Assembly: GCA_039831155.1 (NCBI GenBank)
Contig: JBDONT010000011.1
Coordinates: forward strand, 1-64,000
DNA length: 64,000 bases
Direction: 5' to 3'
Origin: Nautiliaceae bacterium
GTDB taxonomy: Bacteria > Campylobacterota > Campylobacteria > Campylobacterales > Nautiliaceae
The notes under the pieces are model-generated. The model saw only the letters and a list, made by a program, of their open reading frames with translations, searched no databases and was not told the origin of the DNA. Positions 1 through 64,000 of the stretch are shown here, one piece after another. The position numbers and the translations under genes are program-made. The first letter of the stretch is position 1. Each line of letters begins with the position of its first letter.

Positions 1-174
1 AGTATAGAATCTTCCGTAAAAACCAAAACTATAGATTTTAGTAATATTACGAAAAGTGACGAACAAAAAATCGTTTCGATGTATAAAAACGGTTATACGA
101 TAGAAGAGATATCGAAAGAACTTCGTATTCCGGCAGGGGAGGTTGAGCTTGTTATTAAGTTCCAAGGACTTTGA
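1..174 (+). CDS. 3' end of a hypothetical protein with a C-terminal helix-turn-helix-like motif (DUF6115-like); partial
   Basis: Frame 1 is open from base 1 to TGA at 172-174: ...MYKNGYTIEEISKELRIPAGEVELVIKFQGL*. Confidence 0.65.
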   Translation, partial: SIESSVKTKTIDFSNITKSDEQKIVSMYKNGYTIEEISKELRIPAGEVELVIKFQGL

Positions 175-262
175 TATTTTCTTAAAGTTTACTTAAATTA
201 AGTTTTTTTTAAGGTTTCTAAACTACAATTCCATACCTAAAAAATTCACAAAAGGTGTGATA

Positions 263-685
263 ATGAAATTTACTAAATCAATTAGAGAAGAAGATGTAAA
301 AAGAGATTGGATTTTAATAGATGCAAAAGATAAAACTTTTGGTAGATTAATTACTGAAATTGCAACTCTACTTAGAGGTAAACATAAACCATACTTTACA
401 CCTCATGTAGATTGTGGTGATTATGTTGTAGTAATTAACGCTGATAAAGTTAGATTTTCAACTAGTAAAAAACTTGAAAACAAATACTATAGACATACTG
501 GATATTTCGGTAGCGTAAAAGAAGAAACGGTTGAAAAATTACTAAAAGAAAACCCGGAAAAATTATTTAAATTGGCAACAAGAGGAATGCTTCCGAAAAC
601 TAAACTAGGAAGAAAAATGCTTAAAAAATTAAAAGTTTACGCTGGTGAAAATCATCCTCATACAGCTCAAATAAAGGGTAACTAA
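263..685 (+). CDS. rplM: 50S ribosomal protein L13
   Basis: [23 protein letters not shown] and YYRHTGY motifs; ATG at 263; followed by rpsI. Confidence 0.98.
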
Positions 686-1083
686 TGAAAATGCACGGAA
701 GAATCTACGCAACAGGTAAAAGAAAAGAAGCGGTAGCTAAAGTTTGGCTAAAAGCAGGTAGCGGAAATATTACGGTAAACGGAAAAACATTAGATGAGTT
801 TTTAGGTGGTAGAGAAGCTTTAAAACTTAGAGTTAGATGGCCGTTAATGCTTACTAAACAAGAAAACGCGGTTGATATCGATGTTAAAGTTTTCGGCGGT
901 GGGTTTGCCGCTCAAGCTGACGCAGTAAAACACGGTATTTCAAAAGCACTTGTAGAATATGCTCCGGAATTTAGAAGTATTTTAAAACCGGCCGGACTTC
1001 TTACAAGAGACGCAAGAAAAGTTGAAAGAAAAAAATACGGAAAGAAAAAAGCGAGAAAATCTCCACAATTCTCAAAAAGATAA
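685..1083 (+). CDS. rpsI: 30S ribosomal protein S9
   Basis: [13 protein letters not shown] start and [19 protein letters not shown] end. Confidence 0.98.
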
Positions 1084-1157
1084 TTTTTTCTTTCTTTTTT
1101 TCTTTTTCATACTCTTCAGTGTCTGGCACGATTTAAGAAATTTATCTCTTTTCCGAT

Positions 1158-1175
1158 TTGGAATAAAAGTTGCTT
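1158..1175 (+). promoter_or_regulatory. sigma54 (RpoN) promoter of flgL
   Basis: TTGGAATAAAAGTTGCTT = GG-N10-GC, about 28 nt upstream of the flgL ATG. Confidence 0.75.
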
Positions 1176-1202
1176 ATTTTTATAAACTTCCAAGGACGGA
1201 AT

Positions 1203-3836
1203 ATGAGGGTTACCCAATTTACTCAATATAATAACTTTATTTTAAATCAGCAAAAAACTTTAGATGATTTAAATACCGTTCAAACTCAAATAGCAACCGG
1301 TGAAAAAATTCAAAATATGTATGAAGACCCGGCGGTATATACTAAATTTTTGAAATTAAACGAAGAAATAACATCTTTAACGCAAGTAAAAGATTCCGCA
1401 ACGTTTGCCCAAACCTTTGCTAATGAAACCGATACTACTTTAAATGATTTTGTAAATACTTTAGGTACGTTTAAAACGAATCTCTTAAAAGCTGCAAACG
1501 AAACAAACGATGAAACTTCAAGAGAAGCTATTGTAAGCGAACTTGAAAGCGAACTTGCCCATTTAAAGGATTTGGCTAATACTTCAATTGACGGAAAATA
1601 TCTTTTTAGCGGAAGTAAATTCAATACTAAACCTATTGACGATAATTACGAATATCAAGGAAACGACCAGTATGTAAAGGCATTCTTGGGTGCCGGGGTT
1701 GAGAGAGAATATAATATTCCGGGAAGTGAGTTGTTTTTAGGTAGAGATAACGATTATGTAAAGCATATTTCAACAAACGTAGTCCAATACGATAAAATGA
1801 AAGCAAATCCGGAGTTTGTTGTAAGAGGGGCTGACGGAAATTTATATATCGATAAAGATTTAACTCACGATAGCAACGGAAATATTTATATTTCTCAAGC
1901 GGATAGCGATAATCCTCCTATTAACGAACCTATTACGGGTGAGAGTCAAATAAGAATGTTAACGGGGGTTGCCGATATAGACAATGGAGACGGTACTTAT
2001 AGCGACGGGAAAAGTTATTTTTATATAAAAGGAAAAAAATCAAACGGGGAGACTATAGACGTTACAAACCCTCCTTTAGAACTTTCAAATTCCGCTACGG
2101 TTAACGATTTACTTGATAAAATAGGCGAATTGTACGGTAATACGGCTACTTCTAAAGTTGTGGATGTAAGTTTAAACGATATGGGCGAAATTCAGATTAA
2201 AGATATAGCAAGTGGCAAGATGTTAACCGATTTTTATATGGTAGCGAGTGATACTAAAGAGAGCAGTATCGATGATTTGGTAAAAAACGGGGATTATATA
2301 GTTGAATTTCAAAAAAGTGATTTTAATTCCATAAGAAACCAATCCACGATAGAAGCTAATAACTCTTATTTTGATAACAGAATTTTTAAATTCGGAGCCG
2401 TTTTTAAAACTATAGATACGAAAAGGGATGCTTTAGCCCAGGATAAAGTTTATGACGTATTGGGAAGTGAAGGAATTAGTGATATTGACGGGACTGTGGA
2501 GCCTTTGGATAGTATAAGTTTTACCGGAACGGATACTGGTGGAAACAGCGTAAATTCGACTTTACAAATTACAAGTACTACGACTATGCAGGATATTTTG
2601 AATGAAATAAAAAATCTTTACGGGGATGTTGATGTTAAACTTGAAAACGGAGAGATTATAGTAACCGATAATAGTGTAGAAAAAACTCAAGGTTCCAGTT
2701 TAAGTATTAAAATGCAGGCATTAGATACAAACGGAAATCCTTTGGAGGTGTTTGCAAATAAAGATGTTGCGAATTTTGATAAACTTTATATGGATAAATC
2801 CGGAAATGAGATAAAAGGCAACGTATCTCAAATTCAAAAAGATTATAGAGTTTATTTTAAAGATAATGAAAAAATTATAGAAAAAAATCCTTTTGCTCAG
2901 CAGTATGCCACAAACGACACTTCTATAATAGATACGATGGGAGACGATACTCTTCCAAAAACCATTAATCTTAAATTCAAAGACATAAACGGAAACTTAA
3001 AAACTGCTGTAATTGAACTTAGAGACACGCCCGATGTAAACGGACATTTGAGTAATTTGTGGATTGATAGCAACAATGACGGTATAAAAGAAGATAGTGA
3101 GGTTTACGATATTTTTGAACCAAATGGCGATTTAACCCCGGGGCATACTCAAATTACCACGACAACAACAATAGACCCGGTTACTTGTGAGGCTTGTACT
3201 GTGGAAAATACACAAAAAGGTCTTACTTATCAGCAGTTAAGCGATGTTGTGGCTATGGTTGTAACCAATAATCTGCCGTCTTCCAATAGTGCGGATGATT
3301 ATAATCAGGCGGTTAAAAGTGCAAGAGAAATTGTTGATGCCGGGGTTGATGAGAAAGGAAAATTTTATTTAAAAGATAAAAGTAATTCCTCAACACCTAT
3401 AGATTTAAGTATTTCAACGGATGATAGTTCTTTATATTTTCAGGCTAATAACGCAATTACCATAGATTCTCCGGAAGTTGATTTTTTTGATACGTTGCAA
3501 AAAGCAATAGATGCCGTTAAAAACGGAATGAATTATCCGGATTCCGAAAAAGACCCTAGAAATTTCGGTATACAAGGAGCAATAGAAGCGATTGACCACG
3601 TAACCGACCACATAAGACGCGAACACGCTAAAATAGGGGCTGTTAGTAACGAATTTGATATGACTATTCAAAGAGTTGATATGTTAACCCTAAATGTTCA
3701 GCAACTGCAATCGGATAATATCGATACCGATTTGGGAGAGGCCGCTATGCAGCTCTCTTCACTTCAGACTTCATATCAGGCTCTTTTGGCGTCTATTGCA
3801 AAAATTAACAATTTAACATTACTTAACTATTTGTGA
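1203..3836 (+). CDS. flgL: Flagellar hook-associated protein 3 (FlgL)
   Basis: Flagellin-like N-terminus (MRVTQ...QIATGEKIQ; LANTSIDGKYLFSG) and C-terminus (YQALLASIAKINNLTLLNYL); ATG at 1203 after AAGGA. Confidence 0.92.
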   Translation: MRVTQFTQYNNFILNQQKTLDDLNTVQTQIATGEKIQNMYEDPAVYTKFLKLNEEITSLTQVKDSATFAQTFANETDTTLNDFVNTLGTFKTNLLKAANETNDETSREAIVSELESELAHLKDLANTSIDGKYLFSGSKFNTKPIDDNYEYQGNDQYVKAFLGAGVEREYNIPGSELFLGRDNDYVKHISTNVVQYDKMKANPEFVVRGADGNLYIDKDLTHDSNGNIYISQADSDNPPINEPITGESQIRMLTGVADIDNGDGTYSDGKSYFYIKGKKSNGETIDVTNPPLELSNSATVNDLLDKIGELYGNTATSKVVDVSLNDMGEIQIKDIASGKMLTDFYMVASDTKESSIDDLVKNGDYIVEFQKSDFNSIRNQSTIEANNSYFDNRIFKFGAVFKTIDTKRDALAQDKVYDVLGSEGISDIDGTVEPLDSISFTGTDTGGNSVNSTLQITSTTTMQDILNEIKNLYGDVDVKLENGEIIVTDNSVEKTQGSSLSIKMQALDTNGNPLEVFANKDVANFDKLYMDKSGNEIKGNVSQIQKDYRVYFKDNEKIIEKNPFAQQYATNDTSIIDTMGDDTLPKTINLKFKDINGNLKTAVIELRDTPDVNGHLSNLWIDSNNDGIKEDSEVYDIFEPNGDLTPGHTQITTTTTIDPVTCEACTVENTQKGLTYQQLSDVVAMVVTNNLPSSNSADDYNQAVKSAREIVDAGVDEKGKFYLKDKSNSSTPIDLSISTDDSSLYFQANNAITIDSPEVDFFDTLQKAIDAVKNGMNYPDSEKDPRNFGIQGAIEAIDHVTDHIRREHAKIGAVSNEFDMTIQRVDMLTLNVQQLQSDNIDTDLGEAAMQLSSLQTSYQALLASIAKINNLTLLNYL

Positions 3837-3855
3837 TAAAATTTCACTAAAAAGG

Positions 3856-6168
3856 TTGGGTTTGAAAAAAAGCGTTTATATTTTTCTTTTTTCTTCTCTT
3901 TTTTATCTGTTTGTATCCACTATTTTTCCGAAGATTTCGGTTGTAGGAAAAGTGGGGGCTTTTTTAGGTAAAACTTCTTTTTTACTTTTTGGGTATTTAT
4001 CTTATATTTTTCCGTTTTTACTTGGTGTTTTATTGGTTTTAGCTTATAAAAAGAGGTTTGATTATACAACTTCCCTTAGAGTGTTGGGAGGTGTGTTTTT
4101 GTTTTTTGATTTGTTGTTTTTTCAGGCTATGGTGTTTAAAGTCGGAGTTATAGGGAATTTATTCGTAAACACCCTTAAATTTTACATAGGTTTGGTGGGT
4201 GTCGGGTTATTGGTGCTTGTTATTTTTATATGGAGTCTGTTTTTGCTTTTTGAAGAAGAGATAATAAGCAAAATCTATGAATTAAAAAACAGATATCAAA
4301 CTCTTAAAAACTCGGATTCGGTTGAATCTAATGAAGCTAAAAATGAAATCAAACAGGATTTTGATAAAAGTTTAAAAGAAACTCCTAAAACGCAGGTTGA
4401 ATCTCAAGTAAAAATCGAAGAAATAAAAGAAGTCTTTGACTTTTCAGATTTTGACGTAAGTAATGTTTTATTGGATGAAGATGATATAAAAACGTTTGAA
4501 AAGCCTAAAGAAAAAAGTACGGAAGAGGTAAGAGTTGAAGTGAAAGAGGATTCTTTTAAAGAAAATAATGCCGAAACTGTTAAAACAAAAAACAGTGAAA
4601 TTCAAAATAACCTTGAAGATAATGAGGTCAAAGAGATTAAGATTGAGGAGAAAATTAAAGATACTAAGGATGAAAAAGAATCTAAAATCGAAAAAGCTCA
4701 ACCGGCTCCGAAAGTAACTCACGTAGAAGAACTTGAAGATACTAAAAAGCTTTTATCGGAAATTGAAACGGGAGAGAGAGAACATCCTAGTGATTGGGTA
4801 TTTCCTCCACTTGACTTTCTTAAAAAACCGCCGGCTAAGAAAAAAGAGGTAAACGAAGCCGAAATTGATAAAAAAATTAAAACTTTAATCGAAAAACTAA
4901 AACAGTTTAAAATAGAGGGGGATGTTGTTAGGTATTATGTGGGACCGGTTGTTACGACGTTTGAGTTTAAGCCTCTTCCTCATATAAAAGTAAGTAAAAT
5001 TTTAGCGTTGCAAGATGACTTGGCAATGGCTCTAAAAGCACAGTCAATTCGTATTCAGGCTCCTATTCCCGGAAAAGACGTTGTAGGAATAGAGATACCA
5101 AACGATGAGGTTGAGACGATTTATTTAAGAGAGATACTTGAGAGTGATATATTTAAAAAAGCAAAATCCCCTTTAACTCTAGCCCTTGGAAAAGATATAG
5201 TAGGGGCTCCTTTTGTTACGGATTTAAAAAAGCTTCCTCACTTGCTAATTGCCGGTACTACAGGAAGTGGGAAGAGTGTGGGGATTAATGCAATGATTTT
5301 ATCTTTGCTTTATAGAAATTCTCCGGATGAGCTTAAATTTGTAATGATAGACCCTAAAATGCTTGAATTTTCCATATTTAACGATATTCCTCATCTTTTA
5401 ACACCGGTAATTACGGAACCTAAAAAAGCCATTACAGCTTTAAACGCTATGGTAAAAGAGATGGAGAGACGCTATAAGCTTATGGCAAAAGCTAGGGTTA
5501 AAAATATTGAAAATTATAATAACAAACTTTCAAAAGAAGAAAAACTGCCTTATATTGTGATTATCATAGACGAACTTGCGGATTTAATGATGACAAGCGG
5601 TAAGGATGTAGAGTATTCCATAGCAAGACTTGCTCAAATGGCAAGGGCTAGTGGAATTCATCTTATTGTAGCTACTCAAAGACCAAGCGTTGATGTCGTA
5701 ACGGGGCTTATTAAAGCCAATCTTCCAAGTAGAATAAGTTTTAAAGTAGGGCAAAAGATAGACAGTAAGGTAATTTTAGACCAATATGGGGCCGAGACCC
5801 TTTTAGGAAGAGGGGATATGCTTTTTACACCTCCAGGAATTAGTGGACTTATTAGGCTTCACGCTCCTTTTACCAGTGAAGAGGAGATAGAAAAAGTGGT
5901 TGAGTATTTAAAATCTCAAAGAGAAGCCGATTATGATACGACTATTATTTCTCAAGAGAGTGAAGTTTTAGAGGAGGTTGAGGATTTGGATGAACTGTTT
6001 GAAGAAGCTAAAGAGATTATATTAAAAGAGAAAAGAACAAGTATCTCTTATCTTCAAAGAAGACTTCAAATTGGGTATAATAGAGCAGCTAATATAATAG
6101 AACAGATGGAGAGAATGGGGATTTTATCGCCTCCTAATTCAAAAGGACAAAGAGAGATATTAATATGA
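3856..6168 (+). CDS. ftsK: DNA translocase FtsK
   Basis: N-terminal TM helices, PHLLIAGTTGSGKS, IIIDELADLMM, ATQRPSVDV, gamma domain (LQRRLQIGYNRAA). Confidence 0.97.
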   Translation: MGLKKSVYIFLFSSLFYLFVSTIFPKISVVGKVGAFLGKTSFLLFGYLSYIFPFLLGVLLVLAYKKRFDYTTSLRVLGGVFLFFDLLFFQAMVFKVGVIGNLFVNTLKFYIGLVGVGLLVLVIFIWSLFLLFEEEIISKIYELKNRYQTLKNSDSVESNEAKNEIKQDFDKSLKETPKTQVESQVKIEEIKEVFDFSDFDVSNVLLDEDDIKTFEKPKEKSTEEVRVEVKEDSFKENNAETVKTKNSEIQNNLEDNEVKEIKIEEKIKDTKDEKESKIEKAQPAPKVTHVEELEDTKKLLSEIETGEREHPSDWVFPPLDFLKKPPAKKKEVNEAEIDKKIKTLIEKLKQFKIEGDVVRYYVGPVVTTFEFKPLPHIKVSKILALQDDLAMALKAQSIRIQAPIPGKDVVGIEIPNDEVETIYLREILESDIFKKAKSPLTLALGKDIVGAPFVTDLKKLPHLLIAGTTGSGKSVGINAMILSLLYRNSPDELKFVMIDPKMLEFSIFNDIPHLLTPVITEPKKAITALNAMVKEMERRYKLMAKARVKNIENYNNKLSKEEKLPYIVIIIDELADLMMTSGKDVEYSIARLAQMARASGIHLIVATQRPSVDVVTGLIKANLPSRISFKVGQKIDSKVILDQYGAETLLGRGDMLFTPPGISGLIRLHAPFTSEEEIEKVVEYLKSQREADYDTTIISQESEVLEEVEDLDELFEEAKEIILKEKRTSISYLQRRLQIGYNRAANIIEQMERMGILSPPNSKGQREILI

Positions 6169-6178
6169 AAGGAAAAAA

Positions 6179-7117
6179 ATGAAAAGAGTAATTATTACAT
6201 CGGTTATAGCGGCTTTTTTTGTAGGATGTTCTACTAAAAGTGAGTCTATGGCGACATCTGTTGTGCAGTTGGTTGGAAATCAAGAGGTTGTAGGTTGGAA
6301 CTCTCCGGAACCGGAAAAACCTAAAGTGAAAGTGGTTGTAAAAGAGGTTGTAAAGTATAAACCGGTCGTTAAAACAGTTGTAAAATATAAAACAAAAACC
6401 ATTGTAAAAACGGTTGTAAAATATAAAACCGAACACGATAGTGACGGAGACTGGGTACCGGATAGTGTGGACAAATGTCCTAATACTCCGAAAAATTTAG
6501 TGGTGGACCATAACGGATGTCCTATTATTACCACTTTAAGAATTAATTTTGATACAAACAGCTATAAAATTAAAAAAATATATTATCCGGATATTCAAAG
6601 AGTCGCGGAAGTGTTAAAAAGTAATCCTTCTTTAAAAATTGAAGTTGCCGGATATACGGATGATAAAGGGAGTAAGACATACAATCTTAAACTCTCTCAA
6701 AAAAGAGCCGAAGCGGTAAAAGAGATTTTAGTAAAAAAATTCAAAATAGATCCTAAAAGAATTGTTGCTAAAGGATATGGAGAAGCTTATCCTTTAGTGC
6801 CTAATACAAGCGATACCAATAGAGCCTTAAATAGAAGAGTTGAGATAGTTGATATTACCAATAGAATAGAACCTAGCGAAGCTAAAAAAACTGCAAAAAA
6901 GATAAATAAAATTAAAAAAGAGATTTTGAAAAAAGAAAGCAAAAATACTAAAGAAAAAAAAGTTTCTAAAGCCTTAGAAGCTAAAAAAGCTCCGGTTAAA
7001 ATTAAAACACCGGTTAAAACGGAAAAAATTGCAAAAGATGTGAATTTATCGAAAACAACTAATTTATCTAAAAATTTAAAAACTAAAAAAGCAGAAAACA
7101 ATTCTACTAAAAAATAG
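6179..7117 (+). CDS. OmpA-family peptidoglycan-binding lipoprotein with a TSP3-like repeat and a Lys-rich tail
   Basis: Lipobox FFVGC; DSDGDWVPDSVDKCPNTP; OmpA_C motifs GYTDDKG..YNLKLSQKRA and NRRVEI. Confidence 0.88.
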   Translation: MKRVIITSVIAAFFVGCSTKSESMATSVVQLVGNQEVVGWNSPEPEKPKVKVVVKEVVKYKPVVKTVVKYKTKTIVKTVVKYKTEHDSDGDWVPDSVDKCPNTPKNLVVDHNGCPIITTLRINFDTNSYKIKKIYYPDIQRVAEVLKSNPSLKIEVAGYTDDKGSKTYNLKLSQKRAEAVKEILVKKFKIDPKRIVAKGYGEAYPLVPNTSDTNRALNRRVEIVDITNRIEPSEAKKTAKKINKIKKEILKKESKNTKEKKVSKALEAKKAPVKIKTPVKTEKIAKDVNLSKTTNLSKNLKTKKAENNSTKK

Positions 7118-7121
7118 AGGT

Positions 7122-8327
7122 TTAAACCTCTTTTCCGTTTATATAAAGAGTGTCTACTTTTGTAGTGTGTAGAATTATTTGAAGAGGTAGTAAGTCCAGA
7201 TTTTTTACTCTGTTTGGAAGTTTAAACGTAATTATGTCCGCGTCTTTTCCTTCTTCTAATACACCGTTATTTAATCCTAAAGAGTTTGCGGCGTTTGTCG
7301 TAACTGCTTTTATTAAATCTTTTGCAAGATATTTAGGATGTAAATCCGTATGCATTAAAAGGGCTGCTCTTATTTCTTTAAAGAGATTTAAAGAAAAGTT
7401 AGAACTTTTCCCGTCAGTTGCCACACTGTAAGGAATTGAGAAGTTTTTTACGCTTTCTAAGTCTAAAAGTCCTACGTTTAAGAGTCTGTTTGAAATAGGG
7501 CAGTGGGTTATGTTTGCGTTTATTTCGCTTATTTTCTGAAGCTCTTGTTCGTTTGCGTGAACGCAGTGGATAAAATTGACGTTTGTGTCTTTAAACATTT
7601 CTATAAATTCTAAAGGTTTTATTAATGGTTTTGCGTTTTTAAAGTGCTTTTCAAAGAAAATTTTAAACTCTCCTTCTCCTTTATCAAGCCATTTTCTTTC
7701 GGCTTTGCTTTCCATAAAGTGAGCTTGAAGAGGGAGGTTTTCTTCTTTGGCTATATCTATTATCTTTCTCATTAAAAAAGGGTGTACGGAATAAGGAGAG
7801 TGAATTGAGATTCCTACTTTAAACTTTTCGTTTGCTATTTTTTTAGACTCTTCAAGCCTTCCTAAAAAATCCTGGTAAATCATATCGGCAGTTGCAGGGT
7901 TTGTGCCTATTATTTCATTAAAGTAGACAACTTTTAATGGAGAGTGTTTTAGGTATTTTAAGTCGTTTCCGGTAGAACTTATTTCTCCAAAGGCACACAC
8001 CCCACTTTTTTTCATCTCTTTTATGGCGTTTTTAAAACATTCGCTTTTACAGTCGCTAAATAGCTCTTCTCTTGAATCTATGACGGAATTTAACCAGCAC
8101 ATAAAATCACCATATTCGAGTAAGGTTTGGTTGTTGCTAAATTCAAGATGTGTGTGGGTGTTTATTAAAGCCGGCATAATTACTGAATTTTTTCCCAGAT
8201 ATTTTGAATCTTTTGAAGGGGTTTTTGAAATTGATATTATTTTTTTATCAAATACTATTTCGGCATCTTTTAGAATTTCATATTTTTCGTTTACGGTTAA
8301 TATATAATCTGCCCTTAGTTTTGTCAA
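7122..8327 (-). CDS. mqnF: Amidohydrolase, probable aminodeoxyfutalosine deaminase (menaquinone futalosine pathway)
   Basis: INTHTHLEF, HSPYSV, HFMES, HCP.SN and ATDG metal motifs; divergent from aroQ as in Campylobacter. Confidence 0.7.
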   Translation of the reverse strand: MTKLRADYILTVNEKYEILKDAEIVFDKKIISISKTPSKDSKYLGKNSVIMPALINTHTHLEFSNNQTLLEYGDFMCWLNSVIDSREELFSDCKSECFKNAIKEMKKSGVCAFGEISSTGNDLKYLKHSPLKVVYFNEIIGTNPATADMIYQDFLGRLEESKKIANEKFKVGISIHSPYSVHPFLMRKIIDIAKEENLPLQAHFMESKAERKWLDKGEGEFKIFFEKHFKNAKPLIKPLEFIEMFKDTNVNFIHCVHANEQELQKISEINANITHCPISNRLLNVGLLDLESVKNFSIPYSVATDGKSSNFSLNLFKEIRAALLMHTDLHPKYLAKDLIKAVTTNAANSLGLNNGVLEEGKDADIITFKLPNRVKNLDLLPLQIILHTTKVDTLYINGKEV

Positions 8328-8402
8328 AACTTATCCTTTTTGGATTTATTAGCAAAAGTTATACCAAATTATAGTAAAATAACAAAAAAAAAGGAGTAAA
8401 AT

Positions 8403-8876
8403 ATGAAAATCAAGGTAATTCACGGACCGAATCTTAATATGTTAGGAATTAGAGAAGTAAACATTTACGGACCTATGAAACTTGAAGATATAAATAAAAA
8501 TATGGAAACTTTTGCTAAACAAAACGGGTTTGAAATTGAATTTTACCAATCAAATCACGAAGGTGATATAGTAGACGCTATTCAGGAGTGTTTAAACGAA
8601 GGAGTTGACGGAATTATTATAAATCCGGCTGCATTGACTCACTATTCTATTGCCGTAAGAGATGCTATTAAAGCGGTGGCACTTCCTACGGTTGAAGTTC
8701 ATATGTCAAATATTGCCGCAAGAGAGGAGTTTAGACATAAATCTTTTATTTCCGATGTTGTTGCAGGCACTATTACTGGATTTGGACCTTTTAGCTATCA
8801 TTTAGCTTTAATTGCTATGATTCAGATTTTAAATGAAGTAAAAATGGTAAAAGAGGCACAGGGGGCTAATAAGTAA
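8403..8876 (+). CDS. aroQ: Type II 3-dehydroquinate dehydratase
   Basis: [42 protein letters not shown]. Confidence 0.97.
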
Positions 8877-9886
8877 TGAATTATATTCTTAACAAAGAGA
8901 ATGAAATTTATTATGAGTGCGGATGGAGCAGCGATAATGCTATTTTTTTAAAACTAGGCGATTATAAGTATGTAATTACGGATGGAAGATATACTCTTGA
9001 AGCAAAAGAAGAAGCGAAAGCGGAAGTTATTGAGGCTAGGGATTTGCTTAAAAAAGCAAAAGAGCTTATTTTAAAGCACAGAGTAAAAAGGGTTGTTTTG
9101 GACCCTTTGAATTGGAGTTTTAAGGAGTATGAAGAACTTGGGAAGGTTGTTTCTTTAAAAGAAGAGAAATATTTTTCTCATAAAAAAAGAATGATAAAAA
9201 CCGATAAAGAACTTGAACTTATAAAAGAAGCCGTAAGAGAGGGGGCTATTGCTTTTAAAGAGTTTATAAAAACCATTCATACAGGACTTGATGAATATGA
9301 GCTTAGTTTTAGATTTAAAGAGTTTTTAACTCAAAGAGGAAGAAGAGAACTTAGTTTCGAACCTATCGTGGCTATTAATGAAAACGCCGCAAAACCTCAC
9401 GCAAGGGTTAGTGAAAAAAGCTTAAAAAAGGGAGATTTATTGCTCCTTGATGCCGGGATTAAGTATAAAAGATACTGTTCTGATAGAACCAGAACTATTA
9501 ATGTCGATAATTTAAGTTCCAGTAAAATTCAAAAGTTTTCTCCTAAAATTCAGAAAGTTTACGATTTAGTGTTAAAAGCTCAAAAAAAGGCTATTGAAGC
9601 TATAAAAATAGGTATGCCTATTTGCGAGCTTGATAAAATAGCAAGAGATGAGATAAAAAAAGAGGGCTTTGGTGAATTTTTCGTACACTCTTTAGGTCAC
9701 GGAGTAGGGCTTGATATTCACGAATGGCCTTATGTCAATTCAAGAAACGGTATAAAAATTCAAGAGGGTATGGTCTTTACGATAGAACCCGGAATTTATA
9801 TTCCTAATGAATTCGGAGTTAGAATTGAAGATATGGTTATGATAACGCATGACGGAAAAGTTGAGGTTTTAAGTGAGGAGATTTAA
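8876..9886 (+). CDS. Xaa-Pro peptidase (M24 family)
   Basis: DAG..Y.SDRTRT, HSLGHGVGLDIHE, TIEPGIY, GVRIED. Confidence 0.93.
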   Translation: MNYILNKENEIYYECGWSSDNAIFLKLGDYKYVITDGRYTLEAKEEAKAEVIEARDLLKKAKELILKHRVKRVVLDPLNWSFKEYEELGKVVSLKEEKYFSHKKRMIKTDKELELIKEAVREGAIAFKEFIKTIHTGLDEYELSFRFKEFLTQRGRRELSFEPIVAINENAAKPHARVSEKSLKKGDLLLLDAGIKYKRYCSDRTRTINVDNLSSSKIQKFSPKIQKVYDLVLKAQKKAIEAIKIGMPICELDKIARDEIKKEGFGEFFVHSLGHGVGLDIHEWPYVNSRNGIKIQEGMVFTIEPGIYIPNEFGVRIEDMVMITHDGKVEVLSEEI

Positions 9887-10050
9887 TGAGTATCAGTAAA
9901 ATAAGAACTTTTCTTTACAAAACCGCAAAATATTTAGGAGATATAAACGCTATTAAAAGAACTTTAAAAAAGGGAGATTTAACTCCTATTATTAAACGCG
10001 TTTTAAGAAGAATTTACGGGTATATAACTTCTAAGGGGATGCCTAAATAA
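9886..10050 (+). CDS. Small basic hypothetical protein (54 aa), not in ORF track
   Basis: GAGGAG RBS; ATG overlaps the upstream TAA and its TAA overlaps the folK ATG; MSISKIRTFLYKTAKYLGDINAIKR... Confidence 0.75.
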   Translation: MSISKIRTFLYKTAKYLGDINAIKRTLKKGDLTPIIKRVLRRIYGYITSKGMPK

Positions 10051-10505
10051 TGAGAAAAATCATAAAAACAACCTATTTTCCGGCAAAAATTAAAAAAAGC
10101 AGTAAAAAAAACAGAGCCTTAATAGGAATAGGTTGTAATGTCGGTAACTGTATAAGAAGATTTAAAAAAGTTTATCGTTTTTTAAACTCTCATTCTAAAA
10201 TAGATGTAATTCAAACGTCAATTATTTATCAAAATCCTCCTTTTGGGTATTTAAATCAACCCGATTTTTTTAATTCTATTTTAGTGATAAAAACCGATTT
10301 TTCTCCGCTTGAACTGTTAAACTTTTTACTTTATACGGAGAAAAAATTTAATAGAAAGAGAAGTTTTAAAAATGCTCCTAGGACGTTGGATTTGGATATA
10401 ATTATGTTTAATAATATAAAATTAAACCATAAAAGATTAATTGTGCCGCATCCGTATTTTAAAGAAAGAGATTCGGTTTTAGTACCACTGGCGTTAAAGG
10501 ATTAG
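10050..10505 (+). CDS. folK: 2-amino-4-hydroxy-6-hydroxymethyldihydropteridine diphosphokinase
   Basis: IGIGCNVG, QPDFFN, PRTLDLDI, VPHP..ERDSVLVPL. Confidence 0.95.
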   Translation: MRKIIKTTYFPAKIKKSSKKNRALIGIGCNVGNCIRRFKKVYRFLNSHSKIDVIQTSIIYQNPPFGYLNQPDFFNSILVIKTDFSPLELLNFLLYTEKKFNRKRSFKNAPRTLDLDIIMFNNIKLNHKRLIVPHPYFKERDSVLVPLALKD

Positions 10506-10506
10506 A

Positions 10507-11760
10507 TTGAAACTAAAAACATTTAGAGGCTCAACTCATCAAGAGGTTTTGGCTAAAGTTAAAGCGGAATTAGGAGAAGAAGCGTTAATCGTATCTACAA
10601 AAGAAATAAAAAAAAAGACTTTAACTTCTCCGGGACTTTATGAAATAGTAGCGGTTGTAGAAGAAAACAAACATCAAGAAAAAAATGAAAATATCTCTTT
10701 AAGAAGAAAAGAAACAAGCGATAAAGAACATGTGGAAGAAGTAATGCTTAAATTAAGTTCGGCTGCAAAAGAGATAAACTCTTTGTCGATGGAATCCGAT
10801 TTTATAGAAAAGAATTTCGAAAAAGAAATTAAGGAAAAAAATTTATGTGATGATGATTTGCTGAAAATAAAACAGCAAATTCAAAATATGCAAGATACTT
10901 TGAAGTTTTTGCAAGCTACTATTTGGAGTATTACAAATAAAAACGACCTAGAGTTGCCTCCCGAATTTAGTGAAATATACGCACTCTCTCGTGCTAGTGG
11001 TATGAGTGAAAAGCATTTGGATGAGATTATGAAACTTACCATTAAATATATGCCTATGAAAATGAGGCAAAGAAGAGAGTCTATTATAAGATATTTTCAC
11101 ACTCTTTTAAAAAAGATGATTCCCATTAGAATAGAAAGAGAAATAGTTCCTCCTCATAAAAAGATTATGATGTTCGTAGGACCTACGGGAGTCGGTAAAA
11201 CAACTACCATAGCAAAGCTTGCGGCAAGATACGCTTATCAACTATCAAGAAGACATAAAGTGGGGATTATCACTCTTGATACTTACAGAATAGGGGCGGT
11301 TGAGCAGTTAATGACTTATGCTAAGATGATGAAGCTACCGATTGAAACGGTAGTTGACCCTAGTGATTTTGAAGAGGCTTTAAATACTTTAAGGCATAAC
11401 GATTATATTTTAATAGATACGGTAGGAAGTTCTCAACACGACAAAGAAAAAATAGAAAAATTAAAGAGTTTTTTAAAGGTCGATACCTTTGCTGAAATTA
11501 ATATAAATTTAGTGCTATCGGCAGTTACGAAATATGAAGATTTGCTTGATATTTATAAAAATTTTTCCATATTGCCGATAGATACTTTTGTATTTACAAA
11601 ACTTGACGAAACGAAAACTTACGGTAATATATTTTCACTTCTTATAGAAGCGAAAAAGCCGGTAAGTTATTTTTCAATAGGACAGGAAGTTCCGGATGAT
11701 TTAATTGAGGCGGGGGCGGATTATTTGTTAAAAGGAATATTAAATAAGGAGTTTAATTGA
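10507..11760 (+). CDS. flhF: Flagellar SRP-family GTPase FlhF
   Basis: GPTGVGKTTTIAKLA, DTYRIGAVEQL, TKLDE, GQEVPDD. Confidence 0.96.
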   Translation: MKLKTFRGSTHQEVLAKVKAELGEEALIVSTKEIKKKTLTSPGLYEIVAVVEENKHQEKNENISLRRKETSDKEHVEEVMLKLSSAAKEINSLSMESDFIEKNFEKEIKEKNLCDDDLLKIKQQIQNMQDTLKFLQATIWSITNKNDLELPPEFSEIYALSRASGMSEKHLDEIMKLTIKYMPMKMRQRRESIIRYFHTLLKKMIPIRIEREIVPPHKKIMMFVGPTGVGKTTTIAKLAARYAYQLSRRHKVGIITLDTYRIGAVEQLMTYAKMMKLPIETVVDPSDFEEALNTLRHNDYILIDTVGSSQHDKEKIEKLKSFLKVDTFAEININLVLSAVTKYEDLLDIYKNFSILPIDTFVFTKLDETKTYGNIFSLLIEAKKPVSYFSIGQEVPDDLIEAGADYLLKGILNKEFN

Positions 11761-12623
11761 AAACTCAGGCAGATAAATTAAAAGAGTTGGTAAAAGAAGA
11801 TATTCAAAAGTACCCCTCAAATACAAGGATTATAGCGATTACAAGTGGTAAAGGTGGGGTTGGTAAAACCACTATTACTGCTAATTTAGGGTATGCTTTA
11901 TATAAACTTGGATTTAAAGTGGCACTTTTTGATGCAGATATAGGTCTTGCTAATTTGGATGTGATTTTAAAAGTAAATACCGATAAAAACATCTATCACG
12001 TATTAAAAAACGAATGCTCTTTAAAAGACATTATAGTGGAAATTGAAAAGGATTTTATTTTAATTCCGGGTAAAAGCGGTGATGAGATTATGGAATTTGC
12101 GGATGAGGTAAATTTAAGCAGGTTTTTTAACGAACTTGATACTTTAAAAGATTTTGACTTTTTTTTAATCGATACGGGTGCAGGGATTGATAAAAAGGTT
12201 CAAATGTGGCTTGAAGCCGCCGATGACGTTATAGTAGTAACAGTACCCGAACCGGCTGCTATTACCGATGCGTATGCAATGGTAAAGATTATCAGTGAAA
12301 AAAAAGATTTGGCCTTTATGCTTTTAAATGAAGTTAGCAGTGAAAAAGAAGCTTTGAATATCTTTTCTAAAATAAAAAGAGTGGCACTTGATAATTTAAG
12401 TGCGGCTTTTAGACTTCAAATGATAGGATATTTAAAAAAGGATAATTTAGTTTCCAATTCGTCAATAAAAAGAACTCTTTTTGTAAAAGAGTCTCCTTAT
12501 TCGGTTGTAAGCGAGCAGATTTTTTTAATTGCTAAAAAACTTGCTAAAATTTCGGAACGAAAAGTGCTAGAAGAAAAAAAAGGAATATCAACTTTTTTCA
12601 AAAAGATATTTTCGAATTTTTAA
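11757..12623 (+). CDS. flhG: MinD/ParA-family ATPase FlhG
   Basis: SGKGGVGKT, DADIGLANLD, DTGAGI, PEPAAITDAY; directly after flhF. Confidence 0.94.
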   Translation: MKTQADKLKELVKEDIQKYPSNTRIIAITSGKGGVGKTTITANLGYALYKLGFKVALFDADIGLANLDVILKVNTDKNIYHVLKNECSLKDIIVEIEKDFILIPGKSGDEIMEFADEVNLSRFFNELDTLKDFDFFLIDTGAGIDKKVQMWLEAADDVIVVTVPEPAAITDAYAMVKIISEKKDLAFMLLNEVSSEKEALNIFSKIKRVALDNLSAAFRLQMIGYLKKDNLVSNSSIKRTLFVKESPYSVVSEQIFLIAKKLAKISERKVLEEKKGISTFFKKIFSNF

Positions 12624-12632
12624 AGGTTTTTG

Positions 12633-12965
12633 ATGAGAGGAGAGAATTTTATCTATTTTTTTGCTTCTAGCGGATTTTTTATAGGTGTGATTTTTTCTAT
12701 TTTACACGATTTGGATTTTGAGAGTTTTTTGTATGCCACTTTTGTAATTACGGCTGTTTTTTATCTTTTGAGTTTAGCGAGTGTGACGTTTTTTATAAAA
12801 TACCTGGATGTGCATAAAATTTCATATTTTGATAAGCACCAAATTGATGAGATTTTAGACGTTCAAATAAAAGAACTTGAAAAAAAAGAGGATTTTATCC
12901 TTGAGAGTTATGAATTTATAAAAAAAATCGAAGAAGAAGAATTACAAATAATTAAGAAAAGATGA
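12633..12965 (+). CDS. flgV: Small two-TM motility protein (FlgV-like)
   Basis: Two hydrophobic helices; lies between flhG and fliA as in Campylobacter/Helicobacter. Confidence 0.65.
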   Translation: MRGENFIYFFASSGFFIGVIFSILHDLDFESFLYATFVITAVFYLLSLASVTFFIKYLDVHKISYFDKHQIDEILDVQIKELEKKEDFILESYEFIKKIEEEELQIIKKR

Positions 12966-13651
12966 AGATGAGTTACCAAAATCCTTACGAAGAACAGATG
13001 AATTCTTACAGAGACTCTTTGGCTGTTGATTATATGCCGGCGGTTAAGGCAATGGCCGCTAGGCTTAAAGAAAGGCTTCCTAGTAGTGTTGAGTTTAACG
13101 ATTTGGTTTCTATAGGTTTGGAGGAACTTGTAAAACTTTCAAGAAGATACGACCCTAAACAAAACGATAATTTTTGGGGATATGCTCAAAAAAGAATATA
13201 CGGAAGTATGCTGGATTTTCTTAGAAGTCTTGATACGGTAAGCAGAAGCGACAGAAAAATTATAAAAGATATAGATAAAATAATCGAATCTTATCAAGCG
13301 GAATATGACGTCGAACCGGATGATGAATATATAGCTAAAGAGCTTGGAATAGATATTGAAAAGGTTAGAAAAGCCAAAAATGCAAGTGAAATTTACAATG
13401 TAATGCCTATTGAAGAGCAGATGAACTTTTTTGAAAACGTCTCAAAAGAGATAGAAGAGGAAGAGTTGATAGAGGCGGTTAAAAAGACTCTTTCAAAAAT
13501 GAGCGAAAAAGAGCAGCTTGTTATTCAGCTTTATTATTTTGAAGAGTTGTCTTTAAAAGAGATAAGCGAAATTTTGGGAGTAACTGAGAGTAGAATTTCT
13601 CAAATACATAAAAAAGTTATAAAAAAATTAAGGGAAGAGTTAAATGGCTGA
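12962..13651 (+). CDS. fliA: RNA polymerase sigma-28 factor
   Basis: LPSSVEFNDLVSIG, RIYGSMLDFLR, LYYFEELSLKEISEILGVTESRISQIH. Confidence 0.96.
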   Translation: MKMSYQNPYEEQMNSYRDSLAVDYMPAVKAMAARLKERLPSSVEFNDLVSIGLEELVKLSRRYDPKQNDNFWGYAQKRIYGSMLDFLRSLDTVSRSDRKIIKDIDKIIESYQAEYDVEPDDEYIAKELGIDIEKVRKAKNASEIYNVMPIEEQMNFFENVSKEIEEEELIEAVKKTLSKMSEKEQLVIQLYYFEELSLKEISEILGVTESRISQIHKKVIKKLREELNG

Positions 13652-14714
13652 TATTTTATCTCAAGAAGAGATAGACGCACTACTTGAGGTTGTTGAAGAA
13701 GAGGACATAGCTCCCGATGAGCTTGAAAAGGCGACCGATTTACTTGATAACAGACAAATTACTCTGTACGATTTTAAAAGACCAAACAGGGTAAGTAAAG
13801 AGCAGCTTCGCTCAATCCGTGCTATTCACGATAAAATGGCAAGAAGCCTTGCAAGTGATATTTCTTCACTTATGAGAAGTATCGTTGAAATTCAACTCCA
13901 TTCCGTAGACCAGATGACATACGGTGAATTTTTAATGAGTCTGCCTAGTCCTACTTCGTTTAACGTATTTTCTTTAAAACCGCTTGACGGAAAAGGGGTA
14001 ATAGAGCTTAACCCGTCAATAGTTTTTCCTATGATAGATAGATTGTTAGGAGGAAACGGGGCTCCTTTTGAGACTACAAGGGAATTTACGGATATAGAAC
14101 TTAACCTTTTAGACCAGATATTAAAAGTGGTTACTCAAAATATGAGAGAAGTTTGGTCGCCTATTATGGATATGTATCCTATAGTGGAAGCTAAAGAGTC
14201 AAGCCCTAATGTAGTTCAAATCGTTGCTCAAAACGAAATTGTTATTATGGTTATTATGGAGATAATTATAGGACATACCAGTGGTATGATGAATATATGT
14301 TATCCGGTAATTACGATAGAATCTCTTCTTCCTAGACTTGCAAACAGGGATTTGATGCTTAATGAAACAAGTGGCAGAAAATCGAGAAATAAAGAACTTA
14401 GAGCTCTTCTTAGAGGGGCTAAAATCGAACTTGAAGCGGTTTTAGGGTATGCCGAACTTGATATGAAACAGGTTTTGGATTTGAAAGTTGGGGATATTAT
14501 AAAGCTTAACCGTCCGGCCGATGACACGGTAATAGTTAAAGTTGACGGAAGGGAAAAGTTTATAGCTGAGTTTGGAGTTAGAAGATATAGAAGAAGTATA
14601 AAAATAAAAGAGATTCTAAAAACCGAACACGATGAAATTAAAGAGATTTTATTAAAACTTGAACAAAAACGTAAAGAAAAACTTGAACAAATAACAGGAG
14701 AAGAGAGTGAATGA
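13644..14714 (+). CDS. fliM: Flagellar motor switch protein FliM
   Basis: MADILSQEEIDALL; YDFKRPNRVSKEQLR. Confidence 0.97.
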   Translation: MADILSQEEIDALLEVVEEEDIAPDELEKATDLLDNRQITLYDFKRPNRVSKEQLRSIRAIHDKMARSLASDISSLMRSIVEIQLHSVDQMTYGEFLMSLPSPTSFNVFSLKPLDGKGVIELNPSIVFPMIDRLLGGNGAPFETTREFTDIELNLLDQILKVVTQNMREVWSPIMDMYPIVEAKESSPNVVQIVAQNEIVIMVIMEIIIGHTSGMMNICYPVITIESLLPRLANRDLMLNETSGRKSRNKELRALLRGAKIELEAVLGYAELDMKQVLDLKVGDIIKLNRPADDTVIVKVDGREKFIAEFGVRRYRRSIKIKEILKTEHDEIKEILLKLEQKRKEKLEQITGEESE

Positions 14715-15528
14715 GTTTAAAGAGCTTTTAATTAACGAAATAAAATCAACCATCGAAGGTTTAATAGGAATTGCACCGGAAGTTTCTATTTTATCCGAAA
14801 CAAAAGATATAGGACCTACCAAACCCTATTATGCAAAAATAGTTATTAAAGTAAAACCGAAAGGTGAGATTTTATTTTTAGTACCGGCTGAAATAGCTAC
14901 GGCTCTTGGTGATTTGATGTTAGCCGGAGACGGAGAAGCTAAAAGCGAAATGAACGAAGACGACTTAGATGCTATCAAAGAGATAGTTTCTAATATTTTC
15001 GGAGCTTTAAAAACGACTCTTAGTGCTCAAGAGGATGTCCCGAAACTTGAATTTGAAATAAAAGACGTCTCTTTTGTGGATAAAGAAGAGGATTTAAGCG
15101 AATACGCTTATGCTATTAATATGGAATGTAAAATAAACGATATTATAAAAGTCTGTCAGATTATTTTTGATGAGGACTTATTGGAAGAGTTACTTCCAAA
15201 TGCAACTCAATCTGCTCCGGCTACTACCTCTTCGTCTCCGGCTGCTCCTGATTTAAAAGCCGAAATGAAAAATCTTGAAATGCTTCTTGATATTAAACTT
15301 CAGCTTAGGGTTAGGATAGGAAGTAAAATTATGCTTTTAAAAGATGTGATTAATATGGACATAGGAAGTATAGTGGAGCTTAATCAACTTGCAAAAGAAC
15401 CTCTTGATATTTTAATCGAAGATAAAAAAATAGGCGAAGGTGAAGTTGTTATAGTTGACGGTAACTTCGGAATTCAGATTACTTCAATAGGAAGCAAGGA
15501 AGAGAGGCTTAACACTCTTAAAAAGTAA
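14707..15528 (+). CDS. fliY: Flagellar motor switch protein FliY
   Basis: CheC-like N-part (DAIKEIVSNIFG) plus FliN/SpoA C-terminus (GEGEVVIVDGNFGIQIT). Confidence 0.92.
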   Translation: MNEFKELLINEIKSTIEGLIGIAPEVSILSETKDIGPTKPYYAKIVIKVKPKGEILFLVPAEIATALGDLMLAGDGEAKSEMNEDDLDAIKEIVSNIFGALKTTLSAQEDVPKLEFEIKDVSFVDKEEDLSEYAYAINMECKINDIIKVCQIIFDEDLLEELLPNATQSAPATTSSSPAAPDLKAEMKNLEMLLDIKLQLRVRIGSKIMLLKDVINMDIGSIVELNQLAKEPLDILIEDKKIGEGEVVIVDGNFGIQITSIGSKEERLNTLKK

Positions 15529-15531
15529 GCC

Positions 15532-16065
15532 TTATTTTTTAGATTTTTTCTTAATAGGGGTTACTAGCATATTGATATAATTCCCCTCCAGTTTAGGTTC
15601 GTTTTGTTTTTCTGCTACGTCGCTTATCATATCCCAAACTCTGTTTATTACTTCAAAACCTTTTTCAGGTGTTGCAAGTTCTCTACCTCTTAGGAATACT
15701 CTAAGTTTTACGTGTTTACCTTTGTTTAAAAAGTCTCTTATGTGTTTTACTTTATAGTCTATGTCGTTTTGTTGGATTTTTGAAGTGAATTTAATCTCTT
15801 TTACTTCTATTTTTACTTGTTTTTTCTTCGCTTCTTTTTTCTTTCTTTCTTGTTCGTATTTGTATTTTCCATAATCCATAGCTTTTGCAACCGGTGGGTT
15901 TGCATTTGGTGCCACAAGAACTAAATCAAGCCCTTTATTATAAGCAATCTCAAGGGCTTTGTTTGAATCTATTATTTTAGGTTCGTTTTCTCCGTCTACA
16001 AATCTTACTCTGTCAGTGAAATTTACAATATCTTCGTTAATTAATACTTTTTCAGCTTTACTCAT
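15532..16065 (-). CDS. infC: Translation initiation factor IF-3
   Basis: LDLVLVAPNANPPVAKAMDYGKYKYE; VFLRGRE. Confidence 0.97.
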   Translation of the reverse strand: MSKAEKVLINEDIVNFTDRVRFVDGENEPKIIDSNKALEIAYNKGLDLVLVAPNANPPVAKAMDYGKYKYEQERKKKEAKKKQVKIEVKEIKFTSKIQQNDIDYKVKHIRDFLNKGKHVKLRVFLRGRELATPEKGFEVINRVWDMISDVAEKQNEPKLEGNYINMLVTPIKKKSKK

Positions 16066-17897
16066 AGTTTAACCTCGCTTAATTTTTTAATCATTTCCAC
16101 AAATTCTCCTTTTGTCATTTTATATTGTTCGCGTTTTTTTCTGTCTCTAATGGCAACTAAACCGTTTTCAACCTCTTCATCACCTATAACTACAACATAA
16201 CCTACTCTTCTTTTTTCTGCGTTTCTGATTCTTTTGTTTAGTGAATCGCTGCTTGCGAATATTTCAGTATTAATATCGGCTTCAAGAAGCTCTTTTTGAA
16301 TAGATTTTGCATATTCTACGTGAGATTCTGCAATAGGTACGAAAATAGCTTTAATAGGTGCTATAAATGTCGGGAATTCTCCGGCGTAGTGTTCTGTAAG
16401 AATTGCGATAAATCTTTCAAAACTTCCGATTATGGCTCTGTGAATCATTACCGGTCTTACTTTTTCGTTGTTTTCGTCAACGTATGTAATATCAAATCTC
16501 TCTGGAAGATTGAAGTCTACTTGAATAGTGCCACATTGCCATTTTCTGCCAATTGCATCTGTGATTTTAATATCTATTTTAGGTCCGTAAAAAGCTCCTC
16601 CACCTTCATCGATACCGTATTCTCTGTTTAGTGAATTAAGAGCGTTTTTAAGAGATTCGGTAGCTTTTTCCCAAATTTCGTCACTTCCTATTGATTTTTC
16701 GGGACGTGTAGAAATTTCCATTTCGTAATTAAATCCGAATCTCTCCATTATGGAGTCGACAAACTCAAGAACTTTTATAACCTCTTGTTCGATTTGGTCC
16801 GGTCTACAGAAGATATGAGCGTCGTCTTGTGTAAACTCCCTAACTCTTAAAAGTCCGTGAAGAACCCCGCTTTTTTCGTGTCTGTGAACCGTTCCGAATT
16901 CAAAGAATCTTAAAGGAAGTTCTTTATAGCTTCTTACTTTATGACCGAATATTTTAACGTGGCTTAAACAGTTCATAGGTTTTATGCCGTATTCTTCTGC
17001 CGGTTTATTCGGGTCGTCGTGTTCTATTTCCGTAAAATACATATTTTCTTTGTAGTTGTAGTAATGACCCGAAATTTTCCACATATGGCTTCTAAGAAGC
17101 TCAGGTCCTCTAACAGGCAGGTATTCGCGTCTTATGTGAGCCGAATATAACAGTTTTTCAATGTTTGCTCTAAGAAGTGCCCCGTTTGGAAGCCATATAG
17201 GCATTCCGGCACCTATTTCTTCGTCAAACATCCAAAGCTCAAGCTCGGTACCAAGTTTTCTGTGGTCTCTTTTTGCCGCTTCTTCAAGCATTTTTAAGTA
17301 CTCTTGTAGGGCTTCTTTTGTAGCAAACGCCGTACCGTAAACACGCGTTAGCATTTCGTTTTTAGAATCGCCCCCAAGATAAGCCCCGGCTACTTTTTGA
17401 AGTTTTACGTTATGAAGATATTTTGTATTAGGTACGTGAGGACCGCGGCATAAATCTTCAAAATCTCCTTGTTTATAAATAGATACCGTATCACCCGGTA
17501 TCATATCAAGTACGGCTTGTTTTAGTTCGTCGTCTTTAAATTTTTCTCTGGCTTCTTGTTTGGAAATTTCATATCTTGTGATGTCGAACTTCTTTTTTGC
17601 CAAAGCTTTCATCTTCTTTTCAATGTTTTTAAGGTCTTTGTCCGTAATTGGAGTTTGTGTTTTTAAATCATAATAGAATCCGTTTTCTATTGTTGGTCCT
17701 ACGTAAAATTTTGCGTCCGGATAGAGTTCTTTTATAGCTTGAGCCATTAAGTGTGCAGCTGAATGTCTTATAACTTCAAGAGCTTGTGGCGAATTATCGA
17801 AGTAGATAGATTCACCACCTTGTATACCTTTAGCTTCGGCTGTTTGTAAATCTACTATTTCGCCGTTAATTTTTAAAGCAATAATATCTTGTTGCAT
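16062..17897 (-). CDS. thrS: Threonine--tRNA ligase
   Basis: HSAAHLMAQA, DLCRGPH, RDHRKLG, KPMNC, RVREFTQDDAH, GAFYGPKID. Confidence 0.98.
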   Translation of the reverse strand: MQQDIIALKINGEIVDLQTAEAKGIQGGESIYFDNSPQALEVIRHSAAHLMAQAIKELYPDAKFYVGPTIENGFYYDLKTQTPITDKDLKNIEKKMKALAKKKFDITRYEISKQEAREKFKDDELKQAVLDMIPGDTVSIYKQGDFEDLCRGPHVPNTKYLHNVKLQKVAGAYLGGDSKNEMLTRVYGTAFATKEALQEYLKMLEEAAKRDHRKLGTELELWMFDEEIGAGMPIWLPNGALLRANIEKLLYSAHIRREYLPVRGPELLRSHMWKISGHYYNYKENMYFTEIEHDDPNKPAEEYGIKPMNCLSHVKIFGHKVRSYKELPLRFFEFGTVHRHEKSGVLHGLLRVREFTQDDAHIFCRPDQIEQEVIKVLEFVDSIMERFGFNYEMEISTRPEKSIGSDEIWEKATESLKNALNSLNREYGIDEGGGAFYGPKIDIKITDAIGRKWQCGTIQVDFNLPERFDITYVDENNEKVRPVMIHRAIIGSFERFIAILTEHYAGEFPTFIAPIKAIFVPIAESHVEYAKSIQKELLEADINTEIFASSDSLNKRIRNAEKRRVGYVVVIGDEEVENGLVAIRDRKKREQYKMTKGEFVEMIKKLSEVKL

Positions 17898-17974
17898 TAA
17901 AATTCCTTTATATTTATTGAAGAATTGTGTAAATGAGGATAGTTGTTTTGCAGATATGAAGAATAATTATTCAA
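17897..17974 (-). CDS. Possible 25-aa leader ORF coupled to thrS
   Basis: AGGAG RBS, TTG start at 17974, TAA stop overlapping the thrS ATG (TAATG). Confidence 0.3.
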   Translation of the reverse strand: MNNYSSYLQNNYPHLHNSSINIKEF

Positions 17975-18062
17975 GAGTCTCCTTATTTATTGCATTCTCC
18001 TTTTTTTGTTGAATTTTAGCTTAATAAAAATTTAATGTCAATATTTGTTTAAGAAGTACATT

Positions 18063-18071
18063 TGATATAAT
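18063..18071 (+). promoter_or_regulatory. Extended -10 sigma70 promoter of thrC
   Basis: TGATATAAT about 20 nt upstream of the thrC ATG. Confidence 0.65.
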
Positions 18072-18091
18072 TGCATAAAAAAAGGCTTATA

Positions 18092-19609
18092 ATGAAATTT
18101 ATAGGAACTCGTGGTACTGATGAGAAAAAGAGTTTTAGTGAAGTTATTTTAAATCCGGCGGCTCCAAACGGTGGGCTTTACGTTCCTAGCAAACTGCCTA
18201 CTATAAATGAAAAGTTTTTATATAAATACTATGACGTACAGGGTGAAAAACCTTATACCCATTTGGCAAGAGGGGTATTAAAATTATTTAAAATAGATAT
18301 AGACGATAAGCTTATAGATAAAGCCCTATACACTTACTTAAACGCATTTGACGACCCGGATGTCGTGCCGGTTGTAAAGCTTGATAGCGATTTGTTTGTA
18401 GGAGAACTTTGGCACGGACCTACGCGTGCTTTTAAAGATATGGCACTTCAGCCTTTTGGGGTAATGCTCTCTTCTTTGGCGAAAGAGAAAAATGAAAATT
18501 ATCTGATTTTAGCTGCTACAAGTGGAGATACGGGACCGGCTACTTTAAAAACGTTTGAAAATAGAGAAAATATAAAAGCCGTTTGTATTTATCCTCATAA
18601 CGGGACTAGTGAAGTTCAAAAACTTCAAATGGTTACAACTTCCGCTTCAAATGAAAAGGTATTGGGAATTATAGGGGATTTTGATGACGCCCAGAGTGCA
18701 TTAAAATCTCTTTTAAAAGATGAAGAATTTAAAAATATTTTAAAAGAGAATAATTTAAAACTTTCAGCCGCAAATTCTGTAAACTTCGGGCGTATTATTT
18801 TCCAAACTATTTATCATATGTGGAGTTATTTGAAACTTCTTGAGAATGCCGAAATAGATATGGGAGATAAAATAGAGGTAATTATTCCGAGTGGAAATTT
18901 CGGTAACGCACTTGGGGCTTATTATGCGAAAAAAATGGGGCTTCCTATTGAAAAGATAATTATCGCTTCAAATAAAAACAATATTTTATATGAGTTTGTA
19001 AAATATGGAAGATACGATTTAAGAGATAAAAAATTAATTCATACCATTTCTCCGGCTATGGATATTTTAAAATCAAGCAATGTTGAGAGGGTTCTTTTTG
19101 ATAAATTCGGAGAAGAGAGAACTAAAGAACTTATGGAGAGTCTTGAAAAAGAAGGATATTTTGAATTAACTCCAAAAGAACACGAAAAAATAAAAGAAGA
19201 TTTTCTAGCTGATTTTGCAACTGACGGGGAGTGTGAGGAGATTATTGCGAAATACGCCAAAAAACTTGATTATATTATGGACCCTCACACTGCAACTGCT
19301 ATAAAAGCTTATGAGTATTTAAAAGATAAAGGCGAGATTAAAAATAAAGTAGTAGCTTATTCTACTGCGGAATGGACAAAATTCGCACCTAGTGTTTATA
19401 AAGCTCTTACAAAACAGGATATTGATAGAGAAATGGCAGAAGTTGATGAGATTAGTATAAGCGATAAAGACGCTATAGCGTATATTGAAGCTCACTATAA
19501 CGTAAAAGCACCGGATGTTATTAGAGATCTATTTGAAAAGGAGGTAAGTGAGACTATTATCAATAAAGGCGAAATAAAAGAAAAAATTGTGGAATTTATT
19601 AAAAATTAG
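18092..19609 (+). CDS. thrC: Threonine synthase
   Basis: GGLYVP, ELWHGPTRAFKDMALQ (PLP lysine), ATSGDTG, SANSVNFGRI, PSGNFGN; ATG at 18092. Confidence 0.96.
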   Translation: MKFIGTRGTDEKKSFSEVILNPAAPNGGLYVPSKLPTINEKFLYKYYDVQGEKPYTHLARGVLKLFKIDIDDKLIDKALYTYLNAFDDPDVVPVVKLDSDLFVGELWHGPTRAFKDMALQPFGVMLSSLAKEKNENYLILAATSGDTGPATLKTFENRENIKAVCIYPHNGTSEVQKLQMVTTSASNEKVLGIIGDFDDAQSALKSLLKDEEFKNILKENNLKLSAANSVNFGRIIFQTIYHMWSYLKLLENAEIDMGDKIEVIIPSGNFGNALGAYYAKKMGLPIEKIIIASNKNNILYEFVKYGRYDLRDKKLIHTISPAMDILKSSNVERVLFDKFGEERTKELMESLEKEGYFELTPKEHEKIKEDFLADFATDGECEEIIAKYAKKLDYIMDPHTATAIKAYEYLKDKGEIKNKVVAYSTAEWTKFAPSVYKALTKQDIDREMAEVDEISISDKDAIAYIEAHYNVKAPDVIRDLFEKEVSETIINKGEIKEKIVEFIKN

Positions 19610-19618
19610 TGATATAAT
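19610..19618 (+). promoter_or_regulatory. Extended -10 promoter
   Basis: TGATATAAT upstream of the AGGAGG RBS of the 75-aa ORF. Confidence 0.6.
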
Positions 19619-19638
19619 TAATTAAAAAAGGAGGGGAT

Positions 19639-19866
19639 ATGGTAAACGATGTAGGAAATATGATGACAAATCCGGCTCAACCCATTCCAATGGGAAGTGC
19701 TAGAGGACTAAGAGACGGTAGTGGTCCAAGAGGTCAGCAAATTCAGCAGCAACAACAAATTCAACAACAAACCCAGGCAAAAGAGCAAAATCAGCAACAA
19801 TCACAGATTCAGCAACAAGCTGCAATGGCTATGGGAATAGGTGCAAATTTGAACTTAATGGCTTAG
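19639..19866 (+). CDS. Small Gln-rich hypothetical protein
   Basis: Strong GGAGG RBS and own promoter; GLRDGSGPRG motif, poly-Q middle, GIGANLNLMA end. Confidence 0.75.
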   Translation: MVNDVGNMMTNPAQPIPMGSARGLRDGSGPRGQQIQQQQQIQQQTQAKEQNQQQSQIQQQAAMAMGIGANLNLMA

Positions 19867-19867
19867 T

Positions 19868-20736
19868 TTGTTAACCGTTTTTGGTATTTATATTTTTATT
19901 CTTATAGGACTTATAGCTAAAAAGAATTTTAAAGAAGTAGATGGGAAGACGTTAGTTATTCTCTCTACCTATTTTCTTCAGCCTTTTTTGACATTATGGG
20001 GGATAATGCTTATTCCTTTAAATTACGATTTGATTATTTCTCCTCTTATTTACTTACAGTTTTTATTTCTCTTGTTTTTACGTTTTTACTGGCTTTATCT
20101 TTAAAAGATAAAAAAGAGAAAATTATAGCCTCTTTAACACCCCTTATAGGTAATACCGGTAATTTGGGTATTCCTTTGAGTTATGCTCTTTTTGGTGATA
20201 TAGGTGCTAGTATTGCTACTATGATAAATCTTGCAAATATCTTTTTTATTTACAGTTTCGGAATTTTCTTTTTTGCTAGTGGTAAATACTCTTTTAAAGA
20301 GGCTTTTAAAAAGATTATAAAAATTCCGGTACTTTGGGCGGGTGTTTTGGCTCTTGTTTTGAATATAAGCGGGGTTAAATTCATTCAAGAGGTTATGAAA
20401 ATTTTACAGATGGGTGCTTTTGCGTCTATAGTAATTCAGCTTTTGGTTTTTGGAATCTATGTGGCTGAAATAAAAGTAAAAAAGGTGAGAATAAAACTTT
20501 CGCTGATTACTATTATTAATAAATTCTTAATATTTCCAATAATCGGATTTTTTTTGCTAAAATATTTTTTTTTAAAGCCTTTGTTTTTTAAAGCGGTTTT
20601 ATTGGAGGTTTTAACACCTTTGGCTGTTACAAATGTAAATTTGGCGGCTCTTTTTGATTTATATCCACAAAAAGTGGCTTATTTGGTGGTGTTAACGTCT
20701 GTTTTATATATAGGGGTGATATTTTTAGTAATATAA
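19868..20736 (+). pseudogene. AEC (auxin efflux carrier/malate permease) family transporter, frameshifted near 20050-20065
   Basis: N-terminal ORF 19868-20104 and C-terminal ORF 19996-20736 (GNTGNLGIPL, PLAVTNVNLA) form one AEC protein if one base is restored. Confidence 0.75.
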
Positions 20737-20745
20737 AGGTTTGTT

Positions 20746-21603
20746 ATGAAAAGGGTGTTAGTAGTAGGTTTTTTAGCCGTCTTTTTGTTTATTGGGTGTG
20801 AGTCTAAACCGGAAGAAGTGAAAATAACGGCAAATGAGTGGATAGGCTACGCACCTTTGTTTTACGCAAATGAAAAAGGGTGGCTAAAAGATGATAATAT
20901 ACGTTTAATAAGGACTGTTTCTTTAGGGGAGAGTGTAAGATTATACGAGAGTGGCTTTGTAAATTCGTTAGCAGCTACTCAGTATGAATATTCTAAATTA
21001 AAAAATTCGGTATATCCAGTACTTTTGCTGGATAGGTCTTATGGGGGGGATATGATTTTGTCTAATAAGTCTTTAAAAGAGATAAAACAGTCTAAAAACA
21101 TTTTGGTTTATTTGGAAATAGATTCGGTTAATTATCTTCTTTTAAAAACATTTGCCAGAAAATATAATATAAATTTTAAAAAATTTCGATTTGTAAATGA
21201 CGATCAGCAACAGATTACGAAAGAGAAATTCGATTTGAGAAAACCTATTTTGATAGTTACTTATTCTCCTTATGACGTTTGTTTTTATAAAAAGGGTTTT
21301 AAAGTGATATCATCTTCTAAAGATGACGGATTATTAATAATAGATGCACTTTTTGTAGCTAAGAATCTAAAAAAAAGCAGATTCGAGAGATTGAAATTTT
21401 ATATAGATAAAGCAGTGGAGATAGTTAAAAAAAATCCTAAAAAAGTTTATGAAACGGTAAGAAATTATTATCCTAATTATTCTTATGAAGATTTTTTGTT
21501 CGCTATAAAAAAAATAAAATGGGTAAATCATCCTTCTTCCCGTTTGCTTGATTTGTTAAAAAAAGATAATTTTCCCGTTCAAGGATTAATCGGTGAAAAT
21601 TAA
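20746..21603 (+). CDS. ABC-type (NitT/TauT/NMT1-like) substrate-binding lipoprotein
   Basis: Lipobox LFIGC; NEWIGYAPLFYA; DRSYGGD; VTYSPY. Confidence 0.8.
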   Translation: MKRVLVVGFLAVFLFIGCESKPEEVKITANEWIGYAPLFYANEKGWLKDDNIRLIRTVSLGESVRLYESGFVNSLAATQYEYSKLKNSVYPVLLLDRSYGGDMILSNKSLKEIKQSKNILVYLEIDSVNYLLLKTFARKYNINFKKFRFVNDDQQQITKEKFDLRKPILIVTYSPYDVCFYKKGFKVISSSKDDGLLIIDALFVAKNLKKSRFERLKFYIDKAVEIVKKNPKKVYETVRNYYPNYSYEDFLFAIKKIKWVNHPSSRLLDLLKKDNFPVQGLIGEN

Positions 21604-23593
21604 AAATTTCATTTTCGTGTTAAATTTAAGCGTAGTAATTTTGCTTAGTGTATTTTTATTCGTTCTTTATAAATATCAACAAAATAGAGCGGTTGAAATA
21701 TTAATAGACGATTTGAAAAAGGACCTTTTGGATAGTAAATACGTAGCGGTTAAATTTTTAAACGATACCGATAAAATTTATATGTTAAGACCTTATTTTG
21801 ATAGAGAAATAGCTAGAAATTCTTTGATAAGAGGATTTTTATTAAAAAGGGGAGAAGATAATCTGTTTATTTCGGGAGATGTGGATTTAAAATTACCTTT
21901 GCACTCTACTCTTATAAAAAGTTCTTTAAAAGACATTACTTTAAATGATTTATTGGAAAAACAAGCTTTTTATATTCCTATAAAATTTTATTCTTCTAAC
22001 GAACACAGGAAAGTTTCTTATAAACTTTACGTATTTTTAAACAAAGCCGAAATCATATCCGTTTTAAACGGTTTGAAAATAAAGTATTTTCTTATTTATT
22101 TCGTCGTTATAGTGATGATTTTTATTTTGATTAATTATTTAACCACTAAATATTTGGTAAGACCGTTAATGAAAATAAAGGAGATTATAAAAAGTAAGAA
22201 AACGAACGAAAAAGAAATTATTCCTATTTATGAATTGGAGGATATTAAAAATTCGGTTTTAAAAAGTTTTGAAAAATTTGATGAAATTATTAAGAGATTA
22301 CGTAAAGAGTCTTTAACGGATTCTTTGACCGGATTAGGTAATAAAAAAATGCTTCTTAAAAAAGTGAATAATTTAATAAGTAAGGAAGAAAGATTTTGTT
22401 TAGTTTTTATAGATTTGGATAATATTAAACAGATAAATGATTATTACGGGCATACTATAGGAGATGAGTTTATAAAAAAAATTGCGGATAAATTAAGAAA
22501 ATGTTTAAAAGAGGGTGAATTTTTAAGTAGAATAGGGGGAGATGAATTTATATTGATTCTTAAAAATTGCCAAAACAGAAGAAGTTTGGAAGTTAGATTG
22601 TATAAATTGCTTGAGCTTTTGGAAGAAAAAATAATAATCGGAAATCACGAAATCATTGCTTTAGCTAATATAGGAGTTGCAGTTTATCCCGAACATGGTA
22701 ATTCTTTCGAAGAACTTTTAAAAAATTCCGATATGGCTATGTATCAAGCTAAACATTTAGGAAAAAATAAATTTGTAATTTTTAATAATTTCGTGAAAGA
22801 TAAAGTAAGTAAAGAATTACGATTGATAAGTAAGTTGAAAAAAGCTTTTGAAAATGAAGAGTTTGTTTTATATTATCAACCTAAAATTGATAAAAAAGGT
22901 AAAATTTTCGGAGCCGAGGTTTTAATAAGGTGGATTGATGAAGATAAAATAATTTATCCTAAAACTTTTATTTCTCTTATAGAACAAACCGGTTTAATTT
23001 GTGAAATGGGAAATTGGGTTGCGAAAGAAGTGATAAAAAATATTAGAGAATGGGAAAAAGATGATTTACTTAAACATCTTTCTTTGTTTTTTAACGTATC
23101 GTTTGTGCAAATGAGATATGAAAATTTTTTATTCGATATTCAAAAATTATTATCTTTTTTTAAAACGGATACTTCTAAAATAGGAATTGAAGTGAGTGAA
23201 AACGTATTTTTGGAGAATAAATATCGGGCTTTGTATTTATTGGGTCGATTAAAAAGAATGGGATTTAATATAAGTTTGGACGATTTCGGGAAAGGAGAAG
23301 CTTCTTTGTCTTTATTGAAAGATTTAGAAGTAGATTTTTTAAAGATAGATAACTCTTTTATAAATACTATAAACAATAAAAAAAATTATTTGTATGTTAA
23401 ATCTTTGATTGGAGTCGGTAAGAATTTTAATATTAAAATTTTAGCGGAAGGAGTGGAAACGGAAGAACAGTTCGAAACGTTAAAAAGAATGGGAATTGAT
23501 TATTATCAAGGATATTATATTGCGAAACCTATGGAAAAAAAAGAATTTATTGATTTCGTAAGATTAAATAAGCTAAGATTAAAAGAAGTTTAA
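21593..23593 (+). CDS. Membrane-bound diguanylate cyclase/phosphodiesterase (2 TM, periplasmic loop, GGDEF+EAL)
   Basis: DSLTGLGN, SRIGGDEF, YQPK..EVL, DDFG, KID, AEGVE, QGY. Confidence 0.93.
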   Translation: MKIKNFIFVLNLSVVILLSVFLFVLYKYQQNRAVEILIDDLKKDLLDSKYVAVKFLNDTDKIYMLRPYFDREIARNSLIRGFLLKRGEDNLFISGDVDLKLPLHSTLIKSSLKDITLNDLLEKQAFYIPIKFYSSNEHRKVSYKLYVFLNKAEIISVLNGLKIKYFLIYFVVIVMIFILINYLTTKYLVRPLMKIKEIIKSKKTNEKEIIPIYELEDIKNSVLKSFEKFDEIIKRLRKESLTDSLTGLGNKKMLLKKVNNLISKEERFCLVFIDLDNIKQINDYYGHTIGDEFIKKIADKLRKCLKEGEFLSRIGGDEFILILKNCQNRRSLEVRLYKLLELLEEKIIIGNHEIIALANIGVAVYPEHGNSFEELLKNSDMAMYQAKHLGKNKFVIFNNFVKDKVSKELRLISKLKKAFENEEFVLYYQPKIDKKGKIFGAEVLIRWIDEDKIIYPKTFISLIEQTGLICEMGNWVAKEVIKNIREWEKDDLLKHLSLFFNVSFVQMRYENFLFDIQKLLSFFKTDTSKIGIEVSENVFLENKYRALYLLGRLKRMGFNISLDDFGKGEASLSLLKDLEVDFLKIDNSFINTINNKKNYLYVKSLIGVGKNFNIKILAEGVETEEQFETLKRMGIDYYQGYYIAKPMEKKEFIDFVRLNKLRLKEV

Positions 23594-23596
23594 ATG

Positions 23597-23605
23597 TGAT
23601 ATAAT
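23597..23605 (+). promoter_or_regulatory. Extended -10 promoter
   Basis: TGATATAAT upstream of the AAGGAG RBS of the modA-like gene. Confidence 0.6.
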
Positions 23606-23635
23606 TTGAAATATTAACCTATCAAAGGAGTACGG

Positions 23636-24361
23636 ATGAAAAAGTTTTTGTTATTGATTGTAGGTGTTTTTTTGAGTGCTAAGACGTTATGGCTTTATTG
23701 TGGAGTTACGATGAAACAGCCTATGTTGGAGATAGCACATAAATTTGAAGAGTTGCATCCGGGAGTGAAAGTCAGACATTTGTTCGGTTCGTCGGGAGTT
23801 TTATATAAAAAAATTTTAACTTTGAGAAAAGCCGATTTATATTTACCGGGAAGTGATAAATTTATTAAAAAAAATCCTTCTCTTTTTATAAAAGGTGCGG
23901 AGTTGGGATATAATCAACTTGCTATTTTCGTACCTAAAGGTAATCCTAAAAATGTTCAAACTTTGTCCGATTTTGCTAAACCTTCTATAAATACCGGTTT
24001 GGGAAGTGAACACAGTTCGGTTGGAAAAGCCTCTAAATCGGCTTTGGTGAAGTACGGAGGTAAAGTTTTTTATCAAAAGATAAGAAATAAATCGGAAATT
24101 TTTTCAGCTTCAGCTGATATGTATGACGCTTTAGTTCATAATGAAATCGATGCCGGACTTAACTGGAAAGCCACTTATTATTGGGGTGAGAACTCTAAAA
24201 AAGTTGACTTTATAGAAATTCCTACTCTATATGCACCTAAGAAAAAACTTATTTTGGCTATTACGAAATATTCAAAAGATAAAAACTTAGCACAACAGTT
24301 TTTGGATTTCGCATCTTCAAAAGAGGGGCTTGCCATTATGAAAAAGTGGGGATTTAGATAA
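23636..24361 (+). CDS. Molybdate/tungstate-type periplasmic binding protein (ModA-like)
   Basis: Signal peptide; FGSSGVLY, ADLYLPG, VPKGNPKNV, AQQFLDF..KWGF. Confidence 0.8.
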   Translation: MKKFLLLIVGVFLSAKTLWLYCGVTMKQPMLEIAHKFEELHPGVKVRHLFGSSGVLYKKILTLRKADLYLPGSDKFIKKNPSLFIKGAELGYNQLAIFVPKGNPKNVQTLSDFAKPSINTGLGSEHSSVGKASKSALVKYGGKVFYQKIRNKSEIFSASADMYDALVHNEIDAGLNWKATYYWGENSKKVDFIEIPTLYAPKKKLILAITKYSKDKNLAQQFLDFASSKEGLAIMKKWGFR

Positions 24362-25079
24362 TCCCCCTTAAATATAGACTTGTTATACCGAAATATTCGT
24401 GAATAGCTTTATATGAGTGGTATAAATTTCCCATTTGAGGAAATATGCTCCAGATTGAATATGTAGGATTGTAAAAAAATCCCACCGGTTTTGGAATTAC
24501 TTCGAAATTAAAATGCTTAAATAGCATTAAACTTCTTTTCATATGATAAGCACTCGTTACTAAGTATATTTTTTTAGGAAGATGTAGTTTTTTAAAAAGT
24601 TTTGCACTAAATTTTGCATTTTGATATGTGTTTAGGGAGTCTATTTCTAAAAAAGTTTTTATTTTACATCCACAGGTTGAAGTTATGTAGTTAATATCTT
24701 TTTTTGCGTTTAGGGCCTCTTTTATTTTTAATCCTCCACCGGTAAATATAAGTGGTAAATTTTCTTTTTTTGCTATTAAAATGCCGTAAACTTCTCTTTT
24801 AAAGGCATCCGGGTATGATTTTAGAGGGTCTATGGGGTTTGTACCACCACCAAGCACTACTACCGCTTTAGGAGAGGTGTTGTCTTTTTTGAAGTTGTGT
24901 TCTAGAGGATAGAGTAAAAGATTCGCTATAAATTTAGTAGAGAGTGCCCACAGTAATACTCCGGCTGAAAAAAAGATAAATTTTGCCTTTTTTGCAAAAA
25001 ATCCGGCTAAAAAAAGTATAATTATAAAAATTCCAGGTGGCAAGAATAAAAACGTAAAGAGTTTTGATATAACATACAT
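24354..25079 (-). CDS. YdcF/ElyC (DUF218) family protein
   Basis: VVVLGGG, FTGG, SLNTYQNA, LVTSAYHMKRS, AIHEYFG. Confidence 0.9.
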   Translation of the reverse strand: MYVISKLFTFLFLPPGIFIIILFLAGFFAKKAKFIFFSAGVLLWALSTKFIANLLLYPLEHNFKKDNTSPKAVVVLGGGTNPIDPLKSYPDAFKREVYGILIAKKENLPLIFTGGGLKIKEALNAKKDINYITSTCGCKIKTFLEIDSLNTYQNAKFSAKLFKKLHLPKKIYLVTSAYHMKRSLMLFKHFNFEVIPKPVGFFYNPTYSIWSIFPQMGNLYHSYKAIHEYFGITSLYLRGII

Positions 25080-25120
25080 AGTTGACCTTTTTTTGAAATT
25101 ATAATATAAAAGGAGAGTGA

Positions 25121-25819
25121 GTGAATGTTTTAATCACGGGAGCCAGCAGAGGTATAGGAAGGGAGCTGCTTAAGAGATATTCAAAAGAACATACGGTCTA
25201 TACAGTGGCAAGAAACGTAAATGAACTTAAAAATTTAAAAAACGTCGTACCTATTGAGATGGATTTAGCTGATGTTAAAAGAGTTAATGAGTATTTTAAA
25301 AAGTTGGATGTAAGTTTTGATTTGGTTATTGCAAATGCCGCTATTTCTCTTCCTCACTCTCCCAATTTTACTCCTTTTTGTGATTTTAAAAAAACGATTG
25401 ATATAAATTTTTTGAGTGTTCACGCAATGCTTGAGGGAGTTGTGCCCAGGATGAGAGGAGGTAAAATTGTTTTTATATCTTCTTTAGCATCTTTGGTGGG
25501 GGCACCTGGTTCTATGCCTTATAGTGCGAGTAAAAGGGCTTTAAATTCTTATGCACAGTCGTTAAGAAACTTGCTTGCACCTAAAATTAAGGTTATAAAC
25601 ATTATGCCCGGGTTTATAAAAACCGATATGACAAGTAAAAATAATTTTTATATGCCGTTTTTAATGGAGTTGGAAGAGGGGGTGGATGAGATTGTTTATG
25701 CGATTGAAAAGGGAAAAAAAGAGTATGCCTTTCCAAAACGCTTTTATTATTTGATAAAATTGTTTAATATATTGCCGGTTTTTATTCAGGATGCTATTTT
25801 GCAAAGGGTTGGAAAATGA
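25121..25819 (+). CDS. Short-chain dehydrogenase/reductase
   Basis: ITGASRGIG, ANAA, YSASK, PGFIKT. Confidence 0.92.
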   Translation: MNVLITGASRGIGRELLKRYSKEHTVYTVARNVNELKNLKNVVPIEMDLADVKRVNEYFKKLDVSFDLVIANAAISLPHSPNFTPFCDFKKTIDINFLSVHAMLEGVVPRMRGGKIVFISSLASLVGAPGSMPYSASKRALNSYAQSLRNLLAPKIKVINIMPGFIKTDMTSKNNFYMPFLMELEEGVDEIVYAIEKGKKEYAFPKRFYYLIKLFNILPVFIQDAILQRVGK

Positions 25820-25840
25820 GAAAACTATATAAGGTAAATA

Positions 25841-27877
25841 ATGATTAGCGTATGTACTTATTGTGGGGTAGGGTGTGAGATAGACGTTGAAGTTAAAGAT
25901 GGTAAGATTTTTAAAATTCACCCTTTAAAAAACGGAAAGTCAAGTGGTGGGGAGCTTTGTATAAAAGGTAGATACGGATATGAGTTTTTGGATAAAAGAA
26001 TAGATAAACATTTGGTAAGTTTTAAATTTATCGAAAAAAACAAAGAAAAGTTTCCATTTGAGATTTTAGTTAGACTTGCCAATTTATACGAGTATGATGA
26101 GAAGTTTTATGAGGCACCTTACTCTTTGGCAGTAGATTTGGCAGTTTGGAAAATAAAGGATATTTTAAATACTTACACTTCAAATTATATAGCCTGTATA
26201 GGAGGGGCTAGGACTTCTATAGAGAGTGCCTGGTTTTTTCAGCGTTTTGCAAGAGAAGTGTTAAAAACTCCTAATGTGGATAATTGTGCCAGAATTTGTC
26301 ACTCTCCTAGCCTTTCCGGGCTTAAAATGAGTATAGGGGAGGGGGCTAGCAGTGTAGAGTTTGACGAGCTTTTTAATACGGACGTTATTTTTGTGATAGG
26401 TTCTAATACCACTCAAGCCCATCCGATGGTTGCAAGCAGAATCATTAAAGCCAAAAGAAGAGGTGCTAAGGTTATCGTGGTTGACGTAAGAGAAATACCT
26501 TTAATGAAGTTTGCGGATATTAGCGTAATTTTACCTTTTGAATCCAACCTTTTGTTTTTGAATGCCATAGCAAGGGAGATGATAGAGAAGGATTTGGTAA
26601 ATAAAGAATTTATCAATCTTAGATGTGTAAAATACGAAGATTATAAAGAAAATATTTTAAAACACGAAGATTCTAAAGATTATTTTAAAAAGTTAAAAGG
26701 TTTTGAGCATATAGCCAATCAAATAGAAAAGATAGCAAGGCTTATTTCTGAAAATAAAACCATTTTTGCGTGGGGGCTTGGGGTAACGGAGCATATAGAC
26801 GGTACGGAAGCTGTGAATGCTATAAGTAATTTGGCTATGCTTAGTGGGAATTTCGGAAAAGGAAGAGGGGTTTTACCTCTTAGGGGGCAAAATAACGTCC
26901 AGGGGGCTTGTGATGTGGGGTGTTTGCCTTATTATGGTCCGGATTATACCATTCCTAACGAAATAGGGCTTATGACCCCGGATGTGATAGAACATATGCT
27001 TGAAGGTAGAATAAAAGCTGTTATTAATATGGGAGAAGATATTTTACACGTTCATCCTAATTTAAATAAAGTAAAAAAAGCTTTTGAGAATTTGGAATTT
27101 TTAATGGTTATGGAAGTTATGAGAAACGAGATTACCGAATATGCAGATATTGTATTTGGTGTAAAAAGTGCTTATGAAAAAGAGGGGGTTTATGTAAATG
27201 CCGAAAGAAGACTTCATTTATCAACACCTTTAGTTAAAAGCGATATGCCGGATGACTGGGAGATTTTAAGGGATATTTCAAATAAACTGGGAGAGAACTT
27301 TTCTTATGTAAACAGTGAAGAAGTGTTTGAAGATGTAAAAAAAGAGGTAAAAAGATTTGAGGGGGCCAGTTATGAGAGATTAAGAGAAAAGCCTCTTTGC
27401 TGGCCTGTAAAACAAGACGGAAGCGATTCTCCCGTACTTCATATCGATAAATTTAGCACGTCTGATGGAAAAGGGCATTTTCACTATCATCCTTACCGTT
27501 TAAGAGGGGAAGTTAAGGATTTGATAGAAGGAAAAAGAAGATGGTATCTAAATACCGGAAGAGAACTTCCTCAATACAATAACGCAGCTCAAACAAAGCC
27601 TAGTGAAAAGCTGACAAAAAGATATTCGGAAGATATTTTACTTGTAAACGAAATACATAAAAACGAAATAAGCGAGTATGTAAAACTGAAATCAAAATAC
27701 GGTGAGAGTGGAGAATTGAAAGTTAAGTTTACTAAAAGCGTAAGACCTTATACCCTTTATACCACTTTTCATTTTGCTAAAAGCAATATAAACGCCCTTT
27801 TTGGAGACGCTCACGACCATAAAGTAAAAACGGCAAGATTTAAGAGTGTGGAGGTTGAGATAATTAAGTGTAAATAA
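25841..27877 (+). CDS. fdhF: Cytoplasmic molybdopterin oxidoreductase, formate dehydrogenase H alpha-like (Cys form)
   Basis: CTYCGVGC...LCIKG Fe-S motif, DNCARICHSPS active site, RGQNNVQGACD; no Tat signal. Confidence 0.8.
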   Translation: MISVCTYCGVGCEIDVEVKDGKIFKIHPLKNGKSSGGELCIKGRYGYEFLDKRIDKHLVSFKFIEKNKEKFPFEILVRLANLYEYDEKFYEAPYSLAVDLAVWKIKDILNTYTSNYIACIGGARTSIESAWFFQRFAREVLKTPNVDNCARICHSPSLSGLKMSIGEGASSVEFDELFNTDVIFVIGSNTTQAHPMVASRIIKAKRRGAKVIVVDVREIPLMKFADISVILPFESNLLFLNAIAREMIEKDLVNKEFINLRCVKYEDYKENILKHEDSKDYFKKLKGFEHIANQIEKIARLISENKTIFAWGLGVTEHIDGTEAVNAISNLAMLSGNFGKGRGVLPLRGQNNVQGACDVGCLPYYGPDYTIPNEIGLMTPDVIEHMLEGRIKAVINMGEDILHVHPNLNKVKKAFENLEFLMVMEVMRNEITEYADIVFGVKSAYEKEGVYVNAERRLHLSTPLVKSDMPDDWEILRDISNKLGENFSYVNSEEVFEDVKKEVKRFEGASYERLREKPLCWPVKQDGSDSPVLHIDKFSTSDGKGHFHYHPYRLRGEVKDLIEGKRRWYLNTGRELPQYNNAAQTKPSEKLTKRYSEDILLVNEIHKNEISEYVKLKSKYGESGELKVKFTKSVRPYTLYTTFHFAKSNINALFGDAHDHKVKTARFKSVEVEIIKCK

Positions 27878-29195
27878 TTCTATTTCTACCCTCCTTTTTA
27901 GCTTGATACATAAATTCATCGGCTCTTTTTATTAAGGTATCGATATTATCGTTTTTTCTAAGGATAGTTACACCGAAACTGCAAGTGACTTGAGTGTCTA
28001 AAAAATGGTAATTTTCTATTAATGTTTTTAATTTTGAAGCTACTTCTCTAGCTTCTTCTAAAGTTGTATTGGGTAGAATTATAATAAACTCCTCTCCTCC
28101 CCATCTGCCGAAAATGTCATATTCTCTGATATTGTTTTTCATTAAATCGGAGATTCCTTTTAATACCTTATCTCCTACCATATGCCCGTAGGTGTCGTTT
28201 ATTTTTTTAAAATGGTCTATGTCAAAAAATATTATACTAAGAGGTATTTGATGCCTTTTTGCAAAGGCTATTTGCTGTTTTAAACTTACTTCCGTTTTGT
28301 AACGATTAAAAGTACCGGTTAAAGAGTCTATGAGCGATAATTTTTTAAGTATTTTTTCTTGTTGTGTTTTTCTTTTCAGCTCTTTTTTTAATTTTGATAT
28401 CCAAATTAATAAAATAATTGTAAAAACCGTAAAGGTGCTAAAAAAAATTAAAACTTCTTTTAATGAAAAACCTTTTTGATAGGTAACGTGAATCCATTTT
28501 TCATAAATTCGGTTTTTCTCCTCTTCGGTTATTTTGTCTATAGATTGATTTAAAATATTTTTTAATTTTATATTGTTTTTAGAGAGAATAAATCTCATTT
28601 TAAATTCCCACGGTGTTTTACCGGCTATTTTTAGGTTTGCGAATTGATATTTGTTGATGTTGTATACAAGTACCGGCATTATGTCAATTGCTGCGAATGC
28701 TTTTCCTTCGCTTACTAGTTTTAGGGCTGTTTTTGTGTCTTTTACGCTGATAATTTTATAAGAGGGATAATATTTTTTTAAGAGATGTTCTACTGTGTAG
28801 TTTTTTCCGACTGCTATTGTTTTGTTTTTTAGAAAAATTATTGAAGCTATATAACCTACGTTGTTTTTGGTGGCTATTGTAATTGGGAAAGTGGCGTAAG
28901 GCTTGGTAAAAATTGCAAACTTTTCTTTTTGCGGAGTTTTATCAGTCCCAAGAGATAAGTCCGCTTTTTTAGTTTTAATGGCGTTTAAAACATCGTTCCA
29001 AGAATTGTAAATTTTGCATTTGGATTTGATATGTGCTTTTTTTTCGATTAATTTTAAAAAATCTACCGAAATTCCGACTAATTTGTGATTTTGTAAAGTA
29101 TTAAAAGGTGCCCATGAGGTTGTTGTCGCACAAATAAAAATTTCGGATTTTTTTGCATATAAAAATATAGCGAAAAGAATAATTAAATATTTCAC
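27864..29195 (-). CDS. Diguanylate cyclase with periplasmic solute-binding (family 3) sensor domain
   Basis: WAPFN..GISVD PBP domain, one TM, DIDHFKKINDTYGH, REYD I-site, RWGGEEF. Confidence 0.92.
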   Translation of the reverse strand: MKYLIILFAIFLYAKKSEIFICATTTSWAPFNTLQNHKLVGISVDFLKLIEKKAHIKSKCKIYNSWNDVLNAIKTKKADLSLGTDKTPQKEKFAIFTKPYATFPITIATKNNVGYIASIIFLKNKTIAVGKNYTVEHLLKKYYPSYKIISVKDTKTALKLVSEGKAFAAIDIMPVLVYNINKYQFANLKIAGKTPWEFKMRFILSKNNIKLKNILNQSIDKITEEEKNRIYEKWIHVTYQKGFSLKEVLIFFSTFTVFTIILLIWISKLKKELKRKTQQEKILKKLSLIDSLTGTFNRYKTEVSLKQQIAFAKRHQIPLSIIFFDIDHFKKINDTYGHMVGDKVLKGISDLMKNNIREYDIFGRWGGEEFIIILPNTTLEEAREVASKLKTLIENYHFLDTQVTCSFGVTILRKNDNIDTLIKRADEFMYQAKKEGRNRIIYT

Positions 29196-29310
29196 TATTT
29201 ACCTTTTTTGTATAATTATATCTTATGAAAAAAAGAAAATAAAGTGTCCGATTTAAGCTTTATTTTTTATATAAAAATTTTTTTTAAGACGATTTTAAGT
29301 GAATTTGAGT

Positions 29311-29429
29311 TATAATACTTTTAACGCTTAAGGTTCGAGGTTCGAACGTACATGAAGCATTTTCTTCCGTCGGCTTCATGAAAATTCGGTGTTATCATAA
29401 TGAATGTGTTGTTTTTATAAGGAGAAGAT
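29311..29429 (+). promoter_or_regulatory. Promoter and structured 5' leader of yedF-selD containing a uORF
   Basis: TATAAT at 29311; hairpins GTTCGA/TCGAAC and CATGAAGC/GCTTCATG; uORF ATG 29352, TGA 29379, TAA 29418. Confidence 0.55.
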
Positions 29430-30014
29430 ATGAATAAAAAACTAGACTGCCGTAATATGGCATGTCCTCAACCGGTACTTGAAACTAAAAAAGCTCTTGA
29501 GGAGATGAAAGAAGGTGTTTTAGAAGTGATTGTAAATTCTATCGCTTCAATTCAAAACGTAAAAAGATATGCGATTAATAACGGATTCGAACCTAAAGTC
29601 GAAGAGCTTGAAAACGGAGACACTTTAATAACTATTGTAAAAGGTTATGAGTGTAGTATTGTAGTCGATGATAGTGAGGAGTTTTTAAAGAAAACTATTT
29701 TTATTAAACACGATAGAGTCGGAGAAGGTGAACTTGGAGATATTTTAATGAAAGGCTTTTTGAAAACCACTCTTGAGTTTAAAAAACTTCCTAAAAATAT
29801 TGTTTTTGTAAATAGAGGTGTTTTTTTAACAACAAAAAATTCGGAAATTATAGAAATTCTAGAAGAGTTTGAAAAAAGAGGAGTTAAGATATACTCTTGC
29901 GGACTTTGTATGAATCATTATAATATTCCTTCAAAGGAGTTGAAGGTTGGAGAAATAGGGAATACATATGATACGATGGATATGCTTTTAAATACGGATG
30001 TTATTAGTTTATAA
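29430..30014 (+). CDS. yedF: Sulfurtransferase-like selenium metabolism protein (TusA/SirA + DsrE domains)
   Basis: LDCRNMACPQPV (CPxP), GEGELG.ILMKGF, NRGVFLT, CGLC; upstream of selD. Confidence 0.85.
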   Translation: MNKKLDCRNMACPQPVLETKKALEEMKEGVLEVIVNSIASIQNVKRYAINNGFEPKVEELENGDTLITIVKGYECSIVVDDSEEFLKKTIFIKHDRVGEGELGDILMKGFLKTTLEFKKLPKNIVFVNRGVFLTTKNSEIIEILEEFEKRGVKIYSCGLCMNHYNIPSKELKVGEIGNTYDTMDMLLNTDVISL

Positions 30015-30042
30015 TCTTAAAGTAATCGAAAAAGGTTAACAT

Positions 30043-31086
30043 ATGTTATTATCGGATAACTCTTTTAGACTTACAAAATATGTAAAAGCAGCCGGGTGAG
30101 CGGGAAAATTGGCTCCGGAGGAGCTAAACGAAACGACCTGTCATCTCGGTTGTAAAGATGATAATTTAATCGTGGGGTTTGAAGGAAACGAAGATGCAAG
30201 CGTTTATAAAATTAGTGATGAAGTGGCTTTGGTCCAAACGGTTGATTTTATTACGCCCGTTGTTGACGACCCTTTTGTTTACGGTCAAATAGCGGCTGCA
30301 AACTCTTTAAGCGATGTTTTTGCTATGGGAGGTGATGTTAAAACGGCTTTAAACGTAGTCGGATTCGATTCTTTTCATCATTCTAAAGATGTGTTAAAAG
30401 AGATATTAAAGGGGGGTGAAGATAAAATAAGAGAGTGTGGAGGAGTTTTAAGCGGAGGGCATACAATAGAAACTCCGGAGATGATTTACGGGCTTAGTGT
30501 TACGGGAATTGTGCATCCTGATAAAATAATAAGAAATAACACTTTAAAAGAAGACGATGTAATTATCTTGACAAAACCACTTGGAATGGGAATTTTAACA
30601 ACTGCTATTAAAGCGGATTTGGTTGGTGAAGAGGTAATAAAAGAAGTTGCTCAAATTTTAAGTACTTTAAATTACAAAGCTTCTCTTATCGCAAGAGAAG
30701 TAGGTGTAAATGCAATGACCGATGTTACGGGATTTGGACTTTTGGGACATCTTTATGAGATGTGTGCGAATAGATTTAGTATAGAAGTGGAATTTGAAAA
30801 AGTTCCGTTTTTAAAAGAGGCTCTTAATCAAGCAGGTATGGGGATTGTTCCGGCAGGAAGCTATAATAATCAAGCTTTTGTAAAAAAATATGTTGAATTT
30901 ATGAGGGATTTAACGTTTGAAGAAGAGATGATTTTATTTGACGCCCAAACAAGTGGAGGACTTCTTATAAGCTTATCTCAAAATAGTGCTAAGGAGTATT
31001 TAAAAAGAGCAGTTGAAGAGGGAGTATTTGCAAGAGAGATAGGAAGTGTGAAAAAATTAAACGATAAGCTAATTTATGTAAAATAA
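30043..31086 (+). CDS. selD: Selenide, water dikinase; selenoprotein with Sec at codon 19 (TGA 30097-30099)
   Basis: MLLSDNSFRLTKYVKAAG-U-AGKLAP matches the SelD G-C/U-x-x-K motif; TVDF.TP.VDDP, AAANSLSD, TDVTGFGLLGH, DAQTSGGLL. Confidence 0.95.
30109..30127 (+). promoter_or_regulatory. Candidate bacterial SECIS hairpin
   Basis: TTGGCTCC-GGA-GGAGCTAA stem-loop starting 10 nt after the in-frame TGA, with a G-led apical loop. Confidence 0.7.
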
Positions 31087-31150
31087 ATGTATGATTCTCT
31101 TGCTTTTTTTTTAATTTATTTAGTATTATTAAACAAAAAAAGGAGATAGG

Positions 31151-32368
31151 ATGCTTGCATTTAAACATTATTTCGAATATGAAAACAAAAACATAGAAAA
31201 TTTTGCTTTCGAGAGTTTAAAAAATGAGTATGAAAGTGGGGAAATAGGGTATTATCATTTGCCTAAAAACATGAAGAATCTTATAAAAGAGGCTTCGAAA
31301 ATAAAGGATGATTTCGAAACTCTTGTGATTGTGGGGATAGGGGGGTCTTCTTTAGGAACTAAAGCTGTTTATCGTTTGTTAAAATCAAATTATGATAAAG
31401 TAAAAAAAATTATCTTTTTAGAAAATACCGACCCTATAGAACTTAGAAATAAATTTAACGAAATAGAACCTAAAAAAGCTAAATTTATTGTAATTTCAAA
31501 ATCCGGTTCGACAATAGAGACTATTTCTATTTTTAAAGCTCTTTTGGCTAATTTTAATTTGTCTTTAGAAAATAATAAAGATAAATTTATTATTATTACC
31601 GATTCTAATTCGCCTTTGGAAAAATTAGCTCAAGAATATAAAATTAATGTTTTTAACATTCCTTCAAATGTAGGTGGAAGATTTTCCGTTTTCAGTGCGG
31701 TGGGAGTAGTGCCCCTTTATTTAGCGGGATTTAAAATAGAAGAGATAGTAAAATCCGCAGGAGAATTTTTTAAATCTTTTTTTGATAAAAAAGAGTGGCA
31801 TTTGATTAAAAAGGCTTCTTTTATTTATGAAAAAAGTAATTTTTATAAGATAAATGTTGTGTTTTCCTACTCTTCTTTGCTTGATGAATTTAATAAATGG
31901 TATGTTCAGTTGTGGGGGGAGAGTTTAGGAAAAATTAATAAAAAAGGAAGAAGAGTGGGTTTAACTCCTATCGGTCTTTTAGGTTCAATCGACCAGCATT
32001 CGTTTTTGCAGCTTTTAATAGAAGGTCCAAAAGATAAAACGGTAACTTTTATTAAAGTAAAAAATTTCGAAAGAGAACTTAAAATTCCTAAATTGTCTTT
32101 GCCTTATATACAAAAGTGTGATTTTGTAAACGGTGTTAGTTTTAACGATTTAATTAACGCCCAGTGTGATGCCACAAAAGAGAGTGTGATTAGAGCCGGA
32201 ATAGATGTTGATGAGATTGTTTTGGAAAAATTAAATGAAGAAAACGTAGGTAAACTTTTGGCTTATTATGAGCTTTTAACTTCTGCTGTCGGAGTTTTAT
32301 TTGAGATTAATACTTATAATCAACCGGGAGTTGAGCTTGGTAAACAAATCTTAAAGACTAAGTTTTAG
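31151..32368 (+). CDS. pgi: Glucose-6-phosphate isomerase
   Basis: GIGGSSLG, ISKSGSTIET, VGGRFSV, QLWGESLGK, DQHS, YNQPGVELGK. Confidence 0.96.
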   Translation: MLAFKHYFEYENKNIENFAFESLKNEYESGEIGYYHLPKNMKNLIKEASKIKDDFETLVIVGIGGSSLGTKAVYRLLKSNYDKVKKIIFLENTDPIELRNKFNEIEPKKAKFIVISKSGSTIETISIFKALLANFNLSLENNKDKFIIITDSNSPLEKLAQEYKINVFNIPSNVGGRFSVFSAVGVVPLYLAGFKIEEIVKSAGEFFKSFFDKKEWHLIKKASFIYEKSNFYKINVVFSYSSLLDEFNKWYVQLWGESLGKINKKGRRVGLTPIGLLGSIDQHSFLQLLIEGPKDKTVTFIKVKNFERELKIPKLSLPYIQKCDFVNGVSFNDLINAQCDATKESVIRAGIDVDEIVLEKLNEENVGKLLAYYELLTSAVGVLFEINTYNQPGVELGKQILKTKF

Positions 32369-33157
32369 TTATCTTTTAAGATTGTTTACCGTTTGTAGCA
32401 TTTCGTCGCTGGTAACTATCGCTTTACTGGCGGCGTCATATGCTCTTTGACCGGTAATTAAATCGGTCATCTCTTCTACAAGCTGAACGTTACTCATCTC
32501 TACAAACCCCTGTCTAAGTTCTCCTGCCCCGTCAAGTCCCGGAGTCGTTACTATAGCTACACCGGAAGCCGATGTGTCTATGTATAAATTACTACCTAAA
32601 GAATGAAGACCGGCCGGGTTTATAAATTTTGCTAGTTGAATTTGTCCGATTTGCTGCATTTGGGTTTGCCCGGCTTCTAGGATACTTACCGTTCCGTCCG
32701 TTCCTATTGAGATTTGAACGGTATCTGCCGGAATTGTGATATTCGGTACTAGTTTATAACCGTCACTTGTAACTATGTTTCCTTCTGCATCCAGTTTAAA
32801 AGCTCCGTCTCTTGTATAAGCTATTCTTCCGTCGGGAAGCTGTACTTGAAAAAATCCGTCCCCTTGAATTGCAACGTCTAGGTTGTTTCCCGTTTCTTTA
32901 AAGTTTCCTTGAGTAAATATTTTAGTAACGGCTGTCGGTCTTACTCCAAGCCCTACGTTTATACCGGTTGGGGATTGAGTTGTCGTTGATGTTGAAGTTC
33001 CGGCATACTCCATAGTTTGATAAAAAAGGTCGGCAAATTCCGCTCTTTGTTTTTTATATCCTATAGTATTTACGTTTGATATATTGTTTGAGACGACGTC
33101 TATTTGCATTTGTTGAGCCATCATACCGGTTGCCGCACTGTAAAGACTTCTTACCAT
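32369..33157 (-). CDS. flgG: Flagellar basal-body distal rod protein
   Basis: MVRSLYSAATGM..SNNISNVNT, YTRDGAF, EMSNVQLVEEM. Confidence 0.96.
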   Translation of the reverse strand: MVRSLYSAATGMMAQQMQIDVVSNNISNVNTIGYKKQRAEFADLFYQTMEYAGTSTSTTTQSPTGINVGLGVRPTAVTKIFTQGNFKETGNNLDVAIQGDGFFQVQLPDGRIAYTRDGAFKLDAEGNIVTSDGYKLVPNITIPADTVQISIGTDGTVSILEAGQTQMQQIGQIQLAKFINPAGLHSLGSNLYIDTSASGVAIVTTPGLDGAGELRQGFVEMSNVQLVEEMTDLITGQRAYDAASKAIVTSDEMLQTVNNLKR

Positions 33158-33178
33158 TGTTTACCTTTTTTTTAAGTT

Positions 33179-33196
33179 AAGCAAAAATTGTTCCTA
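33179..33196 (-). promoter_or_regulatory. sigma54 promoter of flgG
   Basis: Minus strand TAGGAACAATTTTTGCTT = GG-N10-GC. Confidence 0.72.
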
Positions 33197-33979
33197 TACT
33201 CTTACATTTGCTAGTTTTTCAATAGCGTCACGGTTTAAATCGTCCATATATGTAGTCATTACTTTTTGGTATTCTTCCACTAATCTGTTTGTTTCTATGA
33301 GATTGGTCATTTGGGATATCGGATTTACGTTTGATTTTTCTAAAAATCCTTGAAGCGTTGAGTTTTTAGGATTTAGGGTAACGGTTTGGGGGATAAAATC
33401 AAACATATTATCTCCGACTTTTTTTAAAGTGTTTAGATTATCTACCGATGAGATTTTTAAAGTTGCTATTTTTTGGTGGTTTTGGTAGATATTTGCGTTT
33501 TTGTCTATTGTAATAGGGTAGTTGGGAGAGAGTTGAATGGGCTTGTTTTTTTCGTCTAGTACTTTAAATCCGTCTTTATTTACCAAAAATCCGTCTTTGT
33601 CTATTTGAAAGTTCCCAGCACGCGTTAGTCTCTCGCCACCCGGGGTTTGAATTGAAAAAAACTGGTTTTTCTGTTTTAGGGCTATATCCAGAGGGTTTGA
33701 CGTTTTTTTAATATCCCCTATACTAAAATCGGTATACTCTTCTACTACTATAGGGACTTTGTTTAAGTTTCTGTTTAAAAATTTAGCCGCTTCTTTTGTG
33801 TTGTTTTCAAGAGGCAATTCGTCTCTTTTTTCGCTAAATATTCGTTCAAAATCGCCGATTATAATATCGTCTTGTTTAAAGCCCGGGGTGTTGACATTTG
33901 CTAAATTATTTGATATTACATTAAGTCTATTAAATTGGGTTACCATTGCACCGGTAGTGTCGTAATAGCCGTTTAGCAT
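33194..33979 (-). CDS. flgF: Flagellar basal-body rod protein FlgF (FlgG2-like)
   Basis: ISNNLANVNTPGFK, LTRAGNF, LEKSNVN; adjacent to flgG. Confidence 0.88.
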   Translation of the reverse strand: MLNGYYDTTGAMVTQFNRLNVISNNLANVNTPGFKQDDIIIGDFERIFSEKRDELPLENNTKEAAKFLNRNLNKVPIVVEEYTDFSIGDIKKTSNPLDIALKQKNQFFSIQTPGGERLTRAGNFQIDKDGFLVNKDGFKVLDEKNKPIQLSPNYPITIDKNANIYQNHQKIATLKISSVDNLNTLKKVGDNMFDFIPQTVTLNPKNSTLQGFLEKSNVNPISQMTNLIETNRLVEEYQKVMTTYMDDLNRDAIEKLANVRV

Positions 33980-34000
33980 TGAAAAACCTTTTTAAATTTA

Positions 34001-34018
34001 AAGCAATAATCGTTCCGA
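34001..34018 (-). promoter_or_regulatory. sigma54 promoter of flgF
   Basis: Minus strand TCGGAACGATTATTGCTT = GG-N10-GC. Confidence 0.75.
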
Positions 34019-34063
34019 AAAAATTTAGTATAATTTCAGCCCTCAATTTACAAAGGAGTATAA

Positions 34064-35878
34064 ATGGCATTGCCTAAAGAACTTGAAAAACTTTTCAAAA
34101 CCAATAAAAACGGAATAGTTACTTACGAAACTATAGTAAACCTTTTACCTAAAGTTCCTACAAAAGCTCAAAGTAAAGAGATTTTAAAAGCTGCAAAAGA
34201 GAATAATATAAGATTAATGACGGCAGCTGAAGTTGCTAAACTTAAAAACCTTGAAGATGTTGTTAAGAGTGAAGAAGAGAGAGAAAGAAAAAAAGAAGAA
34301 CTTGCAGAAGAGATTTTAAAAGATAAAGAACTGCTTGAGTGGAGTAGGTCTGATAGTCCTGTTAGGATGTATTTAAGGGAAATGGGGCATATTCCACTTC
34401 TTGATAAAGATGAAGAGATTGAAATTTTTAGAAGAATTCAACTTGGCGAAGAGATTATATTAGACGCTATTTGTTCAATTCCTTTTTTAATTGATTTGGT
34501 TTTAAAATATAAAGAGCCTCTTTTAAACAGGGAAAGAAGAGTAAAAGAGCTTTTTAAAAGCTTTGTCGATGAAGAAGAGGTTGATGACGAAGAGTCTAAA
34601 GAAGGAAAAAGACAGAAAAAAATATCTTTAAGAGAAAAAAGAATTAACGAACTCTTTAAAAATCTTGAAAAAGCGAAAAAAGAATGGGAAAAAGTACTTG
34701 ATGAGTATGACAGGGTAATTAACGCTAAAGATATGGATGAGCTTGAGAGACTTCATAAAATACTTCAGCTTACATTTAAAAAGAAAAAAGTAAAAGAATC
34801 TCTTAATGAGCTCGGATATACTTCAAAACTTATTAATGAAATCGTAAAAACCGTTGAAACGGCTTTAAAAGGCGATAAAGATTTTGAAAAAGAACTTAAG
34901 AAAAAAGAGTATAGACTGCCACTTTTTAACGAACAGCTTAGAAAGCTTCATAAAGAGATTTTAAGCAAAATTACGGAATTATCTAAAGAAGATATAGCGG
35001 TAATGGTTCCGGAACATACTATGGTAAACGTATATATGGATATTAAAAAACTTGTTGAAGCAAAAAAAGCCAGCGAAAATATGTTTGGAATGGACCCTAA
35101 AAAGCTTGAAGTAATTTTAGAACAGCTAAAAAGAGGTAAAAAAATCGTAACGGAAGCAAAAGAAAAAATGGCAAGAGCGAATTTAAGACTTGTTGTAAGT
35201 ATCGCTAAAAAATATACCAATAGAGGTCTTCCGTTTCTGGATTTGATTCAAGAAGGAAATATCGGTCTTATGAAAGCTATTGATAAGTTTGAATTTGAAA
35301 AAGGGTATAAATTTTCAACATATGCCACATGGTGGATTAGACAGGCAATTAGCCGTGCCATTGCAGATCAGGCAAGAACGGTTAGAATTCCTATTCATAT
35401 GATTGAAAATATAAACCAAATTAATAAAATAGTTAGAAAATACGTTCAAGAGGAAGGAAAAGAACCGTCTCTTGAAGTGATTGCAAAAGAGATGAAAATG
35501 CCGGTTGAGAAGATTAAACAGATTTTAAAAATCTCAAAAGAACCGGTATCTCTTGAAGCTCCGGTAGGAGAAGAGGATGACGGAAAATTCGGAGATTTTA
35601 TTGAAGATAAAACATTTACAAATCCTTATGAAGAGGTGGTAAACGAGGATTTAAGAAAACACATAGAAGAGATTTTGGAACAACTAAACGAAAGAGAAAG
35701 AGCCGTTATTAAGATGAGGTTCGGGCTTATGCCGGATAAGAGTGAGAGAACTTTGGAAGAGATAGGAAAAGCCCTTAATGTAACAAGAGAGAGAGTTAGA
35801 CAAATTGAAAGCAGTGCTATTAAAAAGCTTAGACACCCGAATATCGGAAAGTTTTTGAAAAATTACATTGAGGGATAA
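34064..35878 (+). CDS. rpoD: RNA polymerase sigma-70 factor
   Basis: [48 protein letters not shown]. Confidence 0.98.
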
Positions 35879-36673
35879 ATGAAAAAAGATGTTATCTCAA
35901 AAGAGATTGTAAAAAGGGTAATTAAAGATTTAGCCAAAAACATCTTAAAAATTGAAATAAAAGAACTAAAACTCTTAGATACCGAATTTGAGAGGATAGA
36001 GTCAAGAAGAGTCGATATTTTGGCTCTTGTTGATGAAACTTATTTACTTCATATCGAACTTCAAAGTCACTATGACTCTAATATGCCGTATAGAATGCTT
36101 AGGTACTACATCGATATAAAACAAAAATATAATTTTCCAATTAAGCAGTTTGTTGTTTTTTTGGGTAAAGGAAAATTGAAAGACAAAATAGAAGATGAGG
36201 TTTTGAAATTTAGGTATAATGTTATTGATATGAAAAAACTTGACTGCGATATATTTTTGAATAGTGAAGTACCAGAATCGCTGGTATTATCCGTTTTGTG
36301 CGATTTTAAAAATAAAAAACCGAATAAAGTTGTGGAAGAGATTATTCAAAAGCTCTTAAAAATTTCTAAAAGCAGACAAAATTTTGAAAATTATATTTTG
36401 ATGTTGGAAGAGCTAAGCTCTCTTAGGGATTTAAAAGAGCTTGTAAAGGAGAGTGAAATGATACTTACAAGTAAGGTAAAATGGGAAGATTTACCAAGCT
36501 ATGAGATAGGTCTTGAAAAGGGAATGGAAAAAGGTATCGAAAAAGAGAAAGAAGTAGTGATATTAAACGGATATAAAATGGGTCTTAAAATAGAAGATAT
36601 TGCACTTTTGGTAAATAGTAGCGTAAGTGAAGTTAAAAAAGTTTTAAAGAGAAATAATGTGGAAGTTAATTGA
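35879..36673 (+). CDS. Rpn/YhgA-like PD-(D/E)xK nuclease (recombination-promoting nuclease/putative transposase family)
   Basis: RRVDIL...LLHIELQS..D.NMPYRMLRY; C-terminal GLEKGMEKGIEK repeats and HTH-like end. Confidence 0.82.
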   Translation: MKKDVISKEIVKRVIKDLAKNILKIEIKELKLLDTEFERIESRRVDILALVDETYLLHIELQSHYDSNMPYRMLRYYIDIKQKYNFPIKQFVVFLGKGKLKDKIEDEVLKFRYNVIDMKKLDCDIFLNSEVPESLVLSVLCDFKNKKPNKVVEEIIQKLLKISKSRQNFENYILMLEELSSLRDLKELVKESEMILTSKVKWEDLPSYEIGLEKGMEKGIEKEKEVVILNGYKMGLKIEDIALLVNSSVSEVKKVLKRNNVEVN

Positions 36674-37442
36674 AGAGTATTTAGTTAGGTTTATAAAAGA
36701 AGAAATTACAAAAACTGGACTTAAAAGAGGGATATGTGGACTTAGTGGAGGGATTGACAGTGCCGTTGTGGCAGTGCTTGCAAAAAAAGCGTTAGGAGAT
36801 AATTTTAAGGCTTTTATGCTTCCAAGTCAATTTTCTTCCCCTTCTTCTATTGAAGATGCAAAAAAGCTTTGTGAAAAGTTTGATATAGATTATGAGATAA
36901 TTTCTATCGCTCCACTTCTTAATGCGTATCCTATTGACGATAAAGTGAGGTTTGGTAATTTTTCTGCAAGAATGAGAATGGCAATTTTATATGATAAATC
37001 TGCTGAGCTTTCTGCGTTAGTAATTGGTACGAGTAATAAGAGTGAGCTTTTATTAGGATACGGGACTCTGTTTGGGGATTTGGCAAGTGCCCTAAATCCA
37101 ATAGGGGATTTATATAAAAGTGAAATTTTTGAATTTGCCAGGTATCTTGGGGTTAAAGAAGAGATTATTAACAAACCTCCAAGTGCCGATTTGTGGGAGG
37201 GGCAAAGTGATGAAAAGGAGCTTGGATACACGTATGAGGAGCTTGATAAAGTTCTTAGGGATTTTGTGGACGAAAGAGCGACAAAAGATGAGCTTTTAAG
37301 AAAATACGATAAAGATTTGGTTGAATTTGTATTGAGAAAAGTTTATTTTAATCAGTTTAAAAGAAAAATGCCGATAATTGCTAAGCTTAAATCAAGAACT
37401 ATTACTCACGACTTTTTGTATGAAAGAGATATTAAATTGTAA
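36657..37442 (+). CDS. nadE: NH3-dependent NAD+ synthetase
   Basis: GLSGGIDSAV, GNFSARMRM, GTSNKSE..GYGT..GD, PSADLWEGQSDE. Confidence 0.96.
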   Translation: MWKLIEEYLVRFIKEEITKTGLKRGICGLSGGIDSAVVAVLAKKALGDNFKAFMLPSQFSSPSSIEDAKKLCEKFDIDYEIISIAPLLNAYPIDDKVRFGNFSARMRMAILYDKSAELSALVIGTSNKSELLLGYGTLFGDLASALNPIGDLYKSEIFEFARYLGVKEEIINKPPSADLWEGQSDEKELGYTYEELDKVLRDFVDERATKDELLRKYDKDLVEFVLRKVYFNQFKRKMPIIAKLKSRTITHDFLYERDIKL

Positions 37443-37443
37443 A

Positions 37444-38337
37444 ATGGAGCGTTTAAAAGTTTTGGTTTATAGATTTTTTGAAGAGATGCTTTTTTATCCG
37501 AAATGGTATCATTGGCCTATAATTATTTTACTTCTTCCTTTTTCTTTTATTTATATGACGATAGTTCATTTTAAATTCCCCAGAAAACTTGAAAATTTAA
37601 AAATCCCTATAGTATCTGTAGGGAATATTATCGTAGGTGGTAGTGGAAAAACACCGTTTACGATAGCTTTGGCAAATGAGTTTAATTCTTATAAACCGGC
37701 TGTTGTTTTAAGGGGATACGCAAGAGAGAGTAAAGGGCTTTTTGTAGTAAGCGAGTGGGGGGATATTAAAACGGATGTAAAAACAAGTGGCGATGAGGCT
37801 ATGGAAATAGCTCTTAGTACTGAAGCTTTGGTAATTGTGAGTGAAGATAGAAAAAGTGGAATTTTAAAAGCCAAAGAACTTGGTGCCGGATTTGTTATAC
37901 TTGATGACGGCTTTGATAAGCCTTTTAAGAAATTAAATATCGTAATAGATGAAAAGATAAAAAATCCTTTTTGTTTACCGGCCGGAGGATATAGGTATCC
38001 TAGAATTGCTCTAAGATATGCCGATTTGGTTTTAAAAGAAAGAAGGGATTTTAAAAGAGAGGTTAAGTGTCCAAAAGGAGATATTTTAGTAACGGCTATT
38101 TCCAAACCTAAAAGATTGCTTAAGTTTTGCAAACTGCCTTATAAATTTTTCCCGGACCATTATGAATTTAAACAAAAAGATTTAAAAGAGTTTAAAAATA
38201 AAACGCTTATCACTACAATGAAAGATTATGTGAAACTCAAAGAGTTTAAGCTGGATTTAAGAATAATAAGATTAAATATTATTATAAATGAAGAAATTTT
38301 GAAACAAATAGAAAATTATCTGATAAAATTTCAATAA
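37444..38337 (+). CDS. lpxK: Tetraacyldisaccharide 4'-kinase
   Basis: VSVGNIIVGGSGKTP, LRGY, GDEA, ILDDGF, FPDHY, TTMKDYVK; ATG at 37444. Confidence 0.94.
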   Translation: MERLKVLVYRFFEEMLFYPKWYHWPIIILLLPFSFIYMTIVHFKFPRKLENLKIPIVSVGNIIVGGSGKTPFTIALANEFNSYKPAVVLRGYARESKGLFVVSEWGDIKTDVKTSGDEAMEIALSTEALVIVSEDRKSGILKAKELGAGFVILDDGFDKPFKKLNIVIDEKIKNPFCLPAGGYRYPRIALRYADLVLKERRDFKREVKCPKGDILVTAISKPKRLLKFCKLPYKFFPDHYEFKQKDLKEFKNKTLITTMKDYVKLKEFKLDLRIIRLNIIINEEILKQIENYLIKFQ

Positions 38338-38349
38338 AAAGGTTTTAAA

Positions 38350-38907
38350 GTGGAGATTAAAGAAAAATTAAAGCAAGAAGAAGAACTCTTAGTAAAAGTG
38401 TTTAAGCTTGAGAAATTTGTAAAAAAATATAAATTTCATTTAATAGGAGCCGGGGTACTTATTGTTTTAATTGCGATAGGGAGTTATGTTAATTCTTATT
38501 TAAAAGAACAAAAGTTAATCAAAACCAACGAAGCTTACAATAAACTTCTTGCAAATCCGAATGATAAAGAGGCTTTAAAAATTGTAAAAGAGAATAAAAA
38601 ACTTTATGATTTATATCTTTTAAGTACCGATAAAATTGAAAATTTACAAAAAATCACTACTCCGGAATTAAAAGCTATAGCGGCTTATAAAATAGCGATG
38701 ATTAAAGGGGATGAAAAGTCTCTTGAAAACTATCTTTTAAATCCCGAATATAAAATTTTAAAAGACCCGGTAAGATTTGCTTTGATTAGACTTTATTTAA
38801 AAGACGGAAATAGAAAAAAAGCAGAAGTTATTTATAATCAGCTTTCGCCGAATTCGGAATTAAAGCCGCTTGCTAAATATTTAATTCATTATGGGATTGT
38901 TAAATGA
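38350..38907 (+). CDS. Single-TM, TPR-like hypothetical protein (YfgM-like)
   Basis: One N-terminal TM (FVKKYKFHLIGAGVLIVL) followed by a helical region. Confidence 0.6.
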   Translation: MEIKEKLKQEEELLVKVFKLEKFVKKYKFHLIGAGVLIVLIAIGSYVNSYLKEQKLIKTNEAYNKLLANPNDKEALKIVKENKKLYDLYLLSTDKIENLQKITTPELKAIAAYKIAMIKGDEKSLENYLLNPEYKILKDPVRFALIRLYLKDGNRKKAEVIYNQLSPNSELKPLAKYLIHYGIVK

Positions 38908-39902
38908 GATATCTTTTATTAGTGCTTTTTTTGATTTTTAACGGATGTGCCGATAAGGTTTTTGAGCCTAAAAAGGTTGAAGTTAAAAAGTTAAAATCAA
39001 AAGATTTTAAAGAATTAAAAGAGTATACAAAACATAATTTTACTTTTGCCGACTTTAAATTAAAGTATTCAAAACCCGATATTGCTTTTGACGGTGTAGA
39101 GGGAGTGGAGGTTCATTACGATTTAAACGGAACTTATTTGGGTAAATTTAATAAAGCAAACGATAACTTGGCAGTTTTTGGAAATAAAATTTTTGTTTTA
39201 GATGAAAATAAAACTTATTCTCTGCCTTTTGTAATTTATGGGGCTACTAAACATAAAAATAAAATAGCGGTTGTTTTTGAAAACGGAAAATACGGTATTT
39301 TTGATACTAAAACAAAAAAAATGACTTCTGTTCTTCAAAGTGATGAGACTTTAAGCGTTAAATATCTCCACGCAAATCCCGTTTTTTACAATAATTTGGT
39401 TTTATTTCCTTTAATAACCGGAAATGTGGCTGTTGCGGATTTAAACGGAAATTATATAAGGACTCTTTCCATTTCTCAAAATCCATTTAACGATAACGTT
39501 ATATTCTTAAAAATAGTAAACGGTAAGCTTTTTATGGCTACTCCTAGCCGTTTGATACTTTTTGACCCTAACTTTTTGATAGATTACAGTGCGGATATTA
39601 AACATATTATCGCTTATAACGGATATTTGTATATTTTTACGCCGGATGGAGAGATTATAAAGTTAAATTCCGATTTAAAAGAGATAAAAAAAGTAAAACT
39701 TCCTTATGCTAGTTTTTATGCACCTGGTGTTTGTAAAGGAAATATTTATACGGTTGAAAAGGAAGGGTATTTGATTAAAATTACTCCTAATTTGAAAGTA
39801 ACCGTTTATAAAGGAAATAATTTTGATACTACTACCAACAGTATGCTAAAACTTAATAAGTGTAAAATCTATAATTACGACAAGGTGTTTATAATTGAGT
39901 AG
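38904..39902 (+). CDS. Beta-propeller-like lipoprotein
   Basis: Lipobox FNGC; repeated short beta-strand blades (PVFYNNLVLFP..GNVAV, YLYIFTPDGEII). Confidence 0.6.
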   Translation: MRYLLLVLFLIFNGCADKVFEPKKVEVKKLKSKDFKELKEYTKHNFTFADFKLKYSKPDIAFDGVEGVEVHYDLNGTYLGKFNKANDNLAVFGNKIFVLDENKTYSLPFVIYGATKHKNKIAVVFENGKYGIFDTKTKKMTSVLQSDETLSVKYLHANPVFYNNLVLFPLITGNVAVADLNGNYIRTLSISQNPFNDNVIFLKIVNGKLFMATPSRLILFDPNFLIDYSADIKHIIAYNGYLYIFTPDGEIIKLNSDLKEIKKVKLPYASFYAPGVCKGNIYTVEKEGYLIKITPNLKVTVYKGNNFDTTTNSMLKLNKCKIYNYDKVFIIE

Positions 39903-40722
39903 ATATTTAGAGGCTTTTTTGGAGTATCTAAAGATAAATAAAGGTGTAAGCAACCACACTTATAACGCTTATAAAAGAGATTTGACTCAATTTGAGGAGT
40001 TTATCGGAAAGCCTATTATCGAGGCTGATAACAGAGATATTATCTCTTTTTTATCTACTATTGAAAATAAACGTTCTTTAAACAGAAAATTAAGTGCTAT
40101 TAATTCGTTTTTTGATTTTGCGTATAAAAGAGACTGGGTTGAGAGTAAACACAAAATAAAACAAGCGAAAATTCCTAAAAATTTGCCTAAATATTTGACT
40201 AAAGAGGAGATTTTAAGAGGAGTTGAGCTGATTGATACCAGAATGTGGTACGGACTTAGGGATAAGGCTTTAATTTTGTTTTTATATGCGACGGGGCTTA
40301 GAATCAGTGAGGCTTTAAACGTAAAGCTTAGCGATATTGAAGACGGATGGGTTAAGGTTGAGATGTCAAAAGGAGAAAAGCAAAGAGTTGTGCCTATAGC
40401 TCCTATGGCTATGAGTGCTATTAAAGAGTATCTTCATAAAAGACCTTGTAACAGTGAATATCTTTTTGTAAATAAAAACTGTAAGCCTCTCTCTAGAATC
40501 AGTGCTTTTAAAATTACTAAAAAATATCTAAACGTCTCTCCTCACGTTCTTAGACACTCGTTTGCCACGGCTCTTGTTTTAGGAGGAGCTGATTTGAGAG
40601 TCGTTCAAGAACTTCTTGGACACTCTTCTTTAAACACCACTCAAATTTATACTCATATTCAAAAAGAGAATTTAAAAGAGACCGTTTTAAAATATCATCC
40701 TTTAGAGATGCTTGATGAGTAG
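39895..40722 (+). CDS. Tyrosine recombinase, XerC/XerD-like
   Basis: YKRDL SAM-like domain, LYATGLRISE, KGEKQR, HVLRHSFAT, VQELLGHSSLNTTQIYTH. Confidence 0.92.
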   Translation: MSRYLEAFLEYLKINKGVSNHTYNAYKRDLTQFEEFIGKPIIEADNRDIISFLSTIENKRSLNRKLSAINSFFDFAYKRDWVESKHKIKQAKIPKNLPKYLTKEEILRGVELIDTRMWYGLRDKALILFLYATGLRISEALNVKLSDIEDGWVKVEMSKGEKQRVVPIAPMAMSAIKEYLHKRPCNSEYLFVNKNCKPLSRISAFKITKKYLNVSPHVLRHSFATALVLGGADLRVVQELLGHSSLNTTQIYTHIQKENLKETVLKYHPLEMLDE

Positions 40723-41026
40723 TTTTAAAGAACTGACGGATATTTTAATAAAACACGGGATTTTGTGTAAAAAGCTAAAAGAGCTTAAATTAAACACCAG
40801 AAAAAAGTTGAAAGCCTATTTGGGAATAAATTTAAAAAACGAATATTGTTTTATAGTTAAACTTGAGAAAAGAAGCAGATTTTTAAGAAAAGATATTGAA
40901 ACTTTATATGAGTTTATGCCAAAAGAGATTAATTTTAGATATAAAAAGAAAATTCTTATATTAAATTCTCCGATATGTTCAAAAGCTAAAGAGGAACTTA
41001 AAAGTTGGAAAATAATATGGTCTTAG
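40715..41026 (+). CDS. Conserved hypothetical protein
   Basis: KRSRFLRKD and APICSKA-like (SPICSKA) motifs; overlaps both neighbours. Confidence 0.65.
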   Translation: MSSFKELTDILIKHGILCKKLKELKLNTRKKLKAYLGINLKNEYCFIVKLEKRSRFLRKDIETLYEFMPKEINFRYKKKILILNSPICSKAKEELKSWKIIWS

Positions 41027-41628
41027 TGGATATAGGCAATACCAATTTTCATATTTTTGACGGTAGAAAAGTAACTCATACCAAAAGGATAGTCTCTTTT
41101 AATGACGATGTTTATTATATAAGCGTAAATAAAATTAAAGAAAAAGAGTTTTTAAGTAAAAATCCGGAAGCTGTTAATTTAAAAGAGTTTGTAAAATTTG
41201 AAACTTCTTATAAGGAGCTTGGTATTGACAGAATAATGGCTTGTAAGAGTGTAAAAGAGGGTGTTGTGGTTGATGCCGGAAGTGCTATTACTATTGATGT
41301 TATGGAAAACGGGGTTCATTTGGGTGGTGTTATAATGCCCGGGCTTTTTAGTTTTAAAAAAGCTTTTGGTACAATTTCAGAAGTTTTAAAGGTTGAATTT
41401 TTTTTAATGGACGACAAAAAACTTCCAAATTCCACCAATGAAGCTTTAAATTACGGGAGTTTGGGGGCTGTTAAATGTTTGATAGAAAAACTTTCAAACG
41501 GTAAAAAGATATTTTTTACCGGGAGTGACGGGAAGTTTTTGTCTGAAATGTTTAGTAATTCGGAGTTTGTGGAAGATTTGGTATTTAGAGGAATGTTAAA
41601 GACAATAAACGAAATGGAGAGAAAATGA
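41017..41628 (+). CDS. coaX: Type III pantothenate kinase
   Basis: VDIGNT, LGIDR, VVDAGSAITID, HLGGVIMPG. Confidence 0.94.
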   Translation: MVLVDIGNTNFHIFDGRKVTHTKRIVSFNDDVYYISVNKIKEKEFLSKNPEAVNLKEFVKFETSYKELGIDRIMACKSVKEGVVVDAGSAITIDVMENGVHLGGVIMPGLFSFKKAFGTISEVLKVEFFLMDDKKLPNSTNEALNYGSLGAVKCLIEKLSNGKKIFFTGSDGKFLSEMFSNSEFVEDLVFRGMLKTINEMERK

Positions 41629-42242
41629 GTTTAACTATAGCTTTGCCAAAAGGTAGAATTGCAAAAGAAGTATTGGAAATTTTTAAAAAGATTTTTAATG
41701 AAGATTTTGAATTTGAAAACAGAAAACTTATTTTAAAAAAAGCCGGGTTTACGTTTTTAAACGTAAGAAACTGGGATGTCGCGGTTTATGTTCAAAATCA
41801 AGCCGCAGATATAGGGGTTGTTGGATTTGATGTTTTGAGTGAATTAGAAAGTGATGTGCTTGAGGTTATGGATTTGGGGCTTGGTAAATGTAGAGTTAGT
41901 GTTGCCGGTATAAAAGGCGATGAGAGTTATAAAGAAAAAACCGAAATAGTGGTGGCAAGTAAACTTCAAAACATAGCAAAAAAATATTTTTCTAAAAAAG
42001 GTATTCCGGCGAGTATTATAAAGCTTAACGGTTCTATCGAACTTGCTCCTCTTGTAGGGCTTAGTGATGTGATTGTGGATATTGTAGAAACGGGAAGTAC
42101 GTTAAGAGAAAACGGGCTTGAAGAAAAAGAGGTTATTATGACTTCAAGTGCCAGAGTTATAGCCAATAAAAACTCTTTTATAGAAAAAAAATATGAAATT
42201 TTGGATTTATTAAACAAAATAAAGGAAGTTCATGGGGCTTGA
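41625..42242 (+). CDS. hisG: ATP phosphoribosyltransferase (short form)
   Basis: IALPKGR, GSIELAP..GLSD.IVDIVETGSTLRENGL. Confidence 0.96.
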   Translation: MSLTIALPKGRIAKEVLEIFKKIFNEDFEFENRKLILKKAGFTFLNVRNWDVAVYVQNQAADIGVVGFDVLSELESDVLEVMDLGLGKCRVSVAGIKGDESYKEKTEIVVASKLQNIAKKYFSKKGIPASIIKLNGSIELAPLVGLSDVIVDIVETGSTLRENGLEEKEVIMTSSARVIANKNSFIEKKYEILDLLNKIKEVHGA

Positions 42243-42903
42243 GCTTTACGGTAAAATTGAGGACTTGTTTTTAGATAAAGAGAGTGCTTATATTTTATGG
42301 GGTGAGTTTATAGATATTTTAAAAAAATTCGGAGTAAAAAGCGTACTTGATATAGGTTGTGGGAGTGGAGATTTTTGTGCCTTGGCTAAATCAAACGGTA
42401 TAAATATTAAAGGAATAGATTTAAGTCAAACTCAAGTAAAAAGAGCAAAAGAGAAGTGCGATTGTATCGTTAAAGATGTGTGTGATTTAAAAGAGAAATT
42501 TGAGGCTGCAGTGGCTATTTTCGATGTAATCAATTATATGAACGACGAAGAATTGAAAAAATTTTTTAAATGTGTGGAAAAAGTTATAGACAGATATTTT
42601 ATTTTTGACGTAAACAGCTATTTTGCTATGAACGATTTAGCAATAGGTACTCTAAAAGCAGAGGATGAAAACAGATTCGGTGTTTTATACAGTGACTTTG
42701 AAGATGATATGCTTATTACCGAAATTACTCTATTTGAAAAAGAGAAAGAGTGTTATAAAAAAGAACAAAGAAAAATCATTCAATATTATCACAGTATAGA
42801 AAAACTCCAAAAATTAACGAATATGAAATTAATCGATAAAATTCCTATTTCGTTGTATGAAAGTGGAGAGATAGAGAAGTGGATTTTGGTGTTTGAGAAG
42901 TAG
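42232..42903 (+). CDS. Class I SAM-dependent methyltransferase
   Basis: VLDIGCGSG, GIDLS, FDVINY. Confidence 0.9.
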   Translation: MGLELYGKIEDLFLDKESAYILWGEFIDILKKFGVKSVLDIGCGSGDFCALAKSNGINIKGIDLSQTQVKRAKEKCDCIVKDVCDLKEKFEAAVAIFDVINYMNDEELKKFFKCVEKVIDRYFIFDVNSYFAMNDLAIGTLKAEDENRFGVLYSDFEDDMLITEITLFEKEKECYKKEQRKIIQYYHSIEKLQKLTNMKLIDKIPISLYESGEIEKWILVFEK

Positions 42904-43548
42904 TTATTTGGCTTTAAAACTCTCTTTGCTTACGCAAAATTCAGGTACAAAGCATTTTTCGCATTTCGGGTTTTTGGCAGTACAGATATAGCGACCGAAA
43001 AGTACAAAAGCTTGATGAAGTTCGTTTAAGTCGGTTTTGAAGGCTTTTATTAAATCTTTTTCCGTTTCTATGACGTCTTTTGCGTTCGTTATACCCAGGC
43101 GATGTACCACTCTAAAAACGTGGGTATCCACTGCCATTCTGTTTTCTCCGTTTAGTTCTATTAAAAATACGTTTGCAGTTTTGTTACCCACACCCGGAAG
43201 CTTTATAAGCTCTTTATGTTCTCTTGGTATTGTTCCGTTGTAGTTTTCTTGAACCATTTTTGCCATAGCTACCAGGTTTTTGGCTTTGTTGTTAAAAAAG
43301 TTACACGATTTTATAAGTTCTTTTACGTCTTCAATGTCGGCACAAGAGAGGCTTTTAATATTTGGATATTTTTCAAAAAGTTTAGGTGTGACCAGATTAA
43401 CTCTTTTATCGGTGCACTGGGCCGATAGAATAATAGCTACTAAAAGTTCGTAATCGTTTTTGTAGTTAAGTTCGGTTTTACTGCCTTTATAATGGGCTAA
43501 AAATCTTTTTTTTATCTCTTCTAGCTCTTTTGGCTTTCTTAAAACCAT
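42904..43548 (-). CDS. nth: Endonuclease III
   Basis: LSAQCTD, LPGVGNKTA HhH, VDTHV, C-x6-C-x2-C-x5-C Fe-S motif. Confidence 0.96.
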   Translation of the reverse strand: MVLRKPKELEEIKKRFLAHYKGSKTELNYKNDYELLVAIILSAQCTDKRVNLVTPKLFEKYPNIKSLSCADIEDVKELIKSCNFFNNKAKNLVAMAKMVQENYNGTIPREHKELIKLPGVGNKTANVFLIELNGENRMAVDTHVFRVVHRLGITNAKDVIETEKDLIKAFKTDLNELHQAFVLFGRYICTAKNPKCEKCFVPEFCVSKESFKAK

Positions 43549-43607
43549 TTTTTTCCTTTTTCAAAAATTATATCAAAAAAACCTTGCATAATAACTCTTT
43601 AAATAAA

Positions 43608-43616
43608 TGCTATAAT
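43608..43616 (+). promoter_or_regulatory. Extended -10 promoter of yebC
   Basis: TGCTATAAT upstream of AGGAG RBS. Confidence 0.65.
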
Positions 43617-43644
43617 AACAAATATTTTCTAAAAAAGGAGAAGT

Positions 43645-44361
43645 ATGGCTGGACATAATAAATGGTCTAAAGTTAAGCATATAAAAGCAAAAGAAGATGC
43701 AAAAAAGAGTAAAATTTTTACTAAACATGTTCGTGCTATTATGACTGCCGCTAGACAAGGTGGCGGTAATCCGGATAACAACCCGGCACTTCGTCTTGCA
43801 ATTGACAGGGCAAAAGCAGATTCAATGCCTATGCAAAATATTCAAAGGGCTATAGATAAAGCTACCGGAAATTTAGACGGAGTTGTTTTAAGCGAAGTTA
43901 CATATGAAGGATATGGACCTGGTGGTGTGGCTATAATGGTAGAGTGTTTGACTGATAACAAAAACAGAACCGTAGCGGAAATTCGCCACGCTTTTAAAAA
44001 AGCCGGAGGGAGCTTGGGTACTAGTGGAAGCGTTGCTTGGATGTTTGAGAAAAAAGGTATTATAGTAGTTACCAGAAGCGACAAAGATGATGAAGTTATG
44101 GAAAGTGCTATTGAAGCGGGAGCTGAAGATATTAAAGAGATGGATGAAGTTCTTGTTATAGAAACGGCTCCGGAGGATTTTAATGCGGTCCTTGAAGCGG
44201 TAAACGCAATTGAGGGAATAGAAATTCTTGAGAGTAACATTCAGTTAACTGCTACGAATTTAAGTGAAGTTGATGATGAAACTGCTGAAAAAGTAGAAAG
44301 ACTTATAGAAGTTTTAGAAGAGCTTGATGACGTTCAAAACGTAATTCATAATATGGCTTAA
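43645..44361 (+). CDS. yebC: YebC/PmpR family protein
   Basis: [28 protein letters not shown]. Confidence 0.95.
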
Positions 44362-44409
44362 TGTAATATTTATGTTAGGTTTATACAATTAGAAAAAAAA
44401 GGAGATTTT

Positions 44410-45288
44410 ATGAAAAAAATTTTAGTAGGAAGTTTATTGGCAGTAGGTGCTTTATTTGCGTTTCCGGGAATGGCTGGTGGAAGTATGCACGGGAGTGCGG
44501 CTTTAGTAGGAAAGCCTTTACCTGGACTTAAAGATGATACGGTACTTGCAAAAGTAAACGGAAAACCGGTTAGAGTAAAAGATATAAATGCTTATCTTCA
44601 AGGAATTACCGGAGATAATAGAATAAGACTTCAAGACCTTCCGGCTCAACACGTAAAACAGTTTGTAAAGCAATATATAGAACTTATGGAAATTTATAAT
44701 TCTAAAGCGAAAAAAATTACAAATACGGCTCAATACAAAGCTGCGGCTATGAAACTTGCGGTTGGAATCTGGCAAAGAAACGAATTTCAAAATATAAAAG
44801 TTTCCGATAAAGAGGTAAAAGAGTTTTATGAAAAAAATAAAGATTTATTTAAAACTACGCCTAAAGTAAAAGTTAGACATATTTTAGTAAAAGACGAAAA
44901 AGAGGCTGAAAAATTAATTAATGAATTAAAGGGTCTAAAAGGTAAAGCACTTGAAAAGAAATTTGCAGAACTTGCAAAAAAATATTCTCAAGGACCTAGT
45001 AAAATTCAAGGTGGAGAACTTGGCTGGATAGACCCGAATCAAATGGTACCTCCTTTTGCAAAAGCTGTTGAATCTATGAAACCAGGAGAAATTACTTTAA
45101 AACCGGTAAAAACAAGATTCGGTTATCACGTAATTTTAGTTGAAGCTAAAAACGACAAAAATTATATTCCGTTTAATGCGGTAAAAGCTAAAATAGTTGA
45201 ATATCTAAAAGCTAAAAAACTTGAAAACGAACTTCAAAAAATTAAAAAATCTTACAAAGTGGAATATACAATTCCTAAATCAAAATAA
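44410..45288 (+). CDS. Parvulin-type peptidyl-prolyl isomerase/chaperone (PEB4/Cbf2-like)
   Basis: Signal peptide; VRHILV, FAELAKKYS, GGELGW, MVPPF, TRFGYHVI. Confidence 0.9.
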   Translation: MKKILVGSLLAVGALFAFPGMAGGSMHGSAALVGKPLPGLKDDTVLAKVNGKPVRVKDINAYLQGITGDNRIRLQDLPAQHVKQFVKQYIELMEIYNSKAKKITNTAQYKAAAMKLAVGIWQRNEFQNIKVSDKEVKEFYEKNKDLFKTTPKVKVRHILVKDEKEAEKLINELKGLKGKALEKKFAELAKKYSQGPSKIQGGELGWIDPNQMVPPFAKAVESMKPGEITLKPVKTRFGYHVILVEAKNDKNYIPFNAVKAKIVEYLKAKKLENELQKIKKSYKVEYTIPKSK

Positions 45289-45297
45289 GGAGGAGAG

Positions 45298-46362
45298 ATG
45301 TTTGATTTTGTAAAACCTGGGGTATTAACTGGAAGTGAAGCTGCAAAAGTTATGGATGTTTGTAAAGAGAAAGGTTTTGCACTTCCGGCAATTAACGTAG
45401 TAGGGACAAATTCTGTAAATGCGGTAATGGAAGCTGCAAGAGAAGTAAATCTTCCTATTATCATTCAGTTTAGTAACGGAGGAGCTCATTTCTGGGCTGG
45501 AAAAGGGCTTGATAACGATAATCAAAAAGCTGCAGTTTTGGGTGCGATAGCAGGTGCTAAGCATATCCATACATTAGCGGAGGCTTATGGAGTGCCGGTA
45601 ATTTTACATACGGACCACGCGGCAAGAAAACTATTGCCTTGGATTGACGGGCTTTTAGAAGCCAACGAAAAACATTATGAAAAATATGGAAGACCTCTTT
45701 TTAGTTCTCATATGCTTGATTTAAGCGAAGAACCACTTGAAGAGAATGTGGCAACTTGCAAAGAGTATCTAAAAAGAATGAGTAAAATCGATTTACTTCT
45801 TGAAATTGAACTTGGAGTAACCGGTGGGGAAGAAGACGGAGTTGATAACACCGGAATTGATAACGCAAAACTTTACACTCAACCGGAAGATGTTGCTTAT
45901 GCTTATAAAGAGTTAAGTGAAGTTAGCGATTTATTTACAATTGCTGCAAGCTTTGGAAATGTTCACGGAGTTTATAAACCGGGACACGTAAAACTTGAAC
46001 CGATTATCCTTAAAAATTCACAAGAGTATGTAAGAGAAAAATTTAATCTAAAAGATGAAAAACCTATTAGATTCGTATTCCACGGAGGAAGTGGAAGTGA
46101 GCTTAGTAAAATTCACGAAGCTATTGATTATGGTGTCGTTAAGATGAATATCGATACGGATACTCAATGGGCGTTTTGGAGTGGAGTAAAAGGTTATATT
46201 GAAAAATATCACGACTATCTACAAAGTCAAATTGGTAACCCGGAGGGTGAAGATAAACCAAACAAAAAATACTATGACCCTAGAAAATGGCTAAGAGAGG
46301 GTGAAAAAAGTATGAAAGCAAGAGTAATTGAAGCATATAAAGACCTTAGAGCTATCAAGTGA
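45298..46362 (+). CDS. fbaA: Class II fructose-bisphosphate aldolase
   Basis: HTDHA, FSSHMLDLSE, GNVHGVY, FHGGSGS, KMNIDTD. Confidence 0.97.
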   Translation: MFDFVKPGVLTGSEAAKVMDVCKEKGFALPAINVVGTNSVNAVMEAAREVNLPIIIQFSNGGAHFWAGKGLDNDNQKAAVLGAIAGAKHIHTLAEAYGVPVILHTDHAARKLLPWIDGLLEANEKHYEKYGRPLFSSHMLDLSEEPLEENVATCKEYLKRMSKIDLLLEIELGVTGGEEDGVDNTGIDNAKLYTQPEDVAYAYKELSEVSDLFTIAASFGNVHGVYKPGHVKLEPIILKNSQEYVREKFNLKDEKPIRFVFHGGSGSELSKIHEAIDYGVVKMNIDTDTQWAFWSGVKGYIEKYHDYLQSQIGNPEGEDKPNKKYYDPRKWLREGEKSMKARVIEAYKDLRAIK

Positions 46363-49052
46363 TTTATGAGTATATAAAAGAAGGGTTAAAAAACTCTTCT
46401 TTTTTTCTTCTGCCTTTTCCCACAGGAAGTGGTAAAACTTATGCCGTTAAGAAATTTATCAATTCCACTTCAAAAAAAGTTTTATTCGTAACTCACTTAC
46501 ATCATCTTTTAGAAGATGTTTATAAAGATATTAAAAACAAAAAAGTACTTTATTTAAAAAGTGACGTCCAAAGCATTCTTGACGTTATAGATGAAAAATT
46601 TGAATTTGTAAATAGATATGAAGAGTTTAAAAACATTAAAAAATACTCCAAAATAAGGGGTGATTTGTATGATATTTTAAAAAATGACGTAAGTAAGTTG
46701 AAATTTAGGATTTTAAGCGATTCAAAAAGACTTCTCTCAAAAGATTTGACAAAACTTTTAAACGACGCTAAAAAGCTTTTTCCTTCGGTTGAAATTGAAA
46801 AATACGATGTAGTAATTACTACCACCCAAAAACTTGCCAGAGGGTTTTTTAATTTTGAAAATAAAACGTTTAAGAGTGTCTTTAAAGACGGTATTTTGTT
46901 CATTGACGAGTTTGACGCCCAAAAAGAGGTCTTAACGGATGTTTTTTGCGATTTAAAGGATGTTGAAATAATCGATTTGTTTTTAAGAATATATTTTGGC
47001 ATTAATCAAAAAGAGTTTGTTAAAAGATATAACCCTTCCAAAGAGCTTCGTTTAAAATTTAAAACCCTTTATAAAAAAGGGGTTGACAGGTTTTATAGGG
47101 TCGATACTGTAGATAATTTTTACACTTTTGCTATGGACAGTTTTAACGGTGTTATGGAAAGTGGAAATTTTATCGATAAAGAGCTTTTTGATGAAATTAA
47201 AAGTACTTTGAATTGGTTTTTCTCTTTTTCTAAAAGATATATTAATGAAATTGACGAATATTTAAGATACGTTTTGGGTAAAAACAGGGATGAATTTTAT
47301 TTGTATGCTTTAAAGAAAATTCTTTATCAGGATTTTGAGTTAGGGTCTTTAAAGGATGATTTTTATTCTAAAGGTTTTAGTTTAATAAACGTCTCAAGAG
47401 AGGTTGATTCCGAAATAGAGAATTTTAAGTGTTATGATGTTTTTATAACGCCGGAAGGATTTTTAAAGAGTTTAAATGAATCTATGCAGATAGTTGGCAT
47501 TTCTGCAACTTCCGAAATAGAAACGGTGGTAGGTAATTTTGACTTGGATTATTTGGAAGTTGATAAGTTTGAAGTGCCTTTAAAAAAACTTGAAGATAGA
47601 GAGATAATTCCTAAAGTGTTTGATGATGATTTGCATAAATGTATAAGAGAGTGTTTTTTAGGGGATTTAAATGCTTTAGAGATAATGAATTTTATAAAAA
47701 GGGTAAACGAGTATGCTTTGAGAAAATTTATTCACTTTTTTTACGCTTATAAGGAGTTTATGGATAATAACATTCATACCTTTTTGTATCTTGAGACGCC
47801 TTATTTAACTAATTATAAGAGTTTTTCAAAAGAGTTTAACGAACTTTTTATTCTTTTTTGTGCTGTTAACGGTTTTGAAAACTATTTAACCGAACTTAGA
47901 GATAAAAGAGAATTTAAAGCGGGTAAAAGAAGTTTTATCATAAGCAGTTATAAAAATATAGGGGTTGGGGTTAATCTTCAGTATGAATATAAAGGTTTTG
48001 TAAAAGATATAGACGCTATTTATCTTGGCGAAGTTACCAACTTAATTCCGGAAGATAAATTAAAATCCGTTTTTATTTTGTATTCTTTATACGTAAACGG
48101 GTATATAGGAAGTTTTAAAAAATATTTTTTGGAAATTGTAAACGGAAACTTTAGGGGGTTTAAAGGATTTTACGCTCAAACGGATGATTTTGTTGCAAAT
48201 GTGGTTAAGGTGTTGATTCAGGCGGTAGGGAGGCTTTATAGAGCTAAAAACGATAAAATTTATGTTTATACGAATAAAGCAAACTCCGATATTATCGCTT
48301 CGTATGTCGGGGATGTTTATCTTCCAAAAGCTTTAAAGAGTTTAGCGGGAGTTGAGAGAGACAGTGTAAAACCCTCTTTTGAAACTAGGGTAAAAATTAA
48401 AAACTCCCATATAAAATCAAAATTTAGCTACTATAAAAAAGGGTTTGAAAATCCTAAGATAGTTTCACAGTATAAAAAATTAAGAGAGGAGATTTACAAT
48501 TCTTTTTCATTGGATGAAGAAAAAGAGTTTAATGAGAAGTTCGGAAGAGGGTATTTTTATAAACAAAAGGATGATTTTAGTTATCTTGAGATATCTTTTG
48601 AGAAAAAAAGAGGTTTTAGTGAATATAAGGAGTTTGAGTTTGAGGGGGAGTTTAAAAAGTTTGAGTGTAAAATAAAAGGAGAATATCTTCTTTTGCCTTA
48701 TGCTTATGAGATATTTAAAGGGATTTTGGGAGAAAAGGTAGGAGAATATGTTTTTAATAACCGTTTTTCGATAAAACTTGAAGAGGTGGAAGAGTTTGAG
48801 GTTTTTGATTTTAAGTTTAAGGATAATTATATAGATTTTAAAAACTATTCCGATTTTAATTTAAAAAGAGATATAACGTCTTTAATAGAAAAAACGGCTT
48901 TGAAACTTAAAAGAGTAGGGGGTAAAAAGGCTTTTTTGATTAACGTCTTTGGAAAGGAAGGTAAGATTTACGAGGTTGGGGATGTGGTTGTCGTGCCTTA
49001 TTTAATAAAAGGGGATAAAGTTAATATGAAAGTGAGGGAGTGGTTTGATTAA
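46359..49052 (+). CDS. SF2 helicase fused to a C-terminal PD-(D/E)xK nuclease; DdmD-like
   Basis: PFPTGSGKT (I), FIDEFD (II), GISATS (III), GVGVNL (V), QAVGRL (VI); FKGILGE...FEVFDF...YIDFKNY nuclease motif. Confidence 0.82.
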   Translation: MIYEYIKEGLKNSSFFLLPFPTGSGKTYAVKKFINSTSKKVLFVTHLHHLLEDVYKDIKNKKVLYLKSDVQSILDVIDEKFEFVNRYEEFKNIKKYSKIRGDLYDILKNDVSKLKFRILSDSKRLLSKDLTKLLNDAKKLFPSVEIEKYDVVITTTQKLARGFFNFENKTFKSVFKDGILFIDEFDAQKEVLTDVFCDLKDVEIIDLFLRIYFGINQKEFVKRYNPSKELRLKFKTLYKKGVDRFYRVDTVDNFYTFAMDSFNGVMESGNFIDKELFDEIKSTLNWFFSFSKRYINEIDEYLRYVLGKNRDEFYLYALKKILYQDFELGSLKDDFYSKGFSLINVSREVDSEIENFKCYDVFITPEGFLKSLNESMQIVGISATSEIETVVGNFDLDYLEVDKFEVPLKKLEDREIIPKVFDDDLHKCIRECFLGDLNALEIMNFIKRVNEYALRKFIHFFYAYKEFMDNNIHTFLYLETPYLTNYKSFSKEFNELFILFCAVNGFENYLTELRDKREFKAGKRSFIISSYKNIGVGVNLQYEYKGFVKDIDAIYLGEVTNLIPEDKLKSVFILYSLYVNGYIGSFKKYFLEIVNGNFRGFKGFYAQTDDFVANVVKVLIQAVGRLYRAKNDKIYVYTNKANSDIIASYVGDVYLPKALKSLAGVERDSVKPSFETRVKIKNSHIKSKFSYYKKGFENPKIVSQYKKLREEIYNSFSLDEEKEFNEKFGRGYFYKQKDDFSYLEISFEKKRGFSEYKEFEFEGEFKKFECKIKGEYLLLPYAYEIFKGILGEKVGEYVFNNRFSIKLEEVEEFEVFDFKFKDNYIDFKNYSDFNLKRDITSLIEKTALKLKRVGGKKAFLINVFGKEGKIYEVGDVVVVPYLIKGDKVNMKVREWFD

Positions 49053-50445
49053 TAAAATAGTTTTTAATTCGGACAAAAAAGAGCTTTTTAAAAAGTATTA
49101 TTACTATAAAATGCAAAAATCAAAAGAGAATTTTAAAAAACTAAAAGAGATAAAAAAAGAGTTTTTCGAAGTAAGTGGGAATACTATTATAGTAGCTTCA
49201 AAAGAAAAATTAAACCTTCTAAAACTCTCTTTTAAAGAGTTTAATGAGCTGTGTTTTGATTCTCTTTTTAACATTTATCTTAAATCGTTAAATCAAGAGA
49301 ATGCTTTTTGTGGTTATAGTGACGGATATTACACTCATTTTTCCAAAAATATTTATTTAAAATTTTTTTCTTTAAAAGGGGCTTTAAATATAGTAGCTAA
49401 AAAAATTAAAAAGAAAAAGTCTGCAAGATATACAGCTAGAGATTCTTTATATGTTTGTGAAAATGGGGAATACTCTTTTGTGCCTAATGATAAGCAGGTT
49501 AAATATTTGGGTTTTTACGATAAGGATTATTCAAAGACAAAGCAGTTTCATTTGATGAGGTTTATTGAAAAAAGTGGGGTTTGGTTTGAAGAGATTGAGT
49601 TTACGAAGTTTGTTTTCAGCAAGAAAGAAGGATTGGAAGATAAATTTAAAGACCTTGAAATAAAAGTTATAAATTACACCAAAAACATGGGTTATGAAAA
49701 AGAACTGATAGAAATGATAGAAAAAAAGGGAGCTAAAGTTGTAAAAAATTCTAATTTAATTCTTACTATAACTCTTCCTAAAGAGAATTATTCTAAAAAC
49801 GACCCTTATAAAAAAAAGGGTTTTCTTTCTCAAAACGTAACTGTTAAAACTCCTATTAATAAAAATACCGTTTCGGTTTTATTAAAAGAGCTTTTGATAA
49901 AAGAAGAGATAGAAAAAAATAGGTTTTTAATTCCTAAACATCTATTTGATGGATTTGAGTTTTATATCCCTTATAAAGAGAAGCTTTACGGGATGAAGGT
50001 TTATAAGGATAGATTTGAGTTTGTGGTTGAAGATGATTATTATGACGCTTTAATGGTGGTTAAATATGAAGATAATATCAATATAATAAAAACGACGCCT
50101 TATAGGAAACTTCCCAAACGTTTAAAAGAGATTGATTCTCTTTTGCAAAAGGGAGTAAAGATAAGAAATAAAAGCTACTCTTATCTTTATAATGATTTGA
50201 TAGGAATAAACTATTTTGAAGAAGAAAACAGACTCTTATATTTTACAGGACTTTTACCAAACTCTTTACGTTCTACCTATAAAGGGCTTGTGATTAGGGA
50301 AATTGATGTAATTAAGGGTAGGGTTTTAAAGGAGGTGCTTGAATCTATGGATGAATTTTTTGTAAATTTTAAAGAATTGACGGTTATGCCTTATTTTGCA
50401 AAATATATAAGGGAGAAGTATGAAATCCCCTATCGTGCCTTTTGA
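49045..50445 (+). CDS. Putative prokaryotic Argonaute-like (MID/PIWI) protein; DdmE-like
   Basis: DPY...SQNVT...LLKELLIK (MID 5'-end pocket-like) and C-terminal FFV..ELTVMPYFAKYIRE; TTG start with GAGGGAG RBS overlapping the helicase gene. Confidence 0.62.
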   Translation: MINKIVFNSDKKELFKKYYYYKMQKSKENFKKLKEIKKEFFEVSGNTIIVASKEKLNLLKLSFKEFNELCFDSLFNIYLKSLNQENAFCGYSDGYYTHFSKNIYLKFFSLKGALNIVAKKIKKKKSARYTARDSLYVCENGEYSFVPNDKQVKYLGFYDKDYSKTKQFHLMRFIEKSGVWFEEIEFTKFVFSKKEGLEDKFKDLEIKVINYTKNMGYEKELIEMIEKKGAKVVKNSNLILTITLPKENYSKNDPYKKKGFLSQNVTVKTPINKNTVSVLLKELLIKEEIEKNRFLIPKHLFDGFEFYIPYKEKLYGMKVYKDRFEFVVEDDYYDALMVVKYEDNINIIKTTPYRKLPKRLKEIDSLLQKGVKIRNKSYSYLYNDLIGINYFEEENRLLYFTGLLPNSLRSTYKGLVIREIDVIKGRVLKEVLESMDEFFVNFKELTVMPYFAKYIREKYEIPYRAF

Positions 50446-51265
50446 GTTTAGAAGAAAGTTTTTTCACATTAAAAGAGACGATTTGTTAAGACCTTTTGAG
50501 GGAAATAAGGCGAGAAAGTTTTATTATTTTTTTAAAAACGATTTTCCGGGTATTAAAAGGGTCGTTTCTTTCGGGTCTAATCAGTCTAACGCTTTTGGAG
50601 CGTTAAGCAGGCTTTGTAAGTTAAAAGGATGGGAATTTGTTTATTATACTTCCCATATACCTTCTTATTTAAAAGAAAATCCCCAGGGAAATTATCTTTT
50701 GGCTTTAAAAAATGAAGCGAAAGTTATAGAATGCGGGCTTTATGGAGAAGAACTTAGAAGTTTTGTACTTGGTTTAAAAGATAAAAAGACTCTTGTGATA
50801 GAAGAGGGTGGAAGGGTTAAAGAGAGTGAAGAGGGAATAAAACTTTTGGCAGATGAAATAAACGACTATGCTAAAAAGCATAATTTAAAAGTTTTTTTAC
50901 CGAGTGGGACCGGTACGACTGCCTATTTTCTTTCAAAACATCTTGATGTTGAGGTTATAACGACTCCGTGTGTTGGGGATGAAAATTATTTAAAAAAACA
51001 GTTTGAGTGGCTGGGTGGTGGAAAAATTCCCACTGTTTTACCTCCTAGAAGGAAATATCATTTCGGAAAACTTTATTTGGAGTTATATAAAATATGGAAA
51101 GAGTTAAAAAAGAGTGGAATTGAATTTGATTTATTATATGACCCTATAGGATGGGATACGATTTTAAGGCATAATCTTAAAGATATTTTGTATATTCATC
51201 AAGGTGGGCTTATAGGGAATGAGAGTATGTTAAAAAGGTATGAAAGAAAATTCGAATTTGTGTAG
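50420..51265 (+). CDS. PLP-dependent ACC deaminase/D-cysteine desulfhydrase family protein
   Basis: KRDDLL..GNKARK, GSNQSN, PSGTGTT, FDLLYD, HQGG. Confidence 0.88.
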   Translation: MKSPIVPFEFRRKFFHIKRDDLLRPFEGNKARKFYYFFKNDFPGIKRVVSFGSNQSNAFGALSRLCKLKGWEFVYYTSHIPSYLKENPQGNYLLALKNEAKVIECGLYGEELRSFVLGLKDKKTLVIEEGGRVKESEEGIKLLADEINDYAKKHNLKVFLPSGTGTTAYFLSKHLDVEVITTPCVGDENYLKKQFEWLGGGKIPTVLPPRRKYHFGKLYLELYKIWKELKKSGIEFDLLYDPIGWDTILRHNLKDILYIHQGGLIGNESMLKRYERKFEFV

Positions 51266-51358
51266 ATTTGAAGCATTATTTATAAAATTTTCTTATATTA
51301 ATTGTAAATGAAAAGGCATTTTGATATTATTATAGTATATTTCAAAACGGAGGGTAGT

Positions 51359-53218
51359 ATGGAATTTTATGTCACTGCTTCTATAGTGTTGCCTTGGATA
51401 GCGGCACTTGTTATTTATTTAGCTAAAAATGACACTGTTACAAATGTATTGTCATTTTTGATGTTACCTATTTTAGGCTATTTTGCTTGGGAGGTTTATT
51501 TTAGTGATACTTTACCTATGTTAATCGAGACTCCTAAATGGGTGGGTAGTTTAATTACTATTTACGATTTCGGTTTACTTAGTTATTTTTTATATCAAGG
51601 TATGAAAAACAGAAGTACTTTGGTTTCCGCTTTAGCTATTTTGCAATTGGCTCTTTTAATTATTGTGGTATTAATGATTCAACATTCGGATACCGCCGAT
51701 ATTTATGTGGATAAATTAACTGCTTTTATGTATATGATTGTAGCGATTGTCGGGGTTCCTATTGCGATTTTTGCTACTAAGTATATGGAGTTTGACGAAA
51801 AAGGTAAACACAGTTTCGTTGCTATTTTAATTTGGTTTTTAGGTGTTATGAATTTTGCCGTAAGTGTAAATAACATCGAATGGTTCTTTGCACTGTTTGA
51901 AACGACTACTTTAGCTTCATTTGTTTTAATTAGATTCAGAATGGATAAAGAAGCCGTTAATAACGCCGTTTTAGCTTTATGGATGAATCAAATAGGTGGT
52001 GTTGCTATTTTATTCGCTTTATTAATGTTAATAAAAACTAGCGGAATGTATCATTTTACGGATTTATTAAGTGTTGATCCTAAAATGTTGTCTTTAGCTG
52101 CTTTAGGATTTTTAAGTTTGAGTGCTCTTGTTAAAGGTGCTCAAATGCCTTTTCATAAATGGCTTTTAGGAGCGATGGTTGCACCGACTCCTGTTAGTGC
52201 GATACTTCACTCTGCTACAATGGTAAAAATAGCACCTTATTTACTTCTTAGAATTTCTCCTATTATTAAAGGTACGCTTTTAGCTAAACTTTTGATAATT
52301 ACGACGGGATTCGTTTTCGTAGCGGCGGCTGTAATAGCTCTTACGCAAGATAATTTCAAAAAAATTCTTGCATATTCTACTATTTCGCTTTTAGGTCTTA
52401 TGATGCTTGCAGCAGTTGTAGGTACGCCTATTGCTATTACTGCTAGTTTAATTTTAATTCTTTTCCACGCATTTGCAAAAGGTTTCTTATTCGTAGAAGC
52501 CGGTGTGCTTGAAAAAGTGTTCCATGTAAAATATATTAAAGAGATGAGAAGACTTATCGAAAAAGCACCTCTTACACTGATGTTTATTTTCTTCGGATTT
52601 TTAAATATGACGTTTGTGCCTTTTGGTACTTTTATAGGTAAATGGTTAATGATAGAAGAGGTTAGTGGATTTTTATTTCACGGAAGTTATGTACTTTTAA
52701 TTCTTTATGTAGGTGCCGGAAGTGCGTTTTTAAGTGTGCTTTATATGAAAGTTCTTGGAATTAGTGTAAGAAAATCTCACGGGATTGAAAAAGTAAAATT
52801 TACATCACTTCCTATTAGATTTAATTTCGTTTCGGTTTGGTATTATGCTTGGTTGTTCGCTTTAACGATTTTTATCGCACCTTTTATCGCTACTCAATTA
52901 GTACCTATTGCCGGCGAAATTAGCGGTAGTTTAGTGAATATTCACGCTGACGGATTATCATTGATAATTAATCATTCGACTCTTTATTTCTGGCAAATTA
53001 TGGGAGCATTGGTAATTTTACTTTTAATTCACGCGTTGCCTTTCTTTGTGAATTTTAAAAATGTGGATACGGCAATGCCTTATAACTGTGGGGAAGCGTT
53101 TCCAAGACATATCGAAACTTATAATTTCGTATGTATTTCAAAATATGAAAATTATATAGTAGCCTTTAGTGTTGCTTTATTTATTATGGTACTAGTTCTT
53201 GGAGGAGGTTTATTATGA
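51359..53218 (+). CDS. echA: Ech hydrogenase subunit A (NuoL/MrpA-like antiporter subunit)
   Basis: KGAQMPFHKWL..AMVAPTPVSAILHSATMVK, KKILAYSTIS, HAFAKG; ATG 51359 after GGAGG. Confidence 0.88.
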   Translation: MEFYVTASIVLPWIAALVIYLAKNDTVTNVLSFLMLPILGYFAWEVYFSDTLPMLIETPKWVGSLITIYDFGLLSYFLYQGMKNRSTLVSALAILQLALLIIVVLMIQHSDTADIYVDKLTAFMYMIVAIVGVPIAIFATKYMEFDEKGKHSFVAILIWFLGVMNFAVSVNNIEWFFALFETTTLASFVLIRFRMDKEAVNNAVLALWMNQIGGVAILFALLMLIKTSGMYHFTDLLSVDPKMLSLAALGFLSLSALVKGAQMPFHKWLLGAMVAPTPVSAILHSATMVKIAPYLLLRISPIIKGTLLAKLLIITTGFVFVAAAVIALTQDNFKKILAYSTISLLGLMMLAAVVGTPIAITASLILILFHAFAKGFLFVEAGVLEKVFHVKYIKEMRRLIEKAPLTLMFIFFGFLNMTFVPFGTFIGKWLMIEEVSGFLFHGSYVLLILYVGAGSAFLSVLYMKVLGISVRKSHGIEKVKFTSLPIRFNFVSVWYYAWLFALTIFIAPFIATQLVPIAGEISGSLVNIHADGLSLIINHSTLYFWQIMGALVILLLIHALPFFVNFKNVDTAMPYNCGEAFPRHIETYNFVCISKYENYIVAFSVALFIMVLVLGGGLL

Positions 53219-54057
53219 AATTCGAGACATTAATGTTTCTTTTAACTCTTTTTGCTCCTATTTTAGGAGGACTTGTTTATGGAGTGGAGAGAATAGTAAA
53301 AGCTAGAATGCAAAGTAGAATGGGGCCTCCTTTAATGCAGCCTTTTTATGATTTTTTTAAGCTTATGGATAAACGTCCTTTAATGGTACATTCATTGCAC
53401 GCCGTTATGGGAATTATGTATTTTGTTGCTTGTTGGTTTTCTTTGCTGGTTTTATTTATGGGAAATGATTTATTAGTAGCCGTATTTTTTCATGTAATTG
53501 CCGTTTTAGCTTTAACAATCGGAGCGTTTAGCGTTAGAAGCTCTTATAGTGTAATCGGGGCTATGAGAGAACTTATGCATATGATTAGTTATGAACCTTT
53601 AATGGTTTTAATGGTTGTTGCTTTTTATGAAGTTGTCGGAAGTTTTAATTTAAAAGATATTTTAAATTATCAAGGAATTCCTCTTTTTGAAATTCCGGTT
53701 GTATTTATAGCTTTTGTTCTTGCTATTCCGATGATGTTACATAAATCTCCTTTTGACGTAGCCGAAGCTCATCAAGAAATTGTAGGAGGTCCTGAAATAG
53801 AATATAGCGGTCCTTTTTATGAAGCGTTATATACCGGTAAATGGATAGAGTATATTTATGTGTTTTTCTTTGTGTTTTTATTTGGAGGAAGTCATTATTG
53901 GTTGGGTGCGTTGCTTATAGTGTTGGTGTTTTTATTTGTAAATGCACTTGATAACGCTAGTGCAAGACTTGATTTTAGAAGTATGGTGAAATTCTCATGG
54001 TTTGTGCTTATACCGATTTCAGCTCTTAATGTAATCTTTTTATCTTTATGGAGGTAG
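53215..54057 (+). CDS. echB: Ech hydrogenase subunit B (NuoH-like)
   Basis: ERIVKARMQSRMGPP..QPFYDFFKL, PFDVAEAHQEIVGGP..EYSG. Confidence 0.9.
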   Translation: MKFETLMFLLTLFAPILGGLVYGVERIVKARMQSRMGPPLMQPFYDFFKLMDKRPLMVHSLHAVMGIMYFVACWFSLLVLFMGNDLLVAVFFHVIAVLALTIGAFSVRSSYSVIGAMRELMHMISYEPLMVLMVVAFYEVVGSFNLKDILNYQGIPLFEIPVVFIAFVLAIPMMLHKSPFDVAEAHQEIVGGPEIEYSGPFYEALYTGKWIEYIYVFFFVFLFGGSHYWLGALLIVLVFLFVNALDNASARLDFRSMVKFSWFVLIPISALNVIFLSLWR

Positions 54058-54059
54058 TT

Positions 54060-54554
54060 ATGGGAATTTTTAGTAAATTTAGAAAAAAATCGCCTTGGAT
54101 TTTACATTATAATACCGGTGGATGTAACGGATGTGATATAGAAATTTTATCCGCTCTTGCACCTAAATTCGATATAGAAAGATTCGGAATGTTAAATAGG
54201 GGGAATCCTAAACAGTCCGATATTTTACTTGTAACCGGACCGGTTACTAAAAGATGTAGGGATGTTTTAAGAAGACTTTATCTTGAAATGCCAGAACCTA
54301 AAGTGGTAGTGGCAATGGGAGCTTGTGCTCATGGCGGAGGAATATTTAGAGATTTTTATCACGTGGAAAACGGGGTTGATAATATAATCCCGGTTGATGT
54401 TTGGATTCCCGGATGTGCTCCAAGAGTTGAAGCTTTAATTGACGGTATGGTTGAAGCCGTTAAAATTTGGGAGAAAAAAACGAAAGAAAAAGAGTATATG
54501 AGAAATCATAGCGAAGAATTACTTAAAAAATTAGGAGCTAGAGATGATGATTAA
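54060..54554 (+). CDS. echC: Ech hydrogenase small subunit C (NuoB-like)
   Basis: GCNGCDIE, VTGPVT, GACAHGGG, PGCAPR. Confidence 0.92.
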   Translation: MGIFSKFRKKSPWILHYNTGGCNGCDIEILSALAPKFDIERFGMLNRGNPKQSDILLVTGPVTKRCRDVLRRLYLEMPEPKVVVAMGACAHGGGIFRDFYHVENGVDNIIPVDVWIPGCAPRVEALIDGMVEAVKIWEKKTKEKEYMRNHSEELLKKLGARDDD

Positions 54555-54918
54555 TCCTGAAGTTACGTTTTTTGAAGTAACGCTTGATAATGTGGTTGAA
54601 CTGATTAAAAATTGGTATGATGAAAACAAATATCATTATGTGACTGTAAATGCTACCGATAGTGGAAACGGCGTAACTATAGATTGGATATTTTCTAAAT
54701 ACTATGATAAAAATAAATTAGTGGTATTTAGAGCGGAAAATGTAGCGTACGATGCAAAGATTCCTTCTATTGTAAATGTTATACCTAGTGCATGGATAGC
54801 GGAATGGGAGCTTGCGGATTTATTCGGACTTGATGTTGAAAACGCTGCAAAAGGAGTGTTTATAGAACCGGATGCTCCTCAAGCTCCGTTAAGAAAAGGA
54901 GATAATAATGGGAAATAG
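54544..54918 (+). CDS. echD: Ech hydrogenase subunit D (NuoC-like)
   Basis: PSI..VIPSAWIAEWELADLFG. Confidence 0.85.
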   Translation: MMINPEVTFFEVTLDNVVELIKNWYDENKYHYVTVNATDSGNGVTIDWIFSKYYDKNKLVVFRAENVAYDAKIPSIVNVIPSAWIAEWELADLFGLDVENAAKGVFIEPDAPQAPLRKGDNNGK

Positions 54919-55993
54919 AATAGTTGTGCCTTTTGGGTCCCAACATGTGGCACTGCCAGAACCGGTTAGTTTTTTGTTTGAGACTCAAAATGAAGTAATT
55001 ACAGACGTACAAGTTAATATAGGTTATGTTCACAGAGGTATAGAAAAAGCTGCAATTACTAAGTTTGAATATACCCAGCTTCCGTATCTTGTAGCTAGGG
55101 TTTGTGGGCTTTGTTCTATTACTCACGCCGGTGCTTATACTCACGGAATTGAAAAACTTTTAGGAATTGAAACAAATAAAAAAATAGATTACTTAAGAAT
55201 GCTTGTTGTAGAACTTGATAGAATTCATTCTCATATGCTTGCAAATGGACACGTTGCCGAGGTTGTAGGGTATGAAAATCTTTTTATGCAAACATTTAGA
55301 TACAGAGAAGACGTAATGGACATACTTGAAAGAATTACGGGTAATAGAGTTCAGTATGATTATCAAGTAATAGGTGGTGTTTCTAGAGACTTTGATAAAG
55401 AGATAGAGGATTTTGCAAGAGAGAAACTTTTAAAACTTAAAGCAAATACTGAAAAATTGATGGAATTTTTTGAAAATGACTATACCTTCGGACTTAAAAC
55501 AAAAGGAATAGGAACAATTTCAAAAGAGGTGGCGGCTAAATTTAATACGGCGGGACCTATAGCTAGAGCAAGCGGGCTTGAAACGGACGCAAGAGCTGAA
55601 TATGATTATCTTCCTTTTGAGGAGGTTGGATATAAGCTTCAAACAAGAACCGAAGGGGATGTTTGGGCTAGAAATATGGTTAGATTTGATGAAGTTATGA
55701 ATTCTATTGAAATGTGTCTTAATATACTTGATGGAATTCCTGAAGGAGAACATAGAGTAAAAGTAAAAGGAAGACCGGACGGAGAAGTCTTTGTAAGAGT
55801 TGAAGCTCCAAGGGGAGAATGCTTTTATTATCTAAAAGGAAATAAGACAAAAGTTCTTGAGAGAGTAAGAATTAGAGTGCCGACTTATGCAAATATTCCG
55901 GTGCTAAAAGAACTTTTTGTGGGTGAAAAATATTCAGACGCTCAAGCGATAGTATTGAGCTTTGATCCTTGTATGAGTTGTACGGCAAGATAA
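54908..55993 (+). CDS. echE: Group 4 [NiFe]-hydrogenase large subunit E
   Basis: RVCGLC (L1) and DPCMSCTAR (L2) Ni-binding motifs; HRGIEK; EAPRGE. Confidence 0.93.
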   Translation: MGNRIVVPFGSQHVALPEPVSFLFETQNEVITDVQVNIGYVHRGIEKAAITKFEYTQLPYLVARVCGLCSITHAGAYTHGIEKLLGIETNKKIDYLRMLVVELDRIHSHMLANGHVAEVVGYENLFMQTFRYREDVMDILERITGNRVQYDYQVIGGVSRDFDKEIEDFAREKLLKLKANTEKLMEFFENDYTFGLKTKGIGTISKEVAAKFNTAGPIARASGLETDARAEYDYLPFEEVGYKLQTRTEGDVWARNMVRFDEVMNSIEMCLNILDGIPEGEHRVKVKGRPDGEVFVRVEAPRGECFYYLKGNKTKVLERVRIRVPTYANIPVLKELFVGEKYSDAQAIVLSFDPCMSCTAR

Positions 55994-56003
55994 AGGAGAA
56001 AAA

Positions 56004-56510
56004 ATGATTCAAATGTTTATAGAATCTCTTAAAAACTTAGTTTCAAAACCGGAAACGATTAAATACCCTTTTGCTCCTTCTCCTGAGCCTAAAGGATATA
56101 GGGGGACTATTCTTTACAATGAAGAGCTTTGTATTTTTTGTGACAAATGTGAAAACATATGTCCTCCAGGGGCTATAAAATTTGAGGTTGTAGATGTGGA
56201 AAGTGGTAAAAAACAATATAACTACAATCCTTATCTTTGTATTTATTGTGGTGCTTGTGTAGATGCTTGTCCTAAAGCAGATGAAGGATGTTTAATTCAA
56301 GCTGAAACAAGAACTCCTGTACTTGGAGAAAGTGTCGTAAAGGATAAGAGACTAGGGTATTTTATAAATGAGATAGATAACCCTAAGCTTGTAGAAAAAA
56401 AATGGCGTGAGCTTGAAATTAGAGCTGCTAAAAGCAGAGAAGATTTAGCAGCGTATAAAAAAGCTAAAAGAGCCGCAAAAAAGACAGCAAAGGCAAAAGC
56501 CTCTGAATAG
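56004..56510 (+). CDS. echF: Ech hydrogenase subunit F (2x[4Fe-4S], NuoI-like)
   Basis: CIFCDKCENICP and CIYCGACVDACP. Confidence 0.9.
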   Translation: MIQMFIESLKNLVSKPETIKYPFAPSPEPKGYRGTILYNEELCIFCDKCENICPPGAIKFEVVDVESGKKQYNYNPYLCIYCGACVDACPKADEGCLIQAETRTPVLGESVVKDKRLGYFINEIDNPKLVEKKWRELEIRAAKSREDLAAYKKAKRAAKKTAKAKASE

Positions 56511-56530
56511 GCTTTGTTTGTTTGCTTTTT
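56496..56530 (+). terminator. Putative intrinsic terminator of the ech operon
   Basis: AAAGCCT-CTGAAT-AGGCTTT hairpin followed by a T-rich run. Confidence 0.45.
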
Positions 56531-56568
56531 AGATATAATATCCTTATGTTTTTAATAAGGATGTAACA

Positions 56569-57501
56569 ATGAAAGTAGCGTTTTTTGAAGTAAAACCTGA
56601 AGAAAAAGAGTTTTTTCAAACACACCTAAAAGATAGTGGTTTAGAGTTTTTTTTCTTTTCTCATCCGTTGTCTGAAAAAGATAAAGGTGATTATGACGTT
56701 ATTTCTATTTTTATTCACTCTAAAATTACGGTTTCTGTTTTAGACAACTTCCCTAATTTAAAGTATCTTCAAACCCGTTCAACCGGATATGATCATATAG
56801 ATTTGATGGAGTGTTATAAAAGAGGCATTTTAGTAAGTAATGTAAGAGGATATGCCGGACCTGCCGTTGGGGAGTTTGCTTTTGGTTTATTGCTTGAAGC
56901 TTTGAGAAAGATTTTTGTGGCGATAAACAGAGTAAAAGTCGGTGATTTGAATTATATGGATTTAAAAGGAAAAGAAATTAGGGGTAAAAAAATAGGTATT
57001 TTAGGGTTAGGGCATATCGGTAAAAGCATTGCTACGATAGCTAAGGGATTTGGAGCGGATGTAGTAGGCTTTGTAAGGGATGTGAGCAAATGTAAAGATG
57101 TGGAATGTTATGATAATTTGGAAGAAGTTTTAAAAAGAAGCGATATTTTATTTATCGCACTTCCTTTAACTCCAAAAACTAGAAATTTAATTAATAAGTC
57201 AAATATAGATAAATTGAAAGGGAATATTATTATTAACCCGGCAAGGGCTGAAATTATAGAAGAAGATGTTTATGAGGATTTTAAAGGTATTATAGCCGCA
57301 GATGTATTGCCTAATTGGGAACTTGCAAAAAAAGATAATATTATAGCCACACCTCATATGGCTTATTATACAAAAGAAGCTCTTAATAGAATACTTCAAA
57401 TCTCCCTTGATAATTTAAACGATTTTCTACATCACAGTAAACCTAGATATTGCTTAAAAGAAGTTTGTAAAATAGAATACAATTTTAAGGATGAAAAATG
57501 A
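56569..57501 (+). CDS. D-isomer-specific 2-hydroxyacid dehydrogenase
   Basis: TRSTGYDHID, GILGLGHIG, PLTPKT, INPARA, ATPHMAYYT. Confidence 0.92.
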   Translation: MKVAFFEVKPEEKEFFQTHLKDSGLEFFFFSHPLSEKDKGDYDVISIFIHSKITVSVLDNFPNLKYLQTRSTGYDHIDLMECYKRGILVSNVRGYAGPAVGEFAFGLLLEALRKIFVAINRVKVGDLNYMDLKGKEIRGKKIGILGLGHIGKSIATIAKGFGADVVGFVRDVSKCKDVECYDNLEEVLKRSDILFIALPLTPKTRNLINKSNIDKLKGNIIINPARAEIIEEDVYEDFKGIIAADVLPNWELAKKDNIIATPHMAYYTKEALNRILQISLDNLNDFLHHSKPRYCLKEVCKIEYNFKDEK

Positions 57502-57848
57502 AAAAATTGATATTTTTTCTTTTTAGTATTCCTTTGTTTGCTTGTAGTTCTGATTGTTTGGTTTGTCATCCTAAACTTAAACCACTTGAATACGACAAAC
57601 ACAATAAATACTATAAAGAACATCATTTTTTGATTACTTGTACAAAATGCCATCCTAATCATAATGATAAAGAAATGAGTGAGTGTGGGGCTGACTGCTT
57701 TGAATGTCATAGTAGACAAAAACTTATAAATACACCTATTCCTCAACATCAAAGCTTAAAAAGCTGTACAAAGTGTCATAAAGGTAGTATTACAGATTTA
57801 ATCCCAATGGATAGAAGTAATAAATTTTTAAATTTTCAAAAAAAATAG
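57498..57848 (+). CDS. Small exported tetraheme c-type cytochrome
   Basis: Signal peptide; four CxxCH motifs (CLVCH, CTKCH, CFECH, CTKCH). Confidence 0.85.
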   Translation: MKKLIFFLFSIPLFACSSDCLVCHPKLKPLEYDKHNKYYKEHHFLITCTKCHPNHNDKEMSECGADCFECHSRQKLINTPIPQHQSLKSCTKCHKGSITDLIPMDRSNKFLNFQKK

Positions 57849-57867
57849 AAATTTTTCTAATTTTTTC

Positions 57868-57896
57868 TTGACATTAAAAAAGTTTTTTCATATAAT
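57868..57896 (+). promoter_or_regulatory. Consensus sigma70 promoter of the tRNA operon
   Basis: TTGACA-17 nt-TATAAT. Confidence 0.88.
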
Positions 57897-57932
57897 TTCA
57901 CTACCACAACGACAGGTTGTGAAAGAAAAGCT

Positions 57933-58008
57933 GACCCGTTAGCTCAGTCGGTAGAGCATCTGCCTTTTAAGCAGAGGGCCGTTGGTTCGAATCCAACACG
58001 GGTCACCA
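57933..58008 (+). tRNA. tRNA-Lys(TTT)
   Basis: Cloverleaf, anticodon loop CTTTTAA, GTTCGA T-loop, encoded CCA. Confidence 0.96.
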
Positions 58009-58015
58009 CTTAAAT

Positions 58016-58090
<75 letters not shown>

Positions 58091-58126
58091 CTTCAAAAGT
58101 CCTAATCCACTTATAAAATTTTGTTT

Positions 58127-58202
58127 GGTCGCTTAGCTCAGTTGGGAGAGCACCAGCCTTACAAGCTGGGGGTCGCAGGTTCGAGCCCTGCAGCGACCAC
58201 CA
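58127..58202 (+). tRNA. tRNA-Val(TAC)
   Basis: Anticodon stem CCAGC/GCTGG, loop CTTACAA, encoded CCA. Confidence 0.96.
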
Positions 58203-58210
58203 CTTCAAAT

Positions 58211-58287
<77 letters not shown>

Positions 58288-58339
58288 TTACTTCAAAAAC
58301 TCCTTAATTTAGGTATTTTTTAAAAATCAAGGAGATAAG

Positions 58340-58393
58340 TGTCAGTTTTTTTTTGTTTATTTTCTGACATCTTAACTGATAGTTAAGATATAT
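58340..58393. terminator. Inverted repeats after the tRNA operon (possible bidirectional terminator)
   Basis: TGTCAG...CTGACA and ATCTTAACT-GAT-AGTTAAGAT between convergent units. Confidence 0.4.
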
Positions 58394-58842
58394 TTATTGT
58401 ATAATAACATCGTTTAAAAACGATGATTCTTTCATTCCAAGTATTTTATTTCTGATAATTTTAATTTCTTTTAAATCAGCACTTTTGCCATGAACACTCT
58501 CATTTATTTTGAAAATCTTTAATACAATTAGGAAGTATTTGCAATGTGAAAAAAGTAAAATTTTTATTGTTAAATTTATCAAAAATTGCAGATTTTATTT
58601 TTGGAGTTTTAAGAAGTTTTTTCATTGTGCTTAAATTCGGTTTGTGGATAAAAAAATCTTTCATTTTAAAATCTACTCCCTGAACGGAATAAGAAATATC
58701 ACTTGTTTCCTTACACTTTCTTTTAAATTTATTAAAGTGGCGAATTAATTGTTTTAATTCTGTTTCTGTGAAGTTTGTATTGTATCTTATATCGGTACAA
58801 ACTTGAAATTCTCCAACCTCTTTACAATATAATGCCCCCCAT
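58394..58842 (-). pseudogene. Frameshifted hypothetical gene
   Basis: AAAAGG RBS + ATG at 58842 in a G6 run, one base out of frame with a 113-codon open frame (58841-58500); an overlapping frame continues to 58394. Confidence 0.5.
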
Positions 58843-58912
58843 TTTTAGCCTTTTTTTTAATTGTAACTTGATAAATGTTATATCGTGGCGGGTTTAGAAA
58901 GAGAAAAGATTT

Positions 58913-59512
58913 TTAAAATAGTTCAAGATATTTTCTTTTTTTTATTCTTGCACCTGGATGGTAAGCTTTTATAAAGGTTACATTTGGAAAAAGTTCGCTT
59001 TTATATATGTTTTTTTCTTTATTTTTAAGTTTTAAAATATCTTTAACAAAATAAAATGTTCCACCCAATACAACAATTTTAGGCTTTAACAACTCCAATT
59101 CTTTAATAATAAATTCTTCATACCCCTCAACGAAATTACGCATTGTTTTATTACTGACTTTTGATTTAGCTTTAATCTTTTTTAAATTTAAAACTGCAAT
59201 ATTTAATAAACTTTTTTTTCTTTGTTTTTCCGCTTCACTAAAAGTTATATTTGGATTTAAAAGTTTTGCCGTAGCTCTTCCGACATTATGCCAAGTTATG
59301 CCTTTCCATAAACCTGATTTTTTATTATTTTCTTCAACAACTCTTTTAATCAACTCATTAATTGGCTTACTATAATCATTTGTGTCTTTTAAAATCCAAA
59401 CAACATCTTGATATTTATCCTTATCCACAATTCCATCTTTTACAAAAGTTGCATTTATTCCTTTTTCATTGTAAGTTTTTTCCCATGCTTTGAATAATTT
59501 TTCTAAATTCAT
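58913..59512 (-). CDS. Uracil-DNA glycosylase-superfamily-like protein
   Basis: DGIVD..WILKDTN, AVLNLKK, ELELLKPKIVVLGG, C-terminal YHPGAR (UDG motif-2-like). Confidence 0.6.
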   Translation of the reverse strand: MNLEKLFKAWEKTYNEKGINATFVKDGIVDKDKYQDVVWILKDTNDYSKPINELIKRVVEENNKKSGLWKGITWHNVGRATAKLLNPNITFSEAEKQRKKSLLNIAVLNLKKIKAKSKVSNKTMRNFVEGYEEFIIKELELLKPKIVVLGGTFYFVKDILKLKNKEKNIYKSELFPNVTFIKAYHPGARIKKRKYLELF

Positions 59513-59524
59513 TGTTTTCTCCTT

Positions 59525-60079
59525 TCAAATCTCGATAATAATTATATAACAATTCATTTTTTTATAACAACTATTTACAATTATGCTTTTATTTACCTTA
59601 TCTTTTAATTTCATCGGATTGTGAATATGTCCACATAAAACAAATTCCGGGTTAAAATCGTTTTCAAGCAAAGCCCTTAAATATTCATCTCCGAAATCCC
59701 TGAACTTTCTATCCGTTGAAGTAAAAGTTTTGTTTGGTGGGACGTGATAGACTAAAATGTCACAGTCATAATCAAACTCATCACTCATATAAGGCTTTGA
59801 ATCTATTTTTAATCCGTTGATTTCAAGCTTTTTATGGACGAATATATTATCACCTTCCAAATCATACAGCCAGTTACCCTTATCAATTGCTACATCGTGA
59901 TTACCGGAGGATATAATTACGGGTACTTTAAAATTTTTCAGCCAATCTTTGATTATTTTAATATCATCTTCTCTTTCAATCAAATCACCGCTTATTGCTA
60001 CAAGCTCATTATCATATTTTAAAGATTCTTTCATTATCTTAGTATTCCCGTGAATATCGGTGATGTGTAAAATTTTCAT
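59525..60079 (-). CDS. Calcineurin-like metallophosphoesterase
   Basis: TDIHG, SGDL, GNHD, YHVPP, CGHIH. Confidence 0.9.
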   Translation of the reverse strand: MKILHITDIHGNTKIMKESLKYDNELVAISGDLIEREDDIKIIKDWLKNFKVPVIISSGNHDVAIDKGNWLYDLEGDNIFVHKKLEINGLKIDSKPYMSDEFDYDCDILVYHVPPNKTFTSTDRKFRDFGDEYLRALLENDFNPEFVLCGHIHNPMKLKDKVNKSIIVNSCYKKMNCYIIIIEI

Positions 60080-60124
60080 TTTATTTCTTCATTTAACAAC
60101 TTTGATTTGAGGTAGACAACTTCT

Positions 60125-63100
60125 CTAAAGAGAAGTTCTTATATTTGTCGTAACTCTTAAAGCAAATCCAAAAGGAGTGTTTAAAATTAAAATAGCTCTT
60201 TTATTTCCAGGATTTTTCTTAAGTTCGTTATAAATATTTAAAAGTTCTTCTTCGAAATTTTCTCCTATGTTTCTTTGAATAATACTAACTTCTTCTTTTA
60301 TAGCTCCTTTTTCGTCTTTTGCTTCTTCGAGGGTCATAACTTTTCTGCACGTAACCCTTAAAAACTCTCCCACTTTTTCTACTTGTGCTTTTATCGCTAT
60401 AGGTTCGTCAAGGTTAAATTCGTTTAATTTTTCCAGGTCTCTTTCAAATATCATAATATCTATTTTCCCGTGAAAGTCCATAAGAGTAGCTATGGCGAAT
60501 TTATTTCCTTTTTTGGAGATTTTTACTTTCATACTGTCTATTTTTCCGACAAACAAAGCTTCTTGAGAGATAATTTCTTCTACATCGCTTGAGAGGTTGT
60601 ATTTTAGCTGTTGAATTTTTTCTTTGTATGGGTCTAGAGGGTGGGCTGAAACGTAAAATCCTAAGGTTTGGTATTCGTATTCAAGTAAAGTTTTTATATC
60701 AAACTCTACACTGTTTGGGATGTTTAAGTGTTCGTCTATTTCTTCTTCAGCCATATCGGCAAATAGAGAGTGTTCGTGGTTTATTGCGTTTTTTTTCTCT
60801 TCTACGCGTTTTTTAAATTCAAGTATCTCTTCCACGTTATTTAACATAGCTTTTCTTGAGAGTCCGAAATCATCCATTGCACCGGATTTTATGAGTTGTT
60901 CTAGGACTTTTTTGTTTACTTTGCTCGTATCGACTTTTAATATAAAATCTTCCAAACTTTCATAAGGTCTGTTGGCAACTATACTCTCAATCGCTCTTGC
61001 ACCAACCCCTTTAATGGCACTAAGTCCAAAAAGAATTTTATTTTCAATCGGTGTGAATTCTGCATTTGATTTATTTACGTTTGGTGGCAGTACTTCAATT
61101 CCTAAGACTTTTGCCTCTTCTATGTATTTTGCGATTTTATCGGTGTTTTCCGCTTCGTATGTTAGAAGGGCACTTAAAAACTCCGTCGGGTAGTAGGTTT
61201 TTAGATATGCCGTTTGGTATGTAATCATTGCGTATGCGGCGGAGTGGGATTTGTTAAATCCGTATCCGGCGAACTTTTCTATAAGTTCAAATAGGCTTTT
61301 GGCGTTTTCGTATGAAAACCCTCTTTCTTTTGCACGGGTTGCGAACTCTTCTGCGTATTTTTTCATAAGATCGACTTTTTTCTTACCCATAGCCCTACGG
61401 ATAATATCCGCTTCTCCTAAGCTAAAGCCACCTATTGCCTGAACTATTTGCATAACCTGCTCTTGATAAACAATCACTCCGTAAGTCGGTTCTAAGATAG
61501 GTTTTAACACTTCTTCAAATTCATCAAAAAAGTAGCTTATAGGCTTTCTTCCGTGTTTTCTTTCGATGTAATCATCAAGCATTCCAGCATCCATAGGTCC
61601 CGGGCGATATAGGGCAAGCATAGCGATGATATCTTCAAAAGTAGTAGGTCTTAGGCGTTTTGCCAAATCCTGCATACCGTCGGATTCTATTTGAAATAGC
61701 CCTAGAGTATGTCCTGATTGAATAAGCTCAAATACTTTAGGGTCGTCAAGAGAGAGTAGGTCTATGTTTATTTCTTTGTTTTTGTTTGTTTTTATGTTTT
61801 TTACGGCTCTGTCTATTACGGTTAAGGTTTTTAATCCTAAGAAGTCGAATTTAATTAAATCCACCGGTTCTAAGTAGTTTAGAGAGTATTGTGTTACTAT
61901 TGTGTCGTCTTTTTCATCTTGCTTGTAAAGAGGGGATTTTTTCCAAAGCTCTTCATCGCTTATGACAACTCCGGCTGCGTGCATTCCGGTGTTTCTTTTA
62001 AGTCCTTCTAGATGTTCCCCGAATGAATAGAGTCTGCTATAAAGAGGGTCTTTTTCTATAATTTCATTTATTTTGGGTTCTAGTTCTTTTGCTTTTTCAA
62101 GGGTTATGCCTAGTTGGTCTGGGATTAGTTTTACAAATTTATCGGCTTCGCTGTAATCTATTCCGAAAATTCTGGCGACGTCTCTAAGTACACCTTTTGC
62201 AAGCAAAGAACCGAACGTAATAACTTGGGCTACGTTTACTTTTCCGTATTTTTCGCGAACGTATTCTATAATCTCGCCCCGTCTTTCCTGACAAAAATCC
62301 ATATCTATATCGGGCATACTTACCCTCTCCGGATTTAAGAACCTTTCAAATAAAAGCCCGTATTTTAGAGGGTCTATGTTCGTTATTTGTAGTGAATAAG
62401 CAACAAGTGCCCCGGCTGCACTACCACGCCCGGGACCTACCGGGATTTTACGTTTTTTGGCTTCTCTTACAAAATCCCAAACAATCAGCATATATCCCGG
62501 AAATTTCATTCTTTTTATGATATCTATTTCATAGTCCAGTCTTTTTCTGTACTCTTCGTGCAGTTCTTCTGGTATGTATTTTAATCTCTCTTCAAGACCT
62601 TCTTTACATTTGTATTCGAAATACTCTACGTCGTTATCGATATCAAGTCCCTCTTTTTGGGCGTACTCTTTTGTAAACTTAAAAGTAGGGGGAGTAGGGT
62701 TTCCAAGAGGTATTTCAAGGTTTATGGATTCAGCCAGTTTATCTGTATTTTCTATAGCTTGTGGGAGGTCTTTGAATATTTCTTCAAACTCTTCTTTGCT
62801 TTTAAAGTAGTTTTCTTTAACTACCGGTTTTCTGTGAAGGTCGTCAAAGAGTTTATTGTTTTCTATACATTCAAGAGCGTCTTTGTAGATGTAGTCTAGT
62901 TTGTTTAGAAAAAATATATTGGAAGAAGCAAGTAAAGGGGTATTTGTTTCTTTTGAGAGGGTTATTAAATCGTTTTGGATTAATTTTTCGTCTTCTGCGT
63001 CTCTTGTTATTTCAAGATAAATTTCGTTTAGATTTTCTTTGTAGATTTTTAGAATTTCTTTTGCTTTTTCATAACCTTCGGCACCTTTTAGGATGTTTTC

Positions 63101-63520
63101 TTCTTTAAAGATATTCAAATGAAATCCGGCTTCACTATCAAGCATAGGAAGTATAAAGCAAAGTCCTTCTTTGTTTTTTATAATCTCTTCAAAAGGTAAG
63201 TAGGGCTTTTCTCCTCTCATATTGTAAAGGTAGGATATGGAACTTAGATACATTAAATTATCGTATCCGGTTTTGTTTTTGGCGATAATAATCAGTCTGT
63301 GGATGTTACCGTCTCTTATAATGCTTACTTCGCTTCCTATTATAGGTTTTATATCGTTTGCACGGCAGCTTTCATAAAATTCAATCGCACTGAACATATT
63401 GTCAAGTTCTGTTATTGCAAGTGCGTTAAATCCGTACTCTTTTGCTTTTTTGGTGAGGTCTTTTATTTTTATGGTTGAATGTAAGAGTGAATAGTCGCTA
63501 TGAATATGAAACGGTACCAA
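60125..63520 (-). CDS. dnaE: DNA polymerase III alpha subunit
   Basis: HIHSDYSLL PHP domain, GPGRGSAAG, FERFLNPERVSMPDIDMDF, GFNKSHSAAY. Confidence 0.98.
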   Translation of the reverse strand: MVPFHIHSDYSLLHSTIKIKDLTKKAKEYGFNALAITELDNMFSAIEFYESCRANDIKPIIGSEVSIIRDGNIHRLIIIAKNKTGYDNLMYLSSISYLYNMRGEKPYLPFEEIIKNKEGLCFILPMLDSEAGFHLNIFKEENILKGAEGYEKAKEILKIYKENLNEIYLEITRDAEDEKLIQNDLITLSKETNTPLLASSNIFFLNKLDYIYKDALECIENNKLFDDLHRKPVVKENYFKSKEEFEEIFKDLPQAIENTDKLAESINLEIPLGNPTPPTFKFTKEYAQKEGLDIDNDVEYFEYKCKEGLEERLKYIPEELHEEYRKRLDYEIDIIKRMKFPGYMLIVWDFVREAKKRKIPVGPGRGSAAGALVAYSLQITNIDPLKYGLLFERFLNPERVSMPDIDMDFCQERRGEIIEYVREKYGKVNVAQVITFGSLLAKGVLRDVARIFGIDYSEADKFVKLIPDQLGITLEKAKELEPKINEIIEKDPLYSRLYSFGEHLEGLKRNTGMHAAGVVISDEELWKKSPLYKQDEKDDTIVTQYSLNYLEPVDLIKFDFLGLKTLTVIDRAVKNIKTNKNKEINIDLLSLDDPKVFELIQSGHTLGLFQIESDGMQDLAKRLRPTTFEDIIAMLALYRPGPMDAGMLDDYIERKHGRKPISYFFDEFEEVLKPILEPTYGVIVYQEQVMQIVQAIGGFSLGEADIIRRAMGKKKVDLMKKYAEEFATRAKERGFSYENAKSLFELIEKFAGYGFNKSHSAAYAMITYQTAYLKTYYPTEFLSALLTYEAENTDKIAKYIEEAKVLGIEVLPPNVNKSNAEFTPIENKILFGLSAIKGVGARAIESIVANRPYESLEDFILKVDTSKVNKKVLEQLIKSGAMDDFGLSRKAMLNNVEEILEFKKRVEEKKNAINHEHSLFADMAEEEIDEHLNIPNSVEFDIKTLLEYEYQTLGFYVSAHPLDPYKEKIQQLKYNLSSDVEEIISQEALFVGKIDSMKVKISKKGNKFAIATLMDFHGKIDIMIFERDLEKLNEFNLDEPIAIKAQVEKVGEFLRVTCRKVMTLEEAKDEKGAIKEEVSIIQRNIGENFEEELLNIYNELKKNPGNKRAILILNTPFGFALRVTTNIRTSL

Positions 63521-63648
63521 TGTAAGCCTTTTTGTGAAATTTTATCAAAAGTTACAATATAAAAATATATCTTAAAGTTTAAACCAAGGGAAAATTAAAA
63601 TTAAAAATTAAATAAAATAAAGTATAATTTCACTAAAAAAGGCATTGT

Positions 63649-64000
63649 ATGCAAGATAAAATTAGAAACTTTTCCATTATCGCCCATATAGACCACGGTA
63701 AATCTACATTGGCTGATAGACTTATAGAGTTTACGGGTGGAATAAGTGAGAGGGAAAAAGAAGACCAGCTTTTAGATTCTATGGATATAGAAAAAGAAAG
63801 AGGTATTACTATTAAAGCCCAAAGTGTAAGACTTGAATATAAAGACCATATTTTAAATTTAATCGATACCCCGGGACATGTTGACTTTTCTTATGAAGTT
63901 AGCAAATCTTTAAAAAGTAGTGAGGGGGCTTTGCTTGTAGTCGATGCAACGCAAGGAGTTGAAGCTCAAACACTTGCGAATGTTTATATGGCAGTTGAGA
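63649..64000 (+). CDS. lepA: Elongation factor 4 (partial, runs off window)
   Basis: [51 protein letters not shown]. Confidence 0.96.

Follow-up and report, generated by a model that had tools for sequence, protein, structure and literature searches.

A compact, two-gene form of a known defence system was found in the 64,000-nt stretch of Nautiliaceae DNA analysed here (hereafter the window). The pair is a new form of DdmDE, in which a 466-aa DdmE-type Argonaute without the insertion domain (INS/DID) is encoded directly downstream of an 897-aa DdmD helicase-nuclease (Table 1). We consider the 466-aa protein to be a working miniaturised DdmE, at a probability of roughly 0.8 based on sequence comparison and predicted structures; its guide type, target, mode of recruitment and defence phenotype are inferred. 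Both partners are small, with 466 and 897 aa vs about 690 and about 1,150 to 1,190 aa.

Table 1. Features of the compact DdmDE locus, in coordinates of the window.
Feature	Position	Strand	Remarks
Class II fructose-bisphosphate aldolase gene	45298-46362		One flank
Two-gene DdmDE cassette, 4.07 kb	46363-50419	.	Inserted between two housekeeping genes
Compact DdmD-type SF2 helicase with PD-(D/E)xK nuclease (predicted)	46359-49052	+	897 aa; GTG start overlapping aldolase stop
Compact DdmE-type Argonaute, P0001 (long-C pAgo family, predicted)	49045-50445	+	466 aa; TTG start
N lobe: compressed N, L1, small PAZ-like and L2 of DdmE (predicted)	49045-49644	+	Residues 1-200
MID domain with guide 5'-end pocket (predicted)	49645-49929	+	About residues 201-295
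PIWI-like domain with C-terminal Mg2+/5'-phosphate ligands K453 and E457 (predicted)	49930-50442	+	About residues 296-466; 171 aa
Site of the absent INS/DID	50110-50166	+	Residues 356-374; gap at alignment columns 625-722
PLP-dependent enzyme gene	50420-51265		Other flank

Identification of the compact Argonaute

The open reading frame on which the original prediction was built is present in the ORF listing, on the + strand, with identical bounds and length. Its TTG start and the stop of the upstream gene overlap by 8 nt. The start is supported by the orthologue P0006 and by P0007, a relative of 501 aa, both of which start at the same aligned position; a conserved N-terminal T/I-N-x-I motif directly follows the aligned start in this family. 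Used alone, the 466-aa sequence gave two Pfam matches, both sub-threshold (DUF2172, E = 0.05; BBS2_hp, E = 0.11), and zero matches from the PADLOC and NCBIfam libraries. A single-sequence phmmer search of the PDB returned no DdmE, only an adenylate kinase (E = 0.97). A profile of 16 aligned relatives (A1) gave four PDB matches, all four of which were DdmE and near full length (E = 1.3e-70 to 1.6e-46). The profile made from three compact sequences alone (A3) matched Vibrio cholerae DdmE (E = 7.8e-4), and its hhalign alignment with a profile of ten long relatives extended over residues 1-461 (E = 1.2e-38). These profiles and the predicted fold identify the protein as a genuine Argonaute belonging to the DdmE (long-C pAgo) family. 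It had been described as Argonaute-like with a possibly reduced architecture; its profile matches in the PDB are DdmE and its fold matches are DdmE, then Argonaute/PIWI proteins, and it is reduced in total length and by the loss of INS/DID.

The compact architecture recurs in a second lineage that is only 33-36% identical, where a DdmD of 908 aa (P0051, 35% identity) is encoded immediately upstream of the 501-aa DdmE, also with an 8-nt gene overlap. In a word-indexed protein search, in which the 8,000 top word-sharing candidates were scored, the single query recovered only a 94% orthologue and the profile recovered seven proteins. A search with a narrower alignment (A2) led to three genome loci.

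Guide pocket and domain architecture

The MID pocket proposed in the original prediction spans residues 252-288 and is made of NDPYKKKGFLSQNVTV (residues 252-267) and VSVLLKELLIKE (residues 277-288), with the D253 codon at nt 49801, matching the earlier estimate of about 49800. Because D253, Q263, E282 and K286 are invariant among relatives (16/16 aligned sequences and 24/24 in a larger alignment), the motif is no chance pattern. K453 and E457, near the C-terminus, are also invariant in the 16 aligned sequences. Residues Y255, Q263, E282 and K286 align with Y363, Q376, E401 and K405 of V. cholerae DdmE, and K453 and E457 align with K674 and E678. According to the V. cholerae study (10.1101/2024.05.10.593530), these six residues bind the guide 5' end and Mg2+, and changing each of them to alanine abolished plasmid elimination in Escherichia coli. 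The predicted pocket of the 466-aa protein keeps all six, and the columns that the named motif shares with the V. cholerae residues mark it as the guide 5'-end pocket. No acidic tetrad was seen among the invariant or nearly invariant family columns (16 and 24 sequences), as judged by column conservation; the DdmDE papers describe the DEDX slicer tetrad as absent from DdmE.

A comparison of the predicted structure with DdmE, which had been proposed earlier, pointed to MID and RNase H-like PIWI folds. AlphaFold model 2 (pLDDT 73.5, pTM 0.69) had 23 PDB matches at E <= 0.001, all of them DdmE or Argonaute/PIWI proteins, although the model input alignments contained long DdmE relatives and this fold evidence is not independent of homology. 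DdmE chains took the first six places, with E-values of 1.7e-16 to 3.4e-14 and TM scores of 0.52-0.61 (by query length), and ranks 7-23 were 17 Argonaute/PIWI proteins (E = 5e-5 or worse, TM 0.26-0.42). With the other model, ranks 1-6 were also DdmE.

The first estimate of the domain layout, with about 250 aa for the N and linker domains and under 200 aa for PIWI, was roughly right: the N lobe has ~200 aa, MID lies at about residues 201-295 and PIWI has ~171 aa. The models gave a pLDDT of 80-93 for MID residues 201-250 (both models) and mostly 82-92 for PIWI residues 301-400 (model 2). The N lobe alone (residues 1-200) matched long DdmE relatives in hhalign at 96% probability (E = 3.5e-9), residues 1-182 falling colinearly on columns 6-234, and five of five column-shuffled controls gave E-values of 0.26-0.69. 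This colinear match contradicts the short-pAgo (MID-PIWI only) design that had been suggested from the size of the protein. Residues 86-200 align to columns 120-249 (E = 3.9e-6), but pLDDT falls below 50 at residues 86-102 and 108-151. This low-confidence stretch is where the small PAZ-like sensor (C-APAZ) is expected.

The DdmD partner and the inserted locus

The 897-aa neighbour, previously thought to be a helicase-nuclease, directly matched solved DdmD structures in a phmmer search of the PDB (E = 5.2e-20 for that of Lactobacillus casei and 3.6e-10 for that of V. cholerae), and the DdmD profile A5 gave PDB matches at E = 9.3e-145 and 2e-123. Motifs GSGKT, DEFD, SATS and QAVGR start at residues 23, 183, 382 and 621, and at the nuclease end GILGE, FEVFD and IDFK start at residues 788, 813 and 825. 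Residues G23/K26/T27, D183/E184, S382/A383/T384 and Q621/G624/R625/R628 are invariant in 20 of 20 sequences, as are E792, E814, D817, D826 and K828. The nuclease motifs align with those of L. casei and V. cholerae DdmD, the PD-(D/E)xK site of the latter consisting of E1059, E1082, D1085, D1100 and K1102. By these alignments, the partner is a DdmD helicase-nuclease with SF2/XPD-type helicase motifs and a C-terminal PD-(D/E)xK site, in which every predicted catalytic motif is intact. Having such a partner instead of an APAZ effector had been regarded as unusual, but this pairing is what defines the DdmDE system. Complex prediction for the 466-aa DdmE with DdmD residues 400-665 (presumed HD2) scored 0.00 in two runs (mark 0.32), which speaks neither for nor against binding.

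The pair is an insertion between housekeeping genes of a Nautiliales-like genome. In two complete genomes of the same genus, the aldolase and PLP-dependent enzyme genes abut and the site is empty, and the cassette was present in one of 60 other relatives searched. Its GC content is 0.285 vs 0.325 for the window, and only 4 of 120 same-sized windows had a lower value. Both genes are under purifying selection, with dN/dS values against the orthologous locus of 0.10 for DdmE (58.5 synonymous and 29.5 non-synonymous differences) and 0.115 for DdmD. The 466-aa reading frame was intact in all six cluster members of this length. Contigs from two metatranscriptome runs of one sample matched parts of both genes with 0-1 differences, with some cassette bins uncovered; such matches do not show transcription and are a weak hint of expression.

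Loss of the insertion domain

INS/DID lies inside PIWI; it has been reported to be conserved across the clade and to be required for recruiting DdmD. In V. cholerae DdmE, its deletion abolished anti-plasmid activity (10.1101/2024.05.10.593530). According to the DdmDE papers, DdmE touches DdmD mainly through INS together with L1/PAZ, and the role suggested for the insertion domain in the L. casei paper is to recruit DdmD rather than to activate it. Between the anchor columns of this site, the 466-aa DdmE has 18 residues vs 81-112 in 11 INS-bearing relatives, and its family-profile match skips profile positions 469-528. Beyond INS/DID, many loops are also missing. The domain is absent from 13 of 24 aligned rows (seven compact and six longer) and is therefore not a universal feature of DdmE homologues. 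The original prediction had missed both this absence and the joint shrinkage of the two partners.

The six longer INS-less relatives (P0016, P0017, P0022, P0030, P0036 and P0037) are metagenomic proteins of 583-669 aa. They have 11-18 residues at the INS site and share the pocket motifs with the compact DdmE, but exceed it in length by 120-200 aa. A quick tree (SH-aLRT support) placed them and the compact clade in different halves, so the INS losses in the two groups may be independent. The published picture of the clade was drawn from close orthologues with a 60% identity cut-off; our six longer INS-less relatives suggest that it under-samples DdmE diversity. Plasmid matches to P0022 were canonical-size pairs (e.g., a Nostoc plasmid pair of 1,143 and 710 aa), and searches of viral contigs recovered relatives of neither P0022 nor the compact alignment. 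In our literature search, no INS-less or compact DdmE was described, a point on which supplementary figures (e.g., Fig. S6, INS conservation) could bear, and none of the papers listed for DdmDE with Nautilia, Campylobacterota or related names contained the term DdmDE.

Proposed mechanism and alternative explanations

Most likely, the compact DdmE, a presumably catalytically inactive Argonaute, would load short 5'-phosphorylated DNA guides in its MID/PIWI pocket, and the guide would base-pair with invading plasmid or phage DNA. The displaced strand would be passed to the co-encoded DdmD, which would degrade the DNA. Since INS/DID is absent, recruitment of DdmD would have to use other surfaces or the DNA structure itself. 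Because the INS deletion inactivates the V. cholerae protein, a natural INS-less DdmE might recruit DdmD differently or not at all. We tentatively propose, at slightly less than even odds, that the pair is a natural minimal DdmDE in which an N lobe-MID-PIWI Argonaute of 466 aa recruits or licenses the 897-aa DdmD without INS/DID.

The pair could also defend the cell without direct binding between its members, if DdmE marked or opened the target as a D-loop and DdmD loaded onto the displaced strand unaided or by way of a different surface. The identity of the protein would be the same, this being a mechanistic variant of our best explanation. Such self-loading is in line with the loss of INS from the main contact described in the papers and with the preference of the L. 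casei paper for recruitment over activation by this domain. The HD2 of the compact DdmD is, moreover, short by 22 profile positions just after residue 427, a loss near the interacting helices in L. casei numbering according to a rough mapping. However, L1/PAZ also touches DdmD in the solved V. cholerae and L. casei systems, and with the N lobe kept a smaller direct interface is plausible here; the close 8-nt overlap of the genes, shared by two lineages, fits a physical pair. We regard defence without direct binding as unlikely. Decay is a different matter: the protein is ~220 aa shorter than V. cholerae DdmE, a domain essential there is gone, and truncated DdmE-like pieces are found elsewhere, such as a 298-aa ORF adjoining a transposase on an Arcobacter plasmid. 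A non-functional remnant of a full-length DdmE is nevertheless very unlikely given the low dN/dS of the gene, the intact frames of its cluster, the six retained pocket residues, the intact partner with all its motifs and the same compact architecture in a distant lineage.

Under a third explanation, the protein would be a MID-PIWI-only short pAgo carrying an unrelated domain at its N-terminus and would act in abortive infection like SPARTA/SPARDA. The length of 466 aa falls within the short-pAgo range, and one 2026 review labels DdmE itself a 'short pAgo'. Yet residues 1-200 follow the DdmE N lobe colinearly, the best structural matches are DdmE rather than short pAgos, PADLOC models gave no match, and the surrounding genes encode DdmD and housekeeping proteins, with no APAZ, TIR, SIR2 or DREN partner. 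We thus find this explanation extremely improbable.

[quoted passage not shown] Current DdmDE models come from two solved systems (V. cholerae and L. casei) and make the insertion domain central to DdmD recruitment. A conserved INS-less pair under purifying selection indicates that this handle is not universal and offers a direct test case for the minimal requirements of handover. Sensor and effector occupy about 4.1 kb, with an Argonaute about two-thirds of the known DdmE size; few pAgos that have an N lobe may be smaller. Such a size is relevant to the search for a compact DNA-guided DNA binder, although the thermostability and programmable binding envisaged in the original prediction are speculative.

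Comparison with characterized systems

The V. cholerae system (DdmE PDB 8u0j, 8u3k and 9ezy) resembles the compact pair in its end-to-end homology and fold, in the position of DdmE directly downstream of DdmD and in the six identical guide 5'-end/Mg2+ ligands; no conserved acidic tetrad was seen among the family columns. In contrast, its DdmE has 677-690 aa in deposited chains, with a longer N lobe and MID, and its DdmD has 1,190 aa. Residues K523 and E568 of V. cholerae DdmE, which form salt bridges to DdmD, have no equivalent positions here, these being missing along with INS/DID. The V. cholerae genes lie on a pathogenicity island, whereas the compact pair is inserted in the chromosome of a vent-type member of the Campylobacterota with a small genome.

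L. casei DdmD (PDB set 9iw3, 9ixm and 9ix4) is the best direct PDB match of the 897-aa partner. L. casei DdmE, which was matched by the family profile (E = 1.6e-46), shares the domain order N, L1, small PAZ, L2, MID and PIWI. Nothing in the 466-aa DdmE corresponds to the L. casei insertion domain, a segment of 107 aa (residues 510-616) that touches DdmD HD2 and holds the 5'-P-proximal duplex. Short pAgos of the SPARTA/SPARDA type and long-A pAgos (TtAgo, CbAgo) have the MID-PIWI fold in common with the compact protein, which differs from them by its DdmE-type N lobe and by having no APAZ-effector partner; its family columns gave no sign of a slicer tetrad.

Identification of a compact DdmE

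The gene for the 466-aa protein had been placed at 49045..50445 by the original prediction, which is exactly where the translated ORF lies. Its start and the stop of the 897-aa ORF upstream overlap by 8 nt, and its end overlaps the ATG (50420) of the next gene. The aligned start position is common to the protein, its orthologue P0006 and P0007, a distant relative.

Features of the compact ddmDE locus and its downstream neighborhood
Feature	Position	Strand	Description
DdmD partner ORF	46359..49052	+	897 aa
Compact DdmE ORF	49045..50445	+	466 aa, TTG start
Cassette junctions	46356-46362, 49045-49052, 50420-50445		Start and stop overlap or abut at 3/3
Complex-I-like and membrane-bound NiFe hydrogenase cluster	51308-56510		Proton_antipo_M, NADHdh, Oxidored_q6, Complex1_30kDa, Complex1_49kDa/NiFeSe_Hases, 4Fe-4S ferredoxin

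With the single 466-aa protein as query, Pfam returned two matches, both below threshold, PADLOC and NCBIfam returned no match, and phmmer against the PDB gave only noise. At E ≤ 0.001, an exhaustive phmmer search of 1.84 billion representatives yielded 28 proteins, including the 466-aa orthologue P0006 (94%) and the 501-aa P0007 (36%, end-to-end, E = 6.5e-31). For the rest, it was mostly the last 90 to 130 residues that matched the C-termini of 590- to 690-aa proteins. When a profile of the 16-sequence family alignment (A1) was searched against the PDB, all four distinct sequences matched were DdmE, among them that of L. casei (E = 1.6e-46) and that of V. cholerae, matched over residues 11-674 of its 677-residue chain (E = 1.3e-70). 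To rule out that the signal came from the long sequences, we built a profile from the three compact sequences only (A3), which matched V. cholerae DdmE at E = 7.8e-4. In hhalign, A3 also matched A4, an alignment of ten long relatives, with residues 1-461 covering columns 6-645 of 664 (E = 1.2e-38).

Two AlphaFold2 models were predicted without templates. The first, built from 16 rows, was a weak model as a whole (pLDDT 57.7; MID domain 87-91), and the second (24 rows) reached pLDDT 73.5 and pTM 0.69, with only residues 86-102 and 108-151 below 50. Foldseek against the PDB gave nine matches at E ≤ 0.001 for the first model, of which ranks 1 to 6 were DdmE chains (E = 5.2e-13 to 3.1e-9) and rank 8 was a non-Argonaute protein. 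For the second model, the best six of 23 matches at the same threshold were DdmE chains, with E between 1.7e-16 and 3.4e-14 and TM scores of 0.52-0.61 by query length, and the other 17 were Argonaute or PIWI proteins, including TtAgo, CbAgo, AaAgo, MpAgo, KmAgo, AfPiwi and animal PIWIs. Because the input alignments contain DdmE relatives, these fold matches corroborate the homology and are not an independent test of it. The protein, called Argonaute-like in the original prediction, is a genuine Argonaute.

Guide pocket

In V. cholerae DdmE, Tyr363 and Lys405 are reported to flank the 5′ nucleotide of the guide, and Gln376, Glu401, Lys674 and Glu678 to hold the Mg2+ bridging the 5′ and third phosphates; alanine at any of these six residues abolishes plasmid elimination in E. 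coli (Loeff et al., 10.1101/2024.05.10.593530). Residues were mapped by counting along the profile-PDB alignment, where chain 8u3k_E carries the numbering of that paper. In the order Tyr363, Lys405, Gln376, Glu401, Lys674, Glu678, the six columns hold Y255, K286, Q263, E282, K453 and E457 of the 466-aa protein, in which residues 252-267 read NDPYKKKGFLSQNVTV (D253 at nt 49801) and residues 277-288 read VSVLLKELLIKE. Y255 is nearly invariant (24 aligned rows) and the other five are invariant in 16/16 sequences. Since these conserved residues share columns with the V. cholerae ligands, the MID pocket of the original prediction was correctly called.

Domain reduction and loss of INS

The protein had also been called short-pAgo-sized and, together with its helicase-nuclease partner, an unusual, trimmed design. 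It is not a short pAgo, as its residues 1-200 are colinear with long relatives. Aligned alone against these, residues 1-182 matched columns 6-234 (probability 96%, E = 3.5e-9), versus E = 0.26-0.69 for all five column-shuffled controls, and the pieces 1-90 and 86-200 mapped in order (E = 3.5e-5 and 3.9e-6). The small PAZ-like sensor, if retained, would lie in the low-confidence part of the model (pLDDT < 50).

What is missing is INS, the insertion within PIWI that is reported to serve DdmD recruitment. The segment between anchor residues L356 and R374 counts 18 residues, compared with 81-112 in 11 INS-bearing relatives, and positions 469-528 of the genome-search profile were skipped in its match to the protein. 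Published work on V. cholerae DdmE describes salt bridges from INS residues K523 and E568 to DdmD (Yang et al., 10.1101/2024.07.20.604412) and loss of activity upon INS deletion (10.1101/2024.05.10.593530). Six longer DdmE relatives (P0016, P0017, P0022, P0030, P0036 and P0037; 583-669 aa) also lack INS, with 11-18 residues at the site, and therefore the published conservation of INS in the clade fails for distant homologues. In a quick tree, which had SH-aLRT support only and was drawn with a midpoint root, the seven compact rows grouped (support 92) beside INS-bearing relatives, and the six longer INS-less relatives lay separately. This placement hints that INS was lost twice independently, but the starred branches force no more than one change. 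We found no description of an INS-less or compact DdmE in the article texts searched. Such a protein is moderately interesting, as it goes against the presumption that the recruitment domain is universal.

On the Arcobacter sp. plasmid CP146529.1 (L015, 6344-7240), a protein of 298 aa, annotated as hypothetical, aligns with the C-terminal 70 residues of the 466-aa protein (42% identity, E = 5e-4). It is probably a truncated DdmE remnant and has a transposase gene nearby. Six phmmer matches of 276-327 aa (P0011, P0013, P0015, P0023, P0028 and P0031) may be fragments of this kind or proteins cut off at contig ends.

The DdmD partner

The upstream protein directly matched solved DdmD, that of L. 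casei at E = 5.2e-20 and that of V. cholerae at E = 3.6e-10; as a 20-sequence profile it scored E = 9.3e-145 and 2e-123. Both its helicase motifs (Walker A, DEFD, SAT, QxxGR) and its nuclease residues E792, E814, D817, D826 and K828 are invariant, and the latter align with the DdmD pattern published as E1059, E1082, D1085, D1100 and K1102. Shortening is diffuse, with 19 deletions of 6-22 profile positions each (209 in total) and no whole domain gone. In a search limited to proteins of 493-1,570 aa, 33 of 36 homologues at E ≤ 1e-5 were 1,118-1,208 aa long; the three short ones were P0051 (908 aa, 35% identity), the 897-aa orthologue and a weak match of 839 aa. An open-ended ORF on metagenome contig L013 is 98% identical to the last 126 residues of P0051 and overlaps the start of a 501-aa compact DdmE by 8 nt. 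With a short DdmD and a short DdmE in both, sensor and effector were therefore co-miniaturised in two lineages sharing about 35% identity.

Another homologue, the 1,132-aa P0052, carries the source name "TorA maturation chaperone TorD", probably a mis-annotation. DdmD and DdmE pairs of canonical size were seen in Loigolactobacillus bifermentans (L008, 699-6279; 1,160 and 703 aa) and on a Nostoc plasmid (L014, 1961-7524; 1,143 and 710 aa). The latter pair, annotated only as hypothetical proteins, adjoins cytosine methyltransferase and phage-like genes.

Insertion site, selection and distribution

Housekeeping genes surround the cassette. Upstream are those for a methyltransferase, an HhH-GPD glycosylase, YebC, a PPIase and class II aldolase, and downstream are a PLP-dependent enzyme gene and the hydrogenase cluster, the latter consistent with a vent bacterium that metabolises hydrogen. 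Two complete genomes of the same genus have the aldolase and PLP-enzyme genes directly next to each other and align with the window up to 46362 and again from 50438; thus the pair is a 4.07-kb insertion without mobility genes. Its G+C content is 0.285 versus 0.325 for the window. The aldolase stop meets the DdmD GTG, the DdmD stop the DdmE TTG, and the DdmE end the PLP-enzyme ATG, and these overlapping or abutting junctions therefore place the inserted pair inside an apparent housekeeping operon. The first residues of the PLP enzyme differ from those in the empty-site genomes (281 aa versus 290 aa). One contig of a DNA run (X3) joins 46356 to 50504, as an empty-site variant of a related population would. 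This contig, with a depth of 2.7 and a shorter flank of only 21 letters, is too weak to be counted.

Of 60 other relatives searched, one had the cassette, an 88% complete genome of the same genus, and a near-identical locus was found in an uncultured Nautiliales bacterium. Against the latter, dN/dS was 0.10 for DdmE, 0.115 for DdmD and 0.055 for the flanking PLP-enzyme gene. Pieces of both genes matched contigs of two metatranscriptome runs from one sample with 0-1 differences, which is not proof of transcription.

Proposed working and comparison with known DdmDE

By homology, the compact pair most likely works as DdmDE does. A short 5′-phosphorylated DNA guide would sit in the MID/PIWI pocket and base-pair with target DNA, and the non-target strand would pass to DdmD, which would translocate 5′-3′ and cut. 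As INS is absent, the handover step cannot use it. The N-lobe/L1 surface of DdmE is described as also contacting DdmD in both solved complexes; the handover may be made by this retained surface or by the DNA junction itself.

The 466-aa protein is an INS-less compact variant of the known DdmDE system and not a new kind. According to the domain boundaries published for L. casei DdmE (N 1-96, L1 97-165, PAZ 166-200, L2 201-258, MID 259-407, PIWI 408-509 and 617-715, insertion 510-616), the N lobe has about 200 aa here compared with 258, MID about 95 compared with 149, and PIWI about 171 compared with 201, whereas the 107-aa insertion of the L. casei protein is without counterpart.
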